In this document: positions 1 through 64,000 of the stretch, piece after piece
How positions within the stretch are numbered: position 1 is the stretch's first letter
Layout: the number at the start of each line of letters is the position of its first letter
Origin: a virus
Taxonomy: Duplodnaviria; Caudoviricetes
IMG/VR virus record: IMGVR_UViG_3300034272_002196
Coordinates: 1,901-65,900 of that record
Reading direction: 5' to 3' (one strand)
DNA length: 64,000 nucleotides
Position numbers and translations under genes: made by a program
The notes under the pieces: generated by a model
Databases searched by the model: none
What the model was told of the DNA's origin: nothing
The model's input: only the letters and a program-made list of their open reading frames with translations

Positions 1-1088
1 CCTACTGCGGGTATGATTTCATCTATCCAAGGATCTAGTAGATTCCTGGGAAGAGATAAAGGTGACATAACTATGTCCGGGCTAAAACTAAAAATTACTT
101 TCGCGAGAATATCGACTTTTTCTTCTTCTGCAAGTCGCTGGATATTAGTAACTTCGAACATGCCGGGCAAAGTGAGCGTAAAGTCAATTCGCATCTGACG
201 TCTGTGACTAGCGATTGCAACTCCTTGACGGAAATTTTTAAGCCATCCATCGTAGTCAAGGCCTGTTCTAATGTATTCACCAATTTTACCCGTGCCATCG
301 ATACTTGCACAAATCTGCCAATCACGAAGCCCAGTGAGAATATCATTGTAAAGATTAATGCCCTTATAATTAATTCTTGATAAGTTTGTATTGTATCTAG
401 CATAAACATTTGGACCGTCTCCTAGTTCTATTATCCTCTGCATGTATCTCCAATGTTGTTCATACATGAGAGGTTCACCGCCTACCCAATATACTTCCTC
501 TACGCGGTGTTCTTCAACGGCTTGACTGAACTCTGCCTCAATTTGTGTGTCTTGGAATTGTTCAATTTGTTTTTTAACTTCAGGCTGCATCCAGTTATTT
601 TTTGGATCATGCCAATTGATCATGTTGTGCTGTCGTTGCTCGCTTTCCCAAGCACTGCTTAACATGTCTCCACACATGCGGCATTTGAAATTACAAAGAT
701 TACTGAATCTGTAATCCCAACTCACAGGCTTCATATCAGTTGAACCGTCAGGCTGTGTCTTTTCCATTGCCTCATTGTACTTATGGCCAAACAATTGATT
801 AAAATAACTACGGTAAACAGATGTGTTCAACAACTTATCGTTGCATACTTCACACTCTGGTAGGATTTCCCCACGCATCATACGCAGGCGCACAGACTTC
901 ATATGCTCGCTATTCCAATGCTCGTCCAGTGTGATAGGTATATATTTTCCAGATCCGTTAGTAGTATCAATATACTGTTTAAAATTCTGTGCGGGCTCAC
1001 GACTGGCGCAGCACATTCTGCGTTCAGTTTGTGGACTCAGATATGTATGTGTCCATGGTGCAAGACAAAGAGTAATCGGCTTATTCAT
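1..1088 (-). CDS. Radical SAM enzyme with N-terminal twitch/SPASM-like domain (3' end beyond window)
   Basis: Not in ORF track because it has no stop in the window. Hand translation from ATG 1088: MNKPITLCLAPWTHTY...RMCCASRE...ECEVC...FSNLCNFKCRMCG (CxxxCxxC)...VYWVGGEPL...RYNTN...SIDG...EYIR. Start overlaps the end of the upstream gene. Confidence 0.92.
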   Translation of the reverse strand, partial: MNKPITLCLAPWTHTYLSPQTERRMCCASREPAQNFKQYIDTTNGSGKYIPITLDEHWNSEHMKSVRLRMMRGEILPECEVCNDKLLNTSVYRSYFNQLFGHKYNEAMEKTQPDGSTDMKPVSWDYRFSNLCNFKCRMCGDMLSSAWESEQRQHNMINWHDPKNNWMQPEVKKQIEQFQDTQIEAEFSQAVEEHRVEEVYWVGGEPLMYEQHWRYMQRIIELGDGPNVYARYNTNLSRINYKGINLYNDILTGLRDWQICASIDGTGKIGEYIRTGLDYDGWLKNFRQGVAIASHRRQMRIDFTLTLPGMFEVTNIQRLAEEEKVDILAKVIFSFSPDIVMSPLSLPRNLLDPWIDEIIPAV

Positions 1089-1830
1089 GAATTATGTTAA
1101 TTAATCTGTCTGCCCATTGTTCATGGCATTGAGTACTGTGATGTGATTTATCAAAAGCATTACTATCTAAGTCCCAAATTGAATTACATGAATCATTGAA
1201 ATGCATTTCAATTTTATTATTAATTAAAATTTCTTGTATTTCTTTTGAATACGTATCCGCTTTTTGGAAATGTATATTATAACATGGAATGTTTAAAAGT
1301 CTGAGAATAGTATTAGCTTCAATTATTGAAGACACCCAAGATTCTAATAGATTGTTTTCAGACAATTTTATTGCATGATGAATTAAGCACTGCGACGGAG
1401 AGTGTACTAATTCAAAATGTGCAACATTTTTTTCATATACAAACATCCTATGGGGATTGGGCCATTGTGCTACCACAAATTTTGGAGCTTTTTGAATATT
1501 GTTAACCCAAGAAAAAATATTCTTTTTTACAAACATCGCACCAGATGATGCTACGCCCAAATTAATCACTTGCAATTCTAGTCGACGACTTAACTGATTA
1601 CTATACACAAATTCATATGGGAGGCCTACTCCCTCAGTATGACTGCACCCAATGGCTATTGCATAACTATCCGATATAGTATCAAATTCTTCTGTTCGAT
1701 AACCTTGACTATTATACACATATTCCACCGTATCTTTGGATACATGTTGAATACTTGTCTTTTTATTTGCCCTGGCTAGTTTTATAACTGGTGAAGCAAA
1801 ACTATCTAGTAGAGTAAATTGTTCATTCAT
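1081..1830 (-). CDS. SGNH/GDSL-like hydrolase or acyltransferase
   Basis: Block I-like IGCSHTEG, block II-like INLGVASSG, block V-like DKSHH; overlaps both neighbouring genes. Confidence 0.6.
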   Translation of the reverse strand: MNEQFTLLDSFASPVIKLARANKKTSIQHVSKDTVEYVYNSQGYRTEEFDTISDSYAIAIGCSHTEGVGLPYEFVYSNQLSRRLELQVINLGVASSGAMFVKKNIFSWVNNIQKAPKFVVAQWPNPHRMFVYEKNVAHFELVHSPSQCLIHHAIKLSENNLLESWVSSIIEANTILRLLNIPCYNIHFQKADTYSKEIQEILINNKIEMHFNDSCNSIWDLDSNAFDKSHHSTQCHEQWADRLINIIHE

Positions 1831-3070
1831 ATCCCATAGCCTTTGCTATCTCTGAATGTGTATTCATAAAATTTTGTTTACGGTATTCATCTGTTCGTTT
1901 CATTTTTTTAAGAAATTCTTTACCGTCACTGCCTGTGCCGTTTTCTATAAATTTAATAACATTATCAATTTCTTGTTGATATCTATTAGATATCCAAAAT
2001 GTAGTTTTTAATTTATTTAATACCAAGTCTTTTGCAATAGGTGTTAGATTCTGTATGCTCATATGACTAGGACTGTGTAACATATTAAAATATACACTAT
2101 CAAAAGATTTAGTGTCTGCCCAAGCTAGAAGTTCATCTAAGTAATAGACATTTTGAATATTAATGGTGAAACAAAGTTGAGTAGTGATATTAGGTGTATC
2201 TACATTTTTAGCAAAATGTATTCCGTCGATTATTTCATTAGCGTCTTCCCACTTAGCTCCGTATCGTTCATATTCGAACCTATCACCAACATTGTCGACA
2301 CTAAAAGCAATATCAACACGACCAAAATGATTCCATAACGCAGATTTTTCTACGCCCAAGGAATTAACTGTGGCATTGGTATTGTAGTGTATATCAATAT
2401 GTTTACTATCGCCGGTGTTTACTGCGTGGCGTAATAATTCCCAGTGTTCTTCGATTAGCCAAGGCTCACCGCCAGTAAATTCAAAATACTTTATTTGTGG
2501 CAATAGTGTTTTTAAGTTTTCCCAGAAAGCAGAACTTTCTTCGGGCCATTTTCCTTGTTTCAGCCATTGGTATGCAATATGTGTCTTTTTATTAACTTCT
2601 GGCGGCAAGTAATCCATTTCTTCAGCAGCCCATTTACTACTAGACCAGCTGCCGCATATACGACATTTAAGATTACAAATATTTCCCAATTTTAAGTCAA
2701 TGAACCAAAGTTGATCGGGTGTGTCATTTTGCCAATCTATTAGAGTGTTTAACTCATCGATGGTTTTAGTTTTGGTAAATTCTTTAAATCTTATTTGACT
2801 GTGAATACGCTTGCTATCTCGGCCAGCATTTTCTTCCTCCCAACATCTGTTGCAAGTTTCAGGTTTTTCGCCGCGGCGAAATTGCTGACGTAATGTTTGC
2901 ATATACTTACTTTTATAAATGTCAGTCAATGTTACTTCAGTTAACTGAAATTTATTGCCGGTGTCATCTGTTATTTCTTCTTGTGCGAGACAGCAAGGTC
3001 TTGCAGTGCCCATTGGACTAGTTTCAATGCTGATCCATGGCAGCATACAGATTGTGTTAGGAAGTTCCAT
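1823..3070 (-). CDS. Radical SAM enzyme, N-terminal twitch/SPASM-like domain
   Basis: CNLKCRIC, TGGEP, YNTN, SVD...EYER; N-terminal CMLPW...PCC...CNRC. Confidence 0.92.
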   Translation of the reverse strand: MELPNTICMLPWISIETSPMGTARPCCLAQEEITDDTGNKFQLTEVTLTDIYKSKYMQTLRQQFRRGEKPETCNRCWEEENAGRDSKRIHSQIRFKEFTKTKTIDELNTLIDWQNDTPDQLWFIDLKLGNICNLKCRICGSWSSSKWAAEEMDYLPPEVNKKTHIAYQWLKQGKWPEESSAFWENLKTLLPQIKYFEFTGGEPWLIEEHWELLRHAVNTGDSKHIDIHYNTNATVNSLGVEKSALWNHFGRVDIAFSVDNVGDRFEYERYGAKWEDANEIIDGIHFAKNVDTPNITTQLCFTINIQNVYYLDELLAWADTKSFDSVYFNMLHSPSHMSIQNLTPIAKDLVLNKLKTTFWISNRYQQEIDNVIKFIENGTGSDGKEFLKKMKRTDEYRKQNFMNTHSEIAKAMGYE

Positions 3071-4373
3071 ATTTCTTCAAGTCTGTTAGTTCAGGAAATA
3101 CTTTGAAAAAGTCTTCTTTGCGAACATCGTCTATTAGATTGTTGTATTTGAAAAATTCTGGGATCAAATAAGTGCTGTCTTGTTGCATCATAAAGTTGAT
3201 AACGCCCTCATATCCACTGGTTGCACGTTGTAGAGAATCAAGTGGTCTCAACCACTCGAGATGTTCTTCAATCTTTGCTTTAGCTTGTTCTTTAAGATGC
3301 TGTGGCAAAACATCAACTCGATATCGATGTGGATGCTGCAAAATGTTAATATTCCAATCCATTGGGCGTAGTAGACCTAAGTCTGCCCATTCACGGTGAA
3401 AGTCTGTTATATGTAAAACGTTCATCATACTGACTGTGCTACTAACATAAAAATCCACATTAGGACAAACTTCGATCATACGTTCACGATTCTCAACAGT
3501 TTGTTTCCAATCCTGCCCTTTACGAATATATTCACCCCGAGCATAATTACCGTCAAGACTTGCGCCAATACTAACACAATCAAACAGCTTCCACATTTCA
3601 AACACTTCTCGACTCTTGAATTTCATCTCTGAGAAGTTTGTGTTATATATTAAACGAACATGGAACATTTCGCGTTTCACAAGTTCATCAAGAACTTTCC
3701 AGTGTTCTTTCATAATCAAAGGCTCACCCCCGGCCCAATAAATTTGCTCTAAATGAGGGATATGTTCTTGCATCTGTTCCCACATATCATCCTCGTTGCG
3801 GCCTGCATACATAATTACTGGGTGTTGTGGATCCCAACCTGCTTTTTTCTCGTCGGCATACCAATTGGAAGAAAATATACTACCGCAGGTCCTGCAAGCA
3901 AAATTACAAAGATTGCTAAAACGTATGTCGTAGTACCGTAGTTTAAAGTCTTCAAATGTTCCGTCGGTTTTAGTTTGATCGACTAAGCCGATATGATGCC
4001 CAAAATTCTTATTGGAACTCTCACGCATACTAAAAAGCTTTGACTGTTCTTGTTCATAACATTTTGTGCATTCTTTGCAAGATTTTTCTTCAAGCATGTT
4101 CTTTCGCATGTCACGAAGAGGCTGATCATTCCAAATTTCCTTCATGCTAGTATGATTCAAACTACCAATTGGATGTTGAGGTTCACTTAAGCAACAAGGG
4201 TAAGCACGACCGTCGGGAAAGGCATGCATATGGATCCATGGGATAATGCAGAACACATCGCTTTTGATTAGTTTATCAAGTTGATCTGTACGCAGATCTT
4301 CCTCTTTGATGTAGATGGGTTTACGACCACCGTAGTTATAGTTTTTGTAATAATCGTTTAAATCGTCTGCCAT
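3057..4373 (-). CDS. Radical SAM enzyme, N-terminal twitch/SPASM-like domain
   Basis: CNFACRTC, AGGEP, YNTN, SLDG...EYIR; N-terminal CIIPW...PCC...CTKC. Confidence 0.92.
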   Translation of the reverse strand: MADDLNDYYKNYNYGGRKPIYIKEEDLRTDQLDKLIKSDVFCIIPWIHMHAFPDGRAYPCCLSEPQHPIGSLNHTSMKEIWNDQPLRDMRKNMLEEKSCKECTKCYEQEQSKLFSMRESSNKNFGHHIGLVDQTKTDGTFEDFKLRYYDIRFSNLCNFACRTCGSIFSSNWYADEKKAGWDPQHPVIMYAGRNEDDMWEQMQEHIPHLEQIYWAGGEPLIMKEHWKVLDELVKREMFHVRLIYNTNFSEMKFKSREVFEMWKLFDCVSIGASLDGNYARGEYIRKGQDWKQTVENRERMIEVCPNVDFYVSSTVSMMNVLHITDFHREWADLGLLRPMDWNINILQHPHRYRVDVLPQHLKEQAKAKIEEHLEWLRPLDSLQRATSGYEGVINFMMQQDSTYLIPEFFKYNNLIDDVRKEDFFKVFPELTDLKKYGTS

Positions 4374-5722
4374 TATAATGCCTTATACCAATCTGCCAAA
4401 GCAGGAAATGTCTTGCAGAAATCTTTGCCTCTGCGTTGATCATATTGTGTGTAAAATTGTTTGAAATCGTTGCGTAATTTGGACAGTTCAAATGCATCAC
4501 TGTGCGGAGTTTTTACAACATCCAAATAGTCCACTAGGCGCTGTAAATGATTTATTTCATGTTCATGTAAATAGTTATACCCTTTATGTCGAACAATAAA
4601 ATTAACCAGCTGATCTTTGTATTTTGATTTAATATTATCAGGCAACACCAATGGGCTTTGAAAACTAGGGAAACGTAAAATGTTTAAAGTAAAGTTGGGA
4701 TAGTCTCGGCCAAATTCTTTCTTTAAATCTACTAGAGTATCTAAGAAATCAGGTAATGTGTCAAGACATAATGCGTTAATTGTACACATTACATGTAGTC
4801 CTCGAAACTTTTTACTGTTTGCAAGTTTCATGACATTTTCCAGCCACAGAGTATAATTTAACCCATCTCGTATATATTCAGCTTGGTCGTGATCGCTTTC
4901 ATTGCTAGTATATAAATCTATTTCTAACCCATCTACACTGTCAATCAATCTATCAATATCAACTTGATAACCTAAATTGCTGTTAATTGCCAATCTAGTT
5001 TTACTTCTTCCTTTATTTGTTTTAAACCAATCGATCAATTTCCAAGTCTCTGCACTCATCAAAGGTTCACCGCCGGTGATACGTAATTCTTTCAATGTTC
5101 TATGTAAGTCGCTTTCCCACCATTTGTGAAATGCTTCCGCATAAGGATTAGATTCACCGAATTTATACAATTGACTGCTGTCATGAGTATGAGTAAAATG
5201 ATTTCTGCCGTCGCTGATAAGATTAGTATATGGCCCGTTGCGCTTAATATCATTTACCCAGGTGCTGCTGAACGCAGGATTACAGTAACTACAAGCAAAC
5301 TGACAAGTACGATCAAAAGCAATTTCAAGAGTTTGCAAGTCAATGTCAGTGCTTGCCGGAGTTGCATATGCATAGTTCAAATCCTTGTCGTCATAGATAA
5401 CTGTTTTATACACTCGGTCACTGACTGCATCTTTGCCCATGTCTTCAATCTTCCAACAGTATTCGCAGCCCGAAGGTCTTTCCCCTTTCTGCATCTGTTC
5501 CCGTTCCATTTTCTTTTTCTGTGTATTATGCAGTGCTTTAGGGTTTCGTTGGACATCGTCAATTTCTACCTTGTGCGGTAAGGGGTGATGACAACTTGTA
5601 GTCTGACCACTACCCAACCAGATAGTAGCATTATACCATTTGGCTCCGCAAAAGCTATTCGATTTAATATCAATAACTCTACGTTTATATTCTAAGTCTG
5701 TTTCATTGTTTATTCTTGGCAT
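4373..5722 (-). CDS. Radical SAM enzyme, N-terminal Cys/His auxiliary domain
   Basis: CQFACSYC, TGGEP, EYIR; N-terminal CGAKW...SCHHPLPH...CEYC. Confidence 0.92.
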   Translation of the reverse strand: MPRINNETDLEYKRRVIDIKSNSFCGAKWYNATIWLGSGQTTSCHHPLPHKVEIDDVQRNPKALHNTQKKKMEREQMQKGERPSGCEYCWKIEDMGKDAVSDRVYKTVIYDDKDLNYAYATPASTDIDLQTLEIAFDRTCQFACSYCNPAFSSTWVNDIKRNGPYTNLISDGRNHFTHTHDSSQLYKFGESNPYAEAFHKWWESDLHRTLKELRITGGEPLMSAETWKLIDWFKTNKGRSKTRLAINSNLGYQVDIDRLIDSVDGLEIDLYTSNESDHDQAEYIRDGLNYTLWLENVMKLANSKKFRGLHVMCTINALCLDTLPDFLDTLVDLKKEFGRDYPNFTLNILRFPSFQSPLVLPDNIKSKYKDQLVNFIVRHKGYNYLHEHEINHLQRLVDYLDVVKTPHSDAFELSKLRNDFKQFYTQYDQRRGKDFCKTFPALADWYKAL

Positions 5723-6740
5723 GTTGTTCGAATTTCATTAAAAATTTATTTACTAGATCAAAGTCTTCGTTGGGAGTTTTTGTCGACATCAATAATTCCC
5801 TATTATGTCGACAATTTTGTTCGGCTGCTGATAAAAATTCTTCTAAGTTAGATTTACACAAATCTTCAACTACGTCTGCAATTCGAGTTAGTCTATCATC
5901 GTTATTATCTATCAAATCAAAAGATTCATCAATTAAATGATTAAAAGTTTTAAATCCAAGGCTATGCAAATCTCTGTAGAATCCATAATTTGCAACTGCA
6001 ACAAAAGGATGTCCTACTTTAATAGGCTTGTAAATTTTTTCTGTCCTAAAACTATAAGGTAGATAAAAATTAGTTTCTGTGACTACACTAAAGTAACTGT
6101 CTTCGAATAAATTTGAAAAAAGTTGTCCGTCAGGCCAATCATCAAAAATATATTTTCCGTTGACTACAGTATCTTTATTAACTTGGTAGCAATAGTCGTC
6201 GGGCAAAAATTTGTTGTCATATAGAGCTGACCACAAGCTTTTTTCTAATAGACTTTTTTTGTTTAATTTTTCAATCAGAGAAGATCTCTGTGGCCTGTTA
6301 ACACCGTTAAGAAAATTAAATAAAAAAGGCTTATTTCTTCTTTCAAAAACATTTTCACATATCCCCGAGTCGCGTTCATGCAACACATCAGTGGTATTTC
6401 CTAATATAAATTTAAATATGTCTACATTGAAATGATCTACATCACTGTGTAAATCTCCTGAAGATAATATAAATGGCCATGTTGTTTGGTTTGACCAGTT
6501 ATAGCCGTGTAAAGTATCTACTACCGTATTTGTTCCTTCTTGTAACATACTTAATATAAAAATTTTGTTACAATCGGGTATACCGTATTTTTTTAGAATA
6601 TTTTTAGTTAAAAGAATCGCACCGTCCGATGATAGCAAATCATCGTATGATGTGTATTCAGTGATATCAAAATTAGTAGGGTACCAACTAAAGAAATTTA
6701 AATCTTCTCCTTGCAGTGAATTAATTTTGATTTTTTGCAT
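5703..6740 (-). CDS. Putative glycosyltransferase (GT10/fucosyltransferase-like C-terminal motif)
   Basis: FSVVTET...RTEKIYKPI..GHPF resembles the E(N/T)...TEK..K/N donor-binding motif of GT10; lies within the GT/radical SAM operon. Confidence 0.5.
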   Translation of the reverse strand: MQKIKINSLQGEDLNFFSWYPTNFDITEYTSYDDLLSSDGAILLTKNILKKYGIPDCNKIFILSMLQEGTNTVVDTLHGYNWSNQTTWPFILSSGDLHSDVDHFNVDIFKFILGNTTDVLHERDSGICENVFERRNKPFLFNFLNGVNRPQRSSLIEKLNKKSLLEKSLWSALYDNKFLPDDYCYQVNKDTVVNGKYIFDDWPDGQLFSNLFEDSYFSVVTETNFYLPYSFRTEKIYKPIKVGHPFVAVANYGFYRDLHSLGFKTFNHLIDESFDLIDNNDDRLTRIADVVEDLCKSNLEEFLSAAEQNCRHNRELLMSTKTPNEDFDLVNKFLMKFEQHAKNKQ

Positions 6741-8115
6741 GGTATTGACAATCTTTCCAAAACTCCGACATTTCTGGAAATGTTAGCTGGAAATTAGTAT
6801 TTCTTCTTCGATCGTGTTCGTTAAAAAATTTGTAAAAATTTGACTTTTGTATTTTAACATAAGACGGATCTAATTTGCTACCTTCCTTCATCCAATCTAT
6901 CACTCTTTGTAATCGTTGTAGTTCATAGTCTTTAAAACCTTTAAATGGATGCTCGGGAGTTTCTATTTTCTTCAACATAAAACTCCATGCCAGTTCTAAT
7001 TCATCAGTATAGCTTTCTGGCAGCAACTGTAAACTTTGCCATTCGGGTTTCCTAAGTATAGGTGTGTCAAACCACACACGTTGATATGTTTTACTGTAAA
7101 TTTCTCGAAGTCCATGCACAGACGTCATCAATTGCCTAAAACTAGTGACACTGAGATTATTCATCGTAATAATAAATGTTAAACTACTACGATTAGGAAC
7201 TTCATTTAAAAATCTATTTACGTTTTCCCAAAGCATTGTAAAATCAAGTCCGTGTCTGATATACTCAGCTTTATGGAATAGTGCATCCAAACTGACATAC
7301 TGCATAAAATGTTCTATTTTAATTTGATCATTATCGCATAATCGTTTAACATAATCTAGATATTTCTCAAACAGCTTAGGCTCTACACTAAAATTACTGG
7401 TAACATTCAAATGCAATTTGGGACTAGGATTTTCCAATACATAATCAAATACTCGATATGTGTTCTTATCCATGAGCGGCTCTCCGCCAGTCATTCGAAA
7501 ATGTTCTAGTTCAGGATACAATTTTGGCCACCAAGACCAAAAAGCATCCACATAGGGATTATCTTCTCTTGCAGGAATAACTTTTCTTTCTCCGGTAAAA
7601 TGGCTGGGATCATTGTGCGGAGGATTAGTAGGAAAAGCGCCATGGCGTTCTACGTCAGTGGCCCACGTACTAGAGTACTGAGGACTGCAATAACTACAAG
7701 CAAGATTACAAGCATTGTTAAAATTAACTTCCACGTAAGAGGGAAGAACGTCTTCCTCCCCAGAAGAACTAGCTATTGATTCAAAATCTTTTGCTGCCCA
7801 CGGTTCACCACTGCGATAATGTCGATCACTTAAATTGCCTAAGTCTTCCTGAGTCCAACAGTAACTACATTCTTGTGGGCGTTCATTACGCAACATAATC
7901 TTACGCTGCTCTTTTTTATAAGGTGTATTATGTAATGCACTGGGATTATCTTTTAACAACGCCGCATCAATTTTATGTAACGGTGGGTGGTAACAACTGT
8001 TGTTAAGTCCTGTGGGTAAATGTAAGCTAACTTGTTTCCACTTAGCCAAACACAGTGCGGGACCTAATTTAGATTTTGCTTCTTCTGCAGAATTTAAAAA
8101 TACGCTTTTAGTCAT
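6721..8115 (-). CDS. Radical SAM enzyme, N-terminal Cys/His auxiliary domain
   Basis: CNLACSYC, TGGEP, SLD...EYIR; N-terminal CLAKW...SCYHPPLH...CSYC; paralog of 4373-5722. ATG 8115 preferred over TTG 8121 (TAATG coupling with upstream stop). Confidence 0.92.
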   Translation of the reverse strand: MTKSVFLNSAEEAKSKLGPALCLAKWKQVSLHLPTGLNNSCYHPPLHKIDAALLKDNPSALHNTPYKKEQRKIMLRNERPQECSYCWTQEDLGNLSDRHYRSGEPWAAKDFESIASSSGEEDVLPSYVEVNFNNACNLACSYCSPQYSSTWATDVERHGAFPTNPPHNDPSHFTGERKVIPAREDNPYVDAFWSWWPKLYPELEHFRMTGGEPLMDKNTYRVFDYVLENPSPKLHLNVTSNFSVEPKLFEKYLDYVKRLCDNDQIKIEHFMQYVSLDALFHKAEYIRHGLDFTMLWENVNRFLNEVPNRSSLTFIITMNNLSVTSFRQLMTSVHGLREIYSKTYQRVWFDTPILRKPEWQSLQLLPESYTDELELAWSFMLKKIETPEHPFKGFKDYELQRLQRVIDWMKEGSKLDPSYVKIQKSNFYKFFNEHDRRRNTNFQLTFPEMSEFWKDCQYHAKNQN

Positions 8116-9041
8116 TACCAACCTTCGACTCTTCGAATTACATCTAGTTCTGTCATCGTTGTTCCCATATTACGATGCACTGCTTTATAATGATGTTTAA
8201 AAAATGCACTTTGATCTGCATTCATGTCTACTATCGGCAAACCTAGTCGTGAACGTAAAGTTTGTCCGACATTTTCACAGGCAGATTCTTCGTCTTTACT
8301 AAAAGAGTTCCAAAGATATGCAAGATGATCAAAATCCTGTACTTGCCGATAATCCCATTCTCTGAGCATGGTCATATAAGTTCCCAATCGGGCCCCATAT
8401 ATAGCCCACCGACCATTTTCTACATCTTGCCCAACGCTTTGCCAAATGCATAAATGATCATAATTGCGGGCATGAACTTTTTGCTCAAACTCTTGCAAGC
8501 TGGGTTTCTTTCCTCGATCTAAGCACATCTTAACACCTTCGCGGAACCCTGCTCGCCAAGCTTGAAAAGGTGTTGAATTGGGAAATGTAGTGCTATAGCA
8601 ATCATGCATGGGAATATACTTGGGATCAAAACAAAATTCTATTAGAGTTTCGTCTCTGCCGTCTGTGGCTTCATGTGTTCGCATATTATTAACGAACTCT
8701 TTGGTCCAACAACTTATTCCACCATTGCCATACATCAACCCGTTAACATGATTACGAGCTTTCCACCTAAACACACAGTCATGATTACTGTCGTCCAACT
8801 TAAGTTGAAGATTAAAAAATTCAGCGTCTGGTATATTGTCACCATCGATTAACACAAATCTTTCAGTGTCACTGGTCGCGGCTGCTGCTTTATGTGCAGC
8901 ATCGCTGCCTTTTATTCCATCAACCCGTTTAGCCCATGGAATTAAATTTTGAATCTTAATCCAAAACTCTTCTTTTCTTGGCTCATCGTAGGTCAAGAAT
9001 ATGCAATCAAGATCTGCGATATCAATGATTTTTGTAGTCAT
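8115..9041 (-). CDS. Putative GT-A fold glycosyltransferase
   Basis: Hydrophobic strand followed by DxD (FVLIDGD), AHKAAA helix before it, N-terminal IFLTYDEP; operon context. Confidence 0.55.
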   Translation of the reverse strand: MTTKIIDIADLDCIFLTYDEPRKEEFWIKIQNLIPWAKRVDGIKGSDAAHKAAAATSDTERFVLIDGDNIPDAEFFNLQLKLDDSNHDCVFRWKARNHVNGLMYGNGGISCWTKEFVNNMRTHEATDGRDETLIEFCFDPKYIPMHDCYSTTFPNSTPFQAWRAGFREGVKMCLDRGKKPSLQEFEQKVHARNYDHLCIWQSVGQDVENGRWAIYGARLGTYMTMLREWDYRQVQDFDHLAYLWNSFSKDEESACENVGQTLRSRLGLPIVDMNADQSAFFKHHYKAVHRNMGTTMTELDVIRRVEGW

Positions 9042-9447
9042 AGTGTTCTACATCTTTATAAGTTTCATTGTCTTCTAATATTAGACCGGGATTATTTGCC
9101 ACTGTTTTAAACCCTGTTTGACTTTTTTCAAGTTGCGGCGTTTGCGCGGCATTGTCTTTTCTAATTGTAGTTTTATTATTACGGACAATGTACTTGTGTA
9201 ATTCTGCAACTACACTTTTATAAGTATCCTCATCTACTATGATATAATTGCCGGTAAATCCATACATCTCTGCATCTTTTACAGTAGGAGATGTGGCTGT
9301 GATATTGCCAGACTCGTCATAATATATCCGATATTCGTATTCAATTGGCGTAGGTTTATCTATTAAACCCAACTCGTCTAATTGTCTAATTATTTCTTCC
9401 AGCGTGGTATCTTCATTAACTGTTATAGTAGGTTCGTTCATATTCAT
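9022..9447 (-). CDS. Hypothetical protein
   Basis: Open frame overlapping both neighbours in a tightly packed operon; start may be 9441. Confidence 0.7.
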   Translation of the reverse strand: MNMNEPTITVNEDTTLEEIIRQLDELGLIDKPTPIEYEYRIYYDESGNITATSPTVKDAEMYGFTGNYIIVDEDTYKSVVAELHKYIVRNNKTTIRKDNAAQTPQLEKSQTGFKTVANNPGLILEDNETYKDVEHYDYKNH

Positions 9448-10264
9448 TTATTAATTCCTCTGTTACATAAGATTTATCATAGTAATGCACTGGACTATAT
9501 TGATTTAGATTATGAATATTAATCATATGATTATCTCTATAATGCAGCACTATGTCTTGCCAAGATTGATCTGTATTACCCCATCCGTTGATGCCAGGTT
9601 TTAAATGCACAAAATTAATGAAATCCATAGTAGGTATGGTACACAGTTCAATTCCTATAGTTTTTGCTGTTAAAGCATATAGTACGTCAGTGCTGGGCGT
9701 GTCTTCTCGACAATTTTTTAAAACATTGTCCCTAAAATAGTCCCAATTTCTTAAAATTCGTTGAGCTGTTAAAAAGAAGTCACTGGCCACTTTGCTATAC
9801 CTAAAATACATCAAACCATTGTAAATGTCTGGTAACTCGTTGTCATCAAAAAATTTTCTATAAAGTCTCGATGTAGATAATTCTTGTCGATAAGTTCTAC
9901 AACCTGTACTTAATACGACGTCTCGCAGTCTGAATGCATTCCACCAATGATCGATATTTCTGGTGAATAACAAATCGCTTTCTAGTTTAATAGTTTCTTT
10001 AAACGGACTCAGTGAAAAAACTTGATATTCATTAGATAGTTTCCATGTACTATCTTTGTTATTTTCGTCATAGGGAATTTCAATTATATGATCGAATACT
10101 TTTTTATGTTTATCTGTGATTTGATCAATGGTATTTTTATCGCAGATCACTGCATACTTGGCAGTTGGATGCAGGCTTTTTACATTCATTGCTTGACAGT
10201 ACGCCAGTGATAGATAATCCACCTTATCTGTATTTTGTGCAAATGTTAGAAACCCTTTAGTCAT
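9416..10264 (-). CDS. Putative GT-A (GT8-like) glycosyltransferase
   Basis: SPFKETIKLESD (DxD variant ExD), YNGLMYF, C-terminal FVHLK; paralog of 10257-11096. Confidence 0.55.
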   Translation of the reverse strand: MTKGFLTFAQNTDKVDYLSLAYCQAMNVKSLHPTAKYAVICDKNTIDQITDKHKKVFDHIIEIPYDENNKDSTWKLSNEYQVFSLSPFKETIKLESDLLFTRNIDHWWNAFRLRDVVLSTGCRTYRQELSTSRLYRKFFDDNELPDIYNGLMYFRYSKVASDFFLTAQRILRNWDYFRDNVLKNCREDTPSTDVLYALTAKTIGIELCTIPTMDFINFVHLKPGINGWGNTDQSWQDIVLHYRDNHMINIHNLNQYSPVHYYDKSYVTEELINEYERTYYNS

Positions 10265-11096
10265 TGCAGATCCTTTCTACAAAATTTTTGAATTGATCCG
10301 ACAACAGATAATTCTTATCCATGATATGTAAATTTTGTCTGCTTATCACATCTGCTCGGCTATCATACTTGACCGTTAAAAATTTATTTTTAAGATCAAT
10401 TGCCTCGATGTTATCTTCTATAGTTAACATTGGCCATGGTATACTTTGTTCGGGAGTAAGGGTGTGCCCATTTAAAATAATATTGGCCATACTAAATGCA
10501 AAATCATTTCTATAGTTTGTTTCTCTAATAGAAAATAAACTTCTATAATACCCATAGTTTCTTTGTATGCGTCCTACTAAATCAAAAAATAATTTGGCTC
10601 TTAGAGTTTTTCGAAATAACACAACTGTGGCCCACACCATAGGCAAACTTGCAGGTCCCATTTCATCTATGTTAAGTGCTTGAGGAGTCTGCATGTTATA
10701 CATTAACCTATAATCAAAAGGTTGATCTAACAATTTTAACAAGCTAGTGTCCAGCATCAAATAATCTGTGTCTATTAGAATAGTTTCATCATAGGGGCTG
10801 AAGTCGAATGCTCGATATCTGTCAAAATTTTTCCATTCGTATACTTGTTGATCCTTAGAAAATCTAACATTGCCAGTTTTACTGTCAACACGAATTATTT
10901 GATCATAATCAAATTTTAATTCAGCATCTACGTCAGTGACAATAGTCACGGGAAGTCCCGATGTACGATTGACCAATCTGCTAGTTTGATCTGCAATTTC
11001 GGTGTACTTAACTTTTTGACTATTAAAAGCAAATACCAGTACACCTTTAGATTTTTCTAATTCGCTTGAGCTCTTCATGTTGTTGATGCCATTCAT
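10257..11096 (-). CDS. Putative GT-A (GT8-like) glycosyltransferase
   Basis: SPYDETILIDTD (DxD), WATVVLF, RNDFAFS, LHIMDK; start may be 11078. Confidence 0.6.
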   Translation of the reverse strand: MNGINNMKSSSELEKSKGVLVFAFNSQKVKYTEIADQTSRLVNRTSGLPVTIVTDVDAELKFDYDQIIRVDSKTGNVRFSKDQQVYEWKNFDRYRAFDFSPYDETILIDTDYLMLDTSLLKLLDQPFDYRLMYNMQTPQALNIDEMGPASLPMVWATVVLFRKTLRAKLFFDLVGRIQRNYGYYRSLFSIRETNYRNDFAFSMANIILNGHTLTPEQSIPWPMLTIEDNIEAIDLKNKFLTVKYDSRADVISRQNLHIMDKNYLLSDQFKNFVERICND

Positions 11097-11364
11097 TCAT
11101 TACACTTTGATAGTGTTGTCGAGCCTTTGTTAAAAACGATTGTTTATCTAATTTAATCGGATTCAAATAGATATCTTCTATGTACAAGATATCATCGGGC
11201 CACGTTGCCACAAATGCCAATAACTCTGGATTTATTTTGAACAATCCGTTTTCATAGGGCATGTGTAGGTCTGTTAAAATACGTTCCCTTAGCAATCGTT
11301 TGTTAATTTGATAATCTGTGGCCAACTTTACTTGATTTACAATTTCTTCTACGGGTGTTGTCAT
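11047..11364 (-). CDS. Hypothetical protein, first gene of the GT/radical SAM operon
   Basis: ORF directly downstream of a consensus sigma70 promoter; overlaps next gene. Confidence 0.75.
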   Translation of the reverse strand: MTTPVEEIVNQVKLATDYQINKRLLRERILTDLHMPYENGLFKINPELLAFVATWPDDILYIEDIYLNPIKLDKQSFLTKARQHYQSVMNEWHQQHEELKRIRKI

Positions 11365-11376
11365 AATGAATAAAAT

Positions 11377-11409
11377 AATAGGTATATACTATTATAATAT
11401 ATACCTATT
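11377..11409. repeat. 12-bp inverted repeat bracketing the -10 box (terminator or operator)
   Basis: AATAGGTATATA (11377-11388) / TATATACCTATT (11398-11409), 9-nt loop. Confidence 0.7.
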
Positions 11410-11420
11410 CTACTTGTCAA
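11391..11420 (-). promoter_or_regulatory. Sigma70-type promoter (TTGACA-N18-TATAAT)
   Basis: Minus strand TTGACA 11420-11415 and TATAAT 11396-11391, upstream of ATG 11364. Confidence 0.75.
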
Positions 11421-11437
11421 TTGATTTGATTCAGAAA

Positions 11438-12367
11438 TTAAGAAATAGTCACTGAGCCCCAAGAATTGGTTAAGTTAGTTGTTTCTGGAAACGTGGCTGT
11501 TAACAACATGGTCAAAAGGATGTTAATACTGTCTGCCGGCTGAGTGGATCCTGTGGTTGCAGAAGTTGCTGTCACTGTAATAGTAAGGACGTTGCCGTTT
11601 GCACCATAAGATCCGGTTGTGCCATTGGTTGCATAGAATACTTGAAAGGTATCGCCTGTATAATAACTGGTGCTGTTAACTCGGAATCTTTCCGTACTTG
11701 CGCCTAGTGCATAATACCCGCCTGTGGTAGTGTCTGTGACTAAGGTCCCACCTGAGCCAGTTCTGGCACTGTAACTTGCAGCATTAAGCCTTTTTGATGC
11801 AAAATTAGTTTGGGCCATGGTTTGAATACTAGTCCCACGAGCTGTTCCACCAGTATTAGTAAAAGCACTATATGATAAATTTAAGGATCCGCCGGCATTA
11901 AAGAAATAGCGTGCCTGATCGACTGATGCGAAAGTAACAGTAAAAGTAATAGTGCCAGTCACCGCAGAACTAGCAGCGGCAGACATTGTTACAGATTTAC
12001 CAAGTGATGTTGTTGTTCCAGTAGTAGCTGCACTAAGTCTGTTAGTGGCTGCTGTGGAAACTGCTGATGTCAATGTGGATAAAAACGCTATTGTGGTTCC
12101 AGCAGTTGGAGCACTTATACCAGATCCGCTGCCGCTTTGATGAATCCTGGCTGAATTTAATGTATTAACTAAACTTGCCCAGTTAGTTGCTGCCACTGTG
12201 CCGCTGACAGACACGTTACTGACTGCGGTTTGGCCGTAGCCATAATTTCCCTGACCAGTTGACCAAACAGGATTAAGTTGAGTTCCACCGCCTTGAGTTC
12301 CTGCCGAGGCCCCTACTAAATTGTTGAAATCACTTGCTTGTATTAATCCACCAGATGCGTATGTCAT
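11438..12367 (-). CDS. Virion structural protein (tail fibre/baseplate associated)
   Basis: Thr/Ser/Gly-rich, beta-rich 309 aa; ARYFFNAGG; last gene of the late tail operon. Confidence 0.65.
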   Translation of the reverse strand: MTYASGGLIQASDFNNLVGASAGTQGGGTQLNPVWSTGQGNYGYGQTAVSNVSVSGTVAATNWASLVNTLNSARIHQSGSGSGISAPTAGTTIAFLSTLTSAVSTAATNRLSAATTGTTTSLGKSVTMSAAASSAVTGTITFTVTFASVDQARYFFNAGGSLNLSYSAFTNTGGTARGTSIQTMAQTNFASKRLNAASYSARTGSGGTLVTDTTTGGYYALGASTERFRVNSTSYYTGDTFQVFYATNGTTGSYGANGNVLTITVTATSATTGSTQPADSINILLTMLLTATFPETTNLTNSWGSVTIS

Positions 12368-12379
12368 ATTTTGTTCCGT

Positions 12380-14002
12380 TTAACTATTTAATGTTACGAT
12401 GGCGTATATTGTTCCTTCACCGTCGTCTGCCTTGTTTTCTAGTGCTCGACCAATTACATTAAATGGTGTAATTTCTTCTTTATTTGCAGCGCGAGCCAAT
12501 CCTCGGCCTGCACTGACCAATCTTTGGCCTTTCTTAATAGAGCCAACTACTTTAACAGGAACACGGCCACTGACTGCTACCGGAGGATGAGTTTCATTGG
12601 TCCCAGCTTGACTGTTCATCAAATAAGCTGCACGAGTACTAACAACTCCGAATACGTCCTCACTTAATTCTTCAGTTGCAATTGTAACTTCTGCAGCACC
12701 GCCCATGGTCAAAACTGTACCTGGTTCATAGTGTGCGTCTGCTTCGAATCTTTCTGCCAAGTCAGCGTATAACGCATTGATAGCCACACCATTAAAATAT
12801 GCGCCATTGATATTACCAGCGGCAAAGATTGCTCCACCTAAGCTCATTCCGCCGCTAATTCGCAGTGCCCCAGTTACGTTACTGGTAGCAGCATCACTGT
12901 TTGAAATAATAAGATACCCGCTGGTAGAAATATTACCCGTTGCGCGAGCTTCTCTACTTACGACAACGTTGCCTAATGCAACAAAGCTATTAGATGTAAA
13001 CACATTTCCATTTACACCAACTCCACCATTAGTTACTCTAACAGCACCTGTCACATTGCTAGTTGCTTGGTCTGCACTAGTTGTAGCAATATAACCGCTG
13101 GTGTTAAAAGCACCAGATGTAATTAAGTTAGCAATAGTAGTAGACCCGTCGGATCCGTTTACTGTTAGTGCTGTAACAATTCCGCTACCGATGTTAGCAC
13201 GAATTACCAAATTCGCATTTTGTATGTTATTAGTTAACTGTGTGACATTTCCACTTACCCCAACAGTAAAATTATTTCCTGTACCAACAGTTAACCCGCT
13301 GTTATTATTAACAGAAATAGTGTTGGCAAAAGTAGTGGCAATATCTGTTCTAGCATAATTAGTCGAACTAATACTGCCTAGTGCGTCCGAATTTGTAGCA
13401 GTGCCCACATACTTAATATTAGCAATTGCTGTACTTAAATTAAATCCTGGCCTGATTGTGCTAAATCCAGAAATAACAGTTTGCGGAGTATACTCGCTGT
13501 CTTTACTGACAATGGCTACTAAAGTGTTAGAAACATATACGTTAACCGCCACGTGGCTGGTTAACCCTGAATCTGTGATAGTTCCAACAATTGTTCCAGA
13601 CTGGCCGGTGTTACTAGTAAAAGCTGGGCCGATTAAGACCCATGAAGCACCATTGTATATATTGAGCTGCTGATTAAATGTATCCCACCAAGCATTGCCA
13701 GTAACAGATCCCGTAGGTGCGCTGTTACTAGCTGTCATTGTACCCAAAGTTCTAAATGTAGAACCTGTATAAACTTTTAAATTGCCTGCACTATCCCACC
13801 AAAGTTGCCCAATTAATGGGGTTGTTGGCGGTGTAGTACTTGCAGAGTTTTCAAGAACATGAACTAAGTCTGTATTCAAAAAAGTACCATAACCTGCATA
13901 GTTTTTACCCACTAAGGTAAGACTACAGGCCGTACTGTTAACTGTACCGTCCGCTATGGTCGTTAAAATTGTACCATTTGTTAAATTAATCGTATAGGCC
14001 AT
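12380..14002 (-). CDS. Tail fibre/spike with C-terminal intramolecular chaperone-like domain
   Basis: GQLWWD...LKVY knob repeats, duplicated ATSNVTGA(V/L)R(V/I).GG repeat, C-terminal YADLAE...GVVS...VAVSGRVPVKV...IGRALE chaperone-type segment. Confidence 0.7.
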   Translation of the reverse strand: MAYTINLTNGTILTTIADGTVNSTACSLTLVGKNYAGYGTFLNTDLVHVLENSASTTPPTTPLIGQLWWDSAGNLKVYTGSTFRTLGTMTASNSAPTGSVTGNAWWDTFNQQLNIYNGASWVLIGPAFTSNTGQSGTIVGTITDSGLTSHVAVNVYVSNTLVAIVSKDSEYTPQTVISGFSTIRPGFNLSTAIANIKYVGTATNSDALGSISSTNYARTDIATTFANTISVNNNSGLTVGTGNNFTVGVSGNVTQLTNNIQNANLVIRANIGSGIVTALTVNGSDGSTTIANLITSGAFNTSGYIATTSADQATSNVTGAVRVTNGGVGVNGNVFTSNSFVALGNVVVSREARATGNISTSGYLIISNSDAATSNVTGALRISGGMSLGGAIFAAGNINGAYFNGVAINALYADLAERFEADAHYEPGTVLTMGGAAEVTIATEELSEDVFGVVSTRAAYLMNSQAGTNETHPPVAVSGRVPVKVVGSIKKGQRLVSAGRGLARAANKEEITPFNVIGRALENKADDGEGTIYAIVTLNS

Positions 14003-14023
14003 TATTCATATATCCGTTTAGTA

Positions 14024-14031
14024 TATTTATA
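14024..14031 (-). promoter_or_regulatory. T4-type late promoter TATAAATA
   Basis: Exact T4 gp55 consensus about 20 nt upstream of ATG 14002. Confidence 0.7.
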
Positions 14032-14043
14032 TTCTTTTTCCAG

Positions 14044-14643
14044 TTACAAATTACTACTCAAATTTGTCAAAGTTTGAATTCTAATTGTGTAATCAATTTG
14101 AATTAATCTGTTTAAAGCTTTTTGAACTGGATGGAAAACTACGTGAGTTAAAAGTTTTTCACTTTCGCTTAGTAATCCCAGTTCATCAAACACGTAAGTC
14201 CCTGTCATTGTAGCACTGTTATCAAAAGCTTGTTGTCCGGCAGGTTCAGTATAGTCTAGCAAACAACTTACAAAAAGATCTGTGTAGATCAATCCTGGTG
14301 TGTGTCTTACTTCTATATAATTTCTACTGGGGTCTGTGTTTAATGCACTAGTGTTATCTACTACTTTACTGTAAGTTTGGTTGTATAAACTTGCATTTTG
14401 TCCGTATGTATTTGTAGGAAGATAGGTAATTACCCCAGTACTGTCAACTGCGGTGGCACCGTTTCCAAAAGCCATACTTTGGATAAATCCTGTGCCTTTG
14501 TTAGCCAAACTCTGGGCCAAAGCTTCACTCATGTTTTCATAATGGATTGCATTAGATTTATCACTGAGAATTTCACCGGTGCAAGGACACCAAATTTTTA
14601 TGTGTCCTTGAATCATCGTATTGGTTTTATCAAACATAATCAA
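14044..14643 (-). CDS. Virion/baseplate structural protein
   Basis: MAFGNG...FDELGL...LLTHVVFHPVQK...IDYTIRI, typical of baseplate/fibre-attachment proteins; ATG at 14637 likely. Confidence 0.6.
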   Translation of the reverse strand: MIMFDKTNTMIQGHIKIWCPCTGEILSDKSNAIHYENMSEALAQSLANKGTGFIQSMAFGNGATAVDSTGVITYLPTNTYGQNASLYNQTYSKVVDNTSALNTDPSRNYIEVRHTPGLIYTDLFVSCLLDYTEPAGQQAFDNSATMTGTYVFDELGLLSESEKLLTHVVFHPVQKALNRLIQIDYTIRIQTLTNLSSNL

Positions 14644-14647
14644 TCCA

Positions 14648-14803
14648 TTATTTTGCTGTTTCTACTAGAACTTTTCCAGTTTCGGGATCTGTGATTCTTA
14701 CAAAACCACGAACATATATACCTGTAGATTCGTTGGGTTTTTGCGGAACATCATCCTTTTTGTCTAACTCATTATTTCTATTTATCTGGTCTTTTTCTTG
14801 CAT
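14648..14803 (-). CDS. Small hypothetical protein (51 aa)
   Basis: Below track cut-off. Hand translation MQEKDQINRNNELDKKDDVPQKPNESTGIYVRGFVRITDPETGKVLVETAK*; fills the gap between two co-oriented genes. Confidence 0.7.
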   Translation of the reverse strand: MQEKDQINRNNELDKKDDVPQKPNESTGIYVRGFVRITDPETGKVLVETAK

Positions 14804-14811
14804 TTTGTATA

Positions 14812-15678
14812 TTAACTCAGTATTACATTACCATAAGATGAAAGCACTATCCAATCTTGTAATGCTGACTGCCACGACAACGTGATTGAAGATGTATTTC
14901 CTGTAAACATAATGTTGCCTGATCCCAATTTCCAACTCGGAGCTGCTATATTTACAGTAAACGTCGAAGATCCCATACTAGAAATAACTTTTATTTGCCC
15001 CACGACTCCGTTGGCCAATGTTGCAGTCCCGACATTAGAAATAGTACTTGGATTATATACACTATATGTTGCCCCTAAATCAATGACACTGCTGTTGGCT
15101 GTAATTACTTGACTAGTTGAATTAAAAGGACGAAGTACAGTATTGTTTTCACTTAGTGTAATACTTGTACCAGCGTTGGTTGTTAAATAATTAAAGCTGT
15201 AAACTCCAGGAGTAGGTGCAGTAAAAACTCGGGTACTAGGATTATACCCAGTGATTCCATTTGCATTGGTCGTAACATCAATGGGATTAATAATGTTGTG
15301 CGTGGTGCTAATTACGTTTATACCTAAAGTAATTTCTCTAACATTTCCAGTTGTTGGCCAATTTATAAATGCCAAAGTAACGTTTCCGTTAGTGACAAGA
15401 GTCTGAAATTGGCTAGCAGAAGCATCAATTACTGTAGATCCACTTACAGTTCCCAAACTTAATCTTGGACTAGTACATGTACTAAATTTTACATCTGTAG
15501 CTGTGATGTTACCTGTTGCGTCAAAATCCCCGTTTTCGATATAAGTTTTTAATGTAGTGGTTCGAACTTTATACGTGTCCAAAATGGGGCTGTCCGCTGT
15601 TATTGGTATCACACTAACAGAAGAACTTATAAGATTAGCCGAATTTATTTCGGGCAGTTCAGATATTTTAATAGCCAT
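14812..15678 (-). CDS. Virion structural protein (fibre-like)
   Basis: MAIKISELP N-terminus common in phage fibre proteins; beta-rich; ATAAATA late motif at 15696-15702. Confidence 0.65.
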   Translation of the reverse strand: MAIKISELPEINSANLISSSVSVIPITADSPILDTYKVRTTTLKTYIENGDFDATGNITATDVKFSTCTSPRLSLGTVSGSTVIDASASQFQTLVTNGNVTLAFINWPTTGNVREITLGINVISTTHNIINPIDVTTNANGITGYNPSTRVFTAPTPGVYSFNYLTTNAGTSITLSENNTVLRPFNSTSQVITANSSVIDLGATYSVYNPSTISNVGTATLANGVVGQIKVISSMGSSTFTVNIAAPSWKLGSGNIMFTGNTSSITLSWQSALQDWIVLSSYGNVILS

Positions 15679-15709
15679 TTTAAACCTTTATCCTGTATTT
15701 ATTATATTT

Positions 15710-18700
15710 TTATCCCACTTGGCCTTGTCTCAAGAACTGAGATTGAATGGTAGTTGCATTGTATAAACCAGTGCCATCAGTGGCAGTATCATCTTGTCCA
15801 GTCCCATCAATGTCCATTGGTCTAGAACTTTCTGTAGTGATTACATTAGCAAATTCTGTTGATATTGGAGTTCCGCCAGATGAATACCATAAATTACTTC
15901 TAATGTACCCAGTATTAGAATAAAACGTATACGCTACATTTGCTCCTGTGGTCAGTGTGACATCAGCAGCATAATCGTAACTAACACCAGTGGCGTTAAA
16001 TCTCGGAGTTGTAGACACTGTGGCCAGTGTATTGCTACTAATACTAGAAACCACTCCAATATATCTACCATCAGCTGCAAAAATATTGCCTCCGATTGTT
16101 AAATTTGATAAGAAATAAGTGTTAGTTCCATTAATAGTAGTTGAGTTCACTGAAATATTAATTGACCCAGGGCCTGTGTTGCCTGCATACCAAATTCTAT
16201 TAGAGCTATAAGGAACGTACTGACTTTGTCCTCCGTCGACTACACTATCACCCAATAGATGTTTTTTAATTCCGGTGCCATTAGTTCCTCTTCGTAACTG
16301 CCCAAGTCTGTTATTGGCGCTGTCTTTTGTGTAGTAAGTAATGCGTTCACCATTGATGAACACTACGCCCGGTTCGCCACCTGAACCGGCCGGTTCAGGT
16401 AATACTGATGCATTTGTTACATTAATTTCAGTGTCGGTTATTTCTAGATTTGCTGCCAACGTAGTAATAGCAGATCCGTCTATTCTTATGTAAGTATAGT
16501 TATCCACCATATCTTTAAACACACGATAGCTTAACTTAGCATAAGGATTTGCAGAACTTGGTGCGTTGCTTATTTTCATCACAGCACTGGCAATAATTGG
16601 AGTGGTATTAGACCCAGTAATTATTACATTTGGAGTAGTATGATATCCTGCTCCCCCGTTCAATATTTGAAATCCATAAGCTGTGCCATTTGCATCTAAT
16701 AGAACCTGTGCTACAGCTTGAGTAATATATCCGCCGCCCTCTAGTACAACTCCAGTAGTTCCAGGATTATAGCCAGACCCACCGTTGGCTACGGCAATCG
16801 AGTCGACATAAATTCCTTGGAAGTACGACCAATTTTGATACGAAGTCGATAGCGGATCTACTGCAAGAGTACTAACCCTCAAATCTAATGTGTCATATAC
16901 CCTGCCAGGCACAAGTTCTTCTGGTGCATGACTAGCATAAGGCCCTATATTATAGGTGGTAAAGTTGTTGGCACTAAAAGATGTGCTTGAAGTAAAGGGT
17001 TGTACAGTATACCAAATTTGATTATTGTAACTTACTAAATCTCCTTTATCGTAGAATGTATTTTGTCTCCATTCTGTATATTTGTCGTACACATAAGGAC
17101 CGCCGTCTACAATTATATCTTCAGGTTTAGTACCTAGTGTTGTATCGGTATAGTCACTGGTGATAACTGTGTCAAGTATTACGTCACTGATTACATAGGT
17201 GCCATCACTGTCTATGGTCAACGGGTCAAATGGTGTACTGTCAAAAGCCGCAACATCAAAGCCGCCGCTTTCATCAAAATCTGGGCCTTTAACTTTCACT
17301 CCAGGGTAATCAATACCTGACTGTAGTAGTGCAAAATCTTTGCCCGGCAATCCAATTTCTGGATTGTAATACGCTTGTATTCTGTCGTTGGCATTGTCAA
17401 TTTTAGTAACAGGATACACTGTTAAATTAGTTAAACTAAAATTATTTCCGGAAGTAAAAGATGTATTAACTACATATGCTACACTATTATAGGTTATTAT
17501 TTGACCTTGTGTAAAAACAGTGTTAGGAGTCCAATTTACAATTGTACTGCCATATGTATATCGATCATAGACTAATTTAGCTGTAATCGACCTTACTTTA
17601 TCATTCTTTAAGACTGCTCTTGCTGATGCCTTTGTTCCGTTTCCACCAACTATAGAAATTATAGGAGTAGTGATATAATCGCTGCCTGCATACACTAAAA
17701 TTATTTTTGTAACAACGCCATTGGTAATTAATGCTCTTGCCACAGCATCATTTCCGTTATTACTACCGGTAATTACCACTGTTGGCGGGAAAGTGTAGCC
17801 AGTTCCACCGTTGATTATTTCAATTGATTCGATATTGTAAGAATAATTAGATAACCAATCAGCATATTGCGGTTGCTGTAAAGCTCTAATGTCTTCGATG
17901 AATTCTCCGCTAGGACTCCTGTTTATTTTTAATACCGGGTCATAGTATGGGGGTACATCAAAATCTGTTACATATCCTGTATAGTTGTCGTCGCCTTGAT
18001 AATCAACTACATATTCTCTCACTGTAGTCTTATAAGGTTTTACTTCATTGATATAATCTAAGTATATGTCAATATTTTCTCTGCTGTATATAGGAGGTTG
18101 ATTTAATCCTTTGATTTGTTGTAGTACATTGATAAAACTGGTTTTAAATACCCAATCAACATTTTTTTGCTCGTACAGTACATAATTTACAAAAACAAAG
18201 AATAATTTTAAAAATTCAATGTCAAGATTGTTAATAAAGATATTATTCTTAATAATATCAACGATTGATCTGATTTCGATGCTTGGGTTTTGGTCGAATC
18301 TGTTTATATCAAAGTTATCACTGTCAAATCCCATACCATATGCAGGCAATTCATATAAATTATCTTTTAATTGTATAGTACCATCCTGAATTGCAACAGT
18401 ATTAACTATGTTAGGAAAAACTTGAATAATAAACCATTTGCCCTGTCCATTGTTTAATATCTTAACAATATCCTGTGCTTTTAAATTTAAATTCCCCAAT
18501 TCTGCGGTTGTTTGAATTGTATAATTTGGCTTTACAGTTTGGTCGTAGTTAGGTGCGTACCAATCAACAAATTCCCAATAGTCATTGTTATTATAAGCTT
18601 GTACCCTATCTAATACCCATTCATTTCTGACATTATAAATTTCAATATCGTCAGTGAAAGTAAAAGTTGCTCCGCTGGTAAAATTATTTTTTACATAGTA

Positions 18701-21700
18701 AGCAATTTGATTATTAAGAATATATTGCCCACGTTTGTAATTTGTATTAGGTTGCCATGTTAACACCGACCGGTCTTTAACATAAATGGTCCACAAATTA
18801 CCAATTAAACTATTAGTTTGCACTAAAACTTTATAGCCAATTGGACGTATTTGAATATTCACGTAACTTAGTTCTTCTAAGTTAGTCACGGTCAAATCAT
18901 ATGCCCCAGAATTAGATGTTGGTATTGGTTCTCCAAGAGACAGCCCCGATATGTCGTAACCTTGGCTGATTAAATTCTTTTCTAATATTTTATTTGTATA
19001 AAGAACAAATTCTCGCATGGCTTCGTCTTTGTCTATTACCATGCTCTGTCTTGGTCTAAAATCTATACCGTATCTATTTTGAACTTGTAACGTAGGATCA
19101 GGTACTGGATTTCCAAAAACGTCTGCTCCACTGATACTATCTACCATTTTGTTATAGATATTCTGTGGTATTTCATCAGACTTGCTAGTTGTGTCGTTTA
19201 ATAAAGCAAATTCATTATGAATAATATTGCTGTTGATTTGTGTAACATAGTCTAAATGAAAAATAGTGTTTCTTCCTGTGGTCTCATTTTCCATGTTATA
19301 AATGGCCACACTGTCGTCTTTAAGAGCAGCAAAATATTTTATTCCAGTGTTCTTAGGGTCACGTATAAAACTAGCTATCGTTGCAACAGGGATACTACGG
19401 CCAAATTGATTTACTGACAATGTTGTCTTATCTTTAACCCAGAAGTAATACTTAACAGTAGCGTAGTTTGTCAGTGGGTCGATGTATGTTAAAGAAGTAT
19501 AAGCATTATCACTTGGATATTTAGGTGTTCCGCTGCCTCCATTGGCCACATACTGGCTTGGCGGATAAATGCTTTCTACCCATTCGTAAACATCTACACT
19601 GCTATTAGGAAAAGCTCTTCCCCAATTTGAATTTCTATACTTAATTGACCCTTGCTCGTAATCTATGTATCTGATTACACTTAGATCCCACCATACTTGA
19701 CCAACTTGCTGATTAGTCCAGAATAAATTATTATCTTTGGCCACAGTACTCAATGAAGTATTGTTATAAACAGCAGGATCGTAGTCTATTTTGTATGTGA
19801 TTTCTTGCTCGGCTAAACCTAATATTTTTCCTTTTGCTGGATCAATATAATCTAAATTGTATTGTATAGATTGACTTTGTGCATCGTAGATGTAAGCTTT
19901 TGTTATTCCATTAATGTCCACTCTAGGTTCTTGGCTTCGTAGCTTGTCCCATCCTAACAAATTATTTTGATTATTAAATTGGAATACTTTACCTGCATTA
20001 AAATTAAATTGATTAAAATTCAAAGATCCTATCAACATTTGATATTCTGTTATAGAAACTCCGCTACCGAATCTGTCATTGGTTTTAAGAGAACCCTCGG
20101 CAGAGGTAGGTGTCAATTGTTGTATAAACGCAAATTTTCCTGCGTTGGCAATAGAATTTACATTGCTTGGCAAATAGCTATAAATCCAAACAGAACCGCT
20201 GTCGTCAACCGGTTCTTTAAATCCTGTTGATCCTGTATCGAATGTTGTAACCCTTGAAGTTAAATCAAATGTTGTTGTGACAAGAGTGGCAGCTGAGTCG
20301 CTGGCCACAACTAAAATATTACTATTATTGTTAATTTGAACAACTTTTCCAAAATAATCATAGGATTTGTTGCTATAATTGTTTATGAGTTCGACTTCTG
20401 TGAATACTTCCAAGCCAAGATCATTGATTGCTGAACCTATTCCCGGTAGGATACGTAATTTATCTGCAAGGACTAGACTATTACTATCAATTTTTAAATA
20501 ACCATTTACTGCTGATGCAGTTACTCCTGGTATGTTAGCGTTATTGATTGCTGTCACAACATCACCCAAGTTGGTGTTGTTGAAAGTTACCACAAAGTTA
20601 TTAATTCGTAAAGAGTCACCACTGTTTACTGTAGGATTCTGAATTGTACCTGTGATTGTCCCGTACACTCTTCCTTGATTTAAGAAGCGATAAACTGCCC
20701 CACTAAGCAAATTAGTTTGACTTTGATAAGGTGCGCCAACAAAAAGACTACAGTTATTTGTACATATATCTACACTATATCCAAACTGTTGATCTGTATA
20801 TGGTGTTTGAGGATATATTGATTGAATTTCATGCAAAATATTAGACTCTACTGTAACAATTTGTCCTAATTTGGGAGTAGATGAAAACAGAACCCAGTTT
20901 ACATTAAATGGCACCCAATCTATACCCAGCGTTTGTAAAGTTCCATCTAAGTAAACTTTTGTAAATTCACTTATCGCACTAATACCACTGAATAAATTTT
21001 CACTGCCTTTAGCTATATAATTTTCTATAGATCTATTCCAAATATCAACAGATCCGCTATTAGTGTAAGTAACGTTGCCAACAGTAACATTTGCCTGTGG
21101 AGATCCAATTACTACTTGTGCTCCTTCTATAGTAGAAGAAACACTGTAGCCAAATTTTTCTGCCGCATTGCCTGCAATAGTTGCGTACAATGAATACCCG
21201 ACCTCCTGAACTACACTTATAGTACCAGCTGGCGGTGGAGATACAAAGTTAATTGTGGAACCAGATATTGTATAATCGTAATTAGGAACATACGTTCTAC
21301 TGGCACTTCTTACTAAAACTGCCTCACTGTCATAAGGAGTAAATGAAAGGACAAAAGAATTTACATTGCCATTGGCCGTAACAGAGCTGTTGCCGCTTTC
21401 CATTAAATTGTTAAGTGCATACACAAATACTGTGCCTGCCTCAGGAGCACCGACATATAACCATTGATCGTCTTTGCTAACACTGATACTATAACCAAAA
21501 TTTGCAGCTGAATTAACATTTGGGCATAACAGTTGCGATTCAGTTAACGATCCAAATGCGCCCCTCTTGTATGTGTAAATCCACCCTCGGCCAGATCCGC
21601 TTAATGGTGCGCTTGCAATTACTCGATCAGTTCCACTATCAATCACTGATCCTAGCCCAATAGTTCCCACTGCTTTGCCGTCTAGTGTAACATCCTCTAC

Positions 21701-24700
21701 TAACTCATTATTGAAGTTCAGAATGTAATTAGATATAGCGCCAGCATTGGCTAATAAACTGCCTGAATACCCAGGAATACCCACTACTGCAAATTTATTA
21801 TTGTTACTTAAACTAACAGAACTGCCGTACTGTCTAGAATTAGATAAAGTGCCCGAAGGTAAACTTCTAGTCATTGACCATGGTTCAGTCTTGTTGTATA
21901 CTGCCCACTCTTGTTGAGTGTTAGAATTATCAACCCAAACTTTATCATTTGGCATCCAGTTAGTCACTGAGGGAATAGAAATTATGTCCGACGGGTCAGT
22001 GACTCTCATACTGATCAATTTGAACAAGCTGCCAGACTGGGTTGCCGAGCTAAAGCCTCGTAACGAGACTTCTACTTCGATGGTAAATGAAGTAAGAGAT
22101 TCAACTGTTATTACTCTATAGAACCCATTAAATTTATCGGTATTTGTAATTAAAATTGGATCATTTTTAGACAGATTGTGAAACTTATCCGTTACTATAG
22201 ATACCCTGTTATTTAAAGCATTAATAGAATTAACAATTTTGGTATCTGTATCTACTACTCTGAACACATTCCATTTTTGATTGTAATCTTTAGCTACCCA
22301 AATACCAGCATTCAACGACGTAATATTTCTTAGGTCAAACAATGTAAAATCAACATCTTCAATGTTTACAAACCCTGCAGTTAAAATGTCATCACTGTAA
22401 TCGCTGTTAATGGTCCGGTTTAATAAAAATGGACTAGACCACGGAGAGACCGCAGTTTTATACAATCCAAGATTATCGTTATATAAAGATCCAAATACTA
22501 CAGAATTATTAGATAAAACTTCAACACTGGTAGGGTTATTAAGAGTGTATGCTTCATCTAATACCAACTCAACAAATTGATTTGTGCCAACACTTCCGTA
22601 TCCGCCTACTCTGAATGCCCAATCTTCACTGACACTGACATCACTTGGTCGACCACTAAAACTCACTTGACCCAATGCATTGATAGAATTTCTAGTCCCT
22701 TTTTCTTTAATATATCCTTGATAAAATTTAACTTGACTAGCATCATCTAGTCCTAATTCATTTAAGTAGGATCTATTTCTATACCCAATTAGTCCCAATG
22801 CAAACTGATCGTACTGGCTTTCTAAATTTACTTGGTCAACATCGTAAAAAGTTTCTGGTAACTGAGCGTTGCGAGCAAAATTAGATAACAATCCTGTTTT
22901 AATTTTATTTTTATCAACCGGTAACCAGTCTGAGAAATTAAAACTAGTCGCGCCTGGTAATTTTTTATTTGCCGCATAGTAAAAGTTTTTATACTCTACT
23001 AGATCGCCTTTAAGATAATCTTTATTCATTCTCCAGGCTTGTACTCCTGGTTGATTGTAAATAAAACCTTGTGCTGCTAAAGTTCCTGTCCATCCGCCAG
23101 TTTTTTGTCCAACAATTTTTAATCTGTACTGTCGCTGCCCCATGACACTGTCATAGATAATATCGTTAAACTGTGTTTTGTTATTAAATATTAAAACATG
23201 TTCATACTGGACTAAGTTTAATTCTGCATATCCTATTAGGTCCACACTGTTAGTCAACGCTAAATCAAATTGATTATTGTCTCTGGTAACAGAGTACCCA
23301 TCAGAATTTAATACGCTAAAGTTTTGATTTACGACTTTTGTACCAAAGAAAGAATTACTGATAACATCCACTGTGGCAGATGTGTTGGTCAATTTGAGTG
23401 TATCAGCCACAGGACTTAATGTAATTACACTGCCGACTCCCCACCCTTGTTGTACCCAGAACAACAGTTCCCTAACACTTAGTTCCCAGTTTCTGATTTG
23501 TCCCAGTCTTTCATCAAAATATCCAAATTTAAATCCTTGTAAAGTTAAAAATCTTTCTATTCCAGAAAGCAAATTAGATAATTGCTGAAGGTTAGTAAAT
23601 TCAGTGCCGTAGGGCACGTTTATTCTATAATTTGTATACTCAGTGTAATACTCCACTGTTCTGTCAAGAACTCTAACGATTTTTTTGGTTCCAGTAGTAA
23701 CAGGAGGAACAACAGTAAAATAAGGTCTAGCCAAATCATATCCAGAAACTTTAAATCCTGAATTTGTTTTTTCTATTATCACTCCACTGTATCTTACATT
23801 TAAAACAGGAGTTGATTTACTCAGAACTAAATCATAATCGCTGTCTGGTATAATGATAGTTTCATTGGTGCTTTCAGGGCTGTTTTGTTCTGCTAAAATT
23901 TTGAGATATTGCTTGCCACTGAATCCTGCCATCCTGTAACTTAATTGAATATTATAATTTCTGACAAAATCCAACAGTGGTTGTTTATCTGTTACACCTT
24001 TACTTGTTTGATAGTCAGTAATCCAATTTAAGTAGCCAGAAGCTCTACTAATAGAACCATTGCTGTTAGTATATCCGTTAACATCAACATCATCAGGAAC
24101 AATCCTATAGTTTGTTCCTGTTATTACATATTGATCTAAATCTGTATTATATCTATATTTGTTTGTGTTTAGCCCATATGCAAAATATTTTGCAGGTTTC
24201 ATCATTGCTATTGCGTATTGAACAGCAAATGGATAGTCACTGCTATTTCTCCAGGCTGTTTCTGTAGGACTAAATTGTCCCATGACCCAAGATCGATTAA
24301 ATCCGGTACTGTCATATGACGTAGTAATTAATCCGATTGGCGGCAATAACTCACCATTTTCGTTTACAGGTATGAAGTCTAGTAGTCCAGGGCGCTTGAA
24401 CCTATTATCTATGCCCTGTCTACTGCCTTGTGCAATCAGCCCATTTTGTAAATCAGTCCACAAAATTTTGTTACCTGATGTATATGGAGATGGACCGTAT
24501 TCATTTTCCCACCAGTCGGGTTGTTCGCTGAAACCTAACATCTCCCATGGAGATAAATGTGGAGTCTGGCAATCGTAAAAATATTCATAACAGGCACGCC
24601 AGCTTCCTGGTAAGTTTGCATCATTAATCTTATCTTTGGCCGAAGAATAATTGTAACTAAACGGAGAATCGTTTACATACGTACTATTTGTCACGTAATC

Positions 24701-27700
24701 TAAATTATTCACTCCTGTCCATTGCAAATAGTGTCGTGCAATAAGATTATTGTACTGTGCCAAAGTAAACCCTGTATCTCTGAATTTGCCAGGAATGCTG
24801 TCATAGATGTTTACTAGTTTTTCACTGTATACAACTTTAATATTGTTATAAATTCTTTTTTCTAATTCTAATATTAATTGATCTCTGAAGTCTCCAAAAG
24901 TTACAGTTAAACTTCCATCGTGTCCTTTAATAAAAGTCTGCGGTGTTGTGTAAGTATAATCTGTAAATATTTCAGGCGTAAATTTTGGATATAATCCTAG
25001 TTTAGTAGGAGTTTCTGGAATCCAGTTTCCATCAGTATCATAATATTCTACTATAGTGATAGTATCGTCGATATTTAATTCAACAGTGTCTAATATTCTA
25101 ACTCCAGGACCAGTAACTAAGAATGTATAATCTATTCCATATATTAATTGAGTAGAATTTAAGTATAGTAGAATTGCTTTGCTGCCAACTGTTTCATTAC
25201 TAAAAATTTCTGTTATTTCGTAATTTCGTTGATTAGGATTAAACACTGAATAAGTGATTGTTTTTTTGTTATCCCCATATGGTACCATATCACTATAATA
25301 CCAAGGAAATGTTTTATCCTTAATAATGTTAATTTGTTTTAAAATATAATCAACACCAGTAACAGGATTTGTCGGATCAATTTGATTAGACTTGCCGGCC
25401 AAAGTTAAAAATTTATTTTTAAATTTTGTATATTCTTGCTGAGCATTTAATAACGAGCTGACAAAATTAAATTCTTCATCACTTAAGAACATGCCAGCAT
25501 AGCTAATAGGAGCACTTTGCTGCAACATGGTGCCAGCAAAATTTTCAATGTATAAGTCTCTAAGGTTACTAACTCCTGGATATGAACCCGTAAATAGTAA
25601 ATTATTTTGACTTAATTCTCCTATATGATTTCTTAATTCTCCTAATGTGGGATATTTTAATAAAGCATTTTGTGGATTATAATTTAAATTGTCAGGAAAA
25701 GTATAAAAACCTATCTGGCTTGATTCGGTGCTATTATATACCAAAATGTCAATTCTATCACCCTGTTCTATTTTTAACGGATTAATAACTAACATTAAAT
25801 TGTTATCAGGCAAAGGATATGCATTTATATCCGATACCGGTAATCGTTTAGCATTTACGTAAACTATAATATTGGGTTCCGTGGTCGACAAGTCTGGTAT
25901 AATATCAATGTTAAACCTATTTGTGATTCCATCGTAAGTAAATGCAAGATCTTGCATTTGTCTTGACGGTGTATTTACATTAGTCCAAGTATTAATTTTA
26001 CTAAATGTACCGTTTGCATTATTTTTATGCAAGAATCCTGAATTAACATTTTTTATTACTGTTGTATTATTTTCCCCAAAAGAAAATGTGTCTGTTTCAA
26101 AAAAGTTTTCAAATTCTATGTCCCCAACATTGTTGAAGTTCTTATAAGACAATGGAAAACCTAATACAGGATCTGCTGAGCCTTCACCTAATTTATAACC
26201 AAAAATCTTATTTCCTTGAAACCTAGTTTGGTTGTTTACAATAGGGTATTTGCTAATGTCATTAAAACTTATTCCTTCGTTGTCGAATACATCAAATAAC
26301 GGAGCTTGATTGACAGTTAACTTTTGTTGACTTTCTAACCATTCTGTACCAGTATACCAAAAACTTTTGCCGTTGTTTGTTATTCCGTTAAACACGCTGA
26401 CAGTTTCATCTGCCAAAACTGTGCTGTCGGTTGCTGGAACTAAATGAATAATTTCAGGTTGTGTTGGATCATCGTATATGTTTACAAAAGTAACAACCCA
26501 GATTTTAGCTTTAGAATTAGGATCTTGATCTGCGCCAAAAATTATTCGCATGCCTTCGACTAACTCTATACCATCAACAAATATTCCTGTTACACCCTCA
26601 ACTGTTGTAAATGGAGTCTCGATTCTGGTGTCAAAAATGTCCACTGGTTGTTTAGCAGTTTTTCCAAAATTATATAATTGAAGATCGCTGTCAAATTCAA
26701 TGATAGGACGTTTTGCTCTGTTTTCCGAATCGACGATTTGTTCGATATTTGTATAAATTGTAGTCAACTCTAATACATTCTTGTGAAACCATCGATTTCT
26801 TCGAGTCCACGGATTCAAATCTTTACTGGCTCTACTGATTATTAAATAATCCGGAGTTGCCAAGCTGGTATTCGTATCGATTGCGGTACTACCATAGAAT
26901 GCAGATCCCACTATGTAAGGGTATACCGGTTGATTATTTGAATTTTGAGTAACAAAATATGCATACGTTCCGTTGGGAAATTCTGGAGTTACACAGAATC
27001 GTCCGTTGTATTGATCTAATGTGCCTGTATTTTCGTCAAATGTATAATCTTCGATGAATGCACCTGGTAAAAACTCAAAAGTTAAACTAGTTCCAGCCAG
27101 CACAGTAACATTGGTGTTTAACTGAATCTGACTAATTGTCCCATTAAAGTTTGGCAGTCCTTGAGCAGTTTTTAAACCATTGTTAACTACCCATACAGTG
27201 CCTTCTGATATACCGCCATTATTAAGCGTTACACGCATACCCGGATTTATTCCATTAGTAGTCGATACTGCAATAAAATTCGTGCTCGTAGCATCTGCTG
27301 TAACTGTAACCGTCTGAGCCGGAGGCCTATACAACCCATCAGAGGATGCGGTATAAGAACTTACCATTCTGATAATACCACTTGCATCATCTATAGGATT
27401 ATCGTAGCCAAACGGACCATATATTGGATATCCGTCTTTGGCAAATCCAATTAATTTACTATGCCCTGTTGTTAAATCGGTGTACCCTTGAACAAAGCTG
27501 GTTACATTGCCCCATGCGTTTGCTGTTATAAAATTGCTATTGGTATATACATATCTTCCATTATCTAAGGTATATCCGCCGTAGGCATCTTGTCCGTTTA
27601 TAAGAACTTGATTTATATCATAATGCCAAGTGGTATTGTTTTGTCCGGGAACCGTTGCGCCATTACTAACACCGTTGATAACTATACCAGGAAGAGTTAC

Positions 27701-29371
27701 ACCTATGTTATCAGCCGAGAATAATAAATTTTCATGTTCCCCTGGCAAGTTCTGTCCAGCTCGGTAAGGATACCTGAATTCAATATTCTGCTCAACTATG
27801 TAGTTGCTGTTTATAGTATTAGGAAACTGACCCACTGCAACATTTGTTCCATCTGGATTATCTGTGGTTGTTACAGTCAATTGATCTGCGGCTGCATTAA
27901 GTTTAGCCGATGCGTATACTACAAAATTCTGTGACGGCTGATAATTGTTCTTGGCTTGAGCAGCATTGATAATCAAATCGCTGACTGCCACTAACACGAT
28001 CCCTGATCCAACACCGTCTACATAGTATTCTTTATTTTGGTATGCTTCGGGTGTCACGCTATCATCAAACACAATTTTTAATCCATTGGTAAATGTTACA
28101 CCGTTGGGACTAACATAACCTTTTTTTCCTAGGATTTCAGAATCAACGTTGATTATGTTATTAGAAGCTTCAACTATTTTAATTACACCGTACTGACTTG
28201 GATCTGAACTATCTTGATAATACAATTCTGTCAACGGAGCAGTAATCACTGGAATAATTTGTAATCTATCTTGACTAGTTGTATACCATTCTGTATTACC
28301 ATATTCCAAACCAGACATAATAATTACTTTGTTATTTTCTGGTATTGGAAGATAATACACTAAGGTAAAGATATAGTCTAAGCCCACTGGGTTCAGAATA
28401 ATTTTCCAAATTCCGTAACGTTGACTTTCGGGCACCGTGACAGAGCTGGCTGTCCAGTCAGCAGCGTTCGCACTGTAATTTTCAAATATTAAATATTTTC
28501 CATTTAAATTTGCATTTTGTCCGTCAATGCCGCCGTATTGAGATTTTATTTCTGACAACAATTTGCCTTGTAAATCTGCATAACTAACTGTGCTTACTAA
28601 GTCTACTTCCTGCACCACTGGCATAGACGTATAAAAATCCTGATCTGTAGCTGATGGTACATTAAATGAAATTGTGCCAACATCAGTTCCGTTATTGGTC
28701 ACTCCCAGTATCTGTCTGGTGCTTTGATTTGTCCTATTGCTTATACCAGATATTCCTGGTTGTGTTTGAATATAAAAAGATTTTCCAGGTTGATTAACTA
28801 TAAATTTATAATTGCCGCCACGTGCAAAAACAAGGTCAGGATTGGGTACAGTACCAAATCCACTAAGATTATAAACATTTAACCCTGCATCAGGGTATAC
28901 ATAAAATGTTCGCTCTAAATCTGCGGTGCCCGCATACACATCAACTGGAGTAGGTCCATTGGGCAACCAGTAATACTGTCCAAAGTTAATAAATGCATCT
29001 GCATTAATTCTGGAATTATAGCTATAAAAATCACTGGACCAAAGAGTATCTTGATTATCAGTATTACCCCCATAAAAATCTAACTTTTGTAATATTTCAG
29101 GATATGTAGTTTGAAATTCAACATTGTTGGTGTTTTGATTTTTAACAACAATGCTGGGCTCAAGTTGATAGTCTGCACGATCTGCTGTGGGTTCTAATAC
29201 ATAAGAATTAATGCTATTGAATCCTGGAGCAAATTTTCTTCCCACATAACCATTAATGGGAATTAAATTTGGCTCTGTCATCAATTGATCCAGAGTAGCA
29301 TTTAAAAACTTTCTGTTTGTGTCAGACTGAAATATTCCAGGTAGGAAATTTATAGTTTTTGTAATAGGCAT
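15710..29371 (-). CDS. Giant (4553 aa) multi-domain baseplate/virion protein
   Basis: Single open frame next to the gp6-like gene; N-terminal INFLPGIFQSD...FL wedge-like start; YHYH-like domain, FG-GAP-like propeller repeats, GGxGY repeats, CBM-like W...Y..G modules. Confidence 0.8.
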   Translation of the reverse strand: MPITKTINFLPGIFQSDTNRKFLNATLDQLMTEPNLIPINGYVGRKFAPGFNSINSYVLEPTADRADYQLEPSIVVKNQNTNNVEFQTTYPEILQKLDFYGGNTDNQDTLWSSDFYSYNSRINADAFINFGQYYWLPNGPTPVDVYAGTADLERTFYVYPDAGLNVYNLSGFGTVPNPDLVFARGGNYKFIVNQPGKSFYIQTQPGISGISNRTNQSTRQILGVTNNGTDVGTISFNVPSATDQDFYTSMPVVQEVDLVSTVSYADLQGKLLSEIKSQYGGIDGQNANLNGKYLIFENYSANAADWTASSVTVPESQRYGIWKIILNPVGLDYIFTLVYYLPIPENNKVIIMSGLEYGNTEWYTTSQDRLQIIPVITAPLTELYYQDSSDPSQYGVIKIVEASNNIINVDSEILGKKGYVSPNGVTFTNGLKIVFDDSVTPEAYQNKEYYVDGVGSGIVLVAVSDLIINAAQAKNNYQPSQNFVVYASAKLNAAADQLTVTTTDNPDGTNVAVGQFPNTINSNYIVEQNIEFRYPYRAGQNLPGEHENLLFSADNIGVTLPGIVINGVSNGATVPGQNNTTWHYDINQVLINGQDAYGGYTLDNGRYVYTNSNFITANAWGNVTSFVQGYTDLTTGHSKLIGFAKDGYPIYGPFGYDNPIDDASGIIRMVSSYTASSDGLYRPPAQTVTVTADATSTNFIAVSTTNGINPGMRVTLNNGGISEGTVWVVNNGLKTAQGLPNFNGTISQIQLNTNVTVLAGTSLTFEFLPGAFIEDYTFDENTGTLDQYNGRFCVTPEFPNGTYAYFVTQNSNNQPVYPYIVGSAFYGSTAIDTNTSLATPDYLIISRASKDLNPWTRRNRWFHKNVLELTTIYTNIEQIVDSENRAKRPIIEFDSDLQLYNFGKTAKQPVDIFDTRIETPFTTVEGVTGIFVDGIELVEGMRIIFGADQDPNSKAKIWVVTFVNIYDDPTQPEIIHLVPATDSTVLADETVSVFNGITNNGKSFWYTGTEWLESQQKLTVNQAPLFDVFDNEGISFNDISKYPIVNNQTRFQGNKIFGYKLGEGSADPVLGFPLSYKNFNNVGDIEFENFFETDTFSFGENNTTVIKNVNSGFLHKNNANGTFSKINTWTNVNTPSRQMQDLAFTYDGITNRFNIDIIPDLSTTEPNIIVYVNAKRLPVSDINAYPLPDNNLMLVINPLKIEQGDRIDILVYNSTESSQIGFYTFPDNLNYNPQNALLKYPTLGELRNHIGELSQNNLLFTGSYPGVSNLRDLYIENFAGTMLQQSAPISYAGMFLSDEEFNFVSSLLNAQQEYTKFKNKFLTLAGKSNQIDPTNPVTGVDYILKQINIIKDKTFPWYYSDMVPYGDNKKTITYSVFNPNQRNYEITEIFSNETVGSKAILLYLNSTQLIYGIDYTFLVTGPGVRILDTVELNIDDTITIVEYYDTDGNWIPETPTKLGLYPKFTPEIFTDYTYTTPQTFIKGHDGSLTVTFGDFRDQLILELEKRIYNNIKVVYSEKLVNIYDSIPGKFRDTGFTLAQYNNLIARHYLQWTGVNNLDYVTNSTYVNDSPFSYNYSSAKDKINDANLPGSWRACYEYFYDCQTPHLSPWEMLGFSEQPDWWENEYGPSPYTSGNKILWTDLQNGLIAQGSRQGIDNRFKRPGLLDFIPVNENGELLPPIGLITTSYDSTGFNRSWVMGQFSPTETAWRNSSDYPFAVQYAIAMMKPAKYFAYGLNTNKYRYNTDLDQYVITGTNYRIVPDDVDVNGYTNSNGSISRASGYLNWITDYQTSKGVTDKQPLLDFVRNYNIQLSYRMAGFSGKQYLKILAEQNSPESTNETIIIPDSDYDLVLSKSTPVLNVRYSGVIIEKTNSGFKVSGYDLARPYFTVVPPVTTGTKKIVRVLDRTVEYYTEYTNYRINVPYGTEFTNLQQLSNLLSGIERFLTLQGFKFGYFDERLGQIRNWELSVRELLFWVQQGWGVGSVITLSPVADTLKLTNTSATVDVISNSFFGTKVVNQNFSVLNSDGYSVTRDNNQFDLALTNSVDLIGYAELNLVQYEHVLIFNNKTQFNDIIYDSVMGQRQYRLKIVGQKTGGWTGTLAAQGFIYNQPGVQAWRMNKDYLKGDLVEYKNFYYAANKKLPGATSFNFSDWLPVDKNKIKTGLLSNFARNAQLPETFYDVDQVNLESQYDQFALGLIGYRNRSYLNELGLDDASQVKFYQGYIKEKGTRNSINALGQVSFSGRPSDVSVSEDWAFRVGGYGSVGTNQFVELVLDEAYTLNNPTSVEVLSNNSVVFGSLYNDNLGLYKTAVSPWSSPFLLNRTINSDYSDDILTAGFVNIEDVDFTLFDLRNITSLNAGIWVAKDYNQKWNVFRVVDTDTKIVNSINALNNRVSIVTDKFHNLSKNDPILITNTDKFNGFYRVITVESLTSFTIEVEVSLRGFSSATQSGSLFKLISMRVTDPSDIISIPSVTNWMPNDKVWVDNSNTQQEWAVYNKTEPWSMTRSLPSGTLSNSRQYGSSVSLSNNNKFAVVGIPGYSGSLLANAGAISNYILNFNNELVEDVTLDGKAVGTIGLGSVIDSGTDRVIASAPLSGSGRGWIYTYKRGAFGSLTESQLLCPNVNSAANFGYSISVSKDDQWLYVGAPEAGTVFVYALNNLMESGNSSVTANGNVNSFVLSFTPYDSEAVLVRSASRTYVPNYDYTISGSTINFVSPPPAGTISVVQEVGYSLYATIAGNAAEKFGYSVSSTIEGAQVVIGSPQANVTVGNVTYTNSGSVDIWNRSIENYIAKGSENLFSGISAISEFTKVYLDGTLQTLGIDWVPFNVNWVLFSSTPKLGQIVTVESNILHEIQSIYPQTPYTDQQFGYSVDICTNNCSLFVGAPYQSQTNLLSGAVYRFLNQGRVYGTITGTIQNPTVNSGDSLRINNFVVTFNNTNLGDVVTAINNANIPGVTASAVNGYLKIDSNSLVLADKLRILPGIGSAINDLGLEVFTEVELINNYSNKSYDYFGKVVQINNNSNILVVASDSAATLVTTTFDLTSRVTTFDTGSTGFKEPVDDSGSVWIYSYLPSNVNSIANAGKFAFIQQLTPTSAEGSLKTNDRFGSGVSITEYQMLIGSLNFNQFNFNAGKVFQFNNQNNLLGWDKLRSQEPRVDINGITKAYIYDAQSQSIQYNLDYIDPAKGKILGLAEQEITYKIDYDPAVYNNTSLSTVAKDNNLFWTNQQVGQVWWDLSVIRYIDYEQGSIKYRNSNWGRAFPNSSVDVYEWVESIYPPSQYVANGGSGTPKYPSDNAYTSLTYIDPLTNYATVKYYFWVKDKTTLSVNQFGRSIPVATIASFIRDPKNTGIKYFAALKDDSVAIYNMENETTGRNTIFHLDYVTQINSNIIHNEFALLNDTTSKSDEIPQNIYNKMVDSISGADVFGNPVPDPTLQVQNRYGIDFRPRQSMVIDKDEAMREFVLYTNKILEKNLISQGYDISGLSLGEPIPTSNSGAYDLTVTNLEELSYVNIQIRPIGYKVLVQTNSLIGNLWTIYVKDRSVLTWQPNTNYKRGQYILNNQIAYYVKNNFTSGATFTFTDDIEIYNVRNEWVLDRVQAYNNNDYWEFVDWYAPNYDQTVKPNYTIQTTAELGNLNLKAQDIVKILNNGQGKWFIIQVFPNIVNTVAIQDGTIQLKDNLYELPAYGMGFDSDNFDINRFDQNPSIEIRSIVDIIKNNIFINNLDIEFLKLFFVFVNYVLYEQKNVDWVFKTSFINVLQQIKGLNQPPIYSRENIDIYLDYINEVKPYKTTVREYVVDYQGDDNYTGYVTDFDVPPYYDPVLKINRSPSGEFIEDIRALQQPQYADWLSNYSYNIESIEIINGGTGYTFPPTVVITGSNNGNDAVARALITNGVVTKIILVYAGSDYITTPIISIVGGNGTKASARAVLKNDKVRSITAKLVYDRYTYGSTIVNWTPNTVFTQGQIITYNSVAYVVNTSFTSGNNFSLTNLTVYPVTKIDNANDRIQAYYNPEIGLPGKDFALLQSGIDYPGVKVKGPDFDESGGFDVAAFDSTPFDPLTIDSDGTYVISDVILDTVITSDYTDTTLGTKPEDIIVDGGPYVYDKYTEWRQNTFYDKGDLVSYNNQIWYTVQPFTSSTSFSANNFTTYNIGPYASHAPEELVPGRVYDTLDLRVSTLAVDPLSTSYQNWSYFQGIYVDSIAVANGGSGYNPGTTGVVLEGGGYITQAVAQVLLDANGTAYGFQILNGGAGYHTTPNVIITGSNTTPIIASAVMKISNAPSSANPYAKLSYRVFKDMVDNYTYIRIDGSAITTLAANLEITDTEINVTNASVLPEPAGSGGEPGVVFINGERITYYTKDSANNRLGQLRRGTNGTGIKKHLLGDSVVDGGQSQYVPYSSNRIWYAGNTGPGSINISVNSTTINGTNTYFLSNLTIGGNIFAADGRYIGVVSSISSNTLATVSTTPRFNATGVSYDYAADVTLTTGANVAYTFYSNTGYIRSNLWYSSGGTPISTEFANVITTESSRPMDIDGTGQDDTATDGTGLYNATTIQSQFLRQGQVG

Positions 29372-29381
29372 GAAATTTTCA

Positions 29382-32300
29382 TCAGTTAATTATTGTATTT
29401 ACCGCTAAATTTTGTACGTTTAAATGAGCTGCTGTTATTGCGGTTATAATTTCAATATTTTGCACAGTTGCACAACTTATTAAAATCTCATTGGGGTCGC
29501 TGCTAATTTGTTGTAAAGATCCATAGGTTTGACTTGTGCTGTTGGGCACAATGATTATACTACTGATATTTGGTGCCAGACTTTGTTGGATATAAGTGGC
29601 CAGCTCAGTAAAATAAAAAGTTTCTCCAAAATCCCAGTTTCCTACTGCGAAAAAAGAATTTATTAATGCCAGGACCTGACTTCTTATTTCACTGTCTGTC
29701 AGATTAACATTGGAATTTTTGATAACTTTAAAAGTTGCCTGTAGTTCTGGTCTAGCTTTATTTCCAAACAAAGGTTTAAATTTTGCCGAGTTGTAAATTA
29801 TTGCGTCGCTGACTGACTTATAGTTTTCTAAACCACTCAATGAAAGATTTAAAGATTCCCCGGTGGGTTTAGATGGTTCAGAGATTGTACCTGTAGTATC
29901 CAATGCCCAGGCTCTATAGTTAGTTTCATATTCTTTTGTCAAAATATACAAATCTATTAAATTACTTGGGCTAGGGTCAACTCTTCTGCTACCAGGTGCA
30001 TTGTGTCTATATTGAAAATATAAAGTTGGCCGTCCTATCCTAGCTAGATAATCATTGCTTTCGACCAACGAGCGAACACCGTTGACAACATTCAATATGT
30101 AGAATTTTTCATCTGCATATGTATAGAAAATCTGGCCTTCGGGATAGTTATTGATGTTACCGACAATGCTAATTTCATTGGGAAACTCTGAATTAACTGT
30201 GCCAACAGTTACAGGCTCAAAACTTACAAAACTACTATACCCGTAAGTTTTTATAAAAAATACAAATTTATTGTACTGAGTTGAAGATTCTAATTGTAAA
30301 CTTCTAACGTTATTAGAAGAAACTATTCTATAATAAGAGTTGTTGTCAGAAGTATAAAACACTTGTCCTAAAGGATATACATTTATAAAAGGAATAATTT
30401 CATTTGTGTTTTCAAATGTGTCTACAATAGGTTGTACAACTGAATTAAAAATATCCGGATCGTCGGGTACGCCATCATTGTTAATGTCACTGTAAGTTAC
30501 TAAAATTTTGCTGGCATCTACATAACCATCAGATTCTGCAATTTGATTATAGATATAAAATAATACGTTTTCAGTCAGCGGGAACCCTGTGTCAGGATTT
30601 CCATTTACTTTTAATACGTTAATACTGTCATTGACAGTAAATCCAGTGACCGGATCAAATATTTTTACCCTATCATCAAAATAAAATTTAGTTTCGGATA
30701 CACTTTCAAAAATATAACTCAATCCCCTGAGTTGTACAGTATACGTACTGCTACTCAGAGTGAATGCTAACACCCAACTTGAATCTAAGTTTAGTCCATT
30801 TGAAGCACCTTGATATTGCTGACTAAATGCATTTTCAATATCTAGATCTTCGCTGTTAACAATTACCCAGTCTTGACTTTCTTGGCTATATCTAATTCCA
30901 AATTCTGAATAATTGCTGATTAAAGTAATTAATTGCGAGATAAAAGATGTACTAAAACTATTGCTAAATCCTGGAATCGCCACCAAGGCTTGGGCATTGG
31001 ACGGAATGTTCATACTTAAAGCCACTGGACCTTGTCCATTGACTAAGTTTCCCTGATTACCATTACCTATTAATTGTGTAATACTGGCATATATCAATGG
31101 CTGGCCGTTTTGCGGTACTTGACCACTGCTGGGCAAAGGCACAATCTCATTGGCACTGTTAAAATAGTTATTTTGTCCAGGGCTGAATATTATTATACTG
31201 CCTTCAGCCATATATTTGTTATTACCCACTACCCCTGGGCCAATGCCTATTTTATTTGTTTGATTGTCAACAAAGTAACCAGAACTAGACCCTGACCCAA
31301 CTACACTTCTACTCCAAAATAAATTAGACAATGAATATCTATTAAAATATTCATAATAAAAATGTTGCAGTGTTTTGTTACGAACAGCAGGCAGGACCTG
31401 ATTTTGAATTATTCTATTGATGTCGGACGTAGTGTTGAAAGTAAAATTAAAACTGCTGTCTGCATCTTCCTTGTAAACAATGCCGTCTTCTGCAAAGATA
31501 TTCGTGCTACTATATCTACCAGTTACATCAAAAACATCTAAATATCGGCTTATACCGCTACTGGTTCTATTAACCGCTTTAAGTTTACTAATTGTGCTAT
31601 AATTGCTGTAAGGAAAAGTATTGTAGTCTTCTCCTGTGACCATTCTATTTTGTGTATAGTACAATTGCGGAGCTTTAGTCTTTATTTCTGCTAGACTTTC
31701 TCTTGGCAGTGCATTGGCCACTGTGTACTTTAAACTGGCAATGATCGTTAAGTTTTCTAATCTGCCACTTCTACTGATATAAGGTATCACAAATCGAATA
31801 TTAGTCATCTCGTCAGGTGTAATGGTATAACTTAGACCTGCACTTACCCTAAAATAAGTTCTGAATGATCCTTGCGGAATAGCCGCAAAAGTACCGTCGC
31901 CAAAAACTAAGTCAATTTGATCCGAACCCCTAGTGGATACTTGAAAACTTTTCTTTGCTGCGTTGTTATTATAGATAATGTTAACGCCAGTCACTGACGG
32001 TATCTGTTCCCACTGAGTACCTAATCCCCCTAAACTGTTAACTTCATACAACCATGTATCTGTGTTATTGATGTTATCTGTGTTAATACTAACTAAATTA
32101 TTAGGGATACTTTCTGCAAAACTAAAACTTTGATTTTGCAAGGTTCCTTGTTTAAAGTAAAAAAAGAAACCAGTATTATTACTGCTATTGCCTAAATTAT
32201 CATTTTTATAAATGATGTTTAGTGGTTTTCCAGGGGACGGGGAAGACTCATAGATATAATTTTGGCCAACACTGGTACCACTGACAATCTCAAAATTTAG

Positions 32301-32927
32301 TGTAGCATTTTCTACTTGTGTGCTGTATCCAAATACCGGTAAAGTACCGGGTGGTAAATTTACGTTGTATTCGCTGTTAGTAACACCACTTATCAGTTGA
32401 GTATTAGCAGGACGACCAATCTGCTGATTCGATGGCAGTGCTGAGTTTAACACTGTTACGAATTGCTCATACCAATTAATATTACTGCTGTCGTTCCATT
32501 TTACAATTAAATTAGTTAGGTCAATGCCGTTACTATCTTGTAATTGTTCAGACGATTGAACACTTTCAAATTTTAAAAATCCGTTAGCAGTTTGATTTCT
32601 CTTGGGAATATAGCTTATAAGTTTGGCTAATTTTAAAACACTGTCACGACGCTCGGCTGTATCGATAAAGTTTTCCCTTGCGTTTAGGTCAGACCTAAAC
32701 GCCAAACTTTGACCAAGGAATGCAATTAAATCAATTAATGCAATATATTCGCTTGATTCGATGAAGTCGTTAAAACTTTCTGGATAATAGATTCTTAGAT
32801 AGTCGATCATCGACTTTCGTAGTGTCTGAAAATCATATGCTTGAAAGTCTGCGTTCCTGAAACTTTCGTATAGTTTAGTCCAGTCCTGATTGACTAACAG
32901 ACTAGTTTGACGTGTAGTGATGGCCAT
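29382..32927 (-). CDS. gp6: Baseplate wedge subunit, T4 gp6-like (extended)
   Basis: YDFQTLRKSM...ENFIDTAERRDSV...FGDG...QNRMVTGEDY; follows the gp25-like gene. Confidence 0.85.
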   Translation of the reverse strand: MAITTRQTSLLVNQDWTKLYESFRNADFQAYDFQTLRKSMIDYLRIYYPESFNDFIESSEYIALIDLIAFLGQSLAFRSDLNARENFIDTAERRDSVLKLAKLISYIPKRNQTANGFLKFESVQSSEQLQDSNGIDLTNLIVKWNDSSNINWYEQFVTVLNSALPSNQQIGRPANTQLISGVTNSEYNVNLPPGTLPVFGYSTQVENATLNFEIVSGTSVGQNYIYESSPSPGKPLNIIYKNDNLGNSSNNTGFFFYFKQGTLQNQSFSFAESIPNNLVSINTDNINNTDTWLYEVNSLGGLGTQWEQIPSVTGVNIIYNNNAAKKSFQVSTRGSDQIDLVFGDGTFAAIPQGSFRTYFRVSAGLSYTITPDEMTNIRFVIPYISRSGRLENLTIIASLKYTVANALPRESLAEIKTKAPQLYYTQNRMVTGEDYNTFPYSNYSTISKLKAVNRTSSGISRYLDVFDVTGRYSSTNIFAEDGIVYKEDADSSFNFTFNTTSDINRIIQNQVLPAVRNKTLQHFYYEYFNRYSLSNLFWSRSVVGSGSSSGYFVDNQTNKIGIGPGVVGNNKYMAEGSIIIFSPGQNNYFNSANEIVPLPSSGQVPQNGQPLIYASITQLIGNGNQGNLVNGQGPVALSMNIPSNAQALVAIPGFSNSFSTSFISQLITLISNYSEFGIRYSQESQDWVIVNSEDLDIENAFSQQYQGASNGLNLDSSWVLAFTLSSSTYTVQLRGLSYIFESVSETKFYFDDRVKIFDPVTGFTVNDSINVLKVNGNPDTGFPLTENVLFYIYNQIAESDGYVDASKILVTYSDINNDGVPDDPDIFNSVVQPIVDTFENTNEIIPFINVYPLGQVFYTSDNNSYYRIVSSNNVRSLQLESSTQYNKFVFFIKTYGYSSFVSFEPVTVGTVNSEFPNEISIVGNINNYPEGQIFYTYADEKFYILNVVNGVRSLVESNDYLARIGRPTLYFQYRHNAPGSRRVDPSPSNLIDLYILTKEYETNYRAWALDTTGTISEPSKPTGESLNLSLSGLENYKSVSDAIIYNSAKFKPLFGNKARPELQATFKVIKNSNVNLTDSEIRSQVLALINSFFAVGNWDFGETFYFTELATYIQQSLAPNISSIIIVPNSTSQTYGSLQQISSDPNEILISCATVQNIEIITAITAAHLNVQNLAVNTIIN

Positions 32928-32971
32928 AGTGTCCCCGTTTTATGTATTTATTGAGAACTAAATATGGTATT

Positions 32972-33349
32972 TTAAAGAATTGTATTAGATTTTTGACTTT
33001 GCTGGTCAAACTGGATAGCTAATTTATCAACTTGATTAGTTGATATATAGATTATTTCTAATTCAATTTGCAGGCCCCGGTCGAATTGAGTCACTATCAC
33101 ATTTTGTACAGCGATTCTTGGATCATTGGCCACAATTTTTTTGATGTCCTGAATAATTGCATTTTTAGTATCTTCATTTAACGGCTCAAACAGCATGTCC
33201 CAAATGATAGTGCCAAATTCAGGATTCATTAATTTTTCGCCTTTTCTAATAGCAAAATGATTTTGTAAATCCTGCTTTACTAATTCAAAGTCAGTTAATT
33301 TAAATTTTTTGCTACTGCTTAAAGTGCTGAATCCGTTATAAAGTGCCAT
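32972..33349 (-). CDS. gp25: Baseplate wedge subunit, gp25/GPW family
   Basis: KGEKLMNPEFGT.IWDMLFEP...DPRI motif. Confidence 0.9.
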   Translation of the reverse strand: MALYNGFSTLSSSKKFKLTDFELVKQDLQNHFAIRKGEKLMNPEFGTIIWDMLFEPLNEDTKNAIIQDIKKIVANDPRIAVQNVIVTQFDRGLQIELEIIYISTNQVDKLAIQFDQQSQKSNTIL

Positions 33350-33357
33350 GTTAATAT

Positions 33358-35508
33358 TTATCCGGGTTTACTAGCATTGCTTGCGGTAATAACAGGCACT
33401 TGAGTTTGACTATAAATTCCTCTATTATAATAAGAAGCCGCAGATGTACCATTGGCATCTTGAACTACTCCACCTGTTTTATACCAAGTTGCAGCACCAC
33501 CAGCACCTACCAGATGTGCTGCGCTTAACAATCCGGCGGCCTGATCTGCGGTAGTGGTTGCCGAAATTACCCCTTGTCTTTCCAAAGTTGCATAGTTTTG
33601 ACGACTGTAATTATACATGGCAGTTTCTTGAACTGTTTGATTGTTTTTGAAAGCGTCTGAGCTAACCATTCCGTCTTTACCAGTCCAGTTATTGGGATTA
33701 TTTAACGCTTCTGTGGTCTGCGGTGTACCTGCTTTAACGTAGCCCAAATCTTGAAGGGCAGCTGATCCAAGCTGATATTTTCCTTGATACCCAAATTGAT
33801 TCTGTGCTGCATAATCCCCACTGCTTTCAGAGTATCCAGTCTGTGCCATAAAAGCCCGTAATTGATCTTGGTTAAGTATTCCCATTCCAGCTTGAGGTAT
33901 TGGTTGTGATATAAACACTCCTGCAGGAGCCTGCGAAGTCAATGCTTGATTTAAGGCAGATTCTGGTCCCCGGGGAGTAATGCCCACCGGGGGACTTATT
34001 GGGTTTCCGTCTATGTCAAATGCCAAACTGTTAAGAAGTTGTACTTGATTTTCTGCCACAGCTCGTGTATTTCCTCTGATATACGGTTCATGAGTAGGAA
34101 CCTTATAGTTCGTCGATCTGAGGGCATTGGGTTGTACAAACCAGTTGTATCCATCATACTGAGCTTCGTCTAAATTATAGACGCCAATTTTTTGTGGGGG
34201 TGCAACTTCTCCTCCACCCCCTCCACCATTTAAAGCGATTGCAGATCCATTGATACTAATGGGGCCGGAGGCTTTAATAGACATACCGCCTCCTGATATA
34301 ATGCCCATTACTGACTGACTCTTTAACTGTGCTTGCTTTCCGTAGAAATTTAATGCAGTATCTGCATTGGCTTGCACTACTTGGCCCTGTAATTTTACAC
34401 TTGCACCTGCTACCATATTAATATTTTGTCTTGCAAAAAAACTAATGGAATTATCACTGTGCATCATTAAATTGCCGCGTGTTCTAATAGATAAATCTTT
34501 TCCGCTATATATTAGTACATCTCCTGTTTTTGTTAACTCAACCCATGCTGTGCCAGAACTATTACTAATGTAAATTAATCCTTCACTGTCATTCATTAAT
34601 ATTTGATGACCATTGGCAGAACGTAATCTTACTAAGTTATTTTTTCCATATAGATCACCGTCGTCCATGACAAGACTGTGCCCGCCCACTCGAGTAGTAA
34701 CTTTAAAGTCATCAGGATTAAATCTACCTGTGGTCAGTTTTTCATTTAAGTTTGAATCATTGGCAGGATCTTGACGTCCCCATGGTCTGCCCGGAGTACT
34801 AAATCCAAATACACTGCTAATAGGATCTCTTTGAGAGCTACTGGTAATTGCACCCCTAATAGGATCTCCATCCAACCCTTGTCTAATCAATATAACTGTT
34901 TGAGGTATGTGAATTGGTTTTTTAATATTGTTTAAGTTTCCGCCGGCTGAATTGTAGATTGCATCTAAGTTATCCAGTGCTTCTGCCGCAGGATAGCTGT
35001 AATCAACTCTGAGGTATGGTTCCAGTCCTGCTTCGCGAACACTTGCCTCTTCGATGTTTGAATAAGGCACACATCCGATTGCAGGTATCATATTGCGAGT
35101 TAAATTACTGTTAATGCAAGCAAACCAATATCCCTCATTGCTACCAGGAATAAAACAACACAATACTTCACTGCCCACGTCGGGCGGAGTCATAAAAAAT
35201 CCGTAACTTTGAGTGCTTTTTGCAAAAGTATTATCAGCCAAACTTAGAGGTCTGCCCAATTCTCCATAAGCGCCTAGAGTTTTTCCCATGAAAGGGCTGG
35301 CATAAGACACTAGTCGCCAGTCTTCTTGACCATCTGGGTCAGGGCCGCCGAATTGTGGAATATAAACCCATACCCTGCCGCTACGAGTATTTGTATCTAT
35401 TTGTTTAACTACCCCAATATAGATACCTGAATCCATGGGTAATTCAGAATTATTTTGATTAATGTAACTAGGTTGTTTAGTACCTAAATAAGATTTATTA
35501 AATGACAT
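33358..35508 (-). CDS. gp5: Baseplate hub spike, gp5/VgrG-like, with C-terminal lysozyme-like domain
   Basis: N-terminal OB-fold (GRVWVYIP...PPDVGSEVLC), GHSLVMDD/GHQILMND beta repeats, C-terminal ESSGDY..NQFGYQGKYQ muramidase-like motif. Confidence 0.75.
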   Translation of the reverse strand: MSFNKSYLGTKQPSYINQNNSELPMDSGIYIGVVKQIDTNTRSGRVWVYIPQFGGPDPDGQEDWRLVSYASPFMGKTLGAYGELGRPLSLADNTFAKSTQSYGFFMTPPDVGSEVLCCFIPGSNEGYWFACINSNLTRNMIPAIGCVPYSNIEEASVREAGLEPYLRVDYSYPAAEALDNLDAIYNSAGGNLNNIKKPIHIPQTVILIRQGLDGDPIRGAITSSSQRDPISSVFGFSTPGRPWGRQDPANDSNLNEKLTTGRFNPDDFKVTTRVGGHSLVMDDGDLYGKNNLVRLRSANGHQILMNDSEGLIYISNSSGTAWVELTKTGDVLIYSGKDLSIRTRGNLMMHSDNSISFFARQNINMVAGASVKLQGQVVQANADTALNFYGKQAQLKSQSVMGIISGGGMSIKASGPISINGSAIALNGGGGGGEVAPPQKIGVYNLDEAQYDGYNWFVQPNALRSTNYKVPTHEPYIRGNTRAVAENQVQLLNSLAFDIDGNPISPPVGITPRGPESALNQALTSQAPAGVFISQPIPQAGMGILNQDQLRAFMAQTGYSESSGDYAAQNQFGYQGKYQLGSAALQDLGYVKAGTPQTTEALNNPNNWTGKDGMVSSDAFKNNQTVQETAMYNYSRQNYATLERQGVISATTTADQAAGLLSAAHLVGAGGAATWYKTGGVVQDANGTSAASYYNRGIYSQTQVPVITASNASKPG

Positions 35509-35520
35509 AGTGTAATTTAT

Positions 35521-38352
35521 TTAAAAAAAGGCTCCATAATCGATAAAATCTAAATCTTCAAGAGCTGCTAATATTTCTATATTATCCGCAGCCGTCCCAA
35601 TCGCACCAAGCTCGATAGAAGTATCCAAATTAAATTCTAGTCCTAAGCCGTCACTGCCGTCGATTCCCCAAGTTAGGTCTCCAGTGACTGCTCCTGTTGG
35701 GGCTTCTCCGAACGCACCGTATTGAAGTTCTGAGGCCCTAAATGCTTCATAATCTGCTGGTCTGGTGCTAAAAGTAGGAGTATCAAACACAGATTTGACT
35801 GCTTTTATACCGGCATCTATTCCTTGTTGTGTTAATCTACCAACAACTGTTCCAACGACCTGCGTCGCAATACTAGTACCCAATGAAGCCAACGTTGAAG
35901 CTGTGCCCTGCGGATTCTGTATGGCCGCTAACGCTAAGGCTGCGGCACTACCCGGAGTTGCCAATGCAGCCAAATTAATCCGCGGACCCACAAATCTAAC
36001 AGGTATTGAACTACTCGGTTGTAGATTGTTAATTGCAGTTTCTATTCGCTGGCTTGCACTCGGAATAGGATTTCCTGCTTGATCGTATAATAATTTTGCT
36101 AAATTTAAACTTTGTTCAAATTTTCCATTCCTAAAAATGTTGTCCACTTTTACTATTTTATAAACACCACTGAATTCACTGTACCTATATTTGTTGGCTA
36201 CACTGTTAACCGGTGCTATTCCCAGTGATTCGTCATAATCAACAGGACTTTCAAAATTTATAAAAACATAAAGTTCGCCACCGTCCATCCATAAGCTTTG
36301 AAATACATCATTTTGAATAAACTGTTGTTGTATAGTATTCAAGTTCTGTCCAGCAAATACATCATCTTGTTTAATAAAATGCGGATCACCTATTATTCGC
36401 ATGTCGATGTTAATCATGTCTCCCCGGGCGCCAGGAGTAATCGATCTGGCCAAATCACCTGCTTTAGTGGACAGCGGAGTTTCACCACCGGGTCTAATAA
36501 AAGTTGCATTATTGTCAGCCACAACCCCGGTTTGCACAAGAAAAGCATTTTGACCAACAGGTTCCTCGGGATTTAATGCAGGAGACGATTCTTTTGATTC
36601 ACCGTCTATATTTTTCCCCACAGACAATGCCGAAGCAGTTTGTGTAGTCCTGGATTTTGATTGAGCCGCAGTTAATTCTACCAAATATAGTGTATTAAAA
36701 TCCAGCTGAACATCAATGACATCGTTGTTTTTTCCTGTAAAAATATAATCATATTTTTTAACGAACCCCGGCACACGGCCTTTGGGTGCATACGGATATT
36801 TTGCACTAAGTTTGTAAGGTTTAACATAAAATGTTATGGCCAATGCATAACGATTTTGTAATGGGTCAAAAGTTAAGACTCGTATTTTAGGAACTATTTT
36901 ATACCAATTTATCCAAGTTCTTGCGATTCCAGTGGGATCTGCGCCGTTTCTGATTTTAGTAGCAACAGAATCGTCGAATATTTGATCCCCTATATATCTA
37001 CTATTCCTAACGGCCCAGTCTATTAATCTATCTATAGTTGTTCCTGCAGGAATATTAATAGTTGCACCATCAAATACTATTTGACCTTTGTTTCTTGCTG
37101 CCGTATTACTAGCTGCTTGTAGATCATTCTTTTTTGCAGTTGTACTACTTCCACTGGCTGGTGTTGACGCTACATTTGTTGGGGCGGATGTGGGAAAAAG
37201 TTTTCCGTTTTGTGCAATTTCCTGATCAAATATTACCTGTACTGCGCTTACTTGCCCTATTATTCCTTGCTTTTTTTGATCTTGAAACCAAGCATTGATT
37301 GCATCACAGTACCCAGTTATTCCAAAAGTTGCAAATTCATTTTGAATACGCTCTTGTGCTGCTGATAATCTTGTCATCAATGCCTGTGCTTCTTCGTCAG
37401 TGATTGCTGTAGAATTCGCTCGTTGTCTTAGTTCTCTTGCTTCCCTAGACACTGCTTGATATTCTGTATTTTTTTGAATAAAATTCAAATCTATATTGTT
37501 ATCCTCAAAACTTCCGCCAAATATATCTAATACAGTTTTACCTGTTACTGTTGTATTATGGGGAAGAGAAACGTACAATTGATTAAAGGCTTGATGGTTG
37601 AACGGAACTGCATTAATTTGATACTCTGTGCCCCGTTGACTAACTTTACTTTTAACTGACGTTAACCTGACAGGAATAGTTTTTGTCATTCCTTTGATAG
37701 GGCCCGATGTTAATGTATTATCTAAATTTATTTGTTCGCCATTTTTTGTACCAAAAAAATCTATCTGTAGTATATATGGCATGTGTATATAGCTACCAGG
37801 TCTATTACCGTTTATTTCAGCTGCTGTGGCCAACAATCTGTTTACGAGAGTAAATCCTAGAGGTTCTATTAGAGTAAAATCTATTTCTATTAGATTACTG
37901 TTTCTGTTACGAGCAGTAGGGTTTATCACTGTTTTTATTTTTAATTCTTCAAAATAAAAATCTTCTCGCCAATTGGAATTTCTAACAAATGATGCACCAT
38001 AACGGCCTGCACTACTTACCAGCACGTTTTTAGGAGTATATACAGGATTGTCTTGTCCAATCAATGAATTATAATCAGTGGGATCCAACATGTGTAAACT
38101 TATACAATAGGTATAAGATTCATAATCATGCAGAGGGTTGGCAATCGGTTGTTGCACTGATTGTCCTGTAATAAACCCAGTGCTTGGAGTATATCCAATA
38201 TCAGCAAAAGATCTGATATCAGCTGCACTAACAGTTTCTCCCGATGTAACTTCACTGCGTGTCGTTTGTGCAGTAGCAGAAGCAGAACCTGTTACTGCGG
38301 CTACAGCAACAACTGACTGACCATCTGTTCCGGGTATTGAAGCAATAGACAT
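35521..38352 (-). CDS. Putative baseplate hub protein (gp27/gpD-like)
   Basis: Sits between gp53-like and gp5-like genes; IIGDP...SGVYKIVKVDNIFRNGKFEQSL C-terminal hub-type motif. Confidence 0.55.
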   Translation of the reverse strand: MSIASIPGTDGQSVVAVAAVTGSASATAQTTRSEVTSGETVSAADIRSFADIGYTPSTGFITGQSVQQPIANPLHDYESYTYCISLHMLDPTDYNSLIGQDNPVYTPKNVLVSSAGRYGASFVRNSNWREDFYFEELKIKTVINPTARNRNSNLIEIDFTLIEPLGFTLVNRLLATAAEINGNRPGSYIHMPYILQIDFFGTKNGEQINLDNTLTSGPIKGMTKTIPVRLTSVKSKVSQRGTEYQINAVPFNHQAFNQLYVSLPHNTTVTGKTVLDIFGGSFEDNNIDLNFIQKNTEYQAVSREARELRQRANSTAITDEEAQALMTRLSAAQERIQNEFATFGITGYCDAINAWFQDQKKQGIIGQVSAVQVIFDQEIAQNGKLFPTSAPTNVASTPASGSSTTAKKNDLQAASNTAARNKGQIVFDGATINIPAGTTIDRLIDWAVRNSRYIGDQIFDDSVATKIRNGADPTGIARTWINWYKIVPKIRVLTFDPLQNRYALAITFYVKPYKLSAKYPYAPKGRVPGFVKKYDYIFTGKNNDVIDVQLDFNTLYLVELTAAQSKSRTTQTASALSVGKNIDGESKESSPALNPEEPVGQNAFLVQTGVVADNNATFIRPGGETPLSTKAGDLARSITPGARGDMINIDMRIIGDPHFIKQDDVFAGQNLNTIQQQFIQNDVFQSLWMDGGELYVFINFESPVDYDESLGIAPVNSVANKYRYSEFSGVYKIVKVDNIFRNGKFEQSLNLAKLLYDQAGNPIPSASQRIETAINNLQPSSSIPVRFVGPRINLAALATPGSAAALALAAIQNPQGTASTLASLGTSIATQVVGTVVGRLTQQGIDAGIKAVKSVFDTPTFSTRPADYEAFRASELQYGAFGEAPTGAVTGDLTWGIDGSDGLGLEFNLDTSIELGAIGTAADNIEILAALEDLDFIDYGAFF

Positions 38353-38355
38353 ATA

Positions 38356-38655
38356 TTAGCCAATGATACCTATTAGATCAGTTTTTTTAGGCAAATAAAT
38401 TTTGTTGCCCACAGTCATATCAAACAAAGGATCTCTGATAGTATTCGGGTTTCGTAGTGCAAACACCCACCATAAGTTAGTATCACCGTACAAATCGTAG
38501 GCCAATAAATCAGGTCTATATTGATATGTTTTGTTAATAGTGAATACTACATCATCTGCATTTCTGGGAATTCTTGGAAAATTTGCAAAATCTAAAAAAT
38601 TTCCATAAAATGGTGTGGTTGCATAAAGACTAGATTTAGAATAGGGCGTAGCCAT
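38356..38655 (-). CDS. gp53: Baseplate wedge protein, gp53/LysM-like
   Basis: YRPDLLAYDLYGDTNLWWV...N...GNKIYLP motif. Confidence 0.8.
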   Translation of the reverse strand: MATPYSKSSLYATTPFYGNFLDFANFPRIPRNADDVVFTINKTYQYRPDLLAYDLYGDTNLWWVFALRNPNTIRDPLFDMTVGNKIYLPKKTDLIGIIG

Positions 38656-39563
38656 TATAGGAATCCTCCTGTAGTTGATGTGCCATTTCTCACTAATGCA
38701 CCTTTGGCAAACTTGTCAAGAGTAAAATTATTGAATATGTTAGATCTACTGTAAATTGGCTGTAACGTTAGATTTACAGTACTAGATGTAGGCAATCTAA
38801 CTGGGCCGCCTAACATATCATTGGTTGGTAATTGAACACCTGATGTGCTTAATGGTGCTCCCACTGGCACTTGAACATAGTCAACCTCTGCTGGCATTGT
38901 GTGAGTGAATTGTGTTACTACACAGGGCACATGCGGAAGGTATGTGGGTCCGTATCCGTCCAAGAAAACAATGGGAGGAGGACTACCTGCATTAGTGTCT
39001 GCACCAAAAAACATTTTAGTCACTGATCGAAAAAACTGAATTACAGCCATTAAATACTGGCCTTCAACCACGTTTTGTACAGTAAATTCTCCAGCAATGC
39101 TTATGCTTGGTACTTCACTGCCGTCATAAAAATAACTATTATAATTACTGTGTGTTAAACTTTGTGGAGTATATCTGGCGCTGTGAGTTATTGTTATAGC
39201 AGGAGTATAAGGAAAAATTACACCCGACGTGCCCAAAACACTGTTTAACGGGGTCATAATAGGATTAGCAGGGTTATCATAAAACAAACTGGCTGCATAT
39301 TTGGCCATGCTCACTCTGACACGCCAGTCGTATTCAGGTCTAATTGCTTGTCCGTCCACCCCCATGAATGTTACATTGTTAAATATAGTACCAGCAAGGT
39401 CCGATAAAAGGCCGTTGGCCCCAGGAGTAAGGCCGGCACCCGCAAGTCTAAGTCCACTGGCATCTGCAGGATTTAACGCACCGCCGGTGTTTTGCCCAGC
39501 AGATAACGAATTTGTCACTGAACCGCCTGATTGGAAACCTGTAGTATTATACGACGCTGGCAT
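38655..39563 (-). CDS. Baseplate tail-tube initiator-like protein (gp48/gp54-like)
   Basis: FPYTPAI...PPPIVFLDGYG...VPCVV motifs; first gene of the late baseplate operon, ATAAATA at 39581-39587. Confidence 0.55.
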   Translation of the reverse strand: MPASYNTTGFQSGGSVTNSLSAGQNTGGALNPADASGLRLAGAGLTPGANGLLSDLAGTIFNNVTFMGVDGQAIRPEYDWRVRVSMAKYAASLFYDNPANPIMTPLNSVLGTSGVIFPYTPAITITHSARYTPQSLTHSNYNSYFYDGSEVPSISIAGEFTVQNVVEGQYLMAVIQFFRSVTKMFFGADTNAGSPPPIVFLDGYGPTYLPHVPCVVTQFTHTMPAEVDYVQVPVGAPLSTSGVQLPTNDMLGGPVRLPTSSTVNLTLQPIYSRSNIFNNFTLDKFAKGALVRNGTSTTGGFL

Positions 39564-39618
39564 TTTTTACCTATTTTAGATATTTATCGATTTAAATAAC
39601 TGGTATTTTTATGATAGG

Positions 39619-39648
39619 TTGACACATCGATTTAAAACATGTTAGTAT
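39619..39648 (+). promoter_or_regulatory. Sigma70-type promoter of the late sigma factor gene
   Basis: TTGACA 39619-39624; extended TG-n-TAGTAT 39640-39648. Confidence 0.7.
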
Positions 39649-39671
39649 ACGTTAACCCCAAGGAGTAAAAA

Positions 39672-40553
39672 ATTAAACATAATTATCTCAATAATAAGGA
39701 TATCCTTAAAGAAATACATAAAAGCAAAAATACTTATTGTTCATATACAGGACCAGACGTTGCAGACTACGATTTAATTGTAAGCAGTGTGGCTCAAGTC
39801 AATAAGAAAAATATTCTTGCCGCTCGAAAAGCAAGAGCAGAAAGATTGAGTAAATTAGCTCACGAAACTGCTGTAGCCGAAACGGGCGAAAAACAAAAAG
39901 CAGATCAATTTGAAATCAAATATACAAAAATCCCACTGACTGATGTAGTCTTTAGGGTAATGACATGGGAACATATCCCCATCGACAACGTAAAAACTAA
40001 AAAAGCCAAAGATGCTGCTAAAGAATTATTTGATGACGAAGACAATACTGCTTATACAGAATATGACGAAGACGACCCGAAGCATAACAAGTATGTTAAA
40101 GTTAACTTTCCACCATTTTTTCATTACAAAGTTGATGAAGACGGTAACCCTGTATTAGTGGGCAAGAGTCATTGGCGAGGGGATTTAACTGATGGAGTCT
40201 TTAGCAAAGATCACGGATCGATGACTAACAAACTTGCCCATATGTTCATGAAGTTGTGTGAACGGTATGCTACTCGAAGTAACTGGCGTGGTTATACATA
40301 CAATGATGAAATGCGTAGTCAAGCGTTATTACAATTAAGTCAAATTGGTCTACAATTCGATGAATCCAAGAGTCAAAATCCGTTTGCATACTATACCGCT
40401 GCCATCACTAATAGTTTTACTCGTGTTCTTAACATCGAAAAACGAAACCAGAATCTCAGAGATGACATCTTAGAAATGAACAATTTAAATCCTAGTTACA
40501 CACGACAAGGAATGAGTTCTGGTGGAGGCGGCTCTAGCTTTTATGATGAATAA
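39672..40553 (+). CDS. gp55: Late-transcription sigma factor, T4 gp55-like (probable ATT start)
   Basis: NWRGYTYNDEM...QFDESKSQNPFAYYT matches the gp55 core. The frame extends upstream of the track start (39789) to KHNYLNNKDIL (cf. T4 gp55 YNYVNNKEL). AGGAG at 39661-39665, ATT at 39672, in-frame TAA at 39666. Confidence 0.88.
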   Translation: MKHNYLNNKDILKEIHKSKNTYCSYTGPDVADYDLIVSSVAQVNKKNILAARKARAERLSKLAHETAVAETGEKQKADQFEIKYTKIPLTDVVFRVMTWEHIPIDNVKTKKAKDAAKELFDDEDNTAYTEYDEDDPKHNKYVKVNFPPFFHYKVDEDGNPVLVGKSHWRGDLTDGVFSKDHGSMTNKLAHMFMKLCERYATRSNWRGYTYNDEMRSQALLQLSQIGLQFDESKSQNPFAYYTAAITNSFTRVLNIEKRNQNLRDDILEMNNLNPSYTRQGMSSGGGGSSFYDE

Positions 40554-40570
40554 TGTGTTATACTAGGTAG

Positions 40571-41587
40571 ATGAGTAATTTATTTAAAAAAGCTGCTGTT
40601 TTTACAGATATCCATTTCGGACTTAAGTCTAATAGCCAACTTCATAACGAAGATTGTCTTAACTTTGTTAAATGGGCCACTGCCAAAGCAAAGGAAGAAG
40701 GCTGTGAAACTGCCATGTTCCTAGGTGATTGGCACAATAACCGAGCCAGTCTTAACATCGTTACCCTGAACTATAGCCTTAAAGCGTTGGAGCACTTAAA
40801 TGCCAATTTTGAACGTGTTTATTTTATTCCTGGTAACCATGACCTCTATTATCGAGATAAGAGAGACATACAAAGTGTGGAATGGGCCCGACATCTTCCT
40901 AATGTAGAAATTTGCAATGATTGGTTTAGTAGCGGGGATGTAGTTTTTGCTCCGTGGCTTGTTGGAGATGATCACAAGCGTATTTCTAAATTAAAAGGCA
41001 AATACATGTTTGGACATTTCGAATTGCCCCATTTCTACATGAATGCCATGGTACAGATGCCTGATCACGGTGAAATAAAAAATGAGCACTTTGGAAATTT
41101 CGAACAAGTCTTCACTGGACATTTCCATAAGCGTCAGCAACGGAAGAATATTACATACATCGGAAATTGTTTCCCGCATAATTATGCCGATGCAGGCGAC
41201 GACGAAAGAGGATTAATGATATTAGAATGGGATAAAGAACCTGAATATCATGCTTGGCCTGATCAACCCCGATATCGCGTTTTGGGTCTAGGCGCTATTT
41301 TAAATAATGCAGATGCTGTGCTGGGTACAGGTATGCACGTTCGTGTAAATATCGACATCGACATTAGCTACGAAGAAGCCACTTTCATCAAAGAAACATT
41401 CTTAGAATCTCATAAACTACGAGAGATTACATTAATTCCACAAAAAAATGCAAACTTAAATGAATTTGCTATTCAAGGAAATGTGGAGTTTGAAAGTGTT
41501 GATCAAATTGTCACCAATCAATTGACAGCTATCACCAGCGATCACTACGACAACAATTTATTACTAGACATTTATCGAAATCTATGA
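40571..41587 (+). CDS. gp47: Recombination endonuclease, Mre11/SbcD-like
   Basis: Metallophosphoesterase motifs DIHFG, LGDW, GNHD, GHFE, GHFH; follows gp55 as in T4. Confidence 0.92.
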   Translation: MSNLFKKAAVFTDIHFGLKSNSQLHNEDCLNFVKWATAKAKEEGCETAMFLGDWHNNRASLNIVTLNYSLKALEHLNANFERVYFIPGNHDLYYRDKRDIQSVEWARHLPNVEICNDWFSSGDVVFAPWLVGDDHKRISKLKGKYMFGHFELPHFYMNAMVQMPDHGEIKNEHFGNFEQVFTGHFHKRQQRKNITYIGNCFPHNYADAGDDERGLMILEWDKEPEYHAWPDQPRYRVLGLGAILNNADAVLGTGMHVRVNIDIDISYEEATFIKETFLESHKLREITLIPQKNANLNEFAIQGNVEFESVDQIVTNQLTAITSDHYDNNLLLDIYRNL

Positions 41588-42045
41588 TTAAAATTGCTAT
41601 AACTGGGCACACGGCAGGACTGGGTAAAAGTTTTTACGATTTATGTCTTAGTAAAAATTATATAGTTAAAGGATTTAGCCGATCAAATGGATATGACCTT
41701 CGGAATTATTCTTGTGTTACTGACATGCTTAACGAAATAAAAGAGTTCGATTTTTTTATAAACAATGCCAAACCAGACTATGCCCAAGCACAAATATTGT
41801 ATCGGTTAGTTAGGCAATGGAATAAAGGAACAGTTATTAGCATAGGTAGTGCAGTTCTTAATAAGATGCCACAGTGGGATGATACATTTCTATTAGAATA
41901 TGTAACTCAAAAACATGCGTTAGATCATGCACATCGGGTACTGACTCCGGTTACTAATTGTAAATTAATTTTAGTAAATCCATCACACCTCGGCGATATC
42001 ACCGACGAATACGCAAAACAATGTTTAGAAAGCGTAGGCATATGA
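41584..42045 (+). CDS. Short SDR-like Rossmann-fold oxidoreductase
   Basis: KIAITGHTAGLG (TGxxxGxG), FINNA, ISIGS, YVTQK (YxxxK); only 153 aa. Confidence 0.7.
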   Translation: MIKIAITGHTAGLGKSFYDLCLSKNYIVKGFSRSNGYDLRNYSCVTDMLNEIKEFDFFINNAKPDYAQAQILYRLVRQWNKGTVISIGSAVLNKMPQWDDTFLLEYVTQKHALDHAHRVLTPVTNCKLILVNPSHLGDITDEYAKQCLESVGI

Positions 42046-43193
42046 CGCCAAAAGAATTTATACTGCATCCTACATTATGTACTGTTCCGTGGTCCGGAGT
42101 ATATATGTCTCCAAACGGGGACGTAATGAACTGTTCTATTAGTCGATCTAAGTTGGGAAATATAGAAAACGATAAAATTGAAAATATTTTAAACTCTGAA
42201 AAAAATACCGTCATTAAACAAGACTTATTAAATTCGGTTAAAACTGAATCATGCAGTAGTTGTTGGGACACTGAGTCTCTGCAAAATAGTGTTCTTGGAA
42301 CTAGTAATAGAGCACATTTTAAAAAAATAATAGGGAAAGTCATCCCATTAACGGATTTTAATTCTGCAGATACCTTTAACTTAAGGCAAATCGATATGCG
42401 CTGGCGCAACACCTGTAATCTTGCCTGTGTGTATTGCGGCAGCGATCTAAGCAGCACATGGGCCAAGGAATTAAATATAGAAACTACTGTCAATGAAGTT
42501 GAATTAGAGCGTACAAAAAAATACATATTCGATAATATCGACAACTTAAAATATGTGTATTTGTGCGGCGGAGAGCCGTTGTTGATGAAGGAAAATTTAG
42601 AGCTTATAAATTTAATACAAGAAAAGAATCCCAACATCTATATTAGAGTCAACACAAACTTAACAAACGTCAATTCTCCAATTTATAAATTACTGTTAAA
42701 CTGTAAAAATGTACACTGGATTCTTAGTGTAGATAGCACAAAAGAAATATTTGAATATGTTCGATTCGGCGCAACATGGGAAAGTTGGGTTGCAAATTTA
42801 CTTCAACTAAAGCAAGATATCGAAAACACCGAGCATAAAATTACGTTTAATATGGTGTGGTGTTCTCTGACATCATTGGCCATATTTGATGCTATAGATT
42901 TGTTTCAGTCATTTGGATTTAGCTCTAATTCTTTTATCATACAAGTAATCCGGGGCCCGGATGCGTTTAAAATACAATATATAAATCAGACAACTAAAGA
43001 ATTAATCAAATCAATGCTTGTATCAAGAATGGCAGACCTACCAAGTAGTTGGTTAAAAACTGGATATGGTATGATGTTAAAAGAGTTAGAAATTGAATAT
43101 ACAGGAACTAACGACCCGTTAAAAAATATTATCAATGAGTTAGATCATCGACGTAATCTGAATGGCAAATCTTTATTTGCTAATTTGTTTTAA
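42042..43193 (+). CDS. Radical SAM enzyme, N-terminal twitch/SPASM-like domain
   Basis: CNLACVYC, CGGEP, VNTN, SVD...EYVR; N-terminal CTVPW...NC...CSSC. ATG 42042 preferred (ATGA overlap with upstream stop). Confidence 0.9.
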   Translation: MTPKEFILHPTLCTVPWSGVYMSPNGDVMNCSISRSKLGNIENDKIENILNSEKNTVIKQDLLNSVKTESCSSCWDTESLQNSVLGTSNRAHFKKIIGKVIPLTDFNSADTFNLRQIDMRWRNTCNLACVYCGSDLSSTWAKELNIETTVNEVELERTKKYIFDNIDNLKYVYLCGGEPLLMKENLELINLIQEKNPNIYIRVNTNLTNVNSPIYKLLLNCKNVHWILSVDSTKEIFEYVRFGATWESWVANLLQLKQDIENTEHKITFNMVWCSLTSLAIFDAIDLFQSFGFSSNSFIIQVIRGPDAFKIQYINQTTKELIKSMLVSRMADLPSSWLKTGYGMMLKELEIEYTGTNDPLKNIINELDHRRNLNGKSLFANLF

Positions 43194-43205
43194 AGAGTAT
43201 AGTAT
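43177..43205 (+). promoter_or_regulatory. Sigma70-type promoter directly upstream of gp46
   Basis: TTGCTA (43177-43182)-N17-TAGTAT (43200-43205); same -10 as the gp55 promoter. Confidence 0.5.
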
Positions 43206-43210
43206 TAATT

Positions 43211-44983
43211 ATGTTTAAAATAAAAGCACTGTCAGTTAAAAATTTTATGAGTGTAGGTAATGCTACACAGGGTATCGACTTTGATCGTAACGACTTAACG
43301 CTGGTATTAGGTGAAAATTTAGACTTAGGCGGCGATGACAGTGGTGCTAGGAATGGCACCGGCAAAACTACTATTATCAATGCATTGAGTTACAGCTTAT
43401 TCGGCCAAGCGTTGACTAATATTAAAAAAGACAACCTGATTAATAAAACTAACAGCAAAAACATGTTAGTCACTGTGGACTTCGACGTCGAAGGTTGCCA
43501 TTATAGAATTGAGCGTGGTCGTAAACCAAATGTACTTAAGTTCTATATCGACGATGAAGAACTACAAACAAAAGACGACAATAGTCAAGGCGACAGTAGA
43601 GAGACTCAAGCAGAAATTGAAAGACTGTTAAACATGAGCCATGATATGTTCAGACATATTGTAGCCCTGAACACGTACACTGAGCCGTTTTTAAGTTTAA
43701 AAGCCAACGAACAACGAACAATTATTGAACAACTTTTAGGCATTACACTGTTAAGTGAAAAAGCTGAAGCATTAAAACAACAAAACAAAGATACTAAAGA
43801 TGCCATACAAAGCGAAGAATTTAGAATCAAAGCCGTGCAAGATGCCAATAAACGAATTCAAGATCAAATTGATGCATTAATTCGACGTCAGACTTTATGG
43901 AGTAAAAAACATGAGGACGATGTTGCTGCTCTACAAACTGCTTACGATCAACTGGCAGAATTAGATATAGAATCAGAATTGGATGCACACAAACGATTAT
44001 CTGATTATTCTTCTAAAGAGAAAATAATTAACGATTTAAAAGCATGGATTAAACGATGCGAACAAGACGAAGTAAGGGAAACCCGTGAAATTGAAAAGCT
44101 CAGAAATGAAATCCAAACGTTGGAGAATCATACTTGTCACTCGTGCGGGCAAGCGTTCCACGACTCCAAACAAGAAACCCTATTAGAAGAGAAAAAGAAA
44201 ACACTACAAGAATCTGCACTGCAGGCCCTTGCCACTAACACACAATACATGGAACACACTGATGCACTTACAGCATTGGGAGAACTAGGAACCAAGCCTA
44301 CAACTTTTTATAAAAATGAAAGCGATGCGTTCGAACATCGAAGTAGTATGGCCAGTGTATTAACTCAGTTAACTGCAAAGCAACAAGAAACTGATCCTTA
44401 TGCAGATCAAATTGTAGAAATGCGCGAACAAGCGTTACAGGAAATCAATTATGATATTCTTAATGGTCTCACACGAATTAAAGATCATCAAGATTTTCTA
44501 GTTAAACTATTAACTAATAAAGACAGTTTTATTCGTAAAAAGATTATTGATCAAAACTTAAATCACTTAAATGCAAGACTCAGTTATTACTTAGATAAAA
44601 TTGGATTACCGCACACTGTGAAATTCAACAATGATTTAACTGTTAGTATTGAAGAACTGGGTCGTGAATTAGATTTTGACAATCTCAGCAGAGGAGAGCG
44701 TAATCGATTAATTCTTTCTTTGTCTTGGTCTTTTAGAGACGTATGGGAAAGTTTGTATCAGCCTATTAATCTATTGTTTATCGACGAGCTAGTAGACAGT
44801 GGCATGGATGCCAGTGGGGTAGAAAATAGTTTGGCCATTTTAAAGAAAATGAGTAGAGAAAGTGATCGCAGTGTTTGGCTAGTCAGCCACAAGGACGAGT
44901 TAGCAGGACGAGTCAATAATATACTAACTGTTGTAAAAGAAAACGGTTTTACTAGTTATACAACTGATGTTGAAGTTATTTAA
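43211..44983 (+). CDS. gp46: Recombination ATPase, Rad50/SbcC-like
   Basis: Walker A GARNGTGKT, coiled coil with CHSC zinc hook, signature LSRGE, Walker B LFIDE, VSH. Confidence 0.93.
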   Translation: MFKIKALSVKNFMSVGNATQGIDFDRNDLTLVLGENLDLGGDDSGARNGTGKTTIINALSYSLFGQALTNIKKDNLINKTNSKNMLVTVDFDVEGCHYRIERGRKPNVLKFYIDDEELQTKDDNSQGDSRETQAEIERLLNMSHDMFRHIVALNTYTEPFLSLKANEQRTIIEQLLGITLLSEKAEALKQQNKDTKDAIQSEEFRIKAVQDANKRIQDQIDALIRRQTLWSKKHEDDVAALQTAYDQLAELDIESELDAHKRLSDYSSKEKIINDLKAWIKRCEQDEVRETREIEKLRNEIQTLENHTCHSCGQAFHDSKQETLLEEKKKTLQESALQALATNTQYMEHTDALTALGELGTKPTTFYKNESDAFEHRSSMASVLTQLTAKQQETDPYADQIVEMREQALQEINYDILNGLTRIKDHQDFLVKLLTNKDSFIRKKIIDQNLNHLNARLSYYLDKIGLPHTVKFNNDLTVSIEELGRELDFDNLSRGERNRLILSLSWSFRDVWESLYQPINLLFIDELVDSGMDASGVENSLAILKKMSRESDRSVWLVSHKDELAGRVNNILTVVKENGFTSYTTDVEVI

Positions 44984-45935
44984 CACCAACGAACTTCATA
45001 TAGAAATCAGCAGCAAGTGCATGTTAAAATGCCCTCGCTGCCCTAGGACTGAGCTAAAACCTGATGTTCTGAATCAGGAATTTACTTTAGAAGAATTTAA
45101 AACTGCTTTTCCGCCAAGTATATTAAACAGCGTTAAAAAGATAATTTTTTGCGGTGACATCGGCGATCCAATTTATGCCACCGAATTCTTAGAAATTGTT
45201 GAATATGTCAAAAAGTTTAAAATTCAGTTAGTCGTTGTTACCAATGGTAGCTATAAAAAAGATCCGTGGTGGGTAAAATTTGGTAGTCTACTAGATTATC
45301 ACGACGTGGTTCAATTTAGTATTGATGGGTGGGATAATGACAGTAATAACATGTATAGAATAAACAGTGATTACGACAGTATTATCAACGGCATTAAAGT
45401 TTTACGAGAAAATAGCAGTTGCACTATTAACTGGAGTTCTATATACTTTAACTTCAACGAAGATCATATGGATCTTATTAAAGCTCAAGCAACGAACGCA
45501 GGCGTAGATCAATGGCAGGCAGTAAGAAGTACAAAATTTGATGGAAGATACTCGATCAATGGTCAAGATCCGTTAAAACCTAAGAATTATGAAAATCAGA
45601 ATTTTGGCACTGTGTATGCAAAAAACATAACAAAAATATCTAATAGAAAAAAAGCCATTGAAATCAAATACTTTACTGATAATCATAGTTGGGCAAAATG
45701 CTTAAACTGGAAAAAAGAATTGTTTATTAATGTAGGGGGTTTAGTTTTTCCTTGCCCGTGGTTTAATAGTGGATATCAATTCAATGACTTTGTACAAAAA
45801 TATAAAACAAAATTAAATGTAAGGACAAGACCCTTGGACGAGATCTTAAATGACAATCTATGGGAAGAATTTATTGTGCGATTAGAAACTATGCCTTTGG
45901 AAATTTGTAAAATAAAGTGCAAAAATGATAGATAA
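44967..45935 (+). CDS. Radical SAM enzyme with C-terminal twitch/SPASM-like domain
   Basis: N-terminal CMLKCPRC, FCGDIGDP, TNG, FSIDG; C-terminal CLNW...PCPW...CKIKC. Confidence 0.9.
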   Translation: MLKLFNTNELHIEISSKCMLKCPRCPRTELKPDVLNQEFTLEEFKTAFPPSILNSVKKIIFCGDIGDPIYATEFLEIVEYVKKFKIQLVVVTNGSYKKDPWWVKFGSLLDYHDVVQFSIDGWDNDSNNMYRINSDYDSIINGIKVLRENSSCTINWSSIYFNFNEDHMDLIKAQATNAGVDQWQAVRSTKFDGRYSINGQDPLKPKNYENQNFGTVYAKNITKISNRKKAIEIKYFTDNHSWAKCLNWKKELFINVGGLVFPCPWFNSGYQFNDFVQKYKTKLNVRTRPLDEILNDNLWEEFIVRLETMPLEICKIKCKNDR

Positions 45936-47157
45936 AATATTTTGCACCGTGCCTTGGTATGAAGTGCATATTAACGCCGACGGCACTTATCATTCTTGCG
46001 GTGCTCAGCCCAATAGAATTAGCGGGACTCCTGACGCAAAAAAATATAATGTACATTCGATGACCATTGACGAATGGGTTGCCGGGCAGCATCAAGAATT
46101 TGCAAGGCATGGCAAACTAAATGGGGTTCGTGAACCTTTATGCGGCATGTGCTATCACGAAGAATCAATTGGGTCTGTTAGTAAGCGTGTCAGAGAAAAC
46201 CTCAGAAGTAATATCGAGCCTTTGCGTTTTTATGAAACGTTTGATAAAGATTATTTTCAAAGTTTAAAACCAAATATCAATAGCTATCATATAAGTCTGG
46301 GCAATGAATGTAATCTTGCTTGCAGAATTTGCGGGCCTACCGCCAGCAGTAAAATTGCTGTAGCGGAAATCAAAGCAGGAACTTATAGTGGGCCTGCCAG
46401 GATGAACTGGACCGAAGACGAATCTGCATGGAATCACGTAGTTTCAACTATTTGTAATACTCCAGATTTAAAATTTGTTCATTTGATAGGCGGTGAAACT
46501 TTATTAAATCCAAAATTTGAAAATCTAATAGATCAACTGCTCGAGGCAAATAAAACTGACATTTATCTAGGCTTTACTACCAATGGTACTATTTTTAATC
46601 AACAGTTAATGGAAAAGCTTAATGCATTCAGGCATGTAGACGTTGGCATTAGTATAGAATGTACAGGTCCGTTGAACGATATGATTAGGCAAGGCTCTCA
46701 CACTGAAGAAGTATTAGACAATATCGATTTATATTTAAAACATCGAAAAGAAGGCCATGTTTACATCACAGTCAGACCTGTTCCCAGCGCATTAAGTATA
46801 CACGAACTAGATGACTTGTATAAGTGGTGTGTAAGCAGAAAACTAGATGTAATGACTAATATTTTAACTAGGCCAGATTATCTGCAAATTGCACAACTGC
46901 CTCCCGACGTTAAAGAACGTTTAGTTAAACAATATAGTAAATGGGATTATAGCGAACCTGCTCCGGCGAACAGTGATCCCAGAGACCCAACTTGGTTTAA
47001 ACAACACATAGACAACGAAATAAAATCAATCATCACGGCACTATCACAACCAAACGATCCATCATTGACTCAAAAACTTTATCAAAAACTTTCATTATGG
47101 GGCTGGTTAGATCAACCAAATATAGCAAAATATTTTAAAACAAACTTTAAGGCATAA
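45925..47157 (+). CDS. Radical SAM enzyme, N-terminal twitch/SPASM-like domain
   Basis: CNLACRIC, IGGET, TTNG; N-terminal CTVPW...SCG...CGMC. Confidence 0.9.
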   Translation: MIDKIFCTVPWYEVHINADGTYHSCGAQPNRISGTPDAKKYNVHSMTIDEWVAGQHQEFARHGKLNGVREPLCGMCYHEESIGSVSKRVRENLRSNIEPLRFYETFDKDYFQSLKPNINSYHISLGNECNLACRICGPTASSKIAVAEIKAGTYSGPARMNWTEDESAWNHVVSTICNTPDLKFVHLIGGETLLNPKFENLIDQLLEANKTDIYLGFTTNGTIFNQQLMEKLNAFRHVDVGISIECTGPLNDMIRQGSHTEEVLDNIDLYLKHRKEGHVYITVRPVPSALSIHELDDLYKWCVSRKLDVMTNILTRPDYLQIAQLPPDVKERLVKQYSKWDYSEPAPANSDPRDPTWFKQHIDNEIKSIITALSQPNDPSLTQKLYQKLSLWGWLDQPNIAKYFKTNFKA

Positions 47158-47169
47158 CTAGTATGTACA

Positions 47170-47604
47170 ATGACATGGCTTTATCAAACAACTCTAATAG
47201 AATCTTTACCCGAAGATTGTGTCGGATTCGTTTACATTATCACAAATAACATCACAGACAAAAAATACATAGGTAAAAAACTAGCTAAATTCGCAAAAAC
47301 TACTCAAAAAACAATAAAATTAAAAAACGGCACAAAAAAGAAAAAGAAAATTCGCTCAAAAGTCGACAGTGACTGGAGAGATTATTATGGCTCAAGTCCT
47401 GAATTAAAAAAAGACATAGAACAATTAGGCGCTGACAATTTTACTAGAGAAATACTTTACTATTGTAAGTCAAAAGCAGAATGTAGTTATGTCGAGGCCC
47501 GAGAACAATTTACCAGGCGTGTATTAGAATCAGATGATTATTATAACGGCATAATTAATTGCCGTATCCATGGCTCCCATATAAAAAACAAACTAAGCAT
47601 TTAA
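47170..47604 (+). CDS. Stand-alone GIY-YIG family nuclease
   Basis: GFVYIITN...KKYIGKK, YYGSS, FTREIL...E...YYN; Lys-rich insert KLKNGTKKKKKIRSK; no C-terminal DNA-binding repeats. Confidence 0.8.
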   Translation: MTWLYQTTLIESLPEDCVGFVYIITNNITDKKYIGKKLAKFAKTTQKTIKLKNGTKKKKKIRSKVDSDWRDYYGSSPELKKDIEQLGADNFTREILYYCKSKAECSYVEAREQFTRRVLESDDYYNGIINCRIHGSHIKNKLSI

Positions 47605-47960
47605 GACTCGCACAGGTCAATTTCATGTGCCCTATACCTGGATCTCGGATCGCAGGGATGGAAGACTCACCGTGCTAGTGAGCACTCAACCACTGCCCGA
47701 AAGGATGAAGATTGCCAATGCCGCAATTTGGTTGTTTGAATAGGAATAAAGGCTGAAAAGACGTCACAGTGATGTGACAAGGTTTATATGTATGTTAGCG
47801 TATAGATATAAACCTGCCGTTGGGATAAGACACAACTCGAGGTACAGGCCAACCGCCTCTGTAATGTTGTAACGCTAAGTGACTGTGCTACTCGGATGAA
47901 GCTCATTCATTTCTTTGCCCTGTGCGGGCAAAGTGTGACCGATTAATCTGGATGAAACTT
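47605..47960 (+). ncRNA. Candidate large structured non-coding RNA
   Basis: ORF-free and GC-richer than its surroundings. Nested helices: CAACCA/TGGTTG, AGGTTTATAT/ATATAAACCT, GTCACA/TGTGAC, CTTTGCCC/GGGCAAAG, GGTCA/TGACC. Two loop-mediated pseudoknots. Strand inferred from G-U pairs, a GAAA tetraloop and the upstream gene. Confidence 0.7.
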
Positions 47961-47963
47961 ATA

Positions 47964-48032
47964 TCGCTTCGCTCTAAAAAAACAATATATCACTGAGCGA
48001 CAGCGAAAGTGATAGATGTGCTACGCACATCT
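47964..48032. repeat. Cluster of short inverted repeats at the convergence point of transcription
   Basis: TCGCTTCGCTC/GAGCGA(C)AGCGA, TATCACT/AGTGATA, AGATGTGC-TAC-GCACATCT. Confidence 0.6.
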
Positions 48033-48674
48033 TAAAAGAATAATAATTTCTTCTTTGCTTTAGCAGTCAATATTGCTTGTATATGTTCTGGTGATTTGGG
48101 TTTACGCATTTTAGCTTTAGTTTCTTCTGATTTGGGTTTACGCATTTTAGCTTTAGTTTCTTCTGAACGAGTACCATTCGATTTACCAGTAAAATATTCT
48201 GATAATTTTTGTTTATGACTTTCTGACTTTTGTTTGCCTTTATGTGTATTTGATATTTTTTTAGCTATTTCTAATTTCTGTTCGTCAGTATAGTTTGTTG
48301 GCTTTTTTCCTTTTTGTGCTTGGCTCATTCGTAATTTTTGTTCAAGTGTTCTTTTTTTACCTATATTTTTAGAAATTCTTTTTTTGTATTGTTTCCTGAG
48401 TATCTATCCTTCCAGATACACCTTCACCGCCGTCAGTCATATTGCGTAAGATTCCTGTACCAAGATCTTTGCGACCGTACTGTGCTATCAGTTTGCATTC
48501 CAAATTGAAAGCTTCGTTTTCGTTTAAATTATCTTGTATGATTTGTATCAAGGATGAATCTTTTGGTTTAGGTATAGATCTACCATTCAGATAAGCACGG
48601 CGTCCTTTACCTTTACCAATATAATATGGTGTTTTGTCTTCTCTAAGATACGCATAAACATAAAAAATATTCAT
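48032..48674 (-). pseudogene. GIY-YIG-like/NUMOD3 homing endonuclease split by a +1 frameshift
   Basis: From ATG 48674: FYVYAY...YYIGKG...E..LI..YGR...NMTDGGEG. The NUMOD3-like repeats (SEETKAKM, KSESHKQKLS) are in another frame; removing one A from the A7 run at 48379-48385 restores a ~213-aa protein. Confidence 0.75.
48092..48163. repeat. Perfect 36-bp tandem duplication (2 copies) in the NUMOD3 region
   Basis: TGATTTGGGTTTACGCATTTTAGCTTTAGTTTCTTC x2, encoding EETKAKMRKPKS. Confidence 0.9.
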
Positions 48675-48702
48675 AAAAATATTTATGTGGATTGCCGTTT
48701 TT

Positions 48703-48921
48703 TTAGAAAAAGGGCAGCCCTGTTTCCTTTGTGGTATTAATATTATCTTCGACAATACTATTAATAATTTCTCTTTCTTGAAAACTTATTTCCATAGCTT
48801 CGCTGTAAGTTATTCCACCTCTCATGTGCCAACAAATTTTTAATATATTCTTTTTAAGGGCTTTTGAATCCTTGTCGAAATCATTGATCATTTCAACAAT
48901 TGATTCATTGTCTAAACTCAA
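48703..48921 (-). CDS. Small baseplate hub/tail assembly protein (gp51-like), possibly a frameshift extension of the gp26-like protein
   Basis: [21 protein letters not shown]; lies in the -1 frame directly after the gp26-like gene; weak TTG start. Confidence 0.6.
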
Positions 48922-48926
48922 AAGCC

Positions 48927-49769
48927 TTATGCGAAAAAACTTGATTGCTCAAAAACTAATGGAGTTTCATAGGGTTTATTGCAGTCTTCATGCTCACATG
49001 TTATAGGAAGTTTTTTAAGTGGGCTTTGTTCCCCAAAGCTTTCTAATTTTACTTTAACCGAGTCCCACACGGTTTTATTGCAATTTTGAAAGAATTCATG
49101 AATCTGCACTGGATCTTCTACTACAACACCTTCTTCTGTTTTAATTCCAGCCACACTTTTACTGATTTGTTCTACTGTAAGAGTTAACAATCTTTGAAAA
49201 ACAACATTGAATTTTGCTAATTTTTCTTCTTCACTCAAAGAATCATCTCCTGCTACAGATAATAATCGTTGATGTTCATAGTTTTCTAAACTGGCTTTGT
49301 TAAATTGCTGGTACGTATGAGGTTTGATGTAAATTTCAAGTCCTTCTACTTTTATAATAGAATCAAAATCAGGACAGGTTATCTGCGAAGATAACACGCT
49401 TAGATCCGCAGTGTTTTCATTTTTCCTTTTACAGTGGGGGCAAACACTGACAAACTCCATGCCTGGACCGTATGTTGCATGGCGTATAGCTATTAGTACT
49501 GCATCTAAGTCGATGGCAGGCATTTTCCATGCATCCTTGATGGCAGGCACACAACTTTGTATAACGTCCACAGTGCTTTGTCCATTCAACAGTGCATCGG
49601 GAGTTTTTAATATTAATTCATCTTTGGCAGTCATTGGGTAAACTGGTAATTCTCCAGTAACTGGCAGCTCGAGACTTCCAGCTGGATACCAGCGTCCATT
49701 GCTGGGCAATTTTAGATATAATTGAGGCTGTCTAAAATGTTTAGCCAGCGGATTTGAGTTATTAACCAT
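48927..49769 (-). CDS. gp26: Baseplate hub assembly chaperone, T4 gp26-like
   Basis: LKLPS...PMTAKDE.IL...DLDAVLIAIR..TYG...CPHC...CEHEDC...SFF; adjacent to the tape-measure-like gene. Confidence 0.75.
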   Translation of the reverse strand: MVNNSNPLAKHFRQPQLYLKLPSNGRWYPAGSLELPVTGELPVYPMTAKDELILKTPDALLNGQSTVDVIQSCVPAIKDAWKMPAIDLDAVLIAIRHATYGPGMEFVSVCPHCKRKNENTADLSVLSSQITCPDFDSIIKVEGLEIYIKPHTYQQFNKASLENYEHQRLLSVAGDDSLSEEEKLAKFNVVFQRLLTLTVEQISKSVAGIKTEEGVVVEDPVQIHEFFQNCNKTVWDSVKVKLESFGEQSPLKKLPITCEHEDCNKPYETPLVFEQSSFFA

Positions 49770-49826
49770 ATTTTAATCCAATAAATATATTAATACTTAT
49801 CTTGGTAAATTTACAAAAAATAGATT

Positions 49827-51911
49827 ATGGATGAAAGAACACAACAACTGCTGGAAAGACTTGGGTTAACAACCAGAGATACCACCGGCGCAATGCAGCA
49901 GTTACTCTCGGCATTAAGTAGAACTACAGGGGCCAGCAACAATCAAACTAATGCAGCAACAGTGGCCGCACAATCCTTACAACAATTGCAGGGTAGTTCT
50001 AATAGACTTGCAACAGGTTTAAGCAGTGCTTTAAGTGTAGGCACTGGCTTTGTATCCGGTTTAACAAGTTTAACAGCCAGTATTTACGGTGCAGACAAAG
50101 CTTTTACCAGTGTTATACCTACTTTAAGTTTCATTACTAATACTTTTACTAAAAGCGTTACAGCAGCTGGCACAGCATTGAGTGGTTTATCTGTTAAAGG
50201 TTTTAGCTTTGGTAGAGCCAGTGAAGCAGCAGCCGCAGGTGTAACAGCCACATTTGAAGTTTTGTCGGACGTTATTAAATTTCAAATTGAAAGTGCTCAA
50301 AAAGTATCTGATCAATTCCAAGAACTGACCAAAGTTGGTGCAACTTTTGGTGGCAGCATAGGAACAATGGGCGCAGTTGCAAAAGAGTTACGTATACCTT
50401 TGTTACAGTTTGGCAGAGTCATTACTAGTAACGTTGAATCGTTGAGTAAATTAGGAGTTGGGATAACTGATGCAGGAGCCAGAGTAGTTTCTTTTGGCAT
50501 GGATCTTTACGACAAAGAGGACTCTTTACTGGCCTTATACGGTAGCATAGAAAATATCAGTGAAGGGGTAGCAGATTTCATGGCTTTGCAAGCTGGTCTA
50601 GGTAAAGCTCAAACCACTGATTATTATGCACAGCGGAACTCAATTAAAGAGTATTTGATTAGACAAAAAGAATTAACAGCAATAACTGGACAAAGTGCAG
50701 ATGCTCTTAAAAAAGCAGAAGAAGAACGCAGAAAAGATCTAGCTTATCAATTAAAAGTTAGCAGGATGAGTCCCATAGCTCAAGAAAATATTAAAGAAGG
50801 ATTTGCGATCGCTCAGGCTAAGTTTGGTGACGAAGCTGCTCAATACTTAAAAGAATATGTTAGAACACAGGGAAAAATAACAGATCCTGCAATGATAGCA
50901 TATGCTAACGGTAATCAAGAAGTCGCTAGGACCATGCAGATGTTTGCTGAAAATGTGAATTTATCAAGAGATGATTTTAGAAGAAATTATGCAGGATTTA
51001 TAAAAGAAAATGCAGGCGCTTATAGAGGATTTGCCGAAAGCATCGAAGATTTAGCAGAATTGCCACCTCAGTTGATGAATCCTTTTGTTCAATCTATGAC
51101 TAAACAGGGCGCTTCACTGATTGCAAATATGGGATTTTTTGAAGATTTGCCGGCTACTGTAGAAAGAATGATAGCTGAAGGAACAAAGTTACGTGATGTG
51201 TTAACCGACCCTGCTACTAAAGCATTTGTTGATGCTGAAAGAGACCGAGCTAGAATTCAAAGAGAAATTGATACAACCGTACTAACTAATATGCAAAATA
51301 TTGGAGGTACTATAAGATTTTTAAATGAAATGACTCTGTCTATAGTAAAAACACAGGGAAACATTAGTGAGCTTTTGGAAAAGCTTAAACAAATGCCAAT
51401 GGAAGCACAAAAATTTAACGACGCCGTTGGGGCTATGGTGGATAATATTTTTAAAAGAATGGGGTTTGACCTTCCTCCTAATAGATCAGAGCGTGGATCG
51501 GGATCAGATGTTCTCTCAATACTGCGAGAAATTTTTTCAGGAAATCGAACTCTCCCAGTGTCAGTGAATCCAGGCCAATCACCAATTCCTGTGGCCATAG
51601 TTTCTAATACAGCCACAGCAAGCCCTTCATCGCCAGCTGTTCCAACAAGTACAGTACTGTCTCAAGCATCTGTTGTTACTGCTATGACTGATACAAAAGT
51701 GGCATCAGAATCGGCTAAGGACGATTCTCGTAACTTATCAGCTGAAGTTAGCAGATTACAAACTCAATTGGCAGCAGTAACTAACAACAACACTACTGCT
51801 ACACAACTGGTCACAGCACTAACTGATCAGAACAGCCTAATGAAAGGGCTGAATGATAAAATGGATCGGATGGTAGATTCCAATGGCAGGATATTTGAAG
51901 CATTGGCTTAA
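49827..51911 (+). CDS. Putative tape measure / hub (gp29-like) protein
   Basis: Long helical Ala/Gly/Thr-rich protein between the gp26-like chaperone and the portal; ATAAATA at 49781-49787. Confidence 0.55.
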   Translation: MDERTQQLLERLGLTTRDTTGAMQQLLSALSRTTGASNNQTNAATVAAQSLQQLQGSSNRLATGLSSALSVGTGFVSGLTSLTASIYGADKAFTSVIPTLSFITNTFTKSVTAAGTALSGLSVKGFSFGRASEAAAAGVTATFEVLSDVIKFQIESAQKVSDQFQELTKVGATFGGSIGTMGAVAKELRIPLLQFGRVITSNVESLSKLGVGITDAGARVVSFGMDLYDKEDSLLALYGSIENISEGVADFMALQAGLGKAQTTDYYAQRNSIKEYLIRQKELTAITGQSADALKKAEEERRKDLAYQLKVSRMSPIAQENIKEGFAIAQAKFGDEAAQYLKEYVRTQGKITDPAMIAYANGNQEVARTMQMFAENVNLSRDDFRRNYAGFIKENAGAYRGFAESIEDLAELPPQLMNPFVQSMTKQGASLIANMGFFEDLPATVERMIAEGTKLRDVLTDPATKAFVDAERDRARIQREIDTTVLTNMQNIGGTIRFLNEMTLSIVKTQGNISELLEKLKQMPMEAQKFNDAVGAMVDNIFKRMGFDLPPNRSERGSGSDVLSILREIFSGNRTLPVSVNPGQSPIPVAIVSNTATASPSSPAVPTSTVLSQASVVTAMTDTKVASESAKDDSRNLSAEVSRLQTQLAAVTNNNTTATQLVTALTDQNSLMKGLNDKMDRMVDSNGRIFEALA

Positions 51912-51945
51912 TTTTTAGGTAAATATCTAACCGGAGATTAATTTA

Positions 51946-53661
51946 ATGGCATGGAAAAAATATTTTAAGGTAGCCAACGTTGCGGGTGCAGTTAGCCCGA
52001 TTAATGGGTCACAGGGTCGAGATGTTACTTATAGAAACTATCAAAGCAATCTGCCAGAAGTTTATATTGGGCATCCAAATCGTATTGAGCGATATAATCA
52101 GTATGAACAAATGGACATGGACAGCGAAGTCAACGCGGCATTGGATATTCTAAGTGAATTTAGTACTCAATCAAACGAAGAAAACGGTACAGCCTTTAAA
52201 TTTTATTGGAAAGAAAAACCCACGGATAACGAAGTTAAAATTATCAGTGAGCAGCTTACACAATGGGTAAGTTTAAATGAATTAAACAAACGTATCTTTA
52301 AGATGTTTCGAAACACTATAAAATACGGAGATCAAGTGTTCATAAGAGATCCAGAGAATTTTAAATTATTCTGGGTTGAAATGAGCAAAGTAGTAAAAGT
52401 TATCGTAAATGAATCTGAAGGTAAAAAACCTGAACAATATATAGTTAAAGATATTGCACCTAATTTTCAAAATTTAACAGCGACTACCATTAATACCAGT
52501 GACGTAAATGTGAATCATCCTCAGGTTGGTGGCGGCAGCGGAGCATATATACAACCAAAAAATCCATATGGCGGCGGCAGCAGATTTAGTCATGCTCAGA
52601 ATGAAGTTGCAGTGAATGCTGAACATATTGTACATTTGACACTGACAGAAGGTTTGGATTTTAGTTGGCCGTTTGGTAACAGTGTACTAGAAAATGTGTT
52701 TAAAGTATTCAAGCAAAAAGAATTGCTGGAAGATGCTATCATTATCTATCGTGTACAACGAGCACCAGAGCGTAGAATTTTCTATATCGATGTAGGTAAT
52801 ATGCCCAGTCACTTGGCCATGGCCTTTGTTGAACGAGTTAAAAATGAAGTTCATCAGCGCCGAATACCCACACAGACTGGTGGCGGCCAAAACATGATGG
52901 ATGCAACTTATAATCCATTGAGCACAAATGAAGACTATTTCTTTCCTCAAACAGCAGAAGGACGTGGTAGTAAAGTAGACACTCTTCCTGGCGGTAGTAA
53001 TTTAGGGGAGATAACAGATCTGCATTTCTTTACTAATAAGTTGTTTAGAGGTCTGCGTATTCCTGCCAGTTATTTGCCCAGTGGACTAGATGATGGGACC
53101 AGTAATCCTAATTCTTTTAGTGACGGCCGAGTCGGTACAGCATTGATACAAGAATGGAGATTCAATCAGTATTGTATGCGATTACAGCGTATGATCTGTG
53201 AAAAATTAGATCAAGAATTTAAACTTTTCCTTCGTTGGAGGGGTATTAATATTGATAATAACTTGTTTGACCTACAGTTCAATGAGCCTCAGAACTTTGC
53301 TAGCTATAGACAAGCAGAAGTAGATGGTGCAAGAATTGGATCGTTTACTCAACTTGAGCAATATCCATATCTTAGTAAGCGGTTTTTATTGTCGAGATAT
53401 CTTGGTCTAACTGAAGAAGAAATGGTAGAAAATGAACGCATGTGGGCTGAAGAACAAGGTGATTTGGAAAAAGCACCTGCTGATGGTGCAGGACTACGTA
53501 GTGTTGGCATTACCCCAGGCGGATTAGAATCTGATTTAGAAGCTTCGTCCTTGCCACCACCAGGTGAAGGGCAGGAAGTTGGCGCAGCTCCGCCTGGTGG
53601 AGCTGAAATTCCAGGACCTGGGGCCGCAGCAGCCGCCGCCCCTGCTCCGGCCGGAGTCTGA
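51946..53661 (+). CDS. gp20: Portal protein
   Basis: LLEDAIIIYRVQRAPERRIFYIDVGNMP, EDYFFP..EGRGS.VDTLPGG, T4 gp20-family motifs. Confidence 0.95.
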   Translation: MAWKKYFKVANVAGAVSPINGSQGRDVTYRNYQSNLPEVYIGHPNRIERYNQYEQMDMDSEVNAALDILSEFSTQSNEENGTAFKFYWKEKPTDNEVKIISEQLTQWVSLNELNKRIFKMFRNTIKYGDQVFIRDPENFKLFWVEMSKVVKVIVNESEGKKPEQYIVKDIAPNFQNLTATTINTSDVNVNHPQVGGGSGAYIQPKNPYGGGSRFSHAQNEVAVNAEHIVHLTLTEGLDFSWPFGNSVLENVFKVFKQKELLEDAIIIYRVQRAPERRIFYIDVGNMPSHLAMAFVERVKNEVHQRRIPTQTGGGQNMMDATYNPLSTNEDYFFPQTAEGRGSKVDTLPGGSNLGEITDLHFFTNKLFRGLRIPASYLPSGLDDGTSNPNSFSDGRVGTALIQEWRFNQYCMRLQRMICEKLDQEFKLFLRWRGINIDNNLFDLQFNEPQNFASYRQAEVDGARIGSFTQLEQYPYLSKRFLLSRYLGLTEEEMVENERMWAEEQGDLEKAPADGAGLRSVGITPGGLESDLEASSLPPPGEGQEVGAAPPGGAEIPGPGAAAAAAPAPAGV

Positions 53662-53689
53662 TAAATTAGTCACGTTTGGTAAATACAAG

Positions 53690-53914
53690 ATGCAATTATT
53701 AGAACTTTATAATCAGATCCCCGACGGGTACAGAACAGAAAAAGATGACAATTCTGTTATGAAAGTTAATGACACCAGAAAAACTCGGTTGACTCTGGAT
53801 AGACTTAATAAATTGCGTATGATGAATGACATTCGCAAATTAGAACACGAAAAAAAATTAGAAAAAGTAAGTGTTCAATATAAACCTCCTGCAGCCACAC
53901 AAGCAGGTCTGTAA
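53690..53914 (+). CDS. Small head-region protein
   Basis: MQLLELY...DTRKTRLTLDRLNKLR; ATG 53690 preferred because the track start overlaps the portal; GTAAATA at 53679-53685. Confidence 0.7.
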   Translation: MQLLELYNQIPDGYRTEKDDNSVMKVNDTRKTRLTLDRLNKLRMMNDIRKLEHEKKLEKVSVQYKPPAATQAGL

Positions 53915-54022
53915 TTATTATTACAAAATCATTCAAAAAACACCCATTTAACATATAAAATACGTATATTCTGTAAATAACTATATAGAATTCCGACACA
54001 TATTTCATAAAGGAACCAAAAT

Positions 54023-54982
54023 ATGTCTAAATATGAGCAATTAATTGAATACATTATTAATGAAGACGAAGCTAAAGCTCGCGAACTTTTTCATCAAATC
54101 GTTGTTGAAAAATCACGTGAAATTTACGAATCTCTCATTGATGAACAAGACTTAGAAGAAGTTGGTGGTAACCAAGTTGATCAAATGGTTGACGAAATTA
54201 CCACAGACGAAGAAGGCATGGACGAAGCCGAAGAAATGGATATCGAAGTAGATTCCGAAGAAGACGGCGAAGAAGACGAAGATGGCATGGACATGGGCGA
54301 TGACGGCATGGACGCAGGCGACGACGAAATGGACATGGGCGACGATGGCGACATTGAAGGTCGCGTAATGGATCTTGAAGATGCATTAGACGAACTTAAA
54401 GCTGAATTTGATTCATTGATGGGCGATGACGGCATGGACGACGGCATGGACATGGGTGGCGATGACGGCATGGACATGGGTGGCGATGACGGTATGGACA
54501 TGGGTATGGGCGACGAAGGCGACGAAGAAATGCCCGAAGGCCAATACGGCATGATGGAAGCAGCTAAAAAGTCTAAAAAAGAAGAAATGCTTAAAGACAA
54601 AAAAGCAAAAAAGATGACTGAAGCTGAATGGATCCGCGAATACGTGGAAAAAATTGGTGAGCCATTTCCAGGAAAGAATACAGAAACAGGTGAAGTTGGT
54701 GCAGGCGGTACAGCCAGTTTGAATACTAAGTCTGTTGTTGCTGGTAAGAACGATATGGGCGGAACTGCTGCTAATATTGCTAAAGGCGGTGCAGAGTCTG
54801 ATCCAAGCGGAACACCAAACAAAAAACCTAGCGGTCTTTTAAAAGGTGGCCAGGACTTAATTGGTAAAGTACAAAACAGCCCAGGTGCTAACGCTGGCAA
54901 ATCTGCTTATAAAAGCAAAGCTCCTTCGGTGTCAAAGAATGAAGTCGGTGGAATAAACGACAAAAGTCCGTTGGCCAAGTAA
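54023..54982 (+). CDS. Acidic prohead core/scaffold-like protein
   Basis: Between portal and protease; strong SD (AAGGA); Asp/Glu/Met/Gly-rich repeats, then a Lys/Gly-rich C-terminus. Confidence 0.65.
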   Translation: MSKYEQLIEYIINEDEAKARELFHQIVVEKSREIYESLIDEQDLEEVGGNQVDQMVDEITTDEEGMDEAEEMDIEVDSEEDGEEDEDGMDMGDDGMDAGDDEMDMGDDGDIEGRVMDLEDALDELKAEFDSLMGDDGMDDGMDMGGDDGMDMGGDDGMDMGMGDEGDEEMPEGQYGMMEAAKKSKKEEMLKDKKAKKMTEAEWIREYVEKIGEPFPGKNTETGEVGAGGTASLNTKSVVAGKNDMGGTAANIAKGGAESDPSGTPNKKPSGLLKGGQDLIGKVQNSPGANAGKSAYKSKAPSVSKNEVGGINDKSPLAK

Positions 54983-54992
54983 GGAATAAACT

Positions 54993-55631
54993 GTGAAAAG
55001 TTTAATACAGGAACACTTATCTTTTGATAACGCCAGAATGGAAGTTCTGGCAGAGTCTACTGCTGACGGTCAAGGAAAGAATCTGTATATGAAAGGGATA
55101 TTTGTGCAAGGTGGCGTAAAGAACGCTAACCAGCGTGTGTATCCTGTACAAGAAATAGCTGAAGCAGTTGGCAGTGTTAATAAACAACTCAAGGAAGGTT
55201 ATAGCGTTTTAGGCGAACTAGACCATCCTGACGATTTAAAAATTAATCTAGACCGAGTGAGTCATATGATCACAGAAATGTGGATGGATGGCCCAAATGG
55301 TTTTGGTAAATTAAAAATTCTTCCAACTCCAATGGGCGAACTGGTGAAAGCCATGTTAACCTCGGGAGTGAAGTTAGGCGTGTCTAGTAGAGGTAGCGGC
55401 AACGTTAACGAAAGCTCAGGGCATGTCAGTGACTTTGAAATAGTCACAGTTGATATAGTTGCACAACCGAGTGCTCCTAATGCATATCCTAAGGCCGTTT
55501 ACGAAGGGCTTATGAATATGCGTAACGGGCATAGGGTACTCGAAATGGCAAAAGATGCCGGTGCAAATCAAAAAGTACAGAAGTTTTTAGCTGAGGAAGT
55601 AAAACGCCTCATCAAAGATTTAAAAATATAA
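54993..55631 (+). CDS. gp21: Prohead protease
   Basis: KNANQRVYP, GELDHP, GVSSRGSG, DIVAQPSAPNA; GTG start after AAGGA. Confidence 0.95.
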   Translation: MKSLIQEHLSFDNARMEVLAESTADGQGKNLYMKGIFVQGGVKNANQRVYPVQEIAEAVGSVNKQLKEGYSVLGELDHPDDLKINLDRVSHMITEMWMDGPNGFGKLKILPTPMGELVKAMLTSGVKLGVSSRGSGNVNESSGHVSDFEIVTVDIVAQPSAPNAYPKAVYEGLMNMRNGHRVLEMAKDAGANQKVQKFLAEEVKRLIKDLKI

Positions 55632-55646
55632 CAGGAGAAATGATCC

Positions 55647-56744
55647 ATGTTTGATGCTATCAAACCATTAGTAGACAGTGGTATCATTAACGAAGACACC
55701 AAGCAAGCTATCAGCGAAGCTTGGGAAACTAAGTTAAATGAAGCACGCGAACAAATTCGCGCAGAAATTCGCGAAGAGTTTGCAGGCCGCTATGAACACG
55801 ATAAAGGTGTAATGGTCGAATCTCTAGATAAAATGATCACAGAAAATCTTCAAGCAGAAATTCGTGAATTCGCAGAAGAAAAAGAGCAACTAGCAGCAGA
55901 TCGTGTGCGTTTTAACAAACGTATGCAAGAAAGTGCTGGAAAGTTTGATCAATTCTTAGTTGGAAAACTAGCAGAAGAAATCAAAGAACTAAGAGGCGAT
56001 CGCAAAGTTCAAAAAGAGAACGTTGCTCGTTTAGAGAAGTTTGTTATTAAAGCTCTATCAGAAGAAATTCAAGAATTTGCTAAAGATAAACAAGATGTTG
56101 TAGAAACAAAAGTTCAATTGGTACGTGAAGCTAAGTTAAAATTAGCAGAATTACAAAAGAAATTTATTGCACAATCTGCACAACTTGTTAAAGAATCTGT
56201 ATCGTATAAACTAGAGAATGAATTGACTCAACTAAAAGAAGATATCCAAACTGCTCGCGAGAACAATTTTGGACGTCGATTATTTGAAGCGTTTGCTAGC
56301 GAGTTTGCTATTACTCATTTAAATGAGAATACTGAAATTGCTAAGTTAACAAAAGCTTTAGAGCAAAAAGAAGCAGTGATTGCAGAAGCTAAAAAATCTG
56401 CTGCTGAAAAAACTGCACTAGTTGAATCAAGAGACCGAGAAATTCGTATTATTAAAGATTCTCAAGAGCGTCAACAAACGTTAATCGAATTGTTGAAGCC
56501 GTTGAATAAAGAGAAGCAGACTGTAATGGTAAGCTTGCTCGAAAATGTGCAAACTGATAAATTAAAGTCTGCATATGAAAAGTATCTACCCGCAGTTCTT
56601 AACAATTCTGCTGCAACAAAAACTGAAAAAACAGTTTTGGCAGAAAGTCGTAAAGAAGTGACAGGAGATAAATCTGCTAAGGTCGCCGTTGAATTCGATC
56701 ATAATAATGTGGTTGAAATTAAACGTTTAGCAGGGCTTAAATAA
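55647..56744 (+). CDS. gp22: Prohead scaffolding protein
   Basis: Coiled-coil, Glu/Lys-rich, between protease and MCP; AGGAG SD. Confidence 0.8.
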   Translation: MFDAIKPLVDSGIINEDTKQAISEAWETKLNEAREQIRAEIREEFAGRYEHDKGVMVESLDKMITENLQAEIREFAEEKEQLAADRVRFNKRMQESAGKFDQFLVGKLAEEIKELRGDRKVQKENVARLEKFVIKALSEEIQEFAKDKQDVVETKVQLVREAKLKLAELQKKFIAQSAQLVKESVSYKLENELTQLKEDIQTARENNFGRRLFEAFASEFAITHLNENTEIAKLTKALEQKEAVIAEAKKSAAEKTALVESRDREIRIIKDSQERQQTLIELLKPLNKEKQTVMVSLLENVQTDKLKSAYEKYLPAVLNNSAATKTEKTVLAESRKEVTGDKSAKVAVEFDHNNVVEIKRLAGLK

Positions 56745-56767
56745 ACCCTAATAAGGAAAGAAAAAAA

Positions 56768-57952
56768 ATGACACAAGCACTATTAGAAGGCCGTTGGGGC
56801 GAAACAAAAGACGCCCTGCTAGAAGGTCTTAACGGTTCACGCAGAACCACAATGGGAGTTATCCTTGAGAACACCCGTAAGCATTTGGCTGAAGCTGCAA
56901 CAGCTGGAGCAACAAGCGCAGGTAACGTAGCGACACTTAACCGTGTTATTCTACCAGTTATCCGTCGTGTTATGCCTACAGTTATTGCTAACGAAATCGT
57001 TGGTGTTCAGCCAATGACTGGACCTGTTGCACAGATCCACACATTACGTGTTCGTTATGCAGAAACAACCAACGTAACTGCACCAAGTCCATTTGAAACA
57101 GGCACAACAGCAGGTGACGAAGCACTTAGCCCATTTAAGATTGCTACAGCATATTCTGGTTCTTTGACAACCGGTCGTGCTGCTAGTACATCTTCGTTAG
57201 AAGGTCAACCAGGCCGTAAGATCAACGTACAGATCTTAAAACAAGTTGTTGAAGCCAAAACTCGTAAGTTAAGCGCTCGCTGGACATTCGAGGCTGCACA
57301 AGATGCACAATCTATGCATGGCTTAGACATTGAAGCAGAAATCATGGCTGCTCTAGCACAAGAGATTACAGTTGAGATCGACCAAGAAGTTCTTGGTTCT
57401 CTACGTGCTCTTTCTGCTACAGACTTCGCTTATGATCAAGCTGCTGTATCTGGTACTGCTACATTCGTTGGTGACGAACACGCTGCTTTAGCTGTTCTTA
57501 TCAACCGTGCAGCTAACTTGATCGCTCAGCGTACACGTCGTGGTGCTGGTAATTGGGCTGTTGTAAGTCCAGCTGCATTGACTGTTCTACAGTCTGCAAC
57601 AACCAGTGCTTTCGCTCGTACAACAGAAGGTACATTCGAAGCACCTACAAACACTAAGTTTGTTGGTACACTAAACGGAGCAATGCGTATTTACGTAGAC
57701 AGCTATGCTAGCGATAGCACAGCCGTTCTAGTTGGATACAAAGGTTCTTCAGAGGCTGATGCCGCAGCATTCTACTGCCCATACATTCCTCTAATGAGCT
57801 CTGGAGTTGTTCTAGATCCATCAACATTCGAACCAGTCGTAGGCTTTATGACTCGTTACGGATATGTTGAGTTAACAAATACAGCATCGTCTCTAGGCAA
57901 TGCTGGTGATTACCTAAGCGAAATTAGCGTAGCTAACCTATCGTTCCAGTAA
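56768..57952 (+). CDS. gp23: Major capsid protein
   Basis: VGVQPMTGPV, KTRKLSARWTFEAAQD..HG.D.E, YKGSSE.DA..FYCPYIPL, MTRYG; highly biased codon usage. Confidence 0.97.
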   Translation: MTQALLEGRWGETKDALLEGLNGSRRTTMGVILENTRKHLAEAATAGATSAGNVATLNRVILPVIRRVMPTVIANEIVGVQPMTGPVAQIHTLRVRYAETTNVTAPSPFETGTTAGDEALSPFKIATAYSGSLTTGRAASTSSLEGQPGRKINVQILKQVVEAKTRKLSARWTFEAAQDAQSMHGLDIEAEIMAALAQEITVEIDQEVLGSLRALSATDFAYDQAAVSGTATFVGDEHAALAVLINRAANLIAQRTRRGAGNWAVVSPAALTVLQSATTSAFARTTEGTFEAPTNTKFVGTLNGAMRIYVDSYASDSTAVLVGYKGSSEADAAAFYCPYIPLMSSGVVLDPSTFEPVVGFMTRYGYVELTNTASSLGNAGDYLSEISVANLSFQ

Positions 57953-57989
57953 TCAAGAGTTTACTTACCACTCGGGATGGGAAGACACT

Positions 57990-58012
57990 AAAGGGCCGCA
58001 AGGCCCTTTTTT
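57990..58012 (+). terminator. Rho-independent terminator after the MCP gene
   Basis: AAAGGGCC-GCAA-GGCCCTTT followed by a U-tract. Confidence 0.9.
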
Positions 58013-58101
58013 GTTGGTTATACGATAAATATTAGTGTACTATGATTCTCGTGAGAGCCACTCCGGGTAGCCTAGAACGCTAACATAAAGGAATAAATGA
58101 A

Positions 58102-58851
58102 ATGGCAAAATTAAAAATACAACATACAAGAACTGGCGGACCTGGTTATGAAGCCGGTGCTAGCATTGTTACAGACAGCTTTGTAAGTCCAACACAGATC
58201 AATGGCACAAACATTGGTGGCACTGGTGGTGATCTCGATCAAACAGTGCCAACTATTCGTTGCAGTTTTCTTAGAGATAGTGGCGGTGCAGTTGATACAG
58301 GTTATATTATCTTCCAAAAAGGCATGCGTAAATTTGAAGTTAATAATTCTTCAGAAGCAAATACAACTGTTGCTTCGTTAGTAAATGCTATTGCAAGTGA
58401 ATTAACTACTGCAAACACAATGACCATACTAGCAAATGTGGCAACTATTCTTGGGGCTAACACTGCTAACATTGGAACAGGTGGCGGCGCATATACCAAT
58501 AACAGAGCATTTGCCTATGTAACATGGACCGGAGCTAACGTATCTGGTTACAGCACTCCAAGCACAGATCATCAACTTTCTGGTACAGGACTAACTGGAA
58601 ATGTTACTATTGTTGAGGTAAACAGTGCAACTAATGTCACTGTTAGTTGTGCAACGCAAACAGTGAGTACAGCTCAAGGTACAGTAACAGAACAATTCAA
58701 CGTTTCACGAATCAGCAATAAATTTGTTTCGGAATGGGATAATACAAAATGGCGTTACTACCTAGGTACACCATATTCTGATGGTGTAACAGTATTGAAT
58801 TCACAACCAGCATGGCAAGCAGTAACTCTTGTTCGTGTAGATAATGCTTGA
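58102..58851 (+). CDS. Virion structural protein (head-associated?)
   Basis: Own late motif ATAAATA 58025-58031, SD AAGGA and own terminator; Thr/Asn/Gly-rich, beta-rich. Confidence 0.6.
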   Translation: MAKLKIQHTRTGGPGYEAGASIVTDSFVSPTQINGTNIGGTGGDLDQTVPTIRCSFLRDSGGAVDTGYIIFQKGMRKFEVNNSSEANTTVASLVNAIASELTTANTMTILANVATILGANTANIGTGGGAYTNNRAFAYVTWTGANVSGYSTPSTDHQLSGTGLTGNVTIVEVNSATNVTVSCATQTVSTAQGTVTEQFNVSRISNKFVSEWDNTKWRYYLGTPYSDGVTVLNSQPAWQAVTLVRVDNA

Positions 58852-58870
58852 TTAATTTTAAGTTTACTCC

Positions 58871-58900
58871 AAAAATAGGCTGGGAACAGCCTATTTTTTT
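58871..58900 (+). terminator. Rho-independent terminator (potentially bidirectional)
   Basis: AAAAATAGGCTG-GGAA-CAGCCTATTTTTTT. Confidence 0.88.
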
Positions 58901-58954
58901 CTTTGAAAAAGAGTTAATCTTTATTTTGAATAAATACTCTAAACGAGACTTAGT

Positions 58955-59479
58955 ATGGCTGCAACTAAAAGAATTAATACCGGTGATTATACCATTACAA
59001 CATTTAAAAATGATGGCAACCCATTGGGCAATGTTGCCATCAACACTAATACTTTATTTGTTGACGGTAATTTAGTAGTAACTGGAATATATTCTAATGT
59101 CCAAGCATTCGACACTATTAATCCAATTTTAACTTTAAATGCCAATTTAACTACCAGCGAAAGTCCTAGGTCGGGAATAAGTGGTATTAAAAACAATAGG
59201 GGTAATCAAGCTAACGTTGGTTTATATTGGGACGAAACTGGCAGTTATGCCGACCAATGGATAGCCAACAATGGTATTACACAAGGTCCCATACTAACTA
59301 GCTATTCTACGAAGATAGAAAAATTAAGCGACCAGCCCGCAGGAGAAACTGGATATGTTGTTATAACAGCCAGTAATGTGGGCGTGGGGGGAAGTGGTGT
59401 TTTTGTTAATGCAGGAGTACAAAGTTCTGAGTTAACTACAAACATCAGCGTAAGAAAATATGGAATAATTTTTGGATAA
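58955..59479 (+). CDS. Virion structural protein
   Basis: Late motif ATAAATA 58930-58936; VDGNLVVTG fibre-type motif. Confidence 0.6.
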   Translation: MAATKRINTGDYTITTFKNDGNPLGNVAINTNTLFVDGNLVVTGIYSNVQAFDTINPILTLNANLTTSESPRSGISGIKNNRGNQANVGLYWDETGSYADQWIANNGITQGPILTSYSTKIEKLSDQPAGETGYVVITASNVGVGGSGVFVNAGVQSSELTTNISVRKYGIIFG

Positions 59480-59482
59480 AAT

Positions 59483-59794
59483 ATGTCATTACAAAGCTCA
59501 AACATATCAACAACTACATCAAGCGTCTATTCTAGTTCTGGATCGACCGCAGCATTAACTTTTTATTTTGCGAATTATTCGACAACTACTAATGCTACTT
59601 TCAGCTTATGGGCAGTATCCAGCGGAAACAGTCCGTCGAACATAAATGTTCTTTATAGTAATGTTACAGTTCTTGCAGGAGACACATATGTGGCTGATTC
59701 GGAAAGATTATTTTTAGAAAACGGCGATGAGTTATATGCTCGAGCAAATGCTAATAATGCTATTTCAATGACTTTAACATTTACAACAGTTTAA
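59483..59794 (+). CDS. Small beta-sandwich virion protein
   Basis: VYS...FAN...RLFLENGD pattern; similar to 61098-61430. Confidence 0.6.
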   Translation: MSLQSSNISTTTSSVYSSSGSTAALTFYFANYSTTTNATFSLWAVSSGNSPSNINVLYSNVTVLAGDTYVADSERLFLENGDELYARANANNAISMTLTFTTV

Positions 59795-59806
59795 AAGATA
59801 TATTAT

Positions 59807-61090
59807 ATGGGACGATTAGTTAAAAATACAGAAATTGATATTAATCAACTAAATGCTGCTCAAGTTACTTCGGGCGGCAGTCCCGTGTTGACTGTTGCTA
59901 ATAGTACGTTTGACAATGTCTTATATGTAGCCAAAAATGGAAATGATGCCAATGATGGCCGAAGTATGGCCACTCCAAAATTGACCATTGCCGGCGCAAT
60001 GGCCATTGCAACATCTGGTACAGCAGTTAAAGTGGCCAGCGGAACTTACACAGAAGCGATGCCAATTACTATGCCAGCAAACGTTGCTATAGTAGGCGAT
60101 GATGTTCGTAGTGTGTTTATTCAACCATCGGTCACTTCTAGCGACATGTTTTATATGAATAATGGAACATACGTTTGGGGAGTTACTGTAAGGAATTATA
60201 CAGGTAAAGCATTTAGTTTTCCACCAACAGGCGCAGGTGTAGTGACAGTAAGTCCTTACATTCAAAACGTAACAAGTTTTACAACAACTGGCACCACAGT
60301 TTACATAGACGGTAGTTTAAATACAGGTGTATTCAGTACTAGAGCAATGATTTTAGGATTTATTACCAGTATTAACCGCGGCGGCTTTGGTCTAGTAATG
60401 GTGAATAGAGCATATAGTCAATCAGTTAATGTATATACCATTGCCTGCGAAACAGGTGTTAAAGTTGAATCGGGCAGTTTCTTAACATTAAATGGCAGTG
60501 ATTGTGGTATTGGTAATGTAGGTTTATGGTCCGACGGTATCAGTAGTGAATTTACTGGAAATGCATTAGGCAATATACAAGTTGGTGAAACTAGCTGTAA
60601 TATTGCCAATGTATCATCACCGCCAAGAACCAATAATGGACTATTATTTAATGGCGATACTAATATGTACTTTATTACCACTTTCAGTAATGTTACTGCT
60701 TTGTTTGGTAATACATACGGCAACGTATGGAATGTAAATGTTTCGTCTAGATTTAGCACAAATACAGGCAATGTTATATCAAATACTACATCGGTTACAG
60801 GTTATCAAGTCAGTACTATTAGTGCCAGTGCTCATACTATGGAATATGTTGGTGCCGGAACCGATCCAGCAACTGCGTTACCTCAATACGGCGGTATACC
60901 TAAACCAGAAAATGAAGTTCGAGAAACAAATTATGGTAGAGTTAATTGGACCAGTACTGATCAAAAAGGAGATTTTAGAATTGGTCCTGGGCTTACAGTA
61001 GTGCGAGCAACCGGTACTATAGAAGGCGATGATTTTAACAGAAGTTTGTTTGCAGTTATGACTCCATACATTCTATCAATTGAAGGATAA
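59807..61090 (+). CDS. Tailspike/fibre with pectin-lyase-like beta-helix
   Basis: LYVAKNGNDANDG...PKLTI..A...VKVASGTYTE...VAIVGDDVR opening typical of right-handed beta-helix proteins; SPYIQNVT; TSTDQKGDFRIG. Confidence 0.7.
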   Translation: MGRLVKNTEIDINQLNAAQVTSGGSPVLTVANSTFDNVLYVAKNGNDANDGRSMATPKLTIAGAMAIATSGTAVKVASGTYTEAMPITMPANVAIVGDDVRSVFIQPSVTSSDMFYMNNGTYVWGVTVRNYTGKAFSFPPTGAGVVTVSPYIQNVTSFTTTGTTVYIDGSLNTGVFSTRAMILGFITSINRGGFGLVMVNRAYSQSVNVYTIACETGVKVESGSFLTLNGSDCGIGNVGLWSDGISSEFTGNALGNIQVGETSCNIANVSSPPRTNNGLLFNGDTNMYFITTFSNVTALFGNTYGNVWNVNVSSRFSTNTGNVISNTTSVTGYQVSTISASAHTMEYVGAGTDPATALPQYGGIPKPENEVRETNYGRVNWTSTDQKGDFRIGPGLTVVRATGTIEGDDFNRSLFAVMTPYILSIEG

Positions 61091-61097
61091 TTAAAAA

Positions 61098-61430
61098 ATG
61101 GCAACCCCTATTAACACGTTTAGAACTGTAACTGCTAATTTAATAACTGGCGGAAATACAATAATTTACACAGCTCCGCCTATTACGTCTACCATTATAT
61201 TAATGGCACAGGTAACAAATGTGGGTAATACCACAGAAAGAGTAACAGCCAGTCATTATGACGGAACCAGTGTTACTACAGAGTTAGTTAAAAATTTTAG
61301 TGTACCGATCAATGATGCAGTTGGTGTATTAGTAGGTAAACTAGTTTTAACAGCAGGTCAAAGTTTTACAGCAAATGCAAGTGCTAATGCTGCTCTTAAA
61401 TTAACTTTAAGTCTATTAGAAACCAAGTAA
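61098..61430 (+). CDS. Small beta-sandwich virion protein
   Basis: IYTAP...AQVTN...GKLVLTAGQ...LSLLET. Confidence 0.6.
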
Positions 61431-61431
61431 T

Positions 61432-64000
61432 ATGTCTAATAAAATCAGTGATAACATTGTAAGCGGTCGAGTTCTAAAAACTCCCAGTGCCAATGCAGAC
61501 CCAGGCAGATATACATACCTGGATCTACAAAATACTGAACCAGACTTAGGTTTACCAGCTGGTAATGCTTATGTATTAACAGGTAACGTCGATGGCGCAC
61601 GTATATGGGCCAACATAGCAGACCTTATCAGTGAAGGTGGCGGCCTATCCGGTAACATTAATGTTAACGGCGGCGGATCATTTGGTGGAAACGTTGAGGC
61701 TAATGGCAGTGGCTTATTCGGGGGAAATGTAGAAGCTAACGGCAGTGGCTTATTCGGGGGAAATGTAGAAGCTAACGGCAGTGGTCTCTTCGGGGGAAAT
61801 GTAGAAGCTAACGGCAGTGGCTTATTCGGTGGAAACGTTGAAGCTAACGGCAGTGGCAATTTCGGCGGTAATCTAAGTGCCAATGGTGATGGAAACTTTG
61901 GTGGCAACTTAAGTGCTAATGGTGACGGAAATTTCGGTGGTAATGTAAGCGCCAACGGCGATGGTAATTTTGGTGGAAATATTAATGCCAACGGAGACGG
62001 TAATTTTGGCGGTAATGTAAACGCCAATGGTGACGGAAATTTCGGTGGTAATGTAAGCGCCAATGGTGACGGAAATTTCGGTGGCAATTTAAATGTAAAC
62101 GGATCGGCATTTTTTGGTAATGATGTTATTGTTACCGGCAACTTAACTGCAAACGGATTAACTGTAAACTATAGCGGTACCTTTGGTACAACATTATGGG
62201 CCGGCGGTGGTATACAAAATACATACTTAGGCAATTTGCAACCAATTCCTGGCGCAAACATTAATGTAACGAATGCTGGCGGAATTAGATTAAGTGGCAA
62301 TACGATATCGTCTATCGATTCTACAGCAAACATTAATTTAGCTCCAGGTACTACTAAATTAGTTAATATACAAACAGCAGGAGCACTTGGCTTACCTGTT
62401 GGAACTACAGGTGATAGATCAGGCATTACTACTCCAGGAGCAACCAGATATAACAGTGACACAACAATAATTGAGTATTATAATGGTACAGACTGGATAC
62501 CAGTTGCTGGGTTAATCGGTCAGCAATTAATCACAGGAAATAACGGTGCATCTTATCCTTTGACAAATTCTACTACAGCAGTAGGATTGCTTGTTGTAAA
62601 AGGTAATGATTTCTTACAGCCAAACGTAGATTATACTGTAAATGCAAATGTTATAACATTCACCGCTAATCTTGGAATCACAGATCCTCAAGTTGATATT
62701 AGATATTTGAGTGCAGGTCAAACATTTATTGTATCTGCTGCCGCGGGTGCAAATACACAAGTACAATTCAATGATGCCGGGCAAATGTCAGGCAGTTCTG
62801 GATTTACTTTTCAAAAGCCGGCAAATTTATTAACAGTTAGCGGCAATGTTGCTGCAAGTTACTTTTTAGGAAACGGTGCTTTATTAAGTGGATTACCTGG
62901 CGGAACTCAGATAATAAATGGTAACAGTAATGTTGTTGTATATAATAACGGCAATATTGCTAGTAGTGTTAGGGGAATATCCAATGTAGTGATATTTGCA
63001 CCTAACGGTGTATTTGCGACTGATTATTTTTATTCTAACGGCGTTAGAGCAGTCGGCCCACAAGGACCTCGCGGCCCACAAGGCCCACAAGGGCCATCTG
63101 GTGTATCAGGTCCACAAGGACCATCTGGTGTATCAGGTCCACAAGGTCCCAGTGGAGCTCAAGGGCCATCTGGAGTATCAGGTCCACAGGGTCCTAGCGG
63201 AGTTCAAGGACCACAGGGTGTTCCTGGAGCACAAGGACCACAAGGGCCTACTGGATTACAAGGGCCACAAGGCCCACGAGGACCACAAGGTATTGGAGCT
63301 CAGGGACCACAAGGACCACAAGGAATAGCAGGAGCTCAAGGACCACAAGGGCCTACTGGTATAGGAGCTCAAGGACCACAAGGACCACAAGGTCCAATTG
63401 GAAATCAAGGTCCACAAGGACCTACTGGTATAGGAGTACAGGGACCACAAGGAACACAAGGACCTATAGGACCACAGGGGCCACAGGGACCACAGGGTCC
63501 AATTGGTAACTTAGGACCACAAGGTCCAACTGGACCACAAGGAATTCCGGGCCCTGGCGGTACCGGACCACAAGGAAGTCAAGGACCACAAGGACCCACA
63601 GGACCACAAGGCCCTTCAGGTGCAGATAGTTCAGTTCCTGGTCCACAAGGACCCACTGGACCGCAAGGGCCACAGGGTGTGGGCACACAGGGACCACAGG
63701 GTGCTACAGGTCCCACTGGGCCACAAGGTGCTCAAGGACCACAAGGACCACAAGGTGCTCAAGGACCACAAGGACCACAAGGACCACAAGGCCCACAAGG
63801 AGTAACTGGACCACAAGGTGCTCAAGGACCACAAGGACCACAAGGCCCACAGGGGCCACAGGGACCGCAAGGTGTAACCGGACCGCAAGGCGCTCAAGGC
63901 CCACAAGGGGTTGGTGCTCAAGGACCACAAGGGCCACAAGGTTCAGCTGGAGATAGATATACAACTACAAGTAGTAACAGTCTTACAATTGGCGCAGGAA
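61432..64000 (+). CDS. Collagen-like fibre protein with N-terminal 12-aa beta repeats (3' end beyond window)
   Basis: Not in ORF track. ATG 61432 [16 protein letters not shown]...EPDLGLP, then 12-aa repeats, then in-frame Gly-X-Y repeats from 63055, ending [17 protein letters not shown] at the window edge. Confidence 0.9.
61651..62120 (+). repeat. 36-bp coding tandem repeat (about 12-13 copies)
   Basis: Encodes [12 protein letters not shown] then FGGN(L/V/I)(S/N)ANGDGN units. Confidence 0.9.
63055..63951 (+). repeat. Collagen Gly-X-Y repeat, mostly GPQ (about 300 aa)
   Basis: Repeated GGA/GGC/GGG-CCA-CAA/CAG codons in the frame of 61432. Confidence 0.95.

Follow-up and report, generated by a model that had tools for sequence, protein, structure and literature searches.

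An RNA three times the size of the Polynucleobacter-1 motif has three pseudoknots and two loops with a matched variable word

Rfam has listed Polynucleobacter-1 (RF01718) since 2010, as a motif of 141 nt to which no function is assigned. The original report places it in fresh water and in Burkholderiales and lists it as probably cis-regulatory, presumed to lie in a 5′ UTR (Weinberg et al. 2010, PMC2864571). A full-text literature search for Polynucleobacter-1 turned up this original paper only (PMC2864571). The 5′ UTR placement is a guess based on context and is no defining property of the RF01718 model.

Large structured RNAs have also been described beside DNA-processing enzymes. The bridge RNA (seekRNA) of IS110/IS1111 elements is a structured RNA beside a DNA recombinase, and the RNA reported here, which has two loops with mutually matched variable bases, might work like it. 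The DEDD/Tnp recombinase of these elements is absent from our locus. Moreover, the bridge RNA carries separate target and donor guides, whereas our RNA displays the same word in both loops, has no enriched DNA target nearby and is about 2.5 times longer. The HEARO/omega RNA of IscB and the TnpB RNA are likewise large structured RNAs adjoining a small nuclease, and TnpB RNA, like the RNA here, has its start within the 3′-terminal part of the preceding ORF. IscB and TnpB combine a RuvC-type nuclease with a terminal guide, whereas here the nuclease is of GIY-YIG type, both RNA ends are conserved structure, transposon ends are absent, and nuclease and RNA are separable. GOLLD and ROOL, which phages often carry, resemble our RNA as large many-helix RNAs of phage DNA and lake samples to which no function is assigned (PMC12286853). 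Neither has an Rfam match here, and the RNA here is smaller. Tyrosine recombinases of the FimB/FimE and Xer types come into view since a bacterial neighbour of the RNA aligns to their catalytic domain and has the catalytic residues. To our knowledge these recombinases have no RNA partner, and those of FimB/FimE size function without RNA.

The RNA lies in a window of 64,000 nucleotides from a Caudoviricetes virus, which is the whole stretch of DNA analyzed. It has the same hairpins and three-way junction as Polynucleobacter-1 within 47605-47737 and shares its habitat of fresh water and Burkholderiales. Compared with the catalogued 141 nt, the RNA here measures ~435-480 nt and includes ~300 more conserved, co-varying nucleotides. 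The presumed 5′ UTR setting does not apply in the window, where the RNA is 3′ of an ORF and its end hairpin faces a convergent gene. The features of the locus are as follows.

47170-47604, + strand: 144-aa stand-alone GIY-YIG protein, SegE-type (PF19835, E 2e-33, residues 3-129; phrog_447, E 6e-39)
47596-47599, + strand: 5′ strand of pseudoknot PKa, located in the final codons of the preceding ORF; partner strand in the P3 loop, 47673-47676 (90.9% paired)
47605-47737, + strand: 5′ domain, equal to RF01718, with helices P1-P6 (95-100% paired)
47610-14/47626-30, + strand: P1, 5′ domain helix
47637-56, + strand: P2, 5′ domain helix
47666-70/47678-82, + strand: P3, 5′ domain helix
47687-92/47729-34, + strand: P4, 5′ domain helix
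47697-98/47703-04, + strand: P5, 5′ domain helix
47710-15/47723-28, + strand: P6, 5′ domain helix
47763-68/47773-78, + strand: P7 hairpin (87% paired)
47781-89/47806-14, + strand: P8, long hairpin (94% paired, compensatory change at 12 of 12 pairs)
47795-47801 with 47872-47878, + strand: pseudoknot PKb, formed by the P8 apical loop (96% paired, 7 of 7 pairs compensatory)
47819-23 with 47849-53, + strand: pseudoknot PKc, GUUGG with CCAAC in the P10 loop (97.2% paired; 3 of 5 pairs compensatory, UA/CG and GC/AU)
47832-36/47866-70, + strand: P9, enclosing P10 (96% paired)
47839-42/47856-59, + strand: P10 (97% paired)
47890-47900, + strand: twin site A, in the 3′ part of a hairpin loop; the variable 7-mer, here GGAUGAA (47894-900), comes after an invariant ACUC
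47913-47933, + strand: P11 hairpin between the twin sites, CUUUGCCC / GGGCAAAG (helices 93% and 86% paired; CG/UG/UA variants)
47946-47956, + strand: twin site B, in which an invariant AUCU precedes the 7-mer of site A, GGAUGAA (47950-56)
47988-48014, + strand: P13 hairpin, UAUCACU / AGUGAUA, with a conserved 13-nt apex GAGCGACAGCGAA (apex in 53 of 58 sequences)
48015-48031, + strand: terminal hairpin GAUGUGC-UAC-GCACAUC followed by UU (7 pairs, 6 compensatory, in 36 sequences)

A conservation profile over 55 relatives delimits the structured RNA to 47596-48031 on the + strand. Its ~435 nt run from the last codons of the ORF (47596) to the end of the terminal hairpin (48031), exceeding the ~350 nt proposed in an earlier, sequence-only reading of the locus. 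That reading had also named no known family, yet RF01718 matches 47605-47737 over the full model (positions 1-141) with 109.9 bits and an E value of 5.9e-23, against a curated gathering score of 37 bits. The Rfam motif is the 5′ third only of a larger RNA. The absence of a tmRNA, RNase P or group I/II intron core, also asserted earlier, is confirmed by the lack of a match to these families at E up to 10 over 47100-48400. Self-cleaving ribozyme families gave no match at the same threshold over the same interval, and ARAGORN detected no tRNA or tmRNA in the window.

The whole element was found again in 76 viral and 112 metagenome loci. A profile HMM of 47596-48031 aligns over its full length in loci L124, L125 and L131, as well as in the majority of the 112 metagenome loci. 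The RNA is mainly phage-borne, mostly on contigs of T4-like phages; blastn against 50,697 phage records returned no match, which at this sensitivity places the family outside cultured phages. The + strand does not encode protein: in 134 relatives, each of its reading frames is interrupted by ~7.5 stops per 120 codons. Another 43 loci from a first pattern scan were dropped, being devoid of wider similarity and mostly copies of one prophage coding sequence.

The fold model contains 15 helices, 80 pairs and three pseudoknots and was tested on 58 aligned sequences. The model pairs are formed in 95.8% of cells, compared with 81.5% in shuffles and at most 42% with slid partners, and none of 500 shuffles reaches the observed values. 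Compensatory changes are present at 52 of the 80 pairs. The covariation is strand-specific: G-U pairs are numerous on the + strand and A-C pairs are few. The single-sequence fold is marginal, with a z score of -1.76 on the + strand, where 5 of 100 shuffles fold equally well, and -1.79 on the minus strand; single-sequence thermodynamics alone is uninformative. Nevertheless, the stretch is taken as more than chance because the comparative data are strong. It is a real conserved structured RNA on the strand of the nuclease gene.

Within the RF01718 domain, 18 pairs are changed on both sides in relatives. PKa varies in a compensatory manner across sequences (AGCA/UGCU, ACGG/CCGU, GCAG/CUGC, GGUAC/GUACC and others), and its 5′ strand is retained even when another gene lies upstream. 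A variable site 3′ of P10 receives hairpin inserts in relatives. The P13 apex is set on many different complementary stems and its inner pairs co-vary (CG 29, UA 5); we read it as tandem G-A pairs, two Watson-Crick pairs and a GNNA loop. For the outer P13 stem, a per-sequence list was used, as column counting is upset by alignment shifts. The terminal hairpin, which abuts the stop codon of a convergent minus-strand ORF (48032-48328), likely forms the 3′ end of the RNA. GAAA, GNNA and UUCG/UACG loops, all typical of RNA, occur in the element.

Much of the structure drawn by eye in the sequence-only reading agrees with the alignment. The strings it had named are located correctly (GGTCA at 47615, TGACC at 47936, GCACA at 47610, the TGTGC loop at 47921, CTTTGCCC at 47913 with GGGCAAAG at 47926, CCTAT at 47631 with ATAGG at 47740, and TTAGCGT at 47795 with ACGCTAA at 47872), and GGATGAA does occur three times, at 47703, 47894 and 47950. 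The CTCAC/GTGAG, CAACCA/TGGTTG, CC-GAAA-GG, ATTGC and GTCACA/TGTGAC helices are supported, as are the 10-bp stem, ACAAC/GTTGT, GAGG/CCTC and the CTTTGCCC hairpin. Its second pseudoknot, TTAGCGT with ACGCTAA, is PKb, in which all seven pairs show compensatory change. By contrast, its first pseudoknot, between GCACA and the TGTGC loop, is paired in 62% of cells, and GCACA instead pairs locally with 47626-30 in 100%. The proposed closing helix GGTCA/TGACC is 76% paired without covariation, and CCTAT/ATAGG is 42% paired. Jointly, these three helices pair in 60.0% of cells against 59.1% in shuffles. PKc is absent from the earlier reading.

The two twin sites carry a variable word that changes in lock step. 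The 7-mer is the same at sites A and B in 129 of 131 unique phage-type elements, across 12 different words. Mutual information between columns is limited to the twin; for the first word position, the information shared with non-twin columns does not exceed 0.15 bit. A variable guide-like segment, for which the earlier reading advised looking, exists and occurs twice. The twins are spaced 49-62 bp apart, and the segment between them is ~56 nt. Identity of the words could stem from a process at the DNA level. By eye, each word lies between imperfect inverted repeats, like a core recombination site.

A strict complement of the twin word is missing from the element and from the 200 nt that flank it on each side. 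Flanking DNA, comprising 985,553 bases from 129 loci and searched on both strands, is not enriched in a locus's own word relative to the words of other loci (0.91 versus 0.93 per 10 kb on the + strand; 0.77 versus 0.64 on the minus strand). At 11 bacterial loci, the own word occurs 1.18 versus 0.79 times per locus, which we judged not to be enrichment. The invariant GUUGUUU at 47731 has a G-U-rich match to the word in 28 of 53 sequences, without co-variation. Many minimum-energy folds contain a helix that joins site A to the sequence flanking site B; it was rejected on inspection because AG, GC and GA words break the pairing. A reading of the words as a sense codon plus a UGA or UAA stop, as in translational bypass or tRNA binding, was likewise rejected. 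The phage words fit such an NNA-URA pattern, but the bacterial AUCAAAAG, AGCGAAAG and others do not, and no ORF leads into site A.

In the window, the phage neighbours of the RNA are the GIY-YIG gene, a radical SAM gene and a baseplate protein gene. The GIY-YIG gene is the last of a + strand operon that begins at about 39789, and it ends one base before the ORF-free stretch, as noted earlier. The 144-aa protein scores below the TIGR01453 cut-off. Its nuclease domain occupies residues 3-129, the C-terminal modules (NUMOD, HTH) are absent, and the protein has no DNA-binding domain. Homologs of 41-59% identity are found in cultured Kyanoviridae as single-copy, syntenic genes downstream of nrdAB, with no patchy mobile distribution.

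The GIY-YIG gene is the usual, not an obligate, neighbour of the RNA. Of 61 viral loci, 58 have it upstream of the RNA in the same orientation, with direct adjacency in 55; in the three viral loci L054, L105 and L050, one or two genes lie between. Among the 112 metagenome loci, the gene is within 60 nt of the RNA in 77 and 62-971 nt away in 16. Two outcomes that the sequence-only reading had itself named as refuting are observed: a known Rfam family matches, and nuclease gene and RNA each occur without the other, which speaks against their pairing but not against the RNA. A homolog of 72% identity in L127 is followed directly by another gene and has no RNA, and three complete cultured phage genomes with a GIY-YIG homolog contain no RF01718 match. 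Conversely, a different ORF precedes the RNA in L119, and no GIY-YIG gene was found upstream in nine metagenome loci with at least 500 nt of flank. In some other phages, the RNA follows a PD-(D/E)XK nuclease or is in unrelated settings. The basic insert in the protein, noted earlier, is not tied to the RNA: it has a short form in the RNA-linked homologs of L082 and L046. Nuclease residues do not co-vary with word positions above the background of 71 control columns.

Co-transcription of nuclease gene and RNA, suggested in the same reading, is probable. The two are on the same strand, and no sigma-70-like promoter was found on the + strand. One short metatranscriptome contig is identical over 47430-47655, bridging ORF and RNA, and a second short one covers 47836-47974; RNA libraries can hold DNA, and this part of the evidence is weak. 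Stretches of 46800-48500 that such contigs leave uncovered carry no weight, as the comparison was with contigs alone.

The RNA also resides in bacterial chromosomes. Thirteen of 121 genomes of one genus, with Polynucleobacter-type chromosomes, score above the RF01718 cut-off, and the copies show the same RNA architecture, including the same P13 apex. Their twin words are again matched but differ from those of phages, and one genome contains two distinct words. All 14 chromosomal loci have a divergent DUF6641 gene upstream, and all 12 of 12 have a tyrosine recombinase of 189 aa (range 188-198) downstream on the same strand. The gap between RNA and recombinase is 0.3-1.25 kb and sometimes includes a further ORF. 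The recombinase matches PF00589 with E values of 1e-25 to 1e-29, and alignment to 4a8e identifies the catalytic R, HxxR, H/W and Y residues. It consists of the catalytic domain only, aligning to residues ~99-275 of Xer proteins without the N-terminal core-binding domain, and scores below all NCBIfam cut-offs. The 65.9-kb phage record encodes no tyrosine recombinase. Next to the bacterial module are arrays in which accessory genes stand singly, with fragments resembling the tRNA-Phe 3′ end between them. Beyond the recombinase, a possible third site A is seen in only two of five loci (L264 and L266), barely above shuffles.

With moderate confidence, we regard the stretch as a gene in its own right, whose product would be a large multi-pseudoknotted non-coding RNA, a portable module that likely acts in trans via its twin loops. 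The data establish the extent, strand, fold, family, distribution and gene neighbourhoods of the RNA and the lock-step words, whereas transcription, RNA ends, action in trans, loop recognition and any link to the enzymes are inferred. In this T4-like freshwater phage, the RNA would be transcribed by read-through from an early/middle operon ending in the GIY-YIG gene, and the transcript would stop at the RNA's own terminal hairpin. The RNA would be a portable module rather than a dedicated subunit of the GIY-YIG protein, because the PKa strand is kept under any upstream gene and because RNA and GIY-YIG gene occur apart. In trans, a rigid conserved scaffold would show two loops with one fast-changing word, and these loops may recognize a partner sequence that is present twice or, if the partner is a dimer, its two halves. 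Such recognition would probably serve DNA transactions by the neighbouring enzymes. The association with these enzymes may also be mere shared location in DNA-metabolism or mobile regions.

An alternative that assigns the RNA to the GIY-YIG protein, as an RNA-guided or RNA-regulated nuclease particle in which the protein catalyzes and the RNA chooses the target, appears unlikely. It would explain the same-strand adjacency in 55 of 61 viral loci and the distance of at most 60 nt in 77 of 112 metagenome loci, the start of the structure in the last ORF codons, the missing DNA-binding domain, the two variable loops and the RNA-library contig bridging ORF and RNA. However, the 72%-identical homolog and the three cultured phage homologs dispense with the RNA, genes intervene in L054, L105 and L050, L119 has another ORF, nine metagenome loci lack the gene upstream and 16 have it 62-971 nt off. 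The recombinase replaces GIY-YIG as the neighbour in bacteria, and no protein column co-varies with the words above the 71 control columns. The recombinase brings up a second possibility, that the loops pair with two DNA sites sharing the word and hand them to the neighbouring recombinase or nuclease in the manner of a bridge RNA. Recombining sites necessarily have a common overlap, which would be matched by identical words with differing invariant flanks (ACUC and AUCU). The bacterial recombinase has kept its catalytic R, HxxR, H and Y without an N-terminal DNA-binding domain and is encoded downstream of the RNA on the same strand; two modules in one genome have different words, and the module borders accessory-gene arrays with tRNA-Phe 3′-end-like fragments. 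On the other hand, target sites were not found and the flanks show no excess of the own word, possible third copies of site A are confined to two of five loci and barely exceed shuffles, the phage record is without a recombinase, a guide is usually longer than words of 7-8 nt, and recombinases of FimB/FimE size work without RNA. We therefore consider it doubtful that the extended Polynucleobacter-1 is a guide or bridge RNA whose shared programmable word directs a domain-poor adjacent enzyme, be it the recombinase or the GIY-YIG or PD-(D/E)XK nuclease. Should a minimal tyrosine recombinase or a small nuclease prove to be programmed by the RNA, this would constitute a new RNA-guided DNA system, and RNA-programmed site-specific recombination or cleavage would exist outside the CRISPR, OMEGA and IS110 lineages.

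Large ribozymes typically have the size, the pseudoknots, the GNRA-type loops and the invariant single strands seen here. The twin sites, which share a word and have similar flanks, might then be equivalent processing sites that release the ~56-nt segment. Such self-processing seems improbable, given that group I, group II, RNase P and self-cleaving families yield no match at E up to 10 and that the element has no internal guide complementary to the twin sites; a 47894-47950 joint is not seen in RNA-library contigs, but these drop rare forms and its absence proves nothing. A role in cis, as a leader or attenuator of the downstream gene or a 3′ stabilizer or terminator of the upstream operon, is quite unlikely in our assessment. 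The motif's table entry reads probably cis-regulatory (PMC2864571). The RNA precedes the recombinase gene in bacteria and ends in a terminator-like hairpin. However, the downstream genes in phages vary and are often on the opposite strand, and in bacteria 0.3-1.25 kb, sometimes with an ORF, separates RNA and recombinase. Some phage downstream genes are preceded by what we take to be a late-promoter-like sequence, a further point against action in cis. The size of 435 nt, the three pseudoknots and the lock-step words would also be left unexplained. Lastly, the twins could act as DNA, as recombination or protein-binding sites, with part of the structure arising from folding of single-stranded DNA. 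The imperfect inverted repeats seen by eye around the words and the adjoining tyrosine recombinase in bacteria fit this explanation, but it is very improbable in view of the strand-specific covariation with many G-U and few A-C pairs, the RNA-typical UUCG and GNRA loops, the spacing of only 49-62 bp and the retention of the twins by phages without a recombinase in the available DNA.

For Polynucleobacter-1, the analysis changes several points. The motif forms a single domain within an RNA of three times its size that contains at least three pseudoknots. This RNA is mainly a phage RNA and accompanies DNA-cutting or DNA-joining enzymes of three unrelated folds. Should it not programme these enzymes, it would still be among the few large complex bacterial or phage RNAs without a known role. 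The short word in its two loops changes often and always in both together, and these word-matched loops provide a direct experimental handle.

The sequence directly 3′ of the GIY-YIG gene contains a well-supported RNA gene of about 435 nt, whose 5′ domain belongs with good support to the Rfam family RF01718 (Polynucleobacter-1). The family model matches 47605–47737 on the + strand over its full length, scoring 109.9 bits against a cut-off of 37, and is the sole Rfam match in the whole window at gathering thresholds. A permissive scan of 47100–48400 adds only chance-level matches (E 0.76–5.9), none of them to an intron, RNase P or ribozyme family, and ARAGORN finds no tRNA or tmRNA. The sequence-only reading, whose cited strings are all present where it placed them, had assigned the RNA to no known family. 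The RF01718 match makes this wrong for the first 133 nt. In full-text literature, the names Polynucleobacter-1 and RF01718 were found only in a 2010 survey (PMC2864571), which lists the motif in a table and whose supplement may describe more of the element.

The element extends beyond both the Rfam model and the stretch first delimited. When relatives are aligned with flanks of 200 nt, conserved sequence begins inside the end of the ORF and continues to about 48040. A scan of viral contigs for the 5′-domain pattern returned at least 119 stretches, of which 76 match the 361-nt query from the window, mostly over near-full length; the short matches that were checked end where the locus ends. The remaining 43, among the matches listed, have the pattern in common and nothing more, and were not accepted as family members. 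A second scan, with a 3′-domain pattern, returned 120 metagenome stretches, 112 of them containing the element. Stop codons occur at about 7.5 per 120 codons in each of the three + strand frames (134 relatives). The single-sequence fold energy is unremarkable (z = −1.76; minus strand −1.79), and blastn of 50,697 deposited phage records gave no match to the RNA.

An alignment of 57 relatives and the window was built from 60 distinct near-full matches among those listed, omitting three clipped by locus ends. The structure model written on it comprises 80 pairs in 15 helices, with registers picked from column statistics. Standard pairs fill 95.8% of 4,623 cells, compared with 81.5% in column shuffles and at most 42% when partners are slid by 1–3 columns, a control that is somewhat flattering because this alignment also served to choose the registers. 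Both sides change at 52 of the 80 pairs, and none of 500 shuffles reaches any of five measures. Register choice does not account for the size of the effect or for the many pair types per position. G-U pairs are common and A-C pairs scarce when the + strand is read, which, together with GAAA, GNNA and UUCG loops, points to an RNA on that strand. The model contains the Rfam helices, the local hairpins of the sequence-only reading and three pseudoknots; three further features lie beyond the 3′ end of that reading.

Pseudoknots and 3′ features of the RNA
47596–47599 with 47673–47676, +: PKa, pairing four bases within the final codons of the ORF with the P3 loop; many compensatory variants
PKb, the second pseudoknot of the sequence-only reading: 7/7 pairs compensated
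47819–47823 with 47849–47853, +: PKc, new relative to the earlier fold
3′ of the earlier end: small hairpin, capped by UUCG or UACG in most relatives
47988–48014: hairpin with a conserved 13-nt apex, GAGCGNNAGCGAA, in 53/58 sequences, on stems of many different sequences
48015–48031: terminal hairpin, 6/7 pairs compensated (36 of 58 sequences used)

PKb is thus borne out, and the fold as a whole differs in part from the one first drawn, a conclusion that is well supported. Three pairings proposed there (GCACA with a TGTGC loop, GGTCA/TGACC and CCTAT/ATAGG) are jointly paired in 60.0% of cells versus 59.1% in shuffles, and show no covariation. GCACA instead pairs locally as Rfam helix P1, which is 100% paired.

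Several relatives vary this architecture. Hairpin inserts of 4 to ~50 nt occur at one point of the P9 loop in six loci (L089, L086, L049, L055, L119, and L023), at alignment columns 325–380, after window position 47864, and L101 and L032 carry an additional hairpin after 47823. In seven loci (L160, L175, L188, L192, L195, L241, and L247), the first 85–95 positions lack a profile match and the GIY-YIG gene ends 115–135 nt upstream; this subgroup probably has a divergent 5′ region. In the subclade of the window, 47964–47974, which makes the small UUCG hairpin in other clades, is instead complementary to 47995–48006, the conserved apex and loop of the next hairpin, possibly forming a fourth pseudoknot or an alternative fold.

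Two sites in the RNA share one variable 7-mer, or word: site A (ACUC plus the word, 47890–47900) and site B (AUCU plus the word, 47946–47956). The repeat of GGATGAA had been noted before and is real; only the copies at 47894–47900 and 47950–47956 are special, and the one at 47703 is not involved. The words after the invariant ACUC and AUCU are identical in 129 of 131 unique full-length elements, with 12 words in use, and the preceding base tends to agree as well (102/131). The first word position is G or A, with an entropy of 0.98 bit; its mutual information is 0.86–0.98 bit with the twin position and no more than 0.15 bit with every other column. Flips of this position are therefore frequent and not linked to other parts of the RNA, but they occur at both sites. 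By eye, site A lies on the 3′ side of a hairpin loop whose closing stems vary in sequence, and site B lies between two hairpins. No complement of the word is found in the element or its flanks, and surrounding DNA is not enriched in a locus's own word relative to the words of other loci.

The genes adjoining the RNA in the window are as follows.

47170–47604, +: GIY-YIG protein, 144 aa, with a SegE-type domain (PF19835, E 2e-33, residues 3–129); PHROG 447
within 48032–48755, minus: GIY-YIG-like N-terminal part, 128 aa (phrog_15526 and phrog_314)
within 48032–48755, minus: part with NUMOD3 and an internal tandem repeat, 98 aa

Taken together, the two neighbouring minus-strand ORFs resemble a free-standing homing endonuclease of the I-TevI type that has been split in two. 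The pair is inserted between the terminal hairpin and a small gene that comes immediately after the RNA in relatives (e.g. L099). Immediately 5′ of the GIY-YIG gene, two radical SAM proteins, of which one has a SPASM domain, are encoded at 44967–47157 (+), after gp47- and gp46-like genes.

The sequence-only reading paired the nuclease with the RNA, and the two are adjacent in most loci. Among the matches listed, 58 of 61 viral loci have a GIY-YIG homolog on the same strand upstream of the RNA, and two of the 61 have too little upstream DNA to judge. In 55 of the 58 the homolog ends between 29 nt before and 5 nt after the RNA start. One or two genes (0.8–1.8 kb) intervene in L054, L105, and L050, and another ORF precedes the RNA in L119; the PKa strand is retained regardless of the upstream gene. 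Of the 112 metagenome loci with the element, 77 have a homolog ending no more than 60 nt from the RNA and 16 have it 62–971 nt off, while in nine with at least 500 nt upstream none is found; the other 10 are cut. Two of the nine have a PD-(D/E)XK endonuclease (PF24608, E 2e-24) in the same post-gp46 slot, four have a metallophosphoesterase 38–47 nt 3′ of the RNA, and the others have unrelated small genes as neighbours.

The nuclease also occurs alone. Its family has matches in 496 records; in cultured Kyanoviridae a member 41–52% identical to the window protein is single-copy downstream of nrdAB, and three complete genomes carrying it lack an RF01718 match. Another homolog, 72% identical and located on a MAG contig, has a different gene directly after it, in a genome also lacking a match. 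The basic insert to which attention had been drawn exceeds that of cultured homologs by six residues, but two RNA-linked proteins have the short form, so it is not tied to the RNA. Across 112 aligned nuclease sequences, no protein column carries more information on the word than on 71 control RNA columns. Because each partner occurs without the other and the protein does not covary with the word above control level, the pairing is frequent, not obligate. In L128, the place of this RNA after a 70%-identical homolog is taken by a different, G+C-rich stretch (1455–1589), which reaches the contig end and may be another structured element.

The RNA is also present in bacterial chromosomes. In a sample of 121 genomes drawn from the genus to which two MAGs titled Polynucleobacter belong, 13 have RF01718 above cut-off, many matches lying on ~2 Mb contigs; 14 control genomes have none. 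A modular distribution over freshwater (some marine) T4-like phage contigs and Polynucleobacter-type chromosomes is well supported. Chromosomal copies (~480 nt in total) have the 5′ domain, a diverged middle, the same 13-nt apex and a terminal hairpin. Their twin sites are arranged alike with other words (AUCAAAAG, AGCGAAAG, AGAGAAAG, AACAAAAG, and GGAGAAAG), identical in 7 of 12 loci and differing at one to three positions in the remainder. A tyrosine recombinase of 188–198 aa lies 0.3–1.25 kb 3′ of the RNA on the same strand in 12/12 loci with enough DNA; it aligns with Xer proteins over their catalytic half only and retains R, HxxR, H, and Y. A DUF6641 gene, on which nothing was found in full-text literature, diverges upstream of the RNA in 14/14 loci. 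Both genes are absent from the window's own 65.9-kb record (estimated 19% complete). One genome holds two RNA modules 18 kb apart, with different words.

Unrelated genes on one strand form an array beside the RNA–recombinase module in L265 (9400–18001), L266, and other chromosomal loci. At one locus, single genes for OmpA, a methyltransferase, GNAT, carbonic anhydrase, DUF6803, and DinB follow DUF6641, and the repeats between them combine a terminator hairpin with a fragment resembling the 3′ end of tRNA-Phe. Fragments of this kind are present on the DUF6641 side in 7/11 loci. The arrangement suggests serial site-specific insertion, or a cassette array.

The RNA is inferred to act in trans, with the twin loops as its recognition surface. 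Its recurring neighbours are nucleases of the GIY-YIG and PD-(D/E)XK types and a tyrosine recombinase without its DNA-binding half. Combined with two loops sharing one word, these neighbours make selection or bridging of DNA sites by the RNA the most interesting reading. We consider this reading improbable, since no target was found and gene settings of this sort are frequent in mobile and DNA-metabolism regions. A dedicated GIY-YIG–RNA particle, which the frequent adjacency would fit, is less likely still, the pairing not being obligate. The element may otherwise be a ribozyme, a cis-regulatory RNA or a feature acting at the DNA level. No RNA partner for tyrosine recombinases was found in titles and the opening parts of abstracts among the matches listed, and the relevant terms are absent from a recent preprint on noncoding families.

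The + strand of 47000–48400 contains no sigma-70-like site. Two metatranscriptomes among public runs hold parts of the stretch, as a 226-nt contig identical over 47430–47655, crossing the stop codon, and a 139-nt contig identical over 47836–47974; as these are contigs only, from runs found using the stretch and libraries that may contain DNA, they hint weakly at read-through transcription from the ORF into the RNA. In relatives (e.g. L077, L023, and L080), AUAAAUA-type sequences, which we take to resemble T4 late promoters, stand right after the terminal hairpin, ahead of co-oriented low-complexity genes.
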